A DNA stretch of 64,000 nt from NCBI GenBank assembly GCA_964016885.1, contig OZ024740.1, forward strand, positions 310,868,001 to 310,932,000, given 5' to 3'. This document shows positions 1 through 64,000 of the stretch, piece by piece. Origin of the DNA: Eledone cirrhosa. Lineage: Eukaryota. Positions within the stretch are counted from its first letter, which is position 1. Each line of letters starts with the position of its first letter. The notes under the pieces were generated by a model. The model saw only the letters and a list, made by a program, of their open reading frames with translations, searched no databases and had not been told where the DNA came from. The position numbers were made by a program, and so were the translations under genes.

Positions 1-304
1 TCGTGTTTGTGAGACCTTAAGTTCGATTCTTGGACCAGAGATTGTATTATGTCACTGAACAAGACACTTCATTTCACGCTGTTGTTCAAATTCACTCAGC
101 TGCAACAATTTAGTTGGGACGTCACAGATGCCAAGCGTTATCGGGCTTTGTCTTTCCCTTCAACGACATCGATGGTATGGCGAAGACTAGTATATATGAT
201 TGCCTACTGGTCTACCACAAAACAATTTTTTCAGGCTTGCACATTGGAGGGGAACTTTCCACGTGTAAAAAATTGTCAGTCATGAAAGAGAAGTGGGTGT
301 CTTT
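1..304 (+). mobile_element. decayed tRNA-derived SINE with CORE-like segment (cut by window edge)
   Basis: B-box-like AAGTTCGATTCT followed by TGTCACTGAACAAGACACTTCATTTCAC...CACTCAGCTG, resembling the CORE domain as recalled from octopus SINEs; the 3' part is similar to 38790-38865. Confidence 0.6.
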
Positions 305-2957
305 CATAATTATATAACTTTCACAATATCATTAATTCTTATATACGGTTAATAGTCTTTCAAAATCTAATGTCGGATAACCAAAAAGTAACTAAAAACA
401 AATGTTTGCTATGGAGTTTGTTATGGTTATTTTCATACAAAGTTTCCTAAACAGATATTGTGGTATTCGTATGTATCTAAAACGTATCATTGTTATGTGT
501 AAAGTTAAAAGATGCTGCACATTCGTTGAAAGACTGTCTTAGGAACGTTTCCTTCTTCAAGATGTTTATCGCCTCATTAATAACGGCTCACTAAATTTCG
601 ATCAACAATTGCGTACTTATTGTAACGTGAGCCCTACCGAACTTGATGTTAAGATTCTTTAATTAAAATTACACTGATAGTTATAGGAACAAATTATTAT
701 TTTAATTACTATTTCTGGTCAAGGAAGGTAGAAGAGAAACGCCTAATCAGGGAATACAATAAGGAGTATTCTAATATTTAATAGTACGCTAACAACTCGA
801 AACATGTTTAACCTTGTTTGCATTCATAGGTTTATTCGGTGCTGTAACCTAATTTCAATTCTTAGTCAAAAGTATATTTTCTATTCCAATAATAGCTTTG
901 GGAAAGTTTTGGAGGTTAATAGGTTTAATTTCTCACTCCTAAAACTTCAAATATTTTTCCTATTTAAATAAATGGCTTAGTGAATGCTTAACTCTATGCA
1001 AGTGACGTGATGTTATACAACCCATATATAATTTGATTCGGTTAAAATGAATAAAATAGTCATCAATGTTTCTAAAGAAGCGAAAGCTCTGTTAAACAGA
1101 TGCGATATATTTTTGACATAATATCTGCCAAAACTTAGAACAACAGAAGTTATTTTGAAACTTTGTAGAGGTACAATTGTGTTTGGTGTGATGATCCGTT
1201 TAAACAGAATAAATGTAAAATAACCGAATAAAAATCAATTCTAAAGAAAACTGATGGATCAAAATAATACCAATATTACAGAAGATCAATACACCCTGAA
1301 ATATAAACAATGAGTTCTCAAGATGATAAGTAGAACATTAGGAATATTCTTCGTCATTTGTTAAGCCTATTGATACTTTTCGATGTACACCAACTAAATA
1401 AAATACCATCGAAATAAAGTTTAGTTTATTTCATTAAACGGTAAATACTATTATTGGAATTGTGTGGCTTATTTTGGATGTTTTTAGAAGTGATTGGATA
1501 AACTATTAATATTATTTTATTTATTCAGCAAGAATAGAAGTTTACTCCAAAGGTATTTTGTCTTATGGCCTCATTAGTTTGTTAGCATTAATTTAACTAT
1601 TCTTTCCTTTATACAGAAGGCATATCTGAATCCTTTAATTTCCACAGAATTCTAATTCCATACGTCAATCAATTACAATTTTGTGCACCAACTTATAAGA
1701 ATGTTTCATAACAACGTCGCCAAATACAGAGAAGACTAGAATGCACTGAAGACCGACACATAACTGGAATTACCTTGAATGTTTCCTAAAAAATAAGTAG
1801 AATAATTCTAATATAAATTACTGACTAATACTGATTCCTTAACGAATAATAAATAGTTATAGTTTGCTTTTGATGCTCCAATTAAATATGCAGTCACGAC
1901 CTTAAGTATTGTTCTTCAAACAGATTACATTTTCATGCGGTTAACATTAATGTCTCATTTATAGCTTGAGGTTTAGGATGCTTAATTAATGAAATGTATG
2001 TAATTCGAATTTAAGACAGCACATTGATGAGGGCTAGATTAGATATATGAACGATTGATCAGTGGATAAAGCTAAATGAATACAAGGAAATAATGAAATG
2101 CATTCACTGATATAAAACGATGGCAATTCAGATTTGATGAATACACGTCATTACATAAGTCTCACAAATGTTCCTCTTTAACGTACCTAATGCCATTAAC
2201 GGATAAATACCTCTATGATACATATAATGATGAAGGAATACATTAATTCTCACTGATTGTGTTCGCATATGTAGTAGATCTAAAGCGCAATGTTTCATCA
2301 AAATATAATAGAATGTCGAACATTCGATAGTCACGGTTAGAATGATGGCTTGTAGAATACAGAATATCACCCATATAATGGCAAACGTCAGCAAAGGATA
2401 AAACATAATTGAGTGTACTATCACCACATTTCTAAAGGACACAACTACATTAGATATAAACTTATGAACATTCGCAATTACATTAGATATGAACTTACGG
2501 ACACTGCTAATAGATAAAAGAAATGCTTTGTTTCTTAAAACATTAATGGAAATTACGACCATAGACAAGAGTAGAAACGTACTTAGATTATCACTCTCTA
2601 CATCTGTTTGCTAACATTGTAAAGTAGTAAAACCTTTGAATTGTCTGTAGGAATGGCAACAGATAAACATATACATTATCTTTAAAATTTCCTTACTACT
2701 TTGCCATTAATATAAAAGCAAGATAAAAGGAAAAAAGTAGGAAAAAGAAAGCATAATTGTTTGGAAAATGACTAAAGAAGTTATTATTTATATCTGCAAT
2801 TACAGATGTATAATCTGTAATATCTTTGAATTGACTGTATGCGATTAATTTGATATAATGTTGAAAGAGATGGCACATCCCAATGGTATTATAATAATTC
2901 ATCCGGATTGATGAAGTGAAGTCTTAATGAGCAATACAGAATAAGGTTGTATATAAA

Positions 2958-3290
<333 letters not shown>

Positions 3291-5474
3291 GGGATGTATG
3301 TGGGTTTCTGTGTGTGAGTGGGTGTAAAACTAAAAATGTCAATCCTATTTTCCTATTAATGGCAGAGATCCAATTTTTCTCGGTTTTCAGAATGAAATAA
3401 CGAATCTCAAACAAAGTAAAAGGCGATTTATTTTTCTTTATCTTTTTGTTGTCCTATTTATCGAAACGGAATTTTTTTTATCTTTAGATCTCCATATGAC
3501 CCAAAATGTTTTCAACCAACTGATATTATTGGATAACTCTTGAAACATTACCGAATATAGAAAATATTTTCAAATATAGATACCAATAAATTTTCTAATT
3601 CTGATCTGTTCGATAATAGACATATCTCAATCAAATCAGCTTTATTTATTCTTCCTTATATTTATAATTTTTTCTATGATAACATTTGTAAACAATTGTT
3701 CCATGCTTTAACATTTTAGTTTTCTCTACGAAATTAGATAGGAAAATCTTATTGGCAATACTGTGGCTAAACGGGGTTAAATATATAACAGAATTTACTT
3801 ACATGAATTATACTAAAGTAAGGAAATACTAATCGAGTTACCGGGCTATTCCTTCAATTTCTCATCTAACATACAGATTTAGATTAATCCTTGAATTCTC
3901 CATCTAGTATACAGATTTAGATTTTCTTTAAATACTTAAACCTCTCCAAGGCATATTTAAATCCGCTTTAAAAGTATAAACTCCCCCAAGGCAGAAGATA
4001 TAAATGCACTACGAGCTGAATAAATAAAATGTTTTCATTCCAAATTGAAACATTATTAAAATTGATTGCACCTTATATTAAATATGTTTGTGTATAGATA
4101 AATTTGGTTTAATACTTATGAGTTAGATATGTCGTGATATGAAGCTGTCATTATTGTAACATATGCCTCGTTTTCTTAGAGTAGTTTCCCAAATACAACT
4201 GAATCTTACCCAAGCGAAGTTGGTTTACTCATATGTTTCCTGAAGTATGAGTGATGTATCTATGATTTGTGATTAAATTCTTTACACCTAACTCGGTATT
4301 TAATACAGATAATTTCCTCATAGGATACTTAAAGGATGTTTAATTGTAACTTAATTAATTGTAATCATTCTTTTGCAACATATACCTAATGAAATTTTCA
4401 TCATTCACGTCCTCGCTGTTCAGAATAGTTTTAACAAAAGTTAGCATCACACACGGCAGACAACTACATCTAAGGTTATTAGTACAATGCTATTATCCAA
4501 TCACCCGATGAAGAGATTAATGACATAGCTAGCAATTCCAAAGCATGGTAGGAGACCCTTTCATTTGCTTAAAGAGTGTGCTGTAGAGTTTGTCAGCGTA
4601 ATCCTTACAATATTGCGTTTACCTAACAGAACTAGATAGGTTTAGGCTACGCTTTCTATAACAGTAGAGGTGAGGGTAAGCTGTCTGTTTTGTTTGGGTA
4701 GGACAAACACTTACTAGACTATATATAACAGTAAAGTAATAGTCTTTTACGATAGTAACAGTAGATCAACGAAATTATAGAACAATGAACTAACACATAA
4801 ACTAACTCCATTAGCTTACCTGGGTAACACCGAAGTCATTAGAAACATTGAACAGTTCTTTACTTATATTCGCAATAATCCATTGGTGAGATTTTATTCC
4901 CGGCTGCACACAAAATTATTACTGAGACGGATTTACCTCTATTCAAGTGTCTATTATCCGGCGTATTCTAAAGTTGCTGACATTGTTAACAATACAATGG
5001 ATACGAGGTTTTGTGATACTTTCTGGGGTCATATAAAGGTGGATTGCCTTGTTTATAGTCTAAATGTGCATGTTTACTCGTTTTAGTGTATGCTATAAAA
5101 TAATGTTCATGATAATAAATAGAAGTAGTCAAATATTATTATGATACGGTTTCGCTCTACAAATGTAGTTGAATAGGCTTTCTCTTAATGCATTCACTTA
5201 AGAGATTTACATGAAGAAAAGCATATAGTTTCCGCACTCTCAATCTATAATTTCATTTGTTAATTCCTATATAATATAGCAACTGATACCATTACAAACT
5301 ATCAGTGTCCAAGATGCAGAAGCGCGACAAAATTTTCAAGAATTTATAGCGCACTATATTATTAAGAAATTGAATGTAACAGCTTCTCTATGCTTCAAAT
5401 AACTAAAAAACTCTTTTAAAATATCCTAGTTATATATATTCTTTTAATTATTTGATTGTCAGAAACTTAGAGTC

Positions 5475-5636
5475 TCGGACAAAATGCTTTGCAGTATTTG
5501 TTCTGGTTCTTGACTTTCGGAGGTCAACATTGCCTTTGGTCGATAACACGAAAAACCAATCAACCACTCTGGTTGATCTGATCAACTCTCCCTATCACAA
5601 GTTGCTGGTCTTGTTCATAAATTAGAAACAATTATT
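5475..5636 (+). mobile_element. decayed copy of the Nin-like tRNA-SINE
   Basis: GAGGTCAACATTGCCTTT..GGTCGATAA..TTGCTGGTCTTGT..TTAGAAACAATTATT matches the family at 53380-53560. Confidence 0.6.
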
Positions 5637-5816
5637 TTACTAATATCAATTATTGTATTGACTGCATGCTGAAGCACTTTCTACAATGATCGTTACACAC
5701 TCAATAAATACTTTAGTCTGCTACTGATATAAGATATTTCTGTGTATCGTTTAGCTACGTTACGTAATACGACGAAATATAATGCACTGTTTTACAGTTA
5801 TAAATAAACGTATCTA

Positions 5817-5872
<56 letters not shown>

Positions 5873-6179
5873 AACAAGTAGGACTCCGACGGCTGAGCTC
5901 AAGCCGTTTCGACGGCTAATTCTGGACATCTTACCACATTTCCTTACCACATTTCCTTCGTTATATATATATATAACGAAGGAAGATTGGTAAGGAACCA
6001 GATGGACCATAACGCACCAGAGTACTCAATAATTAGGGTAGTAGAGTGGGTAATAGGAAAATGTTTGACCCCGACAGCAGAGCTCAAGCCGTTTCGACAT
6101 TGGTGTTGGTTGCTTAAAGCGTCCGTATGCGGTAGGCCGTTTGAGCACTCGATGCTCTCATAGAGCAGAGTATGATATC

Positions 6180-6454
6180 ACAGAAAAAAAGAGAATCAGT
6201 GTTGCGACGAATGGAATTTATTGGACATATCACAATCGTTTCTCTGGCAACCAGCTCGATGCACGTTCGATGTGATGATCGAACCTCACTCTGAAAATCT
6301 GCTTCGTAGAATCAAGACGTATCTGAGGATCTTGCGATTTTCAGAGTCAGGTTCGATCATCACATCGATCGTGCCTCGAGCTGGTCGCCAGAGAAACGAT
6401 TGTAATATGCCCAATAAATTCCATTCGTCGCAACACTGATACTCTTTTTTTCTG

Positions 6455-6455
<1 letters not shown>
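6180..6455. repeat. fold-back inverted repeat, about 120-bp arms and 36-bp spacer, PLE-terminus-like
   Basis: 6180-6299 is the near-exact reverse complement of 6336-6455; the right end has AATAAA and abuts (TA)n. Confidence 0.92.
6318..6409 (+). ncRNA. type I hammerhead ribozyme motif with long stem II
   Basis: CGTAT-CTGAGGA-TCTtGCGA...TCGCcAGA-GAAAC-GATT-GTA-ATATG; stems I and II pair, stem III near-palindromic (ACGATTGT). Confidence 0.75.
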
Positions 6456-6518
<63 letters not shown>

Positions 6519-6888
6519 AAATGTGTGAGATCATTGGTACAGTTAGGAATATTTGAAAAAAAATGAAAAGAATGACTTCACTTGTAGCTCTAAATAATTT
6601 GATTTAATTTTATAATATTATAATATTATGAGCTGGTAGATCTAGTAAGTTCTTTGTTAACTTCGGTGCGAAGAATTTTAAAGATTCTTAGTTAACTTTC
6701 TTGGAGAACTTTGTCGCATTTATCGGTGGCGATTGTCAAACTGAGATCAGGTTGTGTTGTGATGTGTGTCCCTATATATAAAAGAGCTTTGGATGTGTCT
6801 GGGGTGTGAGGTGTGGTGTTAATTAGTTGGGAGTTAAAGAGTGTTGGTGAAGATTTAAAGGTACATACATACGCATACATATAAACAT

Positions 6889-6934
<46 letters not shown>

Positions 6935-7265
6935 GTACGCACATACATACACATATATTCATATATACACATACACACATGCACACATACATATACACAT
7001 ATCTGTACACCTACAGACAGACATACAAACACATCTACACACATATATGTACACACATCTACTCAAGTATATAAGTTCACATACATATATTGATGTGGGG
7101 AAGGGGAATTAATGAAATTGTATTGTACCTCTGAGGGTTTTTCTTCTCTTCAACGATCGAATGTTTGAATGTACGGGTGTCATCAACTTCTATTTTTCTT
7201 TTTCAATATGAGATTTTTTAAAGAAAAAAGAGAGGGGGAGAATCCCGTTACTTGAAGATGGAATA

Positions 7266-8520
7266 TCACGTTTTTGTGTTCAGTAGTGGTTTGTACTTTC
7301 TAATAAAGAATTATTCTTTATATTTTCGGAAATGTTCGTTGTCTGACCATATCTTAAAGAAGGGGAAAATTGTGAATTTTCCCTTTCCGCATGTTGCGCA
7401 GTGTTCACTGCATGTGGTGTTTCTGACAGAAGGGTCTTTAATTTGTTGTTTATGTACTCGGACTCTGTCATGTAGACCCGTTCCGGTTTAACCAATATTG
7501 TATTCTTTACATTGTGGGCAGGCTGCACAGTAAATCAAGTTTGGGGTTTTGCAATTCATGTTTGCATTAACAGTGAAAACTTGTTGTTTACATAGGAGAT
7601 TGGCCAACCCTCTTCAATGTGTTCGCAAGTTCCGCATCGAGGGTCTCCGCATTTCTTAACTTGCATTGCTTCATTATTAGACGTAAATTTTGCCTTGGTA
7701 AGCAGTTTCTTTGGGTTGGGTGTTTGTCGTCTACTATATATAACTTGTGCGTCTTTTATGAATGCATTCATTTTAGGGAACTGCTGGAGAATCGCGAAAT
7801 ATTGTTTAGCGGCTTTCACAATGTTCAAATTCCTTGGATTGTGAATGATGACAAAAGGGATAACTGTTTTTTTCCATTCTATTTTGTCACTTTGTTTTTC
7901 TCAGTGTTGTCACTGGGATGTTATGGGCTTTGGAGATGGCTGTGTTGATGAGGTTCACCGGATATTCTTGTCTTTTAAGGAACTCTTTTAATTCATATAA
8001 TCTGTTTTCCTGTAGTGTTGGGTGTGTTACTATGGTGCAGATGCGTCTTGCCATGTTAAAGGGAATGTTCCTTTTAGTATGTGAGGGGTATGCTGATCGG
8101 AAATTCAAGTATTCGTGTGTGTCTGTTGGTTTGTAAAATAAGTCCGTTTTGATATTTTCCCCTTCTTTAATGATAAGGATATCCAGAAACGGTAGTTCCT
8201 TTTTATTACATTCCATGTTAAAATGTATTTATTCGTGAAGATTGTTTATGATGGAATGGAATCTTTGCAGGTCTTCTTGGCATCTATTCCAGAAGATGAA
8301 GTGTCGTCTAGGTAGCGTTTCCATTCATGACTCAATGTTACCTGCAGTCTGGAATGTAATTTTGCCTCTAGGTGACCCATAATGAGTGTTGCATATATTG
8401 GGGCCACTTTGGTGCCCAGGGCCGTTCCTTTTATTTCTAAATACAGTTCGTTATAAAAAAGGAAGTGGTTGTTCTCCAATACTAATTTGAGTCCTTCCAA
8501 AATAAAATTATAGGGGAATC
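7266..8520 (-). pseudogene. PLE reverse transcriptase-GIY-YIG endonuclease, 5'-truncated and frameshifted
   Basis: GTALGTKVAPIYA, WKRYLDD, LPFLDI, FYKPTDTHEYLNFRSAYP, Cys linker KCGDPRCGTCEHI, C-terminus FFIRKYKPLLN. Confidence 0.9.
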
Positions 8521-8700
8521 TCTCTATATATATCTAACACAATCGCTTATTAATATGTACATAAATACATACATACATGCATACATATATATATAGAGAG
8601 AGAGATACATAGCTACATACATACACTCACACACACACACATATGTATATATATATATATATATATAGTTAAAAGAATAGAGGTGTAACACACAAGTTAT

Positions 8701-9094
8701 TATATATTGGTAAACGGAATAGAAAATGCTGACAAATTGTTCACAGTTGAAAAATGGTTTAATTAGGAATAAAAGAGTATTAGTGATTGTATGGGTTAGT
8801 ATTCAGTTGTGGTTTTAAGTTTTTAAGTTTTTACCGGTTGCGCATTTCTAAATGCTTTTCAAAAATAATTTTGAGATAGAGTGTCCGTGCTGTTTGCTCT
8901 GATCAGAGCAAACAGCACGGACACTCTATCTCAAAATTATTTTTGAAAAGCATTTAGAAATGCGCAACCGGTAAAAACTTAAAAACTTAAAACCACAACT
9001 GAATACTAACCCATACAATCACTAATACTCTTTTATTCCTAATTAAACCATTTTTCAACTGTGAACAATTTGTCAGCATTTTCTATTCCGTTTA

Positions 9095-9104
<10 letters not shown>
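8701..9104. repeat. perfect spacerless palindrome (about 202-bp arms) of a PLE terminal repeat
   Basis: symmetry centre CTGA|TCAG at 8902/8903; same sequence as the ends of the 53896-56655 element. Confidence 0.95.
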
Positions 9105-9131
<27 letters not shown>

Positions 9132-9406
9132 GAACGCACATACATACACATATATTCATATACACACACATGCACACATATCTGTACACCTACACATATA
9201 TGTACACACATCTACTCAAGTATATAAGTTCACATATACATTGATGTCGGGAAGGGGGAATTAGTGAAATGTTATTGTACCTCTGAGGGGTTTTCTTCTC
9301 TTCAACGATCGAATGTTTCAAAGTACGGCTGTCATCAACTTCTATTTTTCTTTTTCATTATGAGATTTTGTAAACATACACACACATACACACACACATA
9401 CATACA

Positions 9407-10010
9407 TGGTGGCTGCCAACTCGTTTTCGAGTACGGCCACTACTTTATATCCATGTAGGAGAACCCCTACCGATGGGCTGAACAAGTGTGACTTTTTAGT
9501 CCAGCCAGCGACTTCAAAAGTCTGGTACAAACACTACACTTGTGACAATTACTGACGCATAGTGCTGGGCCCATGGTACCATGTGACGACAAGTGCAGAG
9601 AGATCTCTAGATATAAAGCAATGCATGTGCCGTGAAGCTTTTATAGTGAGCAAAGGCACTGCACAAAGCCAGTCCCACTCTCTTAACCAAGATGATATTT
9701 ACCAAAAAGAAGAACAACAACATTGTATACCATCAGAGTTGCAGGTGTTATATCAGAGTTTTCCTTCTAGAATTCTGCCTTGACAAAGGCTAAGGGGTCA
9801 TCTCTCCCGGTGATTTTGGATGGCCATTGACTCTTAAGAGCACCTTTGCCCTTTGACAGGTTTTGTTTTTAGTCCTGCAGGATGTCCAAAGTCACCCTCC
9901 TCACCAAGAAATCTTGGTGGGGTTGCCAGTTTAGTCGCCAACGACCCGGCCATGAGACAGGTTGTACTGGGATACATGTTACCAGTAGCACCAACTGGTG
10001 ACCTGGCATA
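9407..10010 (-). mobile_element. non-coding short retroelement, probably RTE-derived (bipartite)
   Basis: 5' part homologous to 23563-23910; 3' tail homologous to GGCCATACTCGATAACGAGGGGGCAGCCATC; flanked by (CATA)n-type repeats. Confidence 0.65.
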
Positions 10011-10011
10011 G

Positions 10012-10144
10012 ATACATACATACATACATACATACATACATACATACATACATACATACATACATACATACATACATGATGGCTGCCCCCTCGTTATCGA
10101 GTATGGCCATTGCACAATAAAAAAAAAAAAAAAAAAAAAAAAAA

Positions 10145-10189
<45 letters not shown>

Positions 10190-10221
10190 GAAAAAAAAAA
10201 AAAAAAAAAAAAAGGGAAAAG

Positions 10222-10254
<33 letters not shown>

Positions 10255-10450
10255 TATACATATATATATACATACACATATATATACACACACATACATA
10301 CACATACATACATATATACACACACACATACATACACATACACTCACACATATATACACACATACATTAATAACAATAATAATAATAATAATAATAATAA
10401 TACATACATACATACATACATACATACATACATACATACATACATACATA
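10012..10450. repeat. compound microsatellite (CATA)n/polyA/(AAT)n/(TA)n containing a solo 3' tail (10077-10118, minus strand) of the RTE-like element
   Basis: directly visible. Confidence 0.92.
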
Positions 10451-11501
10451 CACCGATATCTGATGAGGACTGCTACAGATACCTGGGTATAGATGAGAAC
10501 ACATCCTATAATGGTATCTGTAATAAGGAACGCGTAACCAGGGAATACTACACCCGATTAAGAAAGATTTGGTCATCGGAACTCTCTGCGCAAAACAAAA
10601 CAGTGGCTCACAATGTGTTTGCTGTGCCTATCATAACACCAACGTTTGGATAACTCAATTGCACGATAGACAAAATCCAGGCAGTTGATGTTAGAACTCG
10701 AAAAATACTAAACAACACCGGAAACTTCCACATCAACAGTGACATAGACCGCCTTTACTTGAAACGTAAGCAGGGAGGCAGAGGCCTAACGTCAGTCCAG
10801 ACAACATTTGAATGTCGCATCATATCCCTTCGGCAACATCTACGAACCTCGAAGCGTAGGAGCCCGCCTCTTGAGCAAGTGTATCTGCATGAAACAGATA
10901 AGATCATGAGAGTTGGGAAGGAACTCCTCAGGTGATATTGCGTGTGATAATCAAAAGCTCACACCCAGGGAAGTCGCTCAGTAGTATCGCAGTGTATCCA
11001 TCGATGAAACACTGCATGCCTATCAGCAAAAAATCATGCATGGATATGTTGCCAGGAAGCTCCAGAGTGAGAGTAATATAGATATGGAAAGTAGTCTATC
11101 TTGGACCAACAACCGCTATATTGGCTCACACTTTGAAGGATACGCTTTTGCAATCCAAGAACAGGAAATTATCACGAAATACCTGATTCACAAAAGAGAT
11201 AGGGATGCAGACAAAACACCTAGATGTGATAACAAGTGCAGGCTCTGCAGATTTAACATCAGAGATGTCACCCATGTCATCAGCAGCTGTCCAAAGATGT
11301 CATCGCGGTACTATCTACCTATGAGGCATGATGTAGTGGCCAAAACACTGTACAATGCAATCCGTAGAAATGATAGCCCCGATAATAAACACATTAAAAG
11401 CTACAGCAATGTGGAATGTTCCAGTAAAAACCCCAATAAAATGCAGGCATAACAGACCAGATATTATGATATGGGACAGGGAGAAGAAAGCATGCACAGT
11501 A
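10451..11501 (+). mobile_element. R4/Dong-clade non-LTR retrotransposon fragment A (RT end, CCHC, start of restriction-like endonuclease)
   Basis: YRYLGIDE, CRLCR..THVISSCPKM..RHDVVAK, NRPDI; in-frame stops and an internal deletion. Confidence 0.9.
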
Positions 11502-11659
11502 TGACTGAACTTGGATTTGCGGACAAAAAGCGGAGCTCCCTAATTCATTTTCTTTTCTTTCATTCAATTTCTTTTCTTTTACAACCTTGCCACCAGGAAG
11601 GTGGCCGGTCAAAAAAAATATACTCGAAATTAAGAGAAAGAGATAACATACATACATAT

Positions 11660-14600
11660 TACTAGACTTCCTAGCAGCCAGGTCGAACAGCGCCTTGAAA
11701 CAACTATGCCTGTAAAAAACTTGACACCACCTGTACCATCTAAGTCTACCTCGAATGCTGGGGAAAACACTATCGATAATACTAATAATCGAATAAATGT
11801 AACAGCACGTGTACCATCCGAGTCTACCTCGACTGTTGTGGAAAATACTATCGATAATGATAATCAAAAGTACAAACAATTGAAAATTTCCCTCAACGAA
11901 ATCTTCCAGAGAGAAATTAACTCATGTATAAATATCTCTCTTGCTGAACTCGTGTATAAATATCTCTCTTGTTAAAACGACAATGTTGAATAAAAAACCA
12001 AATAATGAAATACTACGTGTTATTGACGAAATAGGGGATGAATATTTACGACGGATAAAAACCTCAACATTTTGGCAAATCAACGCCTGTTTATATACCC
12101 TAGCAACGACAGTGAAGCATTATCTTGGTGATAGCAAAGATATTAACAAGAACAAAACAACACCCAAAATACCATCATATATAACTAAAATAGAAAAAAA
12201 GATTGCTGACCTACGAGAAAACATAGGATATGTGACAATGCTCCTTACATGCAAACAAACACAGACAAACCTCACTCCTCACCAACAAAGAGTGAAAAAT
12301 AAAATAGAGACGATGTTTGGTAACAGTAGAACCAGAACTCTCCAATATAAGCTGATCACCCTCAAACAAGGATTGAGAGCTGTTAGCGAAAAACGCCGAT
12401 ACCTGAAGAAGGTAGATGAGAGAAAAGTGGTTAATAAAAGATTCAGACGAAACCAAACAGCAGTCTATAGAGATATGAAGGGCAAAATAATAAGTGTCAC
12501 TGAGGCCCCATCCCAGAAAGACATAGATTCCTTTTGGAGAAAAATATAGGTTGAAAAGAAGAATTTCAACCAAGATGCAATGTGGCTAAGAGAAATTCGA
12601 AAGAACTATTGCTCCTACACTACAACAAAAACATACGAGATAAGTGAGGGTTCCCTTGAGACTGTGATAGGAAAACTCCAAGATAAGAAAGCACCAGGAA
12701 GAGACATGATTGTCGGCTACTGTTAAAAAAAACTGATATTCTATCGGAGGTATCTTACTGACCTCTACCAACAAGTTCTTAAGGGAGATACACTTATACT
12801 AGAATGGTTGACATTAGCACAAACATTACTGGTCCCCAAGAGCAAAGACACCCACTTGGCAAAAAGCTACCGTCCCATTGCATGCCAGAACCTGATGTAT
12901 AAGATGTATACAGCCTGCCTGAACCTATTCCTCCAAGATCACTGTGAAAATAATAACATCATCACAGATGAACAAGCAGCTGGAAAGAAAGGGGTTTGGG
13001 GATGTGCTGAACAACTCCTAATCAACAAAACTGCGATGTCGGAAGTGCCACAACTTAAGAGGAATATGGCTACAGTCTGGCTGGACTACAGGAGAGCTTT
13101 CGATTCTGTTCCCCACTCTTGGATGATAGATGCCCTCCAACTTGCTACAGTCCCAGAAATTATTGTCAGAGCCATAGAGAGGCTGTCTTCTTCTTGGGCT
13201 TCTATCCTCAGGTTAAAGACAGAGAGGGAGGACTCTATTTTCACTGATAAAATAAAATATCGCAGGGGTATATTTCAGGGAGACAGACTCTCTGTGATAT
13301 TATTCATCTTGTCATTAGACACCTTGTCCTTTCTGCTCAGGAAATGTGAGGGATAAATCATTGGCTCACAGGAGGACAGAAATACGAACCTAACCCATAA
13401 TTTCTTTGTGGATGATCTGAAACTCTATGCCAAGAACATGGATGGGATGAAGAAAAATCTTGACCTGGTTACAACGTTCTCAAAGGATATAGGAATGGAG
13501 TTTGGCCAAGATAAATGCTCATACATGACTGTAAAGCGGGGAAAAGCAAAAACCCAATCTAGCAACATTGTCATCAATGGTCTAACTGTTTCACCGTTAT
13601 CTGATGAGGACTGCTACAGATACCTGGGGATAGATGAGAACACAACCTATAATGGTATCTGTAATAAAGAACGCGTAACCAGGGAATAATACGCCCGATT
13701 AAGAAAGATCTGGTCATCGGAACTCTCTGTGGATAGACACAGCAAAACAGTGGCTCACAATGTGTTTGCTGTGCCTATCATAACACCAACGTTTGGCATA
13801 CTCAATTGGACGATAGACGAAATCCGAGCAGTGATGCTGGAATTCGAAAAATACTGAACAACACCGGAAACTTCCACATCAACAGCGACATAGACCACCT
13901 TTACTTGAAACGTAAGCAGGGAGGCAGAGGCCTAACATCAGTCCAGACAACATTTGAATATCGTATCATATCTCTCCGACAACATCTACGAACCTCGAAG
14001 CGTAGGAGCCCGTTTTTCGAGCAATTCTATCTGCATGAAACAAATAAGATCATGAGAGTTGGGAAGGAACTCCTTGAGAGATATTCCCTGTGAGATAATC
14101 AAAAACTCACACCCAGGGATGTCGCTCAGCAGTATCGCAGTGAATCCATGGATGAAAACTGCATGCCTATCAGCAAAAAATCATGCATGCATATGTTGCC
14201 AGGAAGCTCCAGAGTGAGAGTAATATAGATAAGGAAAGTAGTCTATCTTGGACTAACAACCGCTATATTGGCTCCCACTTTGAAGGATACGCTTTTGCAA
14301 TCCAGGAACAGGAGATCAGCACGAAATACCTGATTCACAAAAGAGATAGGGATGCAGGCAAAACACCTAGATGTGATAACAAGTGCAGACTCTGTAGAAC
14401 TAAGATCGAGGATATCACCCAGTTGTCCAAAGATGTCATCGCGGTACTATCTACCTATGAGGCATGATGTAGTGGCCAAAACACTGTACAGTGCAGTTCG
14501 TAAAAAAGATAGCCTCGACAAAAAACACATTAAAAGCTACAACAATGTGGAAGACATCCATGTACATAATATGAAAGAGTACTGGTGGAATGTTCCAGTA

Positions 14601-15190
14601 AAAACCCCAATAAAATGCAGGCATAACAGACCAGATATTATGATATGGGACAGGGAGAAGAAAACATGCACAGTAGTGGAAATTAGCTGCCCAGCAGATG
14701 CCAATAAAATATCAAAGATTAGTGAAAAGGAGAATATTTATGCAGAACTGATGAGAAATCTGCAGATACTCCACCCTGATTACACCTTCAGATTTATGCC
14801 TGTGATTATTAGGGCACTGGGATATGTTAGTAACTGCCTCAATACAAATCTTGAGAAGCTAGGCTTCACAGGAACAGAAAAAACACAACTAGTTAGGAAA
14901 TTACAAGTACAATCCATTAATGGAACAGTAAAAATATGTAAAACTTCCAAACATTTTGCATCTAATAACTGCATATACACGTACAGACACAAAGCATATA
15001 CGCATGCAGACATACAACTCAAAACATACACATCCACACATACAATAACATCCATATCTACATATGCATGCATACATATATATCTACCTAATTGATGTGT
15101 AAATTCCAATGAGATAGTATTGTGTCTATGTTAGAAACCGACTCTCTCTCTATTGGTAAAACTTTGTGAAATTATAAAACCAGAAGAGCA
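11660..15190 (+). mobile_element. R4/Dong-clade retrotransposon copy B, longest copy, pseudogenised
   Basis: YRPIAC, WLDYRRAFDSVPH, GIFQGDRLS, FVDDLKLY, CCHC, NRPDIMIWD..VVEISCP; 3' UTR ends in (CATA)n. Confidence 0.93.
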
Positions 15191-15200
15191 TACATACATA

Positions 15201-17912
15201 AAGTGCTTAATAAAATATTCAGACGAAACCAAACATCAAAAGTGCTTAATAAAATATTCAGACGAAACCAAACATCAGTCTATAGAGATATGAAGGGCAA
15301 AATAATAAGTGTCACTGAGGCCCCATCCCAGAAAGACATAGATTCCTTTTGGAGCAAAATATGGGTTGAAAAGAAAAATTTCAACCAAGATGCAATGTGG
15401 CTAAGAGAAATCCGAAAGAACTATTGCTCCTACACTACAACAAAAACATACGAGATAAGTGAGGGTTCCCTTGAGACTGTGATAGGAAAACTCCAAGATA
15501 AGAAAGCACCAGGAAGAGACATGATTGTCGGCTACTGGTAAAAAAACTGATATTCTATCGGAGGTATCTTACTGACCTCTACCAACAAGTTCTTAAGGGA
15601 TATACACTTATACTAGAATGGTTGACATTAGCACAAACATTACTGGCCCCCAAGAGCAAAGACACCCACTTGGCAAAAAGCTACCGTCCCATTGCATGCC
15701 AGAACCTGATGTATAAGATGTATACAGCCTGCCTGAACCTATTCCTCCAAGATCACTGTGAAAATAATAACATCATCACAGATGAACAAGCAGCTGGAAA
15801 GAAAGGGGTTTGGGGATGTGCTGAACAACTCCTAATCAACAAAACTACGATGTCGGAAGTGCGACAACTTAGGAGGAATATGGCTACAGTCTGGCTGGAC
15901 TACAGGAAAGCTTTCGATTCTGTTCCCTACTCTTTTGATGATAGAGGCCCTCCAACTTGCTAAAGTCCCAGACATTATCGTCAGAGCCATGGAGAGGCTG
16001 TCTTCTTCTTGGGCTACTATCCTCAGGTTAAAGACAGAGAGGGAGGACTCTATTTTCACTGATAAAATAAAATATTGCAGGGGTATATTTCAGGAGGACA
16101 GTCTCTCTGTGATATTATTCATCTTGTCATTAAACCCATTGTCCTTTCTGCTCAAGAAATGTGAGGGATACATCATTGGCTCACAGGCGGACAGAAATAC
16201 GAACCTAACCCATAATTTCTTTGTGGACAATCTGAAACTCTATGCCAAGAACATGGATGGGATGGAGAAAAGTTTTGACCTGGTTACAACGTTCTCAAAG
16301 GATATAGGAATGGAGTTTGGCCAAGATAAATGCTCATACATGATTGTAAAGCGGGGAAAAGCAACAACCCAATCTAGCAACATTGTCATCAATGGCCTAA
16401 CTGTTTCACCGTTATCTGATGAGGACTGCTACAGATACCTGGGGATAGATGAGAACACAACCTATAATGGTATCTGTAATAAAGAACGCGTAACCAGGGA
16501 ATACTACACCCGATTAAGAAAGATCTGATCATCGGAACTCTCTGCGCAAAACAAAACAGTGGCTCACAATGTGTTTCCACATCAACAGTGACATAGACCG
16601 CCTTTACTTGAAACGTAAGCAGGGAGGCCGAGGCTAACATCAGTCCAGACAGAATGTGAATGTCGTATCATATCTCTCCGACAACATCTACGAACCTCGA
16701 AGCGTAGGAGCCCTTTTCTCGAGCAATTCTATCTGCATGAAACAGATAAGATCATGAGAGTTGGGAAGGAACTCCTCGAGAGATATTCCCTGTGTAATAA
16801 TCAAAGCTCACACCCAGGGAAGTCGCTCAGCAGTATCGCAGTGAATCCATGGATGAAAAACTGCATGCTTCTCAGCCAAAAATCATGCATGGATATGTTG
16901 CCAGGAAGCTCCAGAGTGAGAGTAATATAGATATGGAAAGTAGTCTATCTTGGATAACAACAGCTATATTGGCTCACACTTTGAAGGATACGATTTTGCA
17001 ATCCAAGAACAGGAGATTAACACGAAATACCTGATTCACAAAAGAGATAGGGGTGCAGGTAAAACACCTAGATGTGATAATAAGTGCATACCTGCAGAAC
17101 TAAGATCGAGGATATCACCCATGTCATCATCAGCTGTCCAAAGATGTCATCGCGATACTATCTACCTATGAGGCATAATGTAGTGGCCAAAACACTGTAC
17201 AATGCAGTTCGTAAAAGAGGTAGCCCGCATAATAAACACATTAAAAGCTACAACAATGTGGAAGACATCCATGTACATAATATGAAAGAGTGCTGGTGGA
17301 ATGTTCCAGTAAAAGACCTCAATAAAATGCAGGCATTACAGACCAAATATTATGATATGGGACGGGGAGAAGAAAGCATGCACAGTAGTGGAAATTAGCT
17401 GCCCAGCAGATGCCAATATAATATCAAACATTAGGGAAAAAGAGAATATTTATGCAGAACTGATGAGAAATCTGCAGATACTCCACCCTGATTACACCTT
17501 TAGATTTATGGCTGTGATTTAGGGCACTGGGGTATGTTAGTAACTGCCTCAATACAAATCTTGAGAAGCTAGGCTTCACAGGAACAGAAAGAACACAACT
17601 AGTTAGTAAATTACAAGTACAATCCAGTAAAAATATGTAAAACATTCCAAAAATGTTGCATCTAATAACTGTATCTAATAACTAGTATCTGCACATGTAC
17701 AGATACAAAGCATATACACATGCACACATACAACTCAAGACATACACATCCACATATACAATAACATCCATATTTATACATGCATGCAGAAATGCTTACA
17801 TATCTACCTAGCTGATGTTGTGTAAATTCCAATGAGAGAGTCTTGTGTCTATATTAGAAACCGACTCTCTCTGTATTGGGAAAACATTTTTGAAATTATA
17901 AAACCAGAATAA
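15201..17912 (+). mobile_element. R4/Dong-clade copy C, 5'-truncated with a short 5' duplication
   Basis: highly similar to copy B from about 12423; internal deletion near 16577; ends in long (CATA)n. Confidence 0.93.
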
Positions 17913-18220
17913 CATACATACATACATACAAACATACATACATACATACATACATACATACATACATACATACATACATACATACATACATACATACATG
18001 GTCAGCTCGTCTCTGGGCATAACCACTTCTTAGAAAAAAAACAGATATTGGTAAAATCGTTTCATTGGTGTCTCCTTAGACGGCTCATCAAACCAGGAAG
18101 TGACTTACATGTCATACCCTATAGTGTGCAGGTAAGTTTCCCGCTTGCTTGAGTTTGATTGGTGTGGAATGCTTGTGAGACCGTATTAACTCAACTGCAG
18201 TGAAACATTTTGTTATAGAC

Positions 18221-18562
18221 CAGCGGTCGCCAACCTTTCGGGCCTCACAGACCACTAAATGTATAATCTTAAATACCGCGGACCACTAATATGAATTTTT
18301 TAAAAAAGAAAAATACATTTGTAAAATGATGATATGAGAACTTCTATTTTATTAAACAATACTGAAGTGTACATGTGTCATATTGTTGATAGATGATACA
18401 TATGACTAAAGTTCTTTACTGAGGATAAACATTTTTTAAGGGTGTTATAAAATATATTTTAACCAAATATTATTTTTGTTTTATTATTAATTACATAAAA
18501 ATTACATAAAAATTACAAATGATGTCCAAATTTTTCTGCGAACCACCGGTTGGCGACCACTG
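18221..18562. mobile_element. hAT (Charlie-like) MITE
   Basis: TIRs CAGCGGTCGCCAACC / GGTTGGCGACCACTG; 8-bp TSD TTATAGAC / TTATAGAA. Confidence 0.88.
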
Positions 18563-18799
18563 TTATAGAAGACACATACAAAGTCAATGCATATGGACTA
18601 CTCGCAGATTCATTTCCATGAGTATGGTAAAAGTCCCTTTCAAATCCCGTTCTGGGAACGGAATAACATTCCCTATATACTTAGCTGTTCGTTTCATTTC
18701 AACAAAGCCCTTCCGCTTCATTCGGATTTCTTATAATCAGATTTCGCCAAAGGGGAATATTTCTTTATATTTCGGTCATTCTATAGATTGTCATTAAAA

Positions 18800-19275
18800 C
18801 GCTTGTGCTGCTTGCAACAGTTCTGTGACCTGTCCTACGGAGACGCTGTTTCATGATGATGGTATCTATGCTTGGCAGACAGGTTCATTGCGACACATCA
18901 GTACCTTGTTTATGAGACCTCCATGATATCTTCGGGATGGAATGCTATATACCCACAATATGTTGTCAAAGTTTACAGCACATATGCTTGATATACTTCA
19001 GCTTCTCCAGCATATCAATAGCACAGAAACTTTAGTCAGCCGTTAGCAGAACTCTTCATCAAGAGTGCTGGTCCTGGAGAAAGTACTACCCAGGTAGACG
19101 AATTTATCCACAACCATCAATATTTTACCTTTGATAGATATGGATGATTGAATTATATGGATTGTCAACTCAAACTCTTCACTTATTGCTGAGAAGCAGT
19201 CAATCAGAAACTGAAGGTCTTCTTCCATGTGGCTAACAAGATCACAGTTCTCTGCATAAGGTAGATCAATTATCA
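18800..19275 (-). pseudogene. RTE-clade reverse transcriptase fragment
   Basis: YAENCDLVSH (decayed YADD), EEDLQFLIDCF, VDKFVYLGST. Confidence 0.8.
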
Positions 19276-19394
19276 GTGCAGTAAATATTTGTGTTGCAGC
19301 AAGTAATCGACCGATGTGTTGTACGGTAATGTATATATATGACAGCCACGGTGTTGCTGAATGATTTTAACAATACAACTGCAAAGCAGATGTG

Positions 19395-19510
19395 TTCCAG
19401 AAACAAGAGATTCCAACCAAGTACCTACTCCACAAAAGAAGACGGTCACCAATTGACAATAAATGTAGGCTGTGCAAAACAAAGACCGGAGATGTTAGCC
19501 TCATTATTGT
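19395..19510 (+). pseudogene. short R4/Dong CCHC-region fragment
   Basis: reads QEIPTKYLLHKR..DNKCRLCKTK, homologous to copy B. Confidence 0.65.
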
Positions 19511-19559
19511 TAACTGTGAATGAATGTCATCTCATTACAACCCCATATAAGGCATGGTA

Positions 19560-20340
19560 TGATAGCTGGAATAAATTGGAACGCAGGATTCATTTACAGG
19601 TTTTAACATCTCGGGCCGAATTTCATCCTACCCCCAGCAGTTTTGTTACAATTGAAATCTTTAATTGCTCTTGTGACCTCAGCCTCGGAAACAAGATGCA
19701 CCTCTTGTATATTAGAAAATGCTTTTAATATAGGGTTAAGGTGATAAGTAAAGTATTCTCTTCACCTCGCGAAGATGCACCTCTTTCAAGGGAGAAGAAC
19801 CCCAGACGCGTTCATGATAGCAACTGGGTTTGTGAGTTTCTTTGTCTTTAGGTAGTGCCAAGCTGCAGATTAGATGGTGATCAGCAGATAGTTCAGCCCC
19901 AAAATCCAACACGGATTCGAAGACATCAGAGGCAATAACAAAATCAATTATTGATGTCTGTCCTTGATTACCCTTATACCATGCATGTTTATGGATGTCT
20001 CTGTACTGGAAGGTATACATAATAGGGAACACATTGCTATACATTCCAATCGCCATTCATTCCAATCACTCCTTACCATCTGAGGTAGCCAGTGCCAACA
20101 TGTGCATTGAAGTCTTCCATTAGGATATATGACTCAGTCTTAACTACATCTAACACTGCAGTTCATTAAAGGAGGGCCTATAATCGGAGCACCACCCACT
20201 AAGAACTATTTTTCAGGCTCAACTTCAGATGGCAAACCTCCCTCCTAATAGTATCCAGTCCATAACATATTCTGACTACCGGAAGCCTGTGAGATTCCGC
20301 ACTCCCCTCTGTGCAGTCATTTCTGGTCCTACACCTCAAT
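19560..20340 (-). pseudogene. RTE-type apurinic endonuclease fragment
   Basis: EDFNAHVG, SIIDFVIASD, LSADHHL motifs across frameshifts. Confidence 0.75.
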
Positions 20341-20543
20341 ACTGCGGTTAAACATCAATAGGACCGGAGTCTAATGAATAAAACCTGTAAAAGACACATG
20401 CTAGAAAGTTAGAGAGAGGGATCTCTATATAAATATAATAAAATGTTACAGTATCGTGAGAGAGAATAGAGATATGAATTTCGATGCTAAAATCGTACTC
20501 ATACCCATTCGCGGTTCTTTATTAAATCCTTTATTTTCTTGTA

Positions 20544-20587
20544 AGCCTCTGGGGAGCCCAACTTCGGCGTAACATCTGTAAGAGCTT
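20544..20587 (+). ncRNA. degenerate hammerhead-like motif
   Basis: CTGGGGA-GCC caacttc GGC-GTAAC-ATCT-GTA; two core substitutions; followed by AATAAA and (TA)n. Confidence 0.4.
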
Positions 20588-20722
20588 CTTATGAATAAAT
20601 GTTAACGGGTTGCTTCTCTTTCATCAATTTCTTCGATTATATATATATATATACATACATACACACACACATATATATATATACATACATACACACACAC
20701 ACATATATATCTATCTATCTAT

Positions 20723-21021
<299 letters not shown>

Positions 21022-21032
21022 ATTAGGCGATA

Positions 21033-21143
21033 CCCGCTGATGAATCCACATGCGCTGATTATGTATTGTTGCATAATATATGCAGACAGAGGGTGCAGTG
21101 CACCCTACTGCTGCATTAAGTGAGACCGAAACTCGAGTCCGGG
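21033..21143 (+). ncRNA. type I hammerhead ribozyme motif with branched stem II insert
   Basis: CCCG-CTGATGA-[84 nt]-GAAAC-TCGA-GTC-CGGG; palindromic stem III ACTCGAGT; base of stem II imperfect. Confidence 0.75.
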
Positions 21144-21281
21144 AACTAATATAGGCACCCGTTTACGTGTGTTGTATTGAAGCGAATAACTATGTGTATA
21201 CTCTGGAATGTACTACTATCTATTGAGTACGCTGAAATACAACCGGTCCTGGCATTGTTAAATATGTTGAGTCTGTCAACT

Positions 21282-21362
<81 letters not shown>

Positions 21363-22060
21363 TATATATTTATATATGTATAAGTATGCTTTGAAACAGC
21401 GAGCAAGTTTGAAATTAGAAATGGAAAAAGATGAGTATTCCATTTCTTACTCCGCTATCAGGCTAAAATTCAGTAAAAAAAATACGGTGAAAGATTCCAT
21501 ATATATATATAAGATGTAGAAAATCACTTCAAATGCAATCAGATGGTATAAAATAATTTATAAAATTTGGGTAAAGACATTAAGAAACGGGATATGTTTT
21601 ATAAGCTATCTTATAGCAATTTATTGTTGTTTTCTACGCTTTAGTTTCCTACCTCTTCTATAAATATATTCCTCGGTGTTTCGTAGGTTTGAGAGTATAT
21701 ATACATATATATATACATCAGTATAATGCCAAATATATTATACATACATTCCTGTATACATCGCTATTTCAGAGCACCAATCCTAATATTTTTTGCTGGA
21801 CCGGCAATCGCCCTGTATAATCAGCTCCTGATTATTACTGGAATTCTATAAGAATCCAGCTTCTATAATTTTCAGTGGAAGCGGGGTGCGTGGCTCTGAT
21901 AATCGCCAACCAGTGTGTAACAGACGGTTAGCTTCTCTCTCTTCTTTCGCCGAAAAGAAGTAAGTGACATAGTCACTGCTTTAAAACCGATAGTGTATTG
22001 TCTTCTAAATGTTTTTAATTAAACATACGGTATATTGCCAAATATACTATACATACAATC

Positions 22061-22106
<46 letters not shown>

Positions 22107-22132
22107 CAGTAACTACATCTTCAGTAACTACT

Positions 22133-22350
22133 GAGTCGCAGGTTTTATATCGGAGTTATCCCAGTTTCCTGAGTTGCCATTCAGATTATATCTACTGGCG
22201 CTCAGAGAGTGGGATTGGCTCAGAGCACAGTCTTTCCTCACTTTAAAAAATATCTTCACGCACAGGCATTGCACGATAGAATTAATTAATAATTATTAAT
22301 AATGGTATATCGTGCAATGGCCATACTCGATAACGAGGGGACAGCCATCA
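22133..22350 (+). mobile_element. truncated RTE-like short element with inverted 5' segment
   Basis: 22183-22350 matches 23948-24115; 22133-22181 is the reverse complement of about 23867-23913. Confidence 0.8.
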
Positions 22351-23123
22351 TGTATATATGTACATAGGTTTTTCATAAATCATCTTTGCAATTTGAAAAA
22401 TTCAGAAGAACTTAAAAGACTTCTATCGTGTTTATTAGAAAAGATGCATTAACAAATACAGTTTTATTAAAACATCAAAACACTTTGATTATATTTTTTA
22501 ACATGCACAGAAGTATACTGATCGATCGTAGCGTTAATAGAATATGGAATATGTAAAGTTAATTGATGGACATATTGTCTATTTATGTATGATAACCCTG
22601 CTCAATTTGTAATTATTTCTAGCAATTAAATGGCATTATGAATATTTATAACATATTTATATCGATTTATAGAACATATTAATATCGATTTATATGTTTT
22701 TAAAAAATATATACTTATTACAGAACTTCACACGTGTAGAAGAAGTGCGAAAACAATAGAAATAGGTGTTCTGTATTTTTTCAATCTTTTCTTAAGATCT
22801 TCAGATTTTAACAAAATATATTATATTATATATGCCATGTATGGATTATATGTATATAATTGGCACTGTATAGACTTATATATATAAATATATATGTATA
22901 TATAAATATATGTATATGTGTGTGTAAGTATGCACACGTACACACACATATATATATATATATAAATACACACACACATATATACATATACTTATGCACG
23001 TGTGGGTTATATCGGAGATTAATAATAATGCTCGATTCGTTTGTAAACAAAAGGCCCGATTTTTAGCTGTGCCGTGCCGGTGACCGATCGACGCCTGTTT
23101 GTTCAACACTGGCTTTGAGGAAT

Positions 23124-23162
23124 AATCAACATGTTTCTGTGTCATTACCCTTCATCAGGACT
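23124..23162 (-). ncRNA. minimal type I hammerhead ribozyme motif
   Basis: minus strand AGTC-CTGATGA-agggtaatgacaca-GAAAC-AT-GTT-GATT; palindromic AACATGTT; stem II partly decayed. Confidence 0.65.
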
Positions 23163-23356
23163 GTATACTCAGCCAGTCTGTTGAACGGTTGAAAATATAG
23201 AGTATTTTTCTTAAATACACATCAGCTGAGTAACTTCATTTGCATACCGAGCGAAATACAGTTGGCCTTGCCGAATATTAAAGATAAAATTATAATTTTA
23301 TTTCTCGCCGTAGCAGTGCTGATACATAATATAAGTATGCCCACGTACATATATAT

Positions 23357-23562
<206 letters not shown>

Positions 23563-23564
<2 letters not shown>

Positions 23565-24109
23565 TCGGGTTACTCTTGAGTGTTACTGGTAACATGTAGC
23601 CCAGTACAACTTCTCGCATGGCCGGGTAGTCGGCGACTAAACCGGCAACACTACCAAGTTTACTTGGTGAGGAGGGGGCTCTGGACACCCTGCAGGACAA
23701 AAATGATAACTTGACAAAAACTCATGAAAATCAACGGCCCTCCAATAATGTATAAATATGTACATACATGTATGCATGTGCATGTATATGCACGGGGGAA
23801 TAAAAATATAGGGCTGGATACCCGATCGCGCTGTTAAAGCTTTTGTCAGGGCATTCTTCTAGGAGAAGGCAACTCAAGAAACTGGGATAACTCTGACATA
23901 AAACCTGCGGCTCTGTAGTTAACGATAATGTCGATCTTTTCTTCTTTTCGGGTTATAGCTACTGGCGCTCAGAGAGTGGGATTAACTCAGTGTACAGTCT
24001 TTCCTCACTTTAAAAAAATCTTCACGCTCAGGCATTGCGCGATGGCATTAATTTATAAGTATTAATAATGTTATATCGTGCAATGGCCATACTCGATAAC
24101 GAGGGGGCA

Positions 24110-24116
<7 letters not shown>
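23563..24116 (+). mobile_element. non-coding short retroelement, probably RTE-derived
   Basis: homologous to 9407-10010 and 22133-22350; sits between (GT)n and (TA)n. Confidence 0.7.
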
Positions 24117-24173
<57 letters not shown>

Positions 24174-24418
24174 CTCAATAACATTTTACTAATTAATCTT
24201 ACTCTATCTTCTAAAATACGTTAATAATGTTAAACCCTAATGGTTAACATAGGGTTAACGCTCAAGACGTAGAGATAATTGTTGTTAATAATCAGTTTAT
24301 TGGTCAAATACATTTTACCAATGAAAATGAAATAGAACGAAAGTATTTCAGGCTGTGGCATTTTGTTATTTAGTCCAAAATATTGAAGTAATACATATAC
24401 GCATTATGTATACACACA

Positions 24419-24566
<148 letters not shown>

Positions 24567-24574
24567 TGTGTGTG

Positions 24575-26330
24575 TATAAGTCCTGTGCTCAATTGGGCGA
24601 ACCACAGTTAGTAAGATACTCAATACATTAGTAGAGTGTAAACAAGTTTAATATAGTAATAGCTTCTACAGGACTAGAACTGTTTCATTCAAAAGAAATC
24701 ATCATCAGGCTTTCCTGATGATTACTTTTGAATGTAAAATAAAGCAAGAAGAAAAAGGTCGTATGTGCGAAAATCAACGCCTAATATGTATCACAAAATT
24801 GATAGTCGTACAGAGATATAGAACATGCTAAGAACCGTGTAAGAATTATATATGCAAGGGGGTAATGGAGGAGTTCCAAAGAAAGAAGTAGTGAGACAAA
24901 GCATGAGTCCCGTCACAAGGTTATGCAAAGCATTTAGATATTAATAGAGACAAAATGAGATAGAACCATGAGGTGGGATGGTCCATCTGGAACCCCAGGA
25001 GGCAGAGTTATTAACCATATAGATAGAGGAAAGTTTCCGTCCTTAAGTGTAGGCAAGCACCAAAGAAATCCACTCTTCCATTAATTATTTGCGTTCACCT
25101 TCTTAGTATATTGAGGATCTCACTCAGACAGAGACTACAAATGCCTGAGACGCCTCCGTCTGAAGGTACCTCACCAACCGTGGACAAGACGAAAAAGAAT
25201 GAGGGGGGGGGGGGGGCTTGACAAACTTATACTTCCAGATCAGTTCGGAAAAGGCTGTGCTTTTCCGTTTACCGATCCTATTAAAGGAGTGGTGGTGATT
25301 ATACCACTTGCCCTTGAAGTTCGTCAACGCTGCTACTATGTATCTATATGTCGAGTAGGTAAACTAGATTCATCACTAGGCATGTATTGTCAAGCGGACA
25401 TGAGACGGGGTTTCTGCAGTTACATAATCTATTCAACACCTGTGTAATGACAGAGGGATGTCCAGTAGTTATATTTGAGCAGCCGGTCACTGTGACTTAC
25501 ATTGGGTCCCTGTGGAGGCAGTGCAAGGACCATTATTATCCTTGTCTGGAATATGTTGGATTCCTCCAGAATTAGTCGGCACTGCCTAAAGGTCTTAAGC
25601 CTATTATTATTGATGCTAGCTATGTGGCGTGCTAAGTTGTGTGTGGTAGAGTACGAGAGCTTCACTGTGTGCCTATAGAAAACTGATTTTAACCATGGGT
25701 ACTCGGGAAGCATTTATCTAGTGGCATAAAAAATAATCTGGCCAGGGGGGTTTGTAGTCACACGGAGTGTGGTGGGTTGTACCAGGTTGTTCTTCTGTGT
25801 CTAGTTCTGCTGCTAGATGGTTGGGTTGAGGTTGCATCATGACTTTGGGGAGTTAGAGAGTCCCTTCCACCGCAAGTACGGCTGTTGTCCTACTGCGTGA
25901 TGACCTTCCTATACGCTGTCCGGTCTCAGTCGGTAGGGTGGTACTGGTAATCACCGGTGTTTCCTCACTGGAGCTTTTCACTGCCTGCCCTAATTCATGA
26001 CCTGTGGTCGGGGACACACAGGCCTGAGTGGTTTGCAGCGGCATTAGTCATGTCATGTGCATTACGTTTAATCAGCGCATGCTAGGGGAGCATGTGCGGT
26101 TCCCACAAGCGTATTGGATTCTAGTACTAAGTCCTTTCTAGGTCCTGTGATATATCAGCAATACGCTGTGATTATTGTTGCCTTTCTTGTCACTTACTTG
26201 TGGCCTCGTTATAAATTTGAGCTGAATTTCTAATTAATTGTTATTTCTGCTACTCTATCCTGATTCCTGAAATTTACTGACAGATTTCAACACCTGAATC
26301 AAAGGGATCAATTTTGTATAGGCGTATATT
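24575..26330 (-). mobile_element. decayed Naiad-like Penelope-like element, 3' half
   Basis: TWYNPPHS, FYRHTVKLSYST, CNCRNPVSCPLDNTC, FKGKWYNHHHSF..STAFSELIW, CSLCLSE; terminus with hammerhead abuts a microsatellite. Confidence 0.82.
24662..24710 (-). ncRNA. hammerhead motif with 4-bp stem III in the Naiad-like terminus
   Basis: CTGATGA..GAA-ACAG ttctagtc CTGT-A-GAAGC; stem I 5' strand disturbed by a local fold-back (24686-24743). Confidence 0.55.
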
Positions 26331-26388
26331 CCTAAATCTATATATGTGTGTGGGGGGTATGTATGTGGGTGTGTGTGTGCATATGTGT

Positions 26389-26443
<55 letters not shown>

Positions 26444-26761
26444 TGTCTATGTGTGTGTGTGTATGTGTCTGTGTGTGGTGTGTGCGTATATTCACATTCA
26501 TATATACAAAGTGGACAGATTTATATGATTCGTGGCAAAACACATTTTAATTATTTCTTTTCTCGAAACGTATCGCGTAACATGACGAGATACATCGATT
26601 ATCAGTAACTCGTTAACGAACTCCTACAATGTCATTGATCAGTTTTCTCGATTTTGAGAAAATAAAGGATACTTACAACAAATACTAGCTGAAAGATGAA
26701 AGAACCTAGATCAGAGTAAATATTATAGGAGAGAATATATGTTGGATTTGAAGAATTCGTA

Positions 26762-26940
26762 AAGTGTCGGATAAAAGGCCATTGCAATATTTGTTCAAAT
26801 ATTGTCGAGGTCAACTTTGCCTTTAACCCTTCCACGGATTGATAACATAAAGTACCAGTCATGTACCAGGGTTGATTTATTCAACTTTGGCCTGCCCCAA
26901 TATTTGCTAGCCTTATGCCTAAATTAAACATTAATATTAT
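26762..26940 (+). mobile_element. decayed Nin-like tRNA-SINE
   Basis: GAGGTCAACTTTGCCTTT..GATAACATAAAGTACCAGT. Confidence 0.6.
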
Positions 26941-29900
26941 AAGAGAGAATTTTTAACAAAATTAATATAATTTTCTTTTATATACATCGCAACAGCAAAA
27001 CTGAAAAAATAACAGACAGAACAAAAAAGAATAACAGACAGAATAACAAAAAGAACAGAGAGGAAGCCAACTTTACACAGCATATCTCAGCTGTGGATAA
27101 GATGATAAAAGAGACATTAGGAAGAAAAGTCAGCGTTATCTGCACTACATACTTTTTCCATGCGTGATAGTTTCAACCAGATTCGGCGCAAGCTAGCGAG
27201 AGTTTGGGGTCATGTTAATACCGAATTATTACCTGCGATGAGTGTGGGCTGGAATATACTCGCCAATGGGTAGCATTTTAGCATCTCCCGTCTCTATGCG
27301 TTGGGGCCTGTAAAACCTGGGTTAATATCTGAAACGATAACGTTGACCCAAACAGGGAAATGGTTATTCCATTTCAGTATATACCATCTCTGTGATCGCG
27401 GCCGGCCTAGCTTTAGTTTTGACTGCAAATCGGAAGCCACTAATCTGCTTTTATTGATACCGTTTAGAACAGCGTATGGAAAGAAACACCCAGCGCTGTG
27501 CCAACAGTGCGGATGTATTTCGAAGTCTGTTGACCGTTATCCCTCAGCAGCATTTACGTAGCACCGAAGACGCCTTTAATGTATCTGCAACGTATAGAAC
27601 CACCTATAATACTACTTTATTTACTATATTCATTCACTTTTTTTTAGGCGGCAAGGTAGCTTTTGATAGAAATGTCGACTTCTAAATCCTGCAAGTCGAA
27701 CGACTACATATAAGGCACTTCATTAATAACTATATGTCAGCTTATGAAATATCTTCCTCAGTTAGATAGAGCAAAACATATATGGTACAATTGATATACG
27801 AGTGGCCCTTTGCTATTTGATAAACCATATATATTCGCTAAGTATGTTTAATTGTTACTGATATGAGACTACACAACAGGCTACCATCGTCGGCTAACAA
27901 CATTAATTCAGGTTTTAAGTATAAATCACCAAATGAGTAGTGTCTTATCAATTCCATCAATCATTTAGTGAATATGCTATACCGTTAATGGCAAGATTAT
28001 TAATCACTATTTTTTCGCACTCTTACATAGACAATGTGGTTGAATGCTTCTAATCAAAAGCCATTGCCATTTTCCTCTTTATAAATCTTTCGTGCAAACA
28101 AATGCTATTAGTTTATTGGCCATTGACTCAATGAGATGATATCACAAATACATGTTCTTAGTTGATTTTTGTCATATTTCCGATAACGTCAATTTCACGT
28201 GTTTGCTATTCAGGTGAAACTAACCCATTTGTAATGTTTATTAACTCCATGTGAAATTAGCTGCTACACTTTGATTTCTCTTATCTTAAATAAACTCACG
28301 ATTAAAATGTATAGATGTCTTCAGGTTTTCACTGAGATTGGTTTTCGTTATTGTACGGTTGTGGCTTTTACGTTGGCTTTTAAGGGTTATCTCTTGTTTT
28401 TATTTTTTCATATTTTAAAAAATAGTTATAAAGTGGAAGGAGATATGAACAGAGAAAACGATTTCCATTAGAGTCATCTGCAGTTGATTGGCAAAGATTT
28501 AAAGCATATATTCATTCATATCACTTCAATTTGAAATATATATATATAAATATAGGATTGAAGTGTTACTGAATTGTTAGAAGTGATACTAGACAGCCTA
28601 ATAAGTGCCCCTTAATGGGAAAATGTATGTCTAAATATATCGTATACCAGTGTGATATTAAAACGAATTTGGGAACGTATAAATACGTAGGAACCACATT
28701 TAACTTTTACAAAAAGACGATATGTATCACTCGTTCAAAAACCCGGACGTGTGGAAATCAACATCGATCGCGAAAATCTGGGATTTGAAACATAATAATG
28801 TAAGGTATGAGTCATCATGGTCGATTGTACGTTATGCCCAGCCGTATCACAGGAAAAGACAGAATTACGAATTTGTTTTACGGAAGTATTAGAAATTATG
28901 ACTGGAAAAGGTCTGTTAAACTCAAGACATGACAACATTTTTAATTGGCAACATAAAACTTTGAAAGCATTTTCAAAGTACCATCCATACTAACATAAGC
29001 AAGTCTCCTATTCCTTGGATAGAGAACGTTCTTCTATACCCCTGATCAACCCGCATACCTTTATATATGTTCTATAACATTAGCTAAGGTAATACACATA
29101 TCTATATCACTTTCATATACAACCACAACTATTTTAGGAATAAATTGTACATCACCCTTTAGATAATGTTCGCAATATATATACTTTGCTCACAATTTAG
29201 GTTTTACACCGCATACACCACCAAGTGTCACAAATATTTAGATTCGATCCCGCATCTCTGCATCTATTTTCACGGTAATTTCAGCATCCATACACCTACA
29301 CATTTTCTATTATCTTACTTTTATTGCAACTCTCTCTCTATATATAAATATTTATTTAATTTATTTCAACCTGTCAACAATCTACTTCCCTCTCCGCATC
29401 TGGCTTGGTGCATTCAACTCGCATAAATCAGAGATATCAACTATGACATCTCCCTATAAAATTTCCTTCTTTTGTTCTTTTCCCATAAATTTTGTATATT
29501 GCACTAGCTTTCATCTCTTCCTAAATATATTCTCTCTCCTATCTATTTTAGCAGGTTCACACTATGCCCCTTGTGAAATACAACTCTCAACGAACAGTGC
29601 CTGACCAGTCACAAAATGATAATCGAGCTCCTTTTTTTATTTATGGAATATATCATGTAAATACAGTTCAATAGAAGAAGAAAAAAGAAAAATTTAGATT
29701 GAGAAGAAAGAATGGCTTATTTCTCTACTTGTCGTCACTCTCATTTCTTCTAATAACCCACTACCACAATCTATTGGCTACTTTTAGGATTGTTACCTCC
29801 ACTTCAACTTGTACACAGACGTATTGTACGCATGGATATATGTTTGTATATTTATTTAAATTTACATGTAAATTATCTAGTATATTTGACCATACATACA

Positions 29901-29979
29901 TCGATGATGATGTATCTGTGTACGTAGATAATTTACTATATAAGGATATCTCTTGTACTTGACTTCAGTTTCTTCCGAA

Positions 29980-30088
29980 TCTCTCTGATGATGAGCCGAA
30001 TTTAACTAGGCGGGGCGAGGCAGTTGATTAAATAATAATCCAGCTTTCGTAGGCAATTGAACAACTGTATTGAAACACGTGTCGGAGA
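29980..30088 (+). ncRNA. type I hammerhead ribozyme motif with long stem II
   Basis: TCTCT-CTGATGA-[80 nt incl. GCAGTTG/CAACTGT]-GAAAC-ACGT-GTC-GGAGA; palindromic stem III ACACGTGT; base of stem II weak. Confidence 0.65.
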
Positions 30089-30149
30089 CCTATTCTTTAT
30101 TCGAACTTCAACAAATTTAGCCAAGTTTTTCCATATAACCTGTATATAT

Positions 30150-30267
<118 letters not shown>

Positions 30268-30599
30268 CGTGCGCGTGCGAGTGTGTGTATTTGGTTTGAT
30301 ATAAATATGATTAGAAAAGGAATATCAGATAACTGGAAAGGACATAAAACTGAAATATTAAAGGATTGAAGGAAAGGAATTCGTTGGGAAGATCTCCATT
30401 AAAAGTAATGGTCACTTATCTAAAATAATGAGCTGCAAGTGATGAGGAAGGATACGAGTGCTGGTTTCCAAGTAACAGCAGGTAATGATAAACAGAAAAG
30501 CAAGGGAAACTAACTAGAACCCTCTGAGAAAAGGTGTTAATGAAATGCTACTCCATGAGCTGACCATATAAGAAAGGTTACAGGAAAACGATGGCGGCA

Positions 30600-30960
30600 A
30601 TCCAGAACGATAAATGTCTCTAGAGACGAAACAGAAACTTTCATAAGAAAGACATAGAATTAGATTAAATAAAACGGGATCAAAAGTATACTTGAAATGA
30701 ATGTAAGTAAATGTAATGAAGAAACAGAGTGCATCAATCGTAGGTAGACCGAGAAGGGACACAGATATATCGTTGAGTAAAAGACGAAAAGAGAACAGCA
30801 TAAACACCTTAAGAGGCGGAGTGAGCCAACTTCAGTCTCTAAATGAAAGTTCACTTAGGAAATAAGGAGTCAACAAAACACAAGAGAGAAAATATTTCGT
30901 GAAAAATAGAGGAGTGAATATCATAACTGTCGAGTTGAAACAAAGACTGGCAGCTAAAAT
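30600..30960 (+). pseudogene. old R4-like retrotransposon N-terminal fragment
   Basis: KYFVKNRGVNIITVELKQRLAAK resembles the pre-RT region of R4/Dong ORFs. Confidence 0.5.
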
Positions 30961-31219
30961 AGTATTTTTATTGTCGACGAGTGCACAAGTCACTTTGACA
31001 AAACCAAAACATAGTGTAATTCACATTGACTAAAGGAAAGGTGACATCTGCAGCAGGAAAGCAATAACAATAATGAAAGAGTAAAACACGTTAAAATTAC
31101 AAAAATTAACAAATTTCAACTTGAAACTGTTCCCTAATGGAGCCTTCTTTTTAGGGAAATTTCACCGAGAATCCCACACAAAATTCCAGGTTACTCTGTT
31201 GCCTAATAATAATGATAAT

Positions 31220-31368
31220 AAAAATAATAATTGTTTCTATTTTTGGTACAAGGCCAGCAATTACCCCAGTGCATTACTGGTACTTAATTTATCGACCCCC
31301 TAAGGATGAAAAGCAAAGTTAACCAGAGTGGGATTCGAACTCAGAATGTAAAAGGCCATAACTCCATG
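31220..31368 (-). mobile_element. Nin-like tRNA-SINE, 5'-truncated
   Basis: same sequence as the units of 32240-33285; B box GAGTTCGAATCC on the minus strand. Confidence 0.85.
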
Positions 31369-31419
31369 CTAGAAGAAGAAGAAGAAGAAGAAGAAGAAGA
31401 AGAAGAAGAAGAAGAGGAA

Positions 31420-32230
31420 ACGACTACAATAAGATGAAACACAGTCATACAAATACTGGACGAGGTTCAACACCCATATGACAGAAGAGACTAGAAAGGA
31501 ATACTATAGACGCATTAGATTACTACAAAAAAAGCAAAATTAAAGGCAAATAATAAAGCAATAGGCATAGTCTAGCTACCCCAATAATAAGCTACAGATT
31601 TAACATTCTGAAATGGTCACTAGAAGCCCTAGCAGGAATAGACAGAAAAACAAGAAAAATATTGACTGCATTTAGAATACACCACCCCAAATCGGATCTA
31701 AAAAGATTATGCATACCATGAATACAGGGAAGGAAGTGTAGGGGGCAGGGCTTTATGCAACTACAAAACTATTTTAGAATAATCACTATAGGACTACAAA
31801 AATATCTAATGAAAAATAATGGAAAGTTAATACAAAATTAATAGGAAACGTGAACAAAACACAAAAGTGTTTTCTGTTTTCCAGGAAGTCAACAACTTCA
31901 AAATAGAAGCTGAACTGGCAGATAGTTATGAGGAAAATGAAAACACAGACAAAACGGCAACAGAAATTGCGAAAAAGATAAAATCCAAATTGAAAACAAA
32001 TTTACAAAATGCTATCCTTTAAAAATGACAAGAAAATTCCAAACAATGCCTGAAACGGCTAAATAAGGAGGAAGGGGAGAAGTGAAATTCACAAAACTGG
32101 TTAAGAAGCCCTGGACTAAAATCTAGTATTTAGGGGCTTCTAATTGCAGCACATGCTAAAGCATCCCTAATTATCTGTAGAATATGTGGCGGTGGGAAGA
32201 AAGAATTAACCACATTTTCTCTCAAAGAAT
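31420..32230 (+). pseudogene. old R4-like RT C-terminal fragment (different family from copies A-E)
   Basis: GIDRKTRKILT, HHPKSDLKRL, GGRG-like segment, GLKS..GLLIAA, CRICG. Confidence 0.7.
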
Positions 32231-32239
32231 TAACCACAA

Positions 32240-33285
32240 TGGTTCTGATTTAGACACAAGTCTAACAATTTTTGAGGAGGGAAAAGTTGATTAAATCGAT
32301 CCAAATGTATTACTGGTGCTTTATTTTATCGTCCCCGCAAGAATGAAAGGCAAAGCTAACCTCTGCGGGATTTGAATCAGAAAGTAAAGGGTCGTTACTC
32401 TATGCCGCGAAGCATTGTGTCCGAAGCCCTACCGATACAGCCAATCCACCGCCCAACATCCATATAATAATTGTTTCTACTTTTGGCACAAGGCCAGCAA
32501 TTACCACACTGCATTACTGGTATTTTATTTTATCGTAATAAACATCCATATAATAATAATTATTTCTAGTATAGGCACAAGGCCAGTAATTTGGGGGAGG
32601 GGAAAGTCGATTAAATCGACTCCAGTAAATTACTGGTACTTTATTTTATCGACCCCGTAAGGATGAAAGGCAACGTTAAATTCGGCGGGATTTGAACTCA
32701 GACCGTAAAGGACAGTGACTCTATGCTGCAAAGCATGGTGTCCGACTCTACCGATACTGCCAATCTACCACCCTAAACATCCCTATAATAATTGCTTCTA
32801 CATTTGGAACAATGCCAGCAATTACCCGGTGCATTTATTTTTTCGACCCCGTAAGGATGAAAGGCAAAGTTAACCTTGGCGGGATTTGAACTCAGAGCAT
32901 AAAGGGACGTAACTATGCTGGAAAGCTTGGCGTCCGACCCTCTACCGATACTGCCAATTCACCGCCCAACATTCATATAATAATAATTGTTTCTACTTTT
33001 GGCACAAGGCCAGCAATTACCCAGTGCATTACTGGACCTTTATTTTATCAACCCCGTAAGGATGAAAGGCAAAGTTAACCTCGGCGGGATTTGAACGCAG
33101 AACGTAAAGGGCAGTAACTCTCTGCTACAAAGCATGTTGTCGGCGCTTAACCGATACTGCCAACCACCACCTTAATACAATGGAAATAATTGTTTCTACT
33201 TTTGGCACAAGGCCAGCAATTGCCCAGTTCATTACTGGTACTTTACTTTATCGACCCCGTAAGGATGAAAGGTAAAGTTAACCTC
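32240..33285 (-). mobile_element. head-to-tail array of about 6 tRNA-derived SINE units (Nin-domain-like)
   Basis: units of about 200-230 bp with A box TGGCAGTATCGGTAGAG, B box GAGTTCAAATCC and GCCTTTCATCCTTACGGGGTCGATAAAATAAAGTACC. Confidence 0.9.
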
Positions 33286-34721
33286 TAATAACACCAAAAG
33301 CAACACTACATGTATCCAGGACACACAGATCTGTGTCCAGTAATACAGTTACAACATGCACTGAAAATAAGTCAAATATTAATTATATAATAGTAGACAT
33401 AACATTAACTACTCTTTCTTCGAAAAGCCAACAGTAGTCTGAACATGAATTTAGAATATGGCAATCTTGAACTACTAGCAGAAAACTTATTGTTCTGCAT
33501 ATTACACAATATTCTACGTCGTAGATACATACACACATTGTGTATAAACTATACTGGTATACTATGCATAAATTGTTTTGGTAATTCTATAGAGCATTAG
33601 ATGTAGGCTTTCTGTATAATACTGTTAGTCATATTCCGCAGAATTGGACAGCAAGTTGGCCAACATTGCTTCAATAGCATAAGAGATACAAAGGACATAA
33701 AAGAATAACGCAGCGTCCATTTACGTTTAATATCAATATAAGTTTTGACGTTTATTTACTGCGGTCTGACGATATTTGCCACTCTTATTGAAAGACAACT
33801 GTTACATATTTTAGGCCACATTCTTTCTCCATATATTAATATAAGGTAGAACTCTAAAACAATGCATCTACGAGCATATTTGTATTAGTCTATATTATTA
33901 ATCAATAAATATCCTAACCAACTCTTAATTACACAACACTATAAATTGCTATAATTGTCTTTCGCTATTCTTCGATTTTGCTTATACTGTGTGTGGAAAA
34001 TTAGCAGCGATAATTTACGTGATTTGCACCCAAAATGGCAATTCTATAGTATGCTACCAAATAATTGCTGTTTACAACCATATTTCATTTACATTTTAGT
34101 TTAATGTATCACAATAATATTGATATTTGCTACAGATAAGTTGCTATTCATTTCGACGTGTAGATTATATTACATTGTATAAATTTCACTAATAGCTCAG
34201 AATAGTACCGTTACCGAATCATTTGGGGATATAATTTATTGTTATATATATATATTGTATATATATATATATGTGCGTGTGTGTGTGTGTGTGTGTGTAT
34301 GTGTGTGTGTGTGTGTGTGTGTGAGTGTGCGCGCGCGCATGTGTGTGCGTGCGTATGTGTGTGCATGTGTGTGTATTACGTCAGAGTAGAGTCATTATAG
34401 TTACTTAAAACACGCACATATATCATTATATCCACTTTTGTTTATTTTGTAACAGTAACATATACGATAAAATATCAAAGAATTTAGTTTTACATCTCCG
34501 TTCTGGACAGAGATACTATTACACGGCTGCAGTGGTTTAGAGTCGATTAATAGGATGTATGTGATGGACAAAATGTGTTGAGACTTCATACTGTATTATA
34601 GAATAAAATGTGTATATGTGTATTAAATGACTATGTTGATTTTACCACTGTGGCACTGTTTCAATTTCTACACAATCTTAGATCAAATAGGTTACCAAAC
34701 AGAGAAACAGGGGGGGGGATA

Positions 34722-34784
<63 letters not shown>

Positions 34785-35098
34785 GGAGAAGGAGAGAGAG
34801 AACGAAAGAAGGTTGAGGCAATATTTTTGCTGTGTCATCGGCAATGATATATAATATATAGATGGTATTACTAAGAAAATGTCGCTACATTGTAATTATT
34901 CATCTAGTTTCTACATCATAGCGGTACATAATATGGATTTTGCTTACTAATTTCGTCACGTCTCTCACATGAAAGAGCAACAGGTTAAAATGTGTTTATG
35001 CAACATTTATGATACCTTGCTAAAGCATTTGTTTGTTTGAACATCGAACTTCTGTTGGAATTATACATTCGTTGTACAAGTGCTTGTAGAATTCGAAA

Positions 35099-35285
<187 letters not shown>

Positions 35286-35499
35286 TATATCAACTCGCTG
35301 AATCTGTCAAGCCCACGCAAATCTGGGGCATTGCCACAATGACAATCGGGAAGTCATAAGAGAAACACAGTAGTGACGACAATACAACAAAAGATATAGC
35401 ACTCTTGGCAGTTTACTTTGAACTCATATCACGACTTTTCATTGGACAACCTTTTGTCAAGCGTTTGTTTTCTAATTGTTTCTAAAAGCAACATCTTTT

Positions 35500-36360
35500 T
35501 ATCGAATAATGTTCTATATAGAATTGTTAATATGACGTAAATATATATTTTGCAACCGAAAATCCAATTACAAAATCAGTATGAAATCATGGAACTGGAT
35601 AAGAATTGGAACAAATACTTTCCTTTGCATCTAGTTTATAATCTTCCCTTACACCTTTCAAACAACCTTTAAATGAGAGATCAATTTACTCCTTCCAAGT
35701 AATTTTTTTTCTAAAAGGACCTTCATAAAATAGTTTCTACGGCATAGTTTCCACAGCTTCCTATTACATTAATACGTGTTGGTAATAGTCTTGCCTCAAA
35801 ATAACATAACCATTCTTGAGAAAAATGGCCACCTTAAAATATTTTAATCTTATAAATTGTTCTGAAACTTCAATCTCATAAATTATTTTTCGTCTATTAA
35901 CATCCATCGCACCCATGCTGGCATGTCGTTTTTTGTTTTACATTCGGTAACAATGTTATTCACAGTTTTCATTAATAAATCAAGCTTTGCCAACATTTCA
36001 GTGAATAATCCATCAAACTGTTTAGTTTCAGACCGTATTTTTAACTTTGGCTGTTCAACTCCATCTAAACATTTTGAGGTATTGCAGTTACCTGGCTGTC
36101 AATGCCAACTTCCATCGTAATGTTAATTCTACTGAGTTTGTTAATTTCAAACAATCTCGTAGAATATTCATTTTTAATTCTTTCAATTTCCTTGACATGT
36201 TTTAATAGATTTACAAACGTCTTGAAAGTGATTATTTGTCCACGCCTAATACACGCTTTACCAAATACAAGAAATATTTGTTAGAGTCAGGTTTATGTGT
36301 TTCTGTCAATATTTGACATGGTGAATCACCAAAAGCACACTTACTTTCTAAGAAGTATTC
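35500..36360 (-). pseudogene. possible very old Gypsy/Ginger-type integrase remnant
   Basis: fragments DVCKSIKTCQ, MEVGID and a DYF(T)KW-like segment in the expected order; many stops. Confidence 0.3.
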
Positions 36361-38342
36361 ATTAATTTAAGCCGGAAAACATATGCGGTGGTCGCATTGA
36401 TCTATGAATTTGCATTGAAGCCTCTCTAATGCATTTATAAGAAGCTCAAATGATTGCATATCATACCTGGATATCATTTGAATCCTATATTCCACAATCT
36501 GTACTTCAGTTCCATTTCCTTTTTAATTTCTTTTTAAATTCCAAGATAAGCGTTGAAATGATTCAATGGATGGTGTGATATCAATCTTGCCATATCAACC
36601 CTTTTTTTAGGTATCTTTTAGGTAGGAATTAATGAAAATATCGCAGTAACATTTTAGTATGGCCATTATACCTGCTATTTAATAGAATTAATACATCATT
36701 TGTTAACTGTTAATAGTGACCATACGTTTTCTAGCTTTGCTGTAACTAAACACCAATACAGCCAAACGTCCGTAGTATCAGGTTCATTGAAAAGAAATAT
36801 TCTATATTTTTAACGTGTCCTACTAAGTTTAAGCAACGTAGTAGCTCCTGATCCTTTCCTCCCAGGTGTTTTATTCAATTGAATAATCAAACGATCCGAC
36901 ATCAAACTGGCAGTTATTTTAAATACTGATTATCATCAGGTTTTACCAGCTAAAACGCAATGACATTCACAATAATAATAGTATGACAATAATATGAGAA
37001 ATACAAAGAATTTTCTCTAGATTTCTAACAAATCTACCACCATTCTCCAGAGAGAGGGATATGGAGATATATTAATTGATAGATAAAAATATCTGGTAAT
37101 GAATGGAAATATTGGATTAGAATATAGTAATCAATTGATTATAGGAAGTGACATGATAGAGGTAACTTTCGAACTATTAACGTGTAAAAAACAATATATT
37201 ACCTGAATTATTTTGATTGCCAAGCAACAGAATCTGTAATGATACAGATTCAATCATGTCATATGCAACAATTTATCATTCACGCAGTGTCTTTCCATAG
37301 CAGTGGGGTATGATTTAAGAGGGAAATTAGTACTAATTTTATCAGATTGAGCTACCACAGGGATGTGCATGGACTCATCTTACAATAATATTGTTCACCT
37401 TTTGGTGGAAGGTGTCCAATATTACATTTATTATACAAATTCTGTCTACCGTCAATGTATAGTAGAATTTTTGTTTTTGTTTTAAATTTGATAATAGCTA
37501 TGGTAATACTATAAGCTGAAATCTTAGTTGTATCACGAAAAGTTTCAAAGGCACGTCTAAATTTCTACTTTTGAAGGTACCTTACAAACACACCGGTATT
37601 TCAATTGTAGTTAGGTAACCATTTTTTCATGTATCATGTTTCTACTAACAACTGCATTTCTTTTTTTGTGTACTTTCCTTCTTGTTATTTTTTCTACTTG
37701 TTTTCAATGATATCCAATTTCCCTTCAGTGATTATTACAGAAAGGCAATATCCTAAAATATCGATTCCTTTTGATAATTCACAATGTCATTTGTTTACTC
37801 CCAACGTACAATGAACTACATCACCCCAACTATATCATAGTTACTTATTTCAATGAATTCAGATAAATAAAAGAAAATCAGAACAAAGTAAAATGAACCT
37901 GATTGCATCAAACGCGTAGTTCTTCAATATAACACGTCGTTTCAGATATCATGACGCAGATTCAGTTTGATGGGATTCTGACTTCATGTTATATGCTTCC
38001 AGCTAAGTGAGTAAAATAGCACAAAAGGAAAGTATAAACGATATTTGAACGGATTATATTCTATTTACAGATATCAAAAATATAATATGAAAATAAGGAA
38101 ATAGTTGCAACTGACGAAATCAACTGAACTTTAGTCCCATATATTATGAGGTAACTTTATCTTGGTACTTGGTTTAAAATATACTGGAATGCCATGATTA
38201 CTTTTTCTAAATATATTTTCAACGTATCAATGTGAAATAACAAAGAGCTTGCAATTTGCAATTTCTAATCTGAATATGTATTCTAAGTATCTAAATATTT
38301 AAATCTCATGCCTCAAATAAATATTATATAGTGGTGAAGTGC

Positions 38343-38437
<95 letters not shown>

Positions 38438-38531
38438 CGTGTGTGCGTCTGCGTCTGCGTGTGTGTGTGTGTGCGCGTGTGTGTGTGTGTGTGCGTCAGT
38501 GAATGCGTGTGTCAGTGAATGCGTGTCTCTT

Positions 38532-38865
38532 GACGCCGCTTGGACGAATACTTCGCAATCATTAGAACCCGAATTTGAATCCACCATGAGCCTTCTTCGA
38601 CAAGTTTCATTTAGCATAACCTCATGTTGGCCTAGCCTTGTGAGTGACATTGAGTAGCAGAAACTGCTTGGAAGCCCGCCAGATTGATGTACTTGTGTTT
38701 CAATAGACTAGACTGTTCACATACTGCTTTACGGAACAACGTGCGATAATTGCTCCGGGTCTTGGCCTTCTGGTAGCAGTGCTTCGAACCAAACTAGGGC
38801 CAAGCTTTATCGGGGTTGCCACTCACCTGGACAACATCGGGGGCCTAGAGAGAGGAGACTGCACA
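38532..38865 (+). mobile_element. decayed SINE fragments
   Basis: AGCCTTGTGAGTG..GAAACTG..GAAGCCCG as recalled from octopus SINEs; 38790-38865 resembles 130-195. Confidence 0.45.
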
Positions 38866-39077
38866 TATAAGAAGCTTCTAACTTTCCATAAAATAATCTA
38901 ATTCAAGGCTGTGTGTATACGAGGAATTTTCCAAGGGCAGATATTTAGTCAAAGAAACATGCGGTGACGCTAGAAATACATTGTATATATATAGAGAGAG
39001 AGGGGGGAAGAAAGAGAGAGAGAGGGAGAGAGAAAGAGAGAGCGATTTATATATGTACATATATATATATATATTTT

Positions 39078-39198
<121 letters not shown>

Positions 39199-40505
39199 TG
39201 TATGTGTGTGCATGAGTGACGTTGCTCATCAAAAACCGTGAGCGCTAGCATTTTAACGTCTCTGAGACGTTTAATTCGAATTTGTTCAGGAATAGAAGAG
39301 TGATTGCAATATTATATCAGTGAAGTGGTTAGTGATTGGATAGGTCTAAGCTGTCATATTTACATTGGACGCTGTTTTAAAATATTTGTCCATATATCAG
39401 TGCATATTTTCTGTGTTTTGTTGAATGTACGAAAGAGACTGAACACGAAATAACAGAAGGCAGCTCATCCATATACAAAAGTGTTAGATTCAGGATTGAC
39501 AGTTAGTATACACTATAGTTAATCAGGTATATGAAATAGTGTAGTTAATACATGTTCTGACAAGGAGTATCTAATCCAAGATATAAGAGAGAAGAGAGTG
39601 CTAGAATTCAGCGGCTAGCGTTCTCAAGCAGGATACAATCAACAGCTTTATTGATATCAGGAGCAACGATATTGCATTCACTGAAGGATGATGAACAACT
39701 GGGGAGAATAATTTGATAAATCTGACATTCCTAACAATGCTGCCAATCTGTGAGAAGCGGGAAATTCCCCGAGATGAATGCAAAATTTATTTATAACAAT
39801 ATATTATATGTGTGATAAATACAATTACTTCTTTAGAACGTAGGTATCCTGTTCAACAATCCTGTGAACCAAGAGCATTATCTATTTTAAATTAATTTCA
39901 AAGAAACCTTGTTTGTGAGTGCATTAAACTTCTTCCAATGTTGGAATCATTAATATCACTGAATTGAATATAATTTGGTCTTGCTAGAATATTTTCGTAT
40001 TATTAAGCAAGCAAATAATTGCGAATTTATCAACATTCGCTTATATTCTCTAGGGTTTTCAATAGTAACTTGCATTTATTATTACCTGATTTATAATATC
40101 TGACATTTATAGGCATGAGATTTTCTTTCTCGTTGCGCTGAGCAACGAAAAAGGTGAAAGAGGAAACTACGGTGAAATAGCATTGGACGTGAAATATTCT
40201 GTGATTCCTATTTATTTGTCAATAAAATTAAAAAGACTGATATTCTAATTACTCTACGCAATTTTTGCTGACACTATTTGTTGTAATTTTAAGTTTTATG
40301 TAAACATAATTAGCATATAATACTAAAATAAGATTGAAATATATGAATTTAATAACAATACTTAAACTTTTGTGAAACATTATTCATACGGACATCAACA
40401 TTCTAAATGTATTGCATATATAGATTTGCAGGGGCTGCTTAAAATGACTATAAAATATATATACATACACACATATATAAATATATATATATATACGCAC
40501 GCATG

Positions 40506-40539
<34 letters not shown>

Positions 40540-40540
40540 A

Positions 40541-41000
40541 AATAGAATTAAAATTTAGCTTCAGGCATAGCTGTATACAGATATGTATTGGAATTTCATA
40601 TTTCTAAAGAAATACGGTATGTTTAAAATAAACATTTAGAGATCCGTAGCTATGCCAAAACACCACCGGCTAACGCCGTCTGGCGGTGTCCAACAGAAGC
40701 AAGGGGTACAATCGCCGATATCTGTATACAACTATGCCTGGAGCTAAATTCTAATTCTATTCACAGACGAGAAAACCATATATTCTCGCCTGTTTTCAAA
40801 GTCCAGCAGTTGCAAGAGTGGAAGGGATCGTCCTGATGAGGACCAGTTCAGTTCGAAATGTGCATCGGTGTTTGTCAATCCTTGCTTCTGCTGAACACCA
40901 CCAGATGGCGACAGCCGCTGGTTATTTAGCATAGCTACGGTTCTCTAAATGTTTATTTTAAACATATCGTATTTCTTTAGAAATACGTAATTCCAATACA
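40541..41000. mobile_element. retrozyme-like non-coding element: permuted 282-nt monomer (+) and antisense partial copy
   Basis: 40584-40719 is inverted to 40864-41000 and 40541-40584 is inverted to 40718-40761; homologue at 57185-57520. Confidence 0.75.
40829..40870 (+). ncRNA. type I hammerhead ribozyme motif
   Basis: CGTC-CTGATGA-GGAC cagttca GTTC-GAAAT-GTGC-ATC-GGTG; all three stems pair (two G-U in stem I). Confidence 0.8.
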
Positions 41001-41011
41001 CACACATACAC

Positions 41012-41059
<48 letters not shown>

Positions 41060-41078
41060 TGGCGGACTGGCCAGGTTG

Positions 41079-41203
41079 CTGATGATTTCTCACGAATGAA
41101 ACAGTTCTAGTCCTGTAGAAGCTTTTCTATATTAAAACATTATACTCTGCTATGTATTGAGTACCTTACTTTCTGTGGTTACCCCCGATTGAACCCGGAA
41201 TAA

Positions 41204-41207
<4 letters not shown>
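41079..41207 (+). mobile_element. solo Naiad-like PLE terminus with hammerhead core (41079-41122)
   Basis: homologous to the reverse complement of 24575-24708; CTGATGA tTTC tcac GAAt GAA-ACAG..CTGT-A; ends in (TA)n. Confidence 0.75.
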
Positions 41208-41246
<39 letters not shown>

Positions 41247-42415
41247 CCCTTATCAACTCCGCTCTGGATTTTCTTAGGTTTTTATTTATTTATTAGGACA
41301 ACTATATGAATATATGTGTATGTGTATGCTAAATGTAAACAGAAACAAAAAAGCAAACAACTCAGTACAATAAGAGATATATTTTAACCCTTGATATAGT
41401 AGGAAAAGAGTCTTTACGTTCCGGACACTAGAAGAAAAGGAATATTTATGTCTTAAAAAGACAAGATTTACTAAACAAAGTCGATATAGAAAAGTCCCAG
41501 ATGTACCATGCCTTTTTTCTAATCAAATTCTACTGTTATATTTTGTTACACATGACATTCAATATCTCGCTCATTTGGGGCTATGGATCTCTAGAATCAA
41601 TTCAGTACCACATTCATCTTAACCAAGTAAGCTATCCCAACATACATGTTAGTGTTTTATTTATCTTTCCATCTACTGGGGTAAATAACCTAGCAAAACG
41701 GATACTTTATAACAAGAATATTGTTATAATAGCCATGTTCTTGTTATAATGAATGCAATTTTATCATTTTCTCCGAGGATCCAAATATTACTAGATTCAC
41801 ATAAGAGATTATACTTTATAATAATATTTATATATATTTGTAATGGATTTGTGAGCGAATTCTTTCGCAGAAGCAATTATAAGAATGATATAATTTAACT
41901 CCATCTCTGCTATGTGCGCTTATGTAAGAAATTATTATACAATTTCAGAAAATATCCTATTGGACATAAAGGAAACAGAGGTTAATGTTCAGATTAATTT
42001 TAATTTGTGCTTTTAATACATCACCACGAAGATTTCGTGGTGTAATGATTCTCAACTTCTCATTTATGAAATTATTTTTGTATATTATATAGATAGATAT
42101 GTTAGGATAAATGATTGGCCTCTAACTTGATGTTTCGTATTCTCTTCCCGTCACTACAGTTTGTATAGCTACGGTAACTCATTCACCAACTCTAACGGTA
42201 TATAAGCTATGTGGCATAAATCGCAACTGTCAGCTCTATGGACTAGTAATTCTTTGGGGGATTTTGATTCACCTCCTATCATATAGAAATTAAGTCACTA
42301 GCACTTTTCTGATTTATAGTGGGGCGGAAGGGACATTTGCCCCAGGACTCTTCATCAGCTGGGTCCCGTTCGGCAGGGTTTGGGCCTATAAAATAGATGT
42401 ACCCTGGAACTACCA

Positions 42416-42504
<89 letters not shown>

Positions 42505-43084
42505 TTTTAACTACATTGAAATGTAGAAAGTGCACTTAGAATGAACGTGGTCATATTTTTTCATTTAATATCTGTATGAATAACTTGACAATTCCAATTA
42601 TATGCACCAGGCCGACTTTGAAATGCAAACTTTACTGCGTATTTTATTTTTATTTTGTGTGTGTATGATAGACCCCGCGCCCAAGTTCTAAATCCAGCCC
42701 TGTCTGTGTCCACGGGTAACGACATACCAATATTGGAACTGAAAGAAAACTTAAACCTCTCCTTTTTAAGAAATACAACAATGTATGTATAATTAATTCG
42801 GCCTTATTATATATACTCTGACTCTGCAGATATAAATCTTCTAACATAAATCCTCTGAACTGTAATGTGTGCTCTAGAACAGTTCATCTCGTGCGTAGGC
42901 ATGCATCACCAAGTGGATATTTTTCTGTACTAATTTGAATTTTAAAAAATAATCGATATAGTTGCCTATAAATCGATATAGTTACCTATAATTAAGACAC
43001 GCACACAAACACATTGTGTATATATAAATATATATATATTAGAATATAAATATTAATAAAATAGATGTTTTTTTTATCAATTAC

Positions 43085-43129
43085 ATTTTATTATGCATAT
43101 TTCGGATGTACGTGCTCATCAGACAAAAT
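43085..43129 (-). ncRNA. type I hammerhead ribozyme motif
   Basis: ATTTTGT-CTGATGA-gcacgtacatcc-GAAAT-ATGC-ATA-ATAAAAT; same family as 56808 and 57980 but with a short, mismatched stem II. Confidence 0.7.
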
Positions 43130-43389
43130 ATAATGATACATGACATACCCTAAGATGTTAAATCGTTAAGATTTAATCAAGGTAGTGATTAACCTAAGAG
43201 AAAATTTAACATCTATACCCTAATAATGAGAAAATGCGAAAACGTAATAAATTCAATAGAGAATGTGTGAGTAAGCACTCTACGGTGAAAAAAGGTTTAC
43301 CGTAGAGTGCTTCCAATCTACTGTAAAACTCATTCTTTGATATACTCATTGAATTTTGTTTAACTCTTCAATATACTATATATATATGT

Positions 43390-43479
<90 letters not shown>

Positions 43480-43701
43480 GTGTGTGTGTGTCTGTGTGTG
43501 TCTGTGTCTGTGCGTTTGTGTGAGTGTGTATACTATAGACACGCATAAGCACAGATACGTATATACATATACGCAATTAAGTATTCCTGTATTTTCATTA
43601 ATTGAATATTGTACTTTAATACAGTGTGTTTTGCACTAATTAGTGTTTAAAGAATTTATTAATTTATTTATACACAGCAGTACATTCTACTCCGTAAATT
43701 A

Positions 43702-44005
43702 TAAACATAAAAATAATTGTTTCTACTTTTGGCACAAGGCCAGCAATTATTCCAGTGCATTACTGGTACTTTATTTTATCGACTCCGTCAGGATAGAAGG
43801 CAAAGTTAACCTCAGCGGGATTTCAGGTTAACTTTGCCTTTCGTCCTTACGCGATCGATAAAATAAAGTACTTGTAATGCACTGAGATAATTGCTGGCCT
43901 TGTGCCAAAAGTAGAAACAATTATTTTTATGTTTAGGGCGGTGAATTGGCAGTTTAGGTAGAGGGTCGGACGCCATGCTTTACAGCATAGAGTTACGGCC
44001 CTTTA
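43702..44005. mobile_element. fold-back pair of SINE 3' halves plus the head of the next tandem unit
   Basis: 43702-43812 is inverted to 43825-43935 with a 12-nt spacer; SINE head GGCGGTGAATTGGCAG begins at about 43937. Confidence 0.88.
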
Positions 44006-44408
44006 AAAAAATGCTTGATAAGTAGTTGACTCGAAATAACTACGAATATAATTGTAACATCTTTTCATAGCGATTTATCAGATCGTATTGTTCATATATA
44101 TTTATTCATCATGTTAATTGCTTCTGTATACTGTAAATTACTTCTGCATTCAGTTTGTCACTAATGATGTCCACGTGAGATATAAATGTATAATGAAATA
44201 GCATTTTGTTATTTCTTGTTTCTAGTTTTATTTTAACACTTTCTAAATACAAAGTTAGCCCAGTCCCTGACACAATTGCGATAATTTCGCCCTATATTAT
44301 ATCACGTGCTTCACGAAACGCCTGTAAACACTAATGACTGTATCTTGTAATATCAAAAACACCACCATACTTTTTAAATGTACACTCACGTTCATAACAC
44401 ACTTAGTA

Positions 44409-44444
<36 letters not shown>

Positions 44445-44446
<2 letters not shown>

Positions 44447-46080
44447 AGGGTGTTAAAGTTTGCTTGAAGCATTGTGAAATGTGTAAAATACGTAGTTAAG
44501 AAAGCCACAACAATGCAGAGGGAAATCTCGAGGTAGGAAGTGAATGATAGATAGGAGAAACAGGAGAAAGTGAAAATTGAGAGAGACAAAGATGAAAACA
44601 AAACAAAGGTAGAAGGGTTACCGTAGTGGAGATTTAATCCCAATATTTCGGGCTCACGCCCATCAACGGGGGAAAGTTCCAAAAGGGGGGGAACAGGCCA
44701 AGCGGAGAAAGTTGTGATGTCGTTAAGACAGGAATGCCGTTATGGGAGAAAATTATTTAAAATTTAAACGAGGAAAAGAATGCGCGTGCGCGTGATAGGC
44801 TGTGGCAAAAGCTACTGACCAAATGGGTTAAATCAAGAGGGTGCGCTAGCGTGTGAAAGCCGTAAAATATGTGTGTGTAAATATATATGTGTGTGTAACT
44901 GTGTGTGTATAAGTGTAAGTGTGTATATGTGTGAGTGTGTGTGTGTGAAAGATAGTGGGCTGTAGAAGCTGGAAATCAAAGGGTATGAAAGGTGGTAAGT
45001 TGTAAAACATGTGTGCGTGTATAAATATAGATGTGTGTGTGTAAGCGTATGGGTATACATGTGTGTGTAACTGTGTGTGTATATGTGTGAGTGCGTGTGT
45101 GTGTGAAAGATAGTGGGCTGTAGAAGCTGGAAATCAAAGGGTGTGAAAGGTGGTAGGTTGTAAAAACATGTGTGCGTGTATAAATATAGATGTGTGTGTG
45201 TATGCGTATGGGTATGCATATACGTGCGTGTGTGTGAAGATAGCAGACCGTAGGCTGTGAATGGTCACTATGGTTAAGTTAGCCATGTCAGCTCATTTCT
45301 CTCAGCCCGGTTGTTAAGTGGGGGTCTGAGGTTCTTAATAACAAGTGCTTCCTTTATCCTTAAGGATCCGATGCTGCGTTCAGTCGCTAGGACTGTGACC
45401 AAGGGTCTACCCTGTGGTTTTCCGCATTTAAGGATGTGTTTACGGAAGGAAGATGCGTTGGTGTTGATATGTTCCTTAATACGAACATGTAGAGGTCGGA
45501 TGGTGCTACCTATGTAAAACTTGTTATATTTATCGCATTGAATCTTATATACGACATAGGTGCGTAGGCAATCTGCCCCCCGTATCGGGCAGTTGCTGAG
45601 GGAACACGTCCCATCTGACTCGTCGGGTTTGCTGGAGAGGCATCTTCGCAGCGAAGGTCCTGTGTGGGCCAAATGTATGTCAAGTCCCTCCGTCCGTATG
45701 GCCCTGCGGATGGCGTTCGTGGTATATTCACTCAGGTGGGGGATTTTAAAGAAGCACCTGCTTTTATTTAAGTTTCTAGTGGGTGTCTGTCTATTGGGTC
45801 TGGGGTCTCTAATTCCGTTAATCAGTCGCTTGGGATAACCATTAGATCTGAGTAGATTACGGAATTGCGTGGTATGGGTGAGACCACCCATCGGGTCGCT
45901 GCATCTGTTAGTGATCCGTGTCAGTTCATTTAGGACATAGCCTCTCTTAGCGTTGTTGGGGAGGGCTGAGTTGTAATGCACAAATAAGTCCTTGCACGCT
46001 GCTTTGCGGTAGAAGGTGGTGTTTATGTCTCCTTCTTCCGAGATGTTGATACGAGGAGGGCGAGTGACCCGTCTTCTCCT
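44445..46080 (-). mobile_element. 5'-truncated Penelope-like element (possibly Nematis-type) between (TA)n tracts
   Basis: open thumb-linker-GIY-YIG frame, 3' UTR with an internal duplication, and a degenerate hammerhead at 44638-44673. Confidence 0.85.
45274..46080 (-). pseudogene. PLE RT thumb, Cys linker and GIY-YIG endonuclease (open frame, no real start)
   Basis: [64 protein letters not shown]. Confidence 0.92.
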
Positions 46081-46143
46081 ATATATATATATATATATAT
46101 ATACATAAATATATATATATTTATGTGTGTGTGTGTGTGTATG

Positions 46144-46202
<59 letters not shown>

Positions 46203-46203
46203 G

Positions 46204-46235
<32 letters not shown>

Positions 46236-46261
46236 CACGCACACATATATATATATATATT

Positions 46262-46310
<49 letters not shown>

Positions 46311-46354
46311 GTATATATAGACATACATATATATATAAAAACATATCACATACA

Positions 46355-46409
<55 letters not shown>

Positions 46410-46553
46410 TCAAATTATCAATAATGTAGTGATAATATATCGTCACGTTAGAGATGAACAGCGATACATAGGTATTCCGTCTGTTACAGAAACATATGTC
46501 AATACCTAATAAATTCCTTTATGAAAGCACTTTCATTTTATATTCATCTTTTC

Positions 46554-46586
<33 letters not shown>

Positions 46587-46599
46587 GTATGTGTGTATG

Positions 46600-46672
<73 letters not shown>

Positions 46673-46686
46673 GGGAGGGGGAGATA

Positions 46687-46724
<38 letters not shown>

Positions 46725-47083
46725 GGATAGATGGATAGACATAACATAAGAAAAAACGGAGTTTCAGTTTAAAATATTTTATTCATAATCACGTGTAACC
46801 CGGGTTCCGCAAATGATCAGCTCCAGACCGTAACTAATTAATTAATATAATTGGGTGCTTAAACTGGTGCCACCTATAATATATTGGCAACTAGCTGACT
46901 ATATATATATATATATATTATATATATTATATACAGTTATACAAACATACATACATACATACATACATACACACATACATACATACATACATAAATACAT
47001 ACATACATACATACATACATACATACATACATACATACATACATACATACATACATACATACATACATACATACATACATACA

Positions 47084-49008
47084 TAAAAAATGAAATAGAG
47101 ATGACGTTTGGTAACAGTAGAACCAGAACTCTTCAACATAATCTAATCAACCTCAAACAAGAGTTGATAGCTGTCAGCGAACAACGCCGATACCTGAAGA
47201 AAGTAGATGAAAGAAAAGTGTTTAATAAAAGATTCAGACGAAACCAAACATCAGTCTATAGATATATGAAGGGGAAAATAATAAGTGTCACTGAGGCCCC
47301 ATCCCAGAAAGACATAGATTCCTTTCGGAGAGACATATGGGGTGAAAAGAAGAATTTCAACCAAGATGCAGTGTGGCTAAAAGAAATCCAAAATAACTAT
47401 TGCTCCTACATCAAAAACATACGAAATAAGTGGGGATACCCTTGAGACTGTGATAGGGAAACTCCAAGATTAGAAAACGCCAGGAAGAGACATGATTATC
47501 GGCTACTGGTACAAAAAGCTGATATTCTATTGGAGGTTTCTTACCGACCTCTACCAAGAAGTTCTTACGGGAGATACACTTATACCATAATGGTTGACAT
47601 TAGCACAAACATTAATGGTCCCCAAGAACAAAGACAACCACTTGGCAAAAAGCTACCGACCCATTGCATGACAGAACCTGGTGTATAAGATGTATACCAC
47701 CTGCCTGAACCTATTCCTCCAAGATCACTGTGAAAATAATAACATCATCACAGATGAACAAGCAGCTGGAAAGAAAGGGGTTTGGGGATGTGCTTAACAA
47801 CTCCTAATCAACAAAACAGCGATGTCGGAGGTACGACAACTTAGGAGGAATATGGCTACAGTCTGGCTGGACTACAGGAAGGCTTTCGACTTGCTAAAGT
47901 CCCAGACATTATTATCAGAGCCAAAGAGAAGCGGTTTTCTCTTGGGCTACTATCCTAAAGTTAAAGACATAGAAGGAGGACTCTATTTTCACTGATAAAA
48001 TAGAATGTCACAGGGGTATATTTAAAGGAGACAGTCTCTCTGTGATATTATTTATCCCGCATTAAACGCTTTGTCCTTTCTGCTCGAGAAAGGTGAAAGG
48101 TACATCATTGGCTCACAGGAAGACAGAAATACGAACCTAACCCATAATTTCTTTGTGGATGATCTGAAACGCTATGCCAAGAGCATGGATGGGATGAAGA
48201 AAAATCTTGACCTTGTTACAACATTCTCAAAGGATATAGGAATGGAGTTTGGCTAAGATAAATGCTCATACATGACTGTAAAGCGGGGAAAAACAACAAC
48301 CCAATCTAACAACATTGTCATCAATAGCCTAACTGTTTCACCGATATCTGATGAGGACTGCTACAGATACCTGGGGATAGATGAGAACATATCCTATAAT
48401 GGTATCTGTAATAAGGAACGCGTAACCAGGGAATACTACACCCGATTAAGTAAAATATAGTCATCGGAACGCTCTGCGCACAACAAAACAGTGGCTCATG
48501 TGTTTGCTGTGCCTGTCCTAACACCAATATTTGGAATAATTGGACGATAGATGAAATTCATGTTAGGAATCGAAACATACTAAACAACACCGGAAACCTC
48601 CGCATCAACAGTGACATAGACCGCCGTTACTTGAAACGTAAGCAGGGAGGCAGATGCCTCAAAACAAATCTTGATAAGCTGGGCTTCCAGGAACAAAGAG
48701 AACACATCTAGTTAGGAAATTACAAGTACAATCCATTAATGGAATAGTAAAAAATATGTAAAACATTCCAAACATTTTGCATCTAATAACTCATATACAC
48801 ATGTACAGATACAAAGCACACATACAACTCAAAACATCCACATCCACACATACAATAACATCCATACCTACACATGCATGCATGCAGACATGCAGACATA
48901 TCTACCTAGTTGACGTGTAAATTCCAATGAGAGAGTATTGTAACTATGTTAGAAACGAACTCTCTCTCTATTGGCAAACATTTGTGAAATTATAAAACCA
49001 GAAGAACA
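47084..49008 (+). mobile_element. R4/Dong-clade copy D, internally deleted
   Basis: homologous to copy B; starts after (CATA)n and ends AAAACCAGAAGAACATAC. Confidence 0.9.
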
Positions 49009-49012
49009 TACG

Positions 49013-49970
49013 TAGACGAAATCCGAGCAATTGATGTTAGGACTCGAAAAATACTAAACAACATCGGAAACTTCCATATCAACACTGACATAGACCGCCT
49101 CCACTTGAAACGTAAGCAGGGAGGCACAAGCATAACATCAGTTCAGAGAGCATTTGAGTGTCGCATCATATCCCTCCAACAATATTTACGAAACTCGAAG
49201 CGTAGGATCCCGTCTATTAAGCAAATCTGTCTGCATGAGACAGATAAGATCATGAGGGTTGGGAAGGAACTCCTCGAAAGATATTCCCTGCGTTTTAATC
49301 AAAAACTCACACCCAGGGAAGTTGCTCAGCAGTACCGCAGTGAATAGCTGGATGAAAAACTGCATGATTACCAGCAAAAAGTCAAGCATGGATATGTTGC
49401 CAGGAAGCTCCAGAATGAGTGTAATATAGATAAACAAAGTAATCTAACTTGGACCAACAACTGGTATACTTGCTTCCGCTTTGAAGGATACGCTTTTGCA
49501 ATCCAAGAACAGGAAATCAACACAAAATACCTGATTCACAAAAGAGATAGGGATGTAGGCAAAACACCTTGATCTGACAAAAAGTGCAGACTCTGCAGAA
49601 TTAACATCGAATATGTCACCCATGTCATAAGCAGCTGTCAAAAGATGTCATCGCGGTACTATCTACCTATGAGGCATGATGTAGTAGCAAAAACACTTTA
49701 CAATGCAATCCGTAGAAAAGATAACCCCGATAATTAATTCATTAAAAGCTACAGAAATGTGGAAGACATAAATATACATAATATGAAAGAGTACTGGTGG
49801 AATGTTCCAGTAAAAACCACAATAAGATGCAGGCATAACAGACCAGATAAAAAGATATGGGACAGGGAAAAGAAGGCAAGCACAGTAGTGGAAGTTAGGT
49901 GCCCAGCAGATGGCAATATAATATCAAAGATTAGCGAAAAGAAGAATATCTATGTAGAACTAATGAGAAT
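49013..49970 (+). mobile_element. R4/Dong-clade copy E fragment
   Basis: CCHC and NRPD regions homologous to copy B; ends at ATACATACATAC. Confidence 0.9.
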
Positions 49971-50040
49971 TAATACATACATACACTATTAGCTTACCAA
50001 CAAGAGTAATACGAAGAAAAGGCATTGCATATATATATAC

Positions 50041-50121
<81 letters not shown>

Positions 50122-50215
50122 ATATATAAGTATTGAAGTTTCCGTTGAAAATTGAAAAAGTCATAAGAGTGAAGAGTGCTCTATGTAATGTATAATAAAC
50201 AATACAATATAATTA

Positions 50216-50283
50216 CCTCATTACCAGAGGTTTCCCGAATAAGACAAATACAAAAAACGTCCTCATTCGTTCATCGGACAAGG
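50216..50283 (-). ncRNA. hammerhead motif with variant core CCGAUGA
   Basis: CCTTGT-CCGATGA-aCGAATGAgGAC..GTCTTATTCGg-GAAAC-CTCTG-GTA-ATGAGG; second copy at 53289-53357 (+) has CCCATGA. Confidence 0.6.
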
Positions 50284-50549
50284 GAATTTAAAACATAGTG
50301 AAATAAGAGGGAGGGGTTATCAATTATAAATTAACACTAGAAAAAAAGAAAACAAACATAGGTTTGTACGTACACACATATATATATATAAATATATATA
50401 TATAAATACGTAGAGACAAAAGCAGATACATGCGTACATACATACAGAGGCGCGCATACATACACACGAAGCACATATATATATATCGGCACATGTATAT
50501 CTAATCACACGTACGTACGCGACTATATATATATATATATACACATACA

Positions 50550-51790
50550 TTGGGTATGTACTTAATCGGTTCGCTAAATCCGCTATTTTGAAGGGCTTGA
50601 AAATAGCTTCTGAGGAAGAGAGGGTGGAGATCCTACGGTTAATATTAGGGATAAGGTTTTTAAAAACTATAGGAGGATATCAAGAGCCTTTATTTATATA
50701 TTTTAAATTTTCATTAGGTTTATGGTACGGTTTATAAGAAGCAGTAGGCAGATCTAGGTTTATATCTAGAAAATTAAAATTGTAAAGGTTAGTGCTAATG
50801 GTAATTTTAAGATTAAAACTAGCGAAGGTTTTTATTAAGTCTTTCCTTAATCTATCTAAGTTATGGCCTATGGTGGTATGGGAAAGTATTAGACCATCGT
50901 CGTGATAAAACCCAAAGGTATGGTTATGGAATTTCTTCTTTAAGTGTGTGTAGGCCGACTAAATCAAAAAACATCAGCACTGTCAAAAGAACCCATTGAG
51001 ACATCGAATGGGTTCTCTGCGTTAGATATTTTTACCCAAGTCTCATTATTAGTAAAAGGTAGAGTATTTCTAGCATGCAAAATGACATTCTCTTCAATAT
51101 CAGAAATATTGATAAACTTTCTAACGAAATTTAAGACTACCGTTAAAAGAGGGTGAGTAATAGACGGGTAGAAGTCTACAATGTCAAATTGGATGAATCT
51201 AGAACTAGTTTTATCTTTAATATTATTAAACCAATGTACTACGGAAGAGCTATTTATCATTGGAGTAATTCAGACTTACTTCTAATATGTGTGTTTATAT
51301 TATTTAACAGTTTTTTTGCTAGCAAGACCGATTTCAGTCTTAGCAGGGTTGATTAATCTACAACTAGGACGATTAATAAAATCAGGTTTGTGATCTTTGA
51401 GAGTGATATAGGCATTACGTCTAGCAAGTTTTTCTGTTCTATTGTCTATTTAAAAAAAACTAGCTAATTCTTTAGCTTCGTTATTTATATTATTATACGT
51501 GTTTATATTAGCTATTTGGTATTTAGAGGTGATGTTATCTGTTAAGAGTTGGTCATGTAAATTATTATTAACTTCGTATAAGTTTTTAGTTTTGTCAGAG
51601 AAAATGAACTAATTTTTAGAAGATTTGAATATTATCATTAGATAGTTTAGATTGAAAAGGGTTAGAGTACTTACGAAATTTGATATTGTTGATTAAATTA
51701 ACTAAGTCTAGTTCAAAAGCAGTCATATCTTTTACTCTTTGCGAGTATTTATGAGTTTTGATATCAAAACAGAAATTTTCACCGGTTGCC
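50550..51790 (-). pseudogene. Naiad-like PLE reverse transcriptase, decayed, endonuclease absent
   Basis: AFELDLVNLINNIKF, RLINPAK, FIQFDIVDFYPSI, FDVSMGSFDSADV, GFYHDDGL, FLDINLDL, RRISTLSSS. Confidence 0.88.
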
Positions 51791-51932
51791 TACACAAGAA
51801 ATCACACTTGCTTTCCAGCTCATATAAACTTAACTCACTTTCAGATACTTATCCTCCATAAACTCTTGTTCTTCACTTTCCTTAAATTATCCTCTTTACA
51901 GACTTCTCTTTCTAATTTACTTTTATTTTTAA

Positions 51933-52105
51933 CTTTATTTTTATTTTTATTTTTATTTTTATTTTTATTTTTATTTTTATTTTTATTTTTATTTTTATTT
52001 TTATTTTTATTTTTATTTTTATTTTTATTTTTATTTTTATTTTTATTTTTATTTTTATTTTTATTTTTATTTTTATTTTTATTTTTATTTTTATTTTTAT
52101 TTTTA
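51933..52105. repeat. (TTTTTA)n hexamer repeat
   Basis: directly visible. Confidence 0.98.
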
Positions 52106-53379
52106 CTTCACATCCACCACTGACCCACCTTCCTACTTTTTGATTCACATACCTAATATCTTCACAATTCCACATTTCACTTCCCCATTTTCTTTCACTA
52201 CCTGATAACAGTTGTCACTTGCGTTTTCAACTCCAGATATATTCTGTTGTTTCGCAGCCGCTTTTATATTTGTACTCATTTATTCATACGGCTGGTTTAT
52301 AATTTGTATCTATGCGTGTGAATGTGCATGTGTGTGTATGCGTTCTGTATATGTATAGGAACGCCTCCGTATGTGTGCGTGTGTGTGTATATGTGTGTGT
52401 ATGGGTGTTTTTATATCTATGTTTTTTACATACTTATATATACGTGTGTGTGGTGTGTAGGGATGAATATATGTATGTATATATATATATATGTATATGT
52501 ATGTATGTGTGTATATGTATATATATATATATATATATAGTCGCGTACGTACGTGTGATTAGATATACATGTGCCGATATATATATGTGTGCTTCGTGTG
52601 TATTTATGCGCGCCTCTGTATGTATGTACGCATGTATGTGCTTTTGTCTGTACGTATTTATATATACATATTTATATATATATATGTGTGTATGTACGAA
52701 CCTATGTTTGTTTTCTATTTTTTCTGGTGTTAATTTATAATTGATAACCCCTCCCTCTTACTTTCTCTTTGATTTAAAACATTTTTTCATTCTCATATAT
52801 TGTTTCATTTTTATACATGTATCGAGCCTCAGACTGACACTCCTTTGACTAATACACTCCCTTCCCTGTATATCTCTCGCATATATGTGATCGCGCGTGT
52901 ATGTTTGTTTATACGCGTGCTTTCATACTTGTATGTGTATATATTTAATACCTGAATCTGGATGTATGTTAACTATATTATTTTACAATTTCTTTTTCAA
53001 CTTATATTATATACGTATTTGTGGTCACACATACACTGATATGCTTGCCCTCATATATGTACTATACACATGCATTTGTACATACACACATATGTACATT
53101 TGTGAGTGAATATACACACATTTATACACATACCCTAACTATATTTCCTTATTTTTTTATATATCTCTAGCATTACTCTAGCATTTTATATATCTCTTGC
53201 ATTACTTTTATTTATATATTATTTTTACCCGTTAAACTTTTGCCTTTCTTGAGGAGATTTTTTTAATATTTCACTATGTTTTAAATTGCCTTGTCCCATG
53301 AACGAATGAGGACGTTTTTTTGTATTCGTCTTATTCGGGAAACCTCTGGTAATGAGGTAATTATATTGTATTGTTTATT

Positions 53380-53589
53380 TGGCAGTATTCGTAGTGGGTC
53401 GGACGCCATGCTTTGACGCATAGAGTTACGGTCCTTGCCATTCTGAGTTCAAATCCCGCCCAAGTTAACTTTGCCTTTCATCCTTACGGGGTCGATAAAA
53501 TAAAGTACCAGTAATGCACTGAGTAATTGCTGGCCTTGTGCCTAACGTAGAAACAATTATATATATTATATATATAAATATATATATGT

Positions 53590-53652
<63 letters not shown>

Positions 53653-53760
53653 ATTGTTTCTACTTTTGGCACAAGGCCAGCAATAACCCAGTGTATTACT
53701 GATACTTTATGTTATCGACTCCGTAAGGATGAAAGGCAAAGTTAACCTCGGCGGGATTTG
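53380..53760. mobile_element. two Nin-like SINE copies tail-to-tail around (TG)n
   Basis: 53380-53560 (+) and 53650-53760 (-). Confidence 0.88.
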
Positions 53761-53817
53761 GTTAGCTAAATTTCTATACATATTGTATAAAGCTATGCTC
53801 GAAGTGAAATCTTATAT

Positions 53818-53895
<78 letters not shown>

Positions 53896-53899
<4 letters not shown>

Positions 53900-54408
53900 A
53901 AAGAATAGAGGTGTAATACACAAGTTATTATATATTGGTAAACGGAATAGAAAATGCTGACAAATTGTTCACAGTTGAAAAATGGTTTAATTAGGAATAA
54001 AAGAGTATTAGTAATTGTATGGGTTAGTATTCAGTTGTGGTTTTAAGTTTTTAAGTTTTTACCGGTTGCGCATTTCTAAATGCTGTTCAAAAATAATTTT
54101 GAGATAGAGTGTCCGTGTTGTTTGCTCTGATCTGATTAGTTTTGGGAATTCTACCTGTTTTTATGTTAAAAAAAAGTGGCTCCAGCGCTACTTGGTGTTT
54201 GCAAAAATTCTTGTGGTCAAAACAATTTTGATTGGTCGGTAGAGGTCATGTGAATAAAAAAATTGGTTTTGCGCCAAGATTGAGAAATGACTCTTTTACA
54301 ACAAATATGTGTGTGTGTGTGTGTGTGTGTGTGTAGTAGTAGTAGTAGTAAGGTGTTTGATGTTGTGATAATGGTTAGCAGGGATGTCTGTCAAATGGCT
54401 ATTAAGAT

Positions 54409-54479
<71 letters not shown>

Positions 54480-55583
54480 GCAGAGTAATTCGTGGTAGCA
54501 GGGATGGTCAGTAAGAATGTGTCTGTAAGCAATGGGGGGGTATTTTAGCATGTCAAAAGATATTTTTCAGCTTTTGTCTTATACGGAGAAGTGCGTGTGT
54601 GTCTGTGTGTATAAGTCTCTTTGTATGTTAATGTACGCGTGTGTATATGTGTGTGTGTGTGTGAGTGAGAATGTGTGTGTGTGGGAGGGGCCAGTATTTT
54701 TTCCCCCTGGTAAAATGGTGTACATTATTCGATTTTTTCAGTAAAATCGGTTCTCTTAATAGAACATCAAAAATCTTAACAATAAAAGGTGTGAAATGAT
54801 ATTCACTATATATATATATATACACATACATATATTCACTATATATATATATATATATACACATATATTTTTTTGTGTTGCACCATAGAGCATGTGTGTT
54901 TACGTATGTCATTGTGTTTATATGTGGGTAGAGATGTGTGCTGATGTAGGTATGTATGTTGACGTGTGTATGTTGTGGGTTCGTCTTAGGGAGAAGTGTT
55001 TAGACGGGATCCTTATTTGTTTATGAAGTAAGATTCCTTGCTGATGCGCTGGGTGTGGGTGGCATTATCTTTAAATTTGTAGAGGGGAAAGATTCTGAAG
55101 TTGGGATGATTTTGGGCGGCACAGGTATCAATGTGTTCACTCAGTGGTATTTTCCTGTATTCCCGTATTTTAATTTGGGATCTATGGACAGTCATGCGTT
55201 GGCAGAGGCTGGTTTTTGGTCTGGCCTATGTATTGTTCTCGACAGCCTGAGCAAGTTAATACATATATTAGATTTTCCGATGCACATGTGAAATTGTGTT
55301 TTACTATAAAACGTTGTCCTTCTTTGAAATAGAATTTCGAACCCTCTATTAGGTTGATGCAAATGCCACAGTTGGGTCTATCGCATTTTTTTACTGTGGG
55401 TTTCGTTATTGTGGTTGGCAGTACTTCATTAACAAATACGGACCCCGTCTAAACACTTCTCCCTAAGACGAACCCACAACATACACACGTCAACATACAT
55501 ACCTACATCAGCACACATCTCTACCCACATATAAACACAATGACATACGTAAACACACATGCTCTATGGTGCAACACAAAAAA

Positions 55584-55615
<32 letters not shown>

Positions 55616-55764
55616 GTGAATATATGTATGTGTATATATATATATAGTGAATATCATTTCACACCTTTTATTGTTAAGATTTTTTATGTTCTATTAAGAG
55701 AACCGATTTTACTGAAAAAATCGAATAATGTACACCATTTTACCAGGGGGAAAAAAATACTGGT

Positions 55765-55795
<31 letters not shown>

Positions 55796-55797
55796 TT

Positions 55798-55831
<34 letters not shown>

Positions 55832-55873
55832 CACACACACATACACACGCGTACATTAACATACAAAGAGACT

Positions 55874-55914
<41 letters not shown>

Positions 55915-56113
55915 ACTTCTCCGTATAAGACAAAAGCTGAAAAATATCTTTTGACATGCTAAAATACCCCCCATTGCTTACAGACACATTCTTACTGACC
56001 AATCCTGCTACCACGAATTACTCTGCTATACACACACACACACACTTATCTTAATAGCCATTTGACAGACATCCCTGCTAACCATTATCACAACATCGAA
56101 CACCTTACTAATA

Positions 56114-56155
<42 letters not shown>

Positions 56156-56655
56156 TTGTTGTAAAAGAGTCATTTCTCAATCTTGGCGCAAAACCAATTT
56201 TTTTATTCACATGACCTCTACCGACCAATCAAAATTGTTTTGACCACAAGAATTTTTGCAAACACCAAGTAGCGCTGGAGCCACTTTTTTTAACATAAAA
56301 ACAGTCTTGGCGCAAAACCAATTTTTTACATTCACATGACCTCTACCGACCAATCAAAATTGTTTTGACCACAAGAATTTTTGCAACACCAAAGTAGCGC
56401 TGGAGCCACTTTTTTAACATAAAAACAGGTAGAATTCCCAAAACTAATCAGATCAGAGCAAACAACACGGACACTCTATCTCAAAATTATTTTTGAAAAG
56501 CATTTAGAAATGCGCAACCGGTAAAAACTTAAAAACTTAAAACCACAACTGAATACTAACCCATACAATTACTAATACTCTTTTATTCCTAATTAAACCA
56601 TTTTTCAACTGTGAACAATTTGTCAGTATTTTCTGTTCCGTTTACCAATATATAT
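53896..56655. mobile_element. Neptune-like PLE 3' end with about 1.1-kb inverted repeats
   Basis: 53928-55028 is inverted to 55424-56655 (right arm has a duplication of about 120 bp at 56180-56424); left end in (TA)n. Confidence 0.9.
54987..55422 (-). pseudogene. PLE Cys linker and GIY-YIG endonuclease fragment
   Basis: KKCDRPNCGICINL, FTCASENLIYVLTCSGCREQYIGQT, HIDTCA, KESYFINK. Confidence 0.88.
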
Positions 56656-56755
56656 ATATATATAAACAAATATTAAAAAGGTTCATTGATTACTCATGAA
56701 TATAGTTTTACAAGAGATTCAAAGTACTCAACAAAGAAGTTTTCTGGAGTTATTA

Positions 56756-57520
<765 letters not shown>

Positions 57521-57545
57521 TATTTATATATATATATATATATAA

Positions 57546-57611
<66 letters not shown>

Positions 57612-57635
57612 TTATATATATATATATATATATAA

Positions 57636-57683
<48 letters not shown>

Positions 57684-57723
57684 TTCGTATTTCTAAAGAA
57701 ATACAGTTACACCTCTATTCTTT

Positions 57724-57843
<120 letters not shown>

Positions 57844-57979
57844 AAAGTTAAACAAGGTTCAATGAATAAATGAAAAATAAGTTTTACAATAGATTGGAAG
57901 CACTCAACAGATTTGATTTTCCAGAGTTATTAATATTAATTCAAAATATTAACAAAATAGATATTCTTGTGATCAAGTA

Positions 57980-58046
57980 TATTTTATTATACATATTTCA
58001 GAGGTACTGAGTTAAGTTCAACAGTACGTCCTCATCAGATAAAATA
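57980..58046 (-). ncRNA. type I hammerhead ribozyme motif, best-preserved copy of its family
   Basis: TATTTTAT-CTGATGA-GGAcGTACTG..CAGTACcTCT-GAAAT-ATGT-ATA-ATAAAATA; 8-bp stem I. Confidence 0.82.
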
Positions 58047-59237
58047 AGATGATGCATGACATACCCTGACATAGTAGATGGTTAAGTCATGGTAGTGAGT
58101 AATACATGACAAAACTCAATATTTATACTTTAATATTGAGAACATGAGAAAAATATATAATACATACAATAGAGAGGGTGCGTGTAATATAGCTTAAAAA
58201 ATACATGGCATCAATATAACAGTTAAACCATTTAAATTACTGAAGAAAGAGGAAAGAAAGGAAAACATAGAGGAAGACGTAGCTGATGGGATAATATAGC
58301 TAGTAGGTGCCTCGAAAGACAAATGAGAGATGATTAAAGAGAGAGAGAGACAAATGGGAATAATTTATGTTCAAGTTTATAGAGAATTATCCATATATAC
58401 AATATATATCTAAACTTATTTGGTTGACCGTTAATATTCAAAATATTTAATTTAAGTTAGTTCAGACTAATGAATAATATTTTAGGTTTTAAAAGTTAAT
58501 AGGTATCTGTAATTATAATATAGTATACTATCAAGTTTAATTTCTAAAATTCAAATTTTATTAAATCAAATTTAAAGGATTTACGAACACGAGAAAGAAA
58601 ATATATAATGTTTTATAACCCCACGAAGGTAAACTTTACCAAAATTATTTATAATATTGACAACAGTTTATATAATATTATTTATAAAATAATTATAGTT
58701 ATAATTATTAAAGAATTTATGATTAACAATTTGAGTGCCTAAAGGATCAACAGGCCTAATAATTAAACTTAAAGAAGTCTGAATGTTAAATTATATATAT
58801 GTGTTAATCAAAACATATACAAGGATTATATTGTCTAAAGACTTAAGGTGATACCTTTCAAATACATAACATAATACAATAATACAATATAGTAAATAAG
58901 TTACTGAAAATATTGTTAAAAAATATTGTTAAAAATTAATGTTTTATATCAATTATTGTAAAAGGATCACTTAATTGATATATACTATAAATATATAAGT
59001 CAAAACTATATGAGTCCTAAGGATAAGGGCTAGATACAAAATAAATATAAAAATAAAAAGTGAAAAATAATGAATTGTTTGCGAAACTTAAAAATGCCCA
59101 ATATTAAAAATATAGTTTAAAATGTAATAGGGTTTTAATATATAGTAGACAATGTCAGTGAATGTGAAAAACCAGTTGATGGATGTGAATCCGAAATATA
59201 TAGAAATTAAATCTCTCCCCAGGTAACTCTATCTCGT

Positions 59238-59622
59238 GTTTTTATTTTTATTTTTATTTTTATTTTTATTTTTATTATTTTTATTTTTATTTTTATTTTT
59301 ATTTTTATTTTTATTTTTATTTTTATTTTTATTTTTATTTTTATTTTTATTTTTATTTTTATTTTTATTTTTATTTTTATTATTTTTATTTTTATTTTTA
59401 TTTTTATTTTTATTTTTATTTTTATTTTTATTTTTATTTTTATTTTTATTTTTATTTTTATTTTTATTTTTATTTTTATTTTTATTTTTATTTTTATTTT
59501 TATTTTTATTTTTATTTTTATTTTTATTTTTATTTTTATTTTTATTTTTATTTTTATTTTTATTTTTATTTTTATTTTTATTTTTATTTTTATTTTTATT
59601 TTTATTTTTATTTTTATTTTTA
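59238..59622. repeat. (TTTTTA)n hexamer repeat
   Basis: directly visible. Confidence 0.98.
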
Positions 59623-59785
59623 TCCTTTACGCTCTTTCCTACATTCTTTTACACGCTACAGTCTTCTACACGCCACGCATCTTAACGTACACCCACTTAC
59701 ATCTCTCTCTCCACCACTGGATCTTGTTACCCGGAGATTTACCCATCTGCATCGTCGCGGCTTCCAAACGACTTAAAGAAATCTA

Positions 59786-59822
<37 letters not shown>

Positions 59823-60887
59823 TACAGTACAATTAGGTGCTCAGAAGTTTTTCAATATGATTTGTCTCATTATCTTATCTTTGCTTTTTGTCATATATAA
59901 CCTATTATACCTGTAGGGTATAGCTTTCGATTCAGTCAACGTACATTTCTCCTATATATATCATACATGTGCAATCAAGAAAAAACAGTAGATGATTATC
60001 TGAATGATATTTTACGTTTTCTATTTTGTTTGAGTTGTCTTTTTCTCAGAGCATTTCTTTTGAAATATATATTTCGTTAGTTATATAGATAATCCACATT
60101 ATTTATGATTTAAATAAGTTGTGTCATTCGTACGAATTTTTCTTATATCTCTACATTTCATTTCATATTGAATAAACCCTTTAGTTGTTATTACGCATGA
60201 TTATGAAATGTTTGTCTTGACCATCTGAATTTTAACATTTATTTGGTATTTACTTGTTTAATATTACATTTTTGTTGTTTGAGTCATTTTCGTGGATAAG
60301 TGCTTTTTTCAAATATGCTGATTTTTACTTTGATTCGGTGATTTTTACTTCTGAGAGTTATTTTTATGTATTTGCAATACATCTCATCTTTATCTTCTAC
60401 TTGTATGGATTAAGCATTGCGATATCCGCTTTTATGTATTGGAATATCGGCGTCAATTTATATGATGTTTGACATATGTGCTGGGTAGAAGTATTGATTT
60501 TACTACCTCAATGTATTCATGTTCATAATACATACATGAATATATGAATATACATACCCATGTGTGTTTATATATATATATATATATATATATGCATCTG
60601 TGTATATGTATGTATACATATGTATGTGTGTATGTATATATGGCAGAAATTGATGTTTTTAATGTCTTTGTATGCATCATCATAAAAGTTACGGAAAGGA
60701 ATGAATCTGAATGGAGGTATGAAATGATATTTTATATTCATATGTACTTATTCTTATTTCCATAACGTTTTACGAAACGGGATTTTCAAATTCACAAATA
60801 TTTGCACATATTTCCAGCTTCCGTCTATACAATTACCATAGATCTTTAATTTTGGTGCTTTTCTTTCCCCTTTTCTCCCTCTCTCTC

Positions 60888-60947
<60 letters not shown>

Positions 60948-61063
60948 TCTCTCTCTCTATGTATGTATATATATATATACACACACATAGAGACACACAC
61001 ACACACACACAGCTTCTTGCTACAATAATTTCTATACTTTTCATTTAATATATATATATATAT

Positions 61064-63824
61064 TAGAGTGTGCCATAAAAAGCAAGGTCACAATACTAAC
61101 GCATCCATTATAAATGCCCCAATTGGTAAAATAAAATATATTTTGTATAAAATAAATTATTTGGAGCCTTGCCTATATCATGATGATTATAGTGGAAAGT
61201 GTGATTATGTTGCATGAAATTATGAAAATGTGAAACCAAATATGACCATACAATAATTGTTTATTTTATTAATCCAATATATTTAGTAAACCAGCTTTGA
61301 ATATAAAGGCATACAAGGAAGAAACAAGTTCAGTTAAGTTAACTCCAGTCATATTTTTTTCAGAGTTTTTTTTTTTTTTTGAAATCCGGGACCTTGTGAC
61401 GATGAGCTTCGACTACTTGAAGAACACACTGCTTTTCCTCCTCATTTTTGGTGATGGCAACAAAATCAGTTATCAACTTGACTGCTCTCTCCGCCAAATC
61501 GTTGACTACCTTGATATTGTGAACAACAGCACAGGCATTTTGATATGACGCTTGTGATGACCAAGTTGCAGGTGACAGCTCAAGCCAAGTATCGTCGAGA
61601 CCAAGGAGATCGAAGCCTTGATTTCTTCCCAACTAGATGAGGCAGCTTCGTGGACGACTTCAACTCGGGAAATGCTGGAGCACCACGGTCGAGAGGCCCA
61701 GACGTTTTCGTTTTGACAAGATGTTGGGCTATTTGTTTCTTCTCGGACTCTTGGACCCGACTTGAAAACAGCGCTAGCGGAATGGCTTCCTCCGTCAGGT
61801 ACCAATAATGCCTGCTTAGAGCACTAGTGGCTGCCTGCGAGAGATCTCTGTCAACCTTACTGTACTGTGTCAACTCCACGTAGAATTGAAGGACATTGGA
61901 TGGTGCATCAGCACACTTGACTGCTGTCAGCCAATATCGCACGTAGAACAGAGCATTGAACATACAGATCCGGCGCAACTTTTAGCTTGATCGTAATTGA
62001 GTCGCGCACCAAATGCATACATCTTTGCACTATAGATGATTGTGGACATCCACCAAGCGTTATGATGTGCATCAGGCAGCATCCAATGAATTCCACGAGG
62101 AGGGGTGACACCAAGCAAGATCAACATCAACTCGGCACATTCTCGGTAGTCGTCCCGTGGAAGAGAACTCATTTTCCCATCGTCGGATGTCAGCAAATCT
62201 TGGAGGAACTTGATGTTCTCAGAACACAGACGCTTGAGTCTCCGGTCGACAATGTTCAATGTTTTAAAGTTGGTCTTGTCCGTGAGTGACACCCAATCTT
62301 TTTTTAACTCCTTGAACTCTGGGATGACTGTACTGGACATTGCTCCGAATAGTTGTTGCCACACTTCACACAAGATACGCTTGCCGACAAGCAAAATAAA
62401 ACACCTTTTTGTTGAGCATCTCTTCTAGTTTCACGCAGGCACCATTTTTCCATCCAGAATTCGAAGCAGTTGTGTCGAAGACCAAACCCACCACAGACCC
62501 ATCAACATTACAATCTTTAACAAGAATCAAATGATGCTTTGGCTTGGATGGTTCCAGTGCCATTAGGAATTATGGGAACACCGAGGAGTTTACCTTCTCT
62601 GAAGTCCGGAGTTCCAGCAACTAGCACGCCTAGCCTCTCGTGGTCACCAGGAATTATTTTGCCATCCCAATGTAAGGTAACAAAGTCTGGTACAGCAAAT
62701 TGTTCCTTTATGTGTTCAGCCCCCACAGTTCTGATCTTCTTAGCTGCACGTCTGCTACTATTCTTGGAGAGAGTTATAACGTCTATGTCAGTCCCACCCT
62801 CAGAAATAATCGATGCCATAAATGCTGTTCTCTGGCCCAGTGTCAGGTTTAAACGATCAGCCATTAGAGAATTTTTTGGACTTTGAAGTGGATTCTTTGG
62901 GAGTTCCAGCTGGATTTTTCGCTTCTTGTCTGACTTTGAGCTGTCTCTGGGTGGGTTTGAGGCCTGAAATTCAGGATCCTGTTCATCTTCAGTTTCATCA
63001 TTGGTTGAACTTGAATCACTCAGTTCATTACGTGGAAGTTGTGCTGCTACAGATCCTGACAAACGCTTTCTATGGTCCTCTGACTCTCGACCAGCCACAG
63101 AAACCTGATCACACTTAAACTTTGAAGATACCTTTTTCTGATAACCCTTGTCTTCAGCACACAGAGATACTTTTTTCTGGCAACGCAGGGCTTCGAGAAA
63201 TGTAGCATCTTCCATTTTCTGTTCATTATTACGAAGACGGTCTTTCAAAATTTTCTTTTCAGCATCAGTATGTGCAATGTAGAAATACGAATCCAATTCA
63301 AAAATAATAAGTGCTTCCTTTTCTCTGTTTGACTTAGAACCTTTGGGGTTTTTTTGTAAATTTCTGTATTCACTGTACATGTTCATAATTTTCAGTTTCA
63401 CTTTGTCTTTTCGTTGAGTCGCCACACCAGCTTTTTCCCACTGACTAACTACTTCCATCACAAGCCTATCCGCAATAGCACCATTGAAGCTCACATGCTT
63501 TTCGTGTTTTATAGGACTATCTTTCAGGTAGAAGAAATATCTTAGAACATCCCCCTTTGTTGGTATTTTGTTTGGTGAAAAGGATGTAACATATTGCCCC
63601 AGGAGCCATATTTCTCGATCATCATAACGGAGCGACGAACTACAACTAGGCCGACTGGTTTCCGCCATTATCCTGCCAATTTGCAACTATTAGTCAAGGC
63701 TTAAATTGTCTGAAATAATCAAAATTACAATATAAATTGATAATATACAAAATGGCATGATAAAATTCATAGGGGGCTAAGAAAAAACACTTTTGTATAA
63801 AATGTGGGATTCTGGAACACCCTA
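61064..63824 (-). mobile_element. full-length hATm-like DNA transposon inserted in (TA)n
   Basis: imperfect TIRs TAGAGTGTGCCA / TGGAACACCCTA; ATATATAT on both sides; transposase inside. Confidence 0.8.
61360..63668 (-). pseudogene. hATm-like transposase with several frameshifts
   Basis: LHWDGK, LLGVP..GTG, FDTTASNSG..GAC..LE, FACR, HHNAWWM, RHYWYLTEE, VVNDLAERAVKL in five consecutive ORFs. Confidence 0.85.
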
Positions 63825-63927
63825 ATATATATATATACATGTATATAAAGATATATATATATATGTCTGTGTGTGTGTGTGTGTGTTCATTAACATATAC
63901 GTACCCCACGTCCGATATATATATATA

Positions 63928-63972
<45 letters not shown>

Positions 63973-64000
63973 TGATTTAGTCAATTACAGTTGCACATGC

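Follow-up and report, generated by a model that had tools for sequence, protein, structure and literature searches.

At positions 40541-41000 of the 64,000-nucleotide stretch of DNA analyzed here (the window), a sequence carrying a hammerhead ribozyme motif lies head to head with an antisense copy, and the question that this locus raises is what kind of molecule was written into the genome there. An earlier note had taken the plus-strand sequence, 282 nt long, as one full and exact circular permutation of a ribozyme RNA, with an antisense copy that starts at the ribozyme cleavage site. Our analysis leads to a different answer. We consider it probable, at roughly 80%, that a non-coding hammerhead repeat inserted once at 40541-41000, as two arms that have since decayed, that the 282-nt span reflects a private 62-nt deletion, and that the insertion was likely written by a Penelope-type enzyme.

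Self-comparison of the window sequence resolved the locus into two arms, minus (40541-40719) and plus (40719-41000), set head to head between two microsatellites; their parts are collected in Table 1 with those of related copies in the window. As previously described, the plus segment is composed of tail, upstream part, hammerhead, and body with the expected ends, and in the minus copy the end of the body is joined to the tail, which is followed by (TA)n. Each arm is shorter than one unit of the family to which it belongs, and the plus arm is read here as having been copied past its own start point. Over its whole length, the minus arm is 91% identical to the family consensus. It is not an exact antisense of the plus arm, as the two are only 86% (body) and 93% (tail) identical, and for this reason we regard the insertion as old. 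An A-to-G change at 2 nt past the cut is present in both arms and, counting these two, in 5 of 120 readings. The arm-to-arm junction is spanned without differences by a public contig (X2, record 9, 40677-40787), whose sample may be the assembled one; at the deletion junction, which this contig also spans, it has 26 letters to one side, short of the 31 that our rule requires.

Table 1. Positions of the parts of the two-armed locus, its flanks, and related copies within the window
Feature	Position	Strand	Remark
Left flank, (TA)n/(CA)n microsatellite	40457..40540	.	
Minus-arm tail, 43 nt	40541..40583	-	long (L) 3' end of family; abuts (TA)n
Minus-arm body	40584..40719	-	from 1-3 nt upstream of predicted ribozyme cut to short-end position
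Tail at 5' end of plus arm	40719..40761	+	consensus 135-177
Junction of 62-nt deletion	40761..40762	+	consensus 178-239 absent; genome-unique
Remaining plus arm: upstream part, hammerhead, body	40762..41000	+	ends at short (S) 3' end
Type I hammerhead motif	40827..40872	+	core from 40833; predicted cut 40866/40867
Right flank, (CA)n/(TA)n microsatellite	41001..41056	.	
Tail copy in local inverted duplicate of the end of the 57-kb insertion	53769..53819	+	
Long-ended arm, 321-nt subfamily B, normal linker	57174..57451	-	hammerhead core from 57351
Short-ended arm of the subfamily B insertion	57456..57533	+	

We then asked whether 282 nt is the unit of this repeat. A genome search with the 282-nt segment returned 2,707 candidates; among the 40 that were scored, full-length matches other than the locus itself started at query positions 40-47 with a single exception (23), and none started at position 1. 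The loci that we fetched carry a linker of ~62 nt between the tail and the upstream part, and a 17-letter motif from this linker has 1,730 matches in the genome. Consensus units, built from 84 and 61 of 159 loci, measure 342 nt for subfamily A, which includes 40541-41000, and 321 nt for subfamily B, which includes the copy at 57 kb. Loci were picked by similarity or by exact motif and therefore favor copies in good condition; all sampled loci of subfamily B are from contig C1. Copies are ~10% from their consensus. After mismatch correction, we estimate ~3,200 unit copies, from a sample leaning to good ones, and the 342/321-nt repeat is present in thousands of copies dispersed over many contigs. 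A weak match (68%) to the linker and upstream part also lies in the window at 23184-23298 (minus strand), possibly from a very old relative.

Measured against this family, the plus segment is not a full circular permutation, since 62 nt (consensus 178-239) are absent between its tail and its upstream part. In the 3.0-Gb genome, the tail-to-upstream junction of the locus has one exact match, which is the locus itself, while the normal linker-to-upstream junction has 1,338. On these junction counts and the 342-nt family unit, we rejected 282 nt as a unit length. The 62 nt may have been skipped when the arm was copied, or deleted afterwards; same-strand skips like this one number 19 in 160 loci.

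The start of the minus arm near the predicted cut had been taken as a mark of cleavage. Its position is correct, in that the arm begins 1-3 nt upstream of the cut, and two of these nucleotides also belong to the start of the plus arm. As a signal, it does not hold up: across 254 arms, with both window loci left out, 6 of the 5' ends lie within 6 nt of the cut against 6.4 expected, and windows of 4 and 10 nt give 5 against 4.4 and 9 against 10.4. With 5' ends near the cut at background rate in the family, a cleavage mark was rejected, and a more fitting reading of the antisense copy is the inverted and 5'-truncated second arm that Penelope-type insertions usually have. That a 282-nt circular ribozyme RNA was reverse transcribed as an exact permuted monomer, its antisense copy marking the cleaved 5' end, is the account to which we give the least credence. 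The plus segment does join tail to upstream part, the minus arm does begin at the cut to within 1-3 nt, and the left edge of the deletion coincides with the long end of the family, so that a template jump in copying is possible. Set against this are the unique junction, of which the locus offers no second copy because the minus arm stops before it; the unenriched 5' ends; the presence in the minus arm of at least one base upstream of the cut; and the fold of the 282-nt form as a circle, in which stems I and II have a probability of 0.0 (z -3.05).

Next, we examined the hammerhead itself. In the motif at 40827..40872, stem I (40827-40832 with 40867-40872) is weakened by three changes, stem II occupies 40840-40854, and stem III is short and self-complementary. 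Rfam reported no hammerhead at gathering score in the window, nor at E≤5 in 40400-41300, and the motif call therefore rests on core sequence and covariation. The local minimum-energy fold of the 81-nt stretch is without a hammerhead (z -0.63). Across the family, the pairs of stems I and II form in 135-170 of 175 stretches, depending on the pair, and two-sided changes occur at the closing pair of stem I (C-G in 130 stretches, G-C in 18), at its pair 5 (T-A in 79, C-G in 61), and at three pairs of stem II. While these per-pair counts use all 175 stretches, the covariation alignment holds 70 of the 135 of equal length. In it, 92.9% of cells were paired, compared with 86.3% in shuffles and 18-48% in slid controls, and none of 500 shuffles scored as high; two-sided change affected 6 of 12 pairs, a count equalled by 46 of the 500 shuffles. 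The covariation reflects a few subfamily-level events, not independent changes in each copy.

The core and stems are kept in 110 of 204 copies, and when the consensus units are folded as circles, the structures are stable (z -7.5 and -7.3) and contain stems I and II. Stem III has one or two pairs, and its self-complementary loop can pair between two molecules in a duplex fold; axolotl motifs with a similar stem III are reported to cut efficiently only as dimers (PMC7229834). In the 342/321-nt family, the type I hammerhead is thus conserved, and the copy at 40827..40872 is a weakened one. Other hammerheads are found nearby. A fragment of a different hammerhead family (41057-41200, plus strand, core at 41079) shares the (TA)n tract after the locus, and this family is also found in loci L207, L211, and L220 and beside the array in L234 described below. 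A third family, whose hammerhead has a long stem II, forms an inverted pair at 56760-57090, with arms 94% identical, and has diverged copies on the minus strand at 57939-58065 and 43048-43153.

If the cut does not set the ends of the arms, the distribution of ends across the family may show what does. Of 245 pieces of at least 60 nt from 160 loci, 189 have their 3' ends at two fixed sites, which in subfamily A are 134 and 177 nt after the cut and thus 43 nt apart. The 5' ends are scattered across the unit, with no heaping in 20-nt bins. These end counts leave out 11-12 duplicate loci and L066, where one copy (L066:1097-1426) contains a small tandem satellite that grew out of 21 nt of the unit. 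Pieces span 0.2 to 2.3 units, and 88 of the 245 are longer than one. The earlier note had proposed a genome search for tandem copies, and many copies are indeed partial tandems.

Head-to-head pairs make up 76 of 177 clusters, including both window loci. In 43 of these pairs, both outer ends lie at fixed sites, and the ends are asymmetric: a short end is paired with a long one in 40 and with another short one in 3, and none has two long ends (binomial p 1.5e-9 for 40 of 43). The other 33 pairs have at least one end elsewhere. Both the locus at 40541-41000 and the 57-kb copy are of the long and short kind. A dinucleotide repeat flanks 51 of 97 short ends and 59 of 92 long ends (110 of 189), compared with 63 of 800 control stretches. 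The flanking microsatellites conceal target duplications.

These end features match those described for Penelope-like elements. Craig et al. 2021 (10.1101/2021.04.23.441226) report elements with a 5'-truncated inverted copy and a tail of 30-40 bp, usually at one end only. Frangieh et al. 2024 (PMC11167929) report that a Penelope-like protein in vitro acts on AT-rich DNA, where both strands are cut and extended, and that it uses two neighboring internal start sites, the interval between which forms the tail. Because of this match, we infer that Penelope-type machinery wrote the insertions of the family. In the proposed mechanism, a Penelope-like enzyme would nick both strands of AT-rich DNA, reverse transcription would begin, one start for each strand, at two neighboring positions inside the RNA that lie 134 and 177 nt past the cut, and the two cDNAs would stop at random and then be joined by their 5' ends.

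The genome does contain elements with RT plus GIY-YIG, some of them with similar minimal hammerheads. Downstream of its reading frame, one such family (L121, L122, L205, L206, L209, and L217) has a minimal type I hammerhead whose stem III carries a palindromic loop of four bases. The window itself holds a Penelope-like remnant with a GIY-YIG domain at 45274-45930 (minus strand), which starts in a (TA)n tract. No terminus like that of the family was found in the 51 GIY-YIG loci examined (150 scored of 10,596 candidates), and where Penelope fragments lie close to arms (L061, L122, and L138), the fragments have ends of their own. Small inverted-repeat elements in three loci (L093:2501-2847, L116:2816-3163, and L097:510-557) have a hairpin in common with consensus 63-109 (77-88% over 39-48 nt), and the element in L093 seems to have one longer end. 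It is possible that this hairpin is a recognition signal for one Penelope enzyme.

Given such ends, the copies might have no independent non-coding unit behind them and derive, as truncated pseudo-LTRs, from an autonomous Penelope-like element. All of the end features are Penelope-like, the genome contains autonomous elements that carry minimal hammerheads, and a derivation of retrozymes from pseudo-LTRs is put forward in 10.64898/2026.07.22.740005. We nevertheless consider this unlikely, as upstream of the hammerhead the arms enter another copy of the unit and not a reading frame, which is how 88 of 245 pieces come to exceed one unit. The circular units, with a GC content of 40-43%, have no stop-free stretch longer than 81 codons. 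The RT plus GIY-YIG frame that characterizes an autonomous Penelope-like element was found neither within nor adjoining the arms of the family, and protein matches are present in 12 of 159 loci, none of them adjoining the 5' end of an arm. The earlier note had named as grounds against itself a junction unique to this locus together with other copies that were all linear termini of Penelope-like elements; the junction is unique, and the other copies are more than such termini.

The window contains two further pieces that had been described as a diverged relative (57 kb) and a solo tail (53.8 kb). Both are present, and the first is a two-armed insertion of subfamily B. The tail, in contrast, is part of a local inverted duplicate and not an independent insertion: 53769-53895 is 96% identical to 57236-57110 over 127 nt, inside a larger local inverted duplication. 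The region 53769-57811 contains nested local inverted duplications, which pair 54155-55030 with 56304-55422 (86%), 53929-54282 with 56654-56302 (97%), and 53813-53916 with 57811-57707 (97%).

We then considered the RNA from which the arms were copied. Among unselected arms that reach the cut site, 35 of 40 run at least 12 nt past it. A cut linear monomer primed at 134 or 177 could give at most that many bases, and as the arms run past the cut, the template would have had its cut site closed. It is then either a ligated circle or an uncut multimer, and the data fit both; we place the circle slightly ahead. The kind of origin first suggested for the locus, a circular or concatemeric RNA, therefore survives, with arms longer than one unit and read-through of the cut in its favor, and what falls away is the 282-nt unit and the start at the cleavage site. 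On the circular route, the RNA is predicted to self-cleave at the hammerhead and the cleaved RNA to be ligated to a circle.

Sequence variants offer a further view of the template. Rare alleles are common to opposite arms of one locus in 126 of 967 cases (13%) and to successive units in 66 of 675 (9.8%), compared with 1,734 of 62,283 (2.8%) for arms of different loci, so that sharing within a locus is 3.5 to 4.7 times that between loci. This fits a single template molecule for both arms, and it can also be produced by later gene conversion or by a shared sub-subfamily. An RNA-editing scar was a candidate that we rejected, as the excess of T-to-C over A-to-G in a first count came from subfamily columns. 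Once these were dropped, no A-to-G strand bias was present (subfamily A, 161 against 165 T-to-C; subfamily B, 103 against 145).

Long arrays of the unit are scarce, with 21 two-unit motif matches genome-wide and one run of three. One array stands out, in L234 (G000:C2:83917500-83926500), where ~10 subfamily B units in a single orientation occupy 3131-6435 and end at the short end. One stem I change, seldom seen outside the array (4 of 105), is present in all 10 of its informative units, and the repetition of a deletion junction at a distance of five units marks a block duplication. This duplication and the local inverted duplications at 53.8-57.8 kb speak for a spread of the family at the DNA level, by satellite-like tandem growth and fold-back duplication, with the inverted arm a product of DNA repair. 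As an explanation of the family we find this very unlikely, since fold-back does not predict a pair of fixed 3' ends, one short and one long in each locus (40 of 43), or dispersal over many contigs, or microsatellite targets.

The L234 array could also act as a source, at G000:C2:83.92 Mb, of a strictly linear, uncut transcript of tandem genomic copies, which the same enzyme would insert with no circle and no need for the ribozyme. For one Penelope-like protein, PMC11167929 reports that in vitro it used mainly uncut RNA, that mutation of the ribozyme left insertion normal, and that reads ending at the cut were absent; read-through of the cut site fits a linear template as well as a circular one. 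The scarcity of long arrays speaks against a linear uncut template, as do the 5' ends, in which the predicted heap at the start of the template is unseen in 20-nt bins, and the hammerhead, whose pairing was kept through subfamily turnover and so calls for a function. We hold this account at somewhat less than even odds. We would give the same tentative standing to the full circular model, in which the family propagated as a self-cut, ligated RNA circle, which a dimeric Penelope enzyme, starting at two internal sites, copied into either end of a single DNA break, with the hairpin common to other two-armed elements serving as the recognition signal of the enzyme.

Overall, the family resembles a metazoan non-LTR retrozyme mobilized by a Penelope-like element; judged on sequence, it is of a known kind, and the copy at 40541-41000 is old and damaged. 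Mobilization of retrozymes by Penelope-like elements has been proposed (PMC7229834), and the co-occurrence described in 10.64898/2026.07.22.740005 lends it support. Passages of PMC10886601 and PMC6962438 contribute, beyond this, a tally of hammerhead motifs in a squid assembly. In the main texts of the mostly open-access literature that we searched, we found no description of the 342/321-nt family or of two-armed retrozyme insertions.

The family has the sequence features by which retrozymes are recognized, namely a type I hammerhead and non-coding, head-to-tail units of 150-450 nt with a GC content under 50%, and it shares these with the metazoan non-LTR retrozymes of PMC7229834, along with thousands of copies, partial tandems, and a stable predicted circular fold that allows the hammerhead. 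As in the axolotl motif HHR_Amex1, described in the same source as cutting well only as a dimer, stem III is very short and self-complementary. Unlike the retrozymes described there, the family is found mostly as dispersed arms of 0.2-2.3 units and not as long arrays, it is set apart by head-to-head arms with two fixed ends, and it is known from sequence alone.

It equally has the features of a Penelope-type insertion: variable 5' truncation with fixed 3' ends, an inverted truncated copy, a one-sided tail, and a microsatellite target. With the endonuclease-bearing Penelope-like elements of 10.1101/2021.04.23.441226 and PMC11167929, it has in common 5' truncation, partial tandems, an inverted truncated copy, a one-sided tail, and AT-rich or microsatellite targets, and it resembles the element of PMC11167929 in having a hammerhead upstream of two internal start sites, at ~100 nt in that element. 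It differs from them in being without a reading frame, in its 43-nt tail, just above the 30-40 given in 10.1101/2021.04.23.441226, and in its start sites 134 and 177 nt after the cut.

The closest comparison is with the vertebrate retrozymes of Li, Clavereau and Pollet 2026 (10.64898/2026.07.22.740005), which likewise occur as monomers, dimers, and few multimers, most families having few units, and for which the same parentage is proposed. Having one family hammerhead, 40541-41000 falls outside the definition of an active retrozyme used in that study, which asks for two consecutive units with complete hammerheads, while some other copies of the family have two or more hammerhead-bearing units. 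In that Xenopus study, the link to Penelope was drawn from co-occurrence and pseudo-LTR similarity; here, where no matching pseudo-LTR was found, it is drawn from the insertion ends. To a link that had rested on co-occurrence and likeness, the family adds a mechanistic footprint, consisting of two fixed internal start sites, one per arm, as seen in vitro for one Penelope-like protein (PMC11167929), and read-through of the ribozyme cut. Its value is limited by the age and decay of the family and by the equal fit of circle and multimer, and it yields a precise question: whether a Penelope enzyme starts at 134 and 177 and prefers a circle. If the circular reading is true, the dispersed two-armed copies would form a genome-wide fossil record of the proposed retrozyme route.
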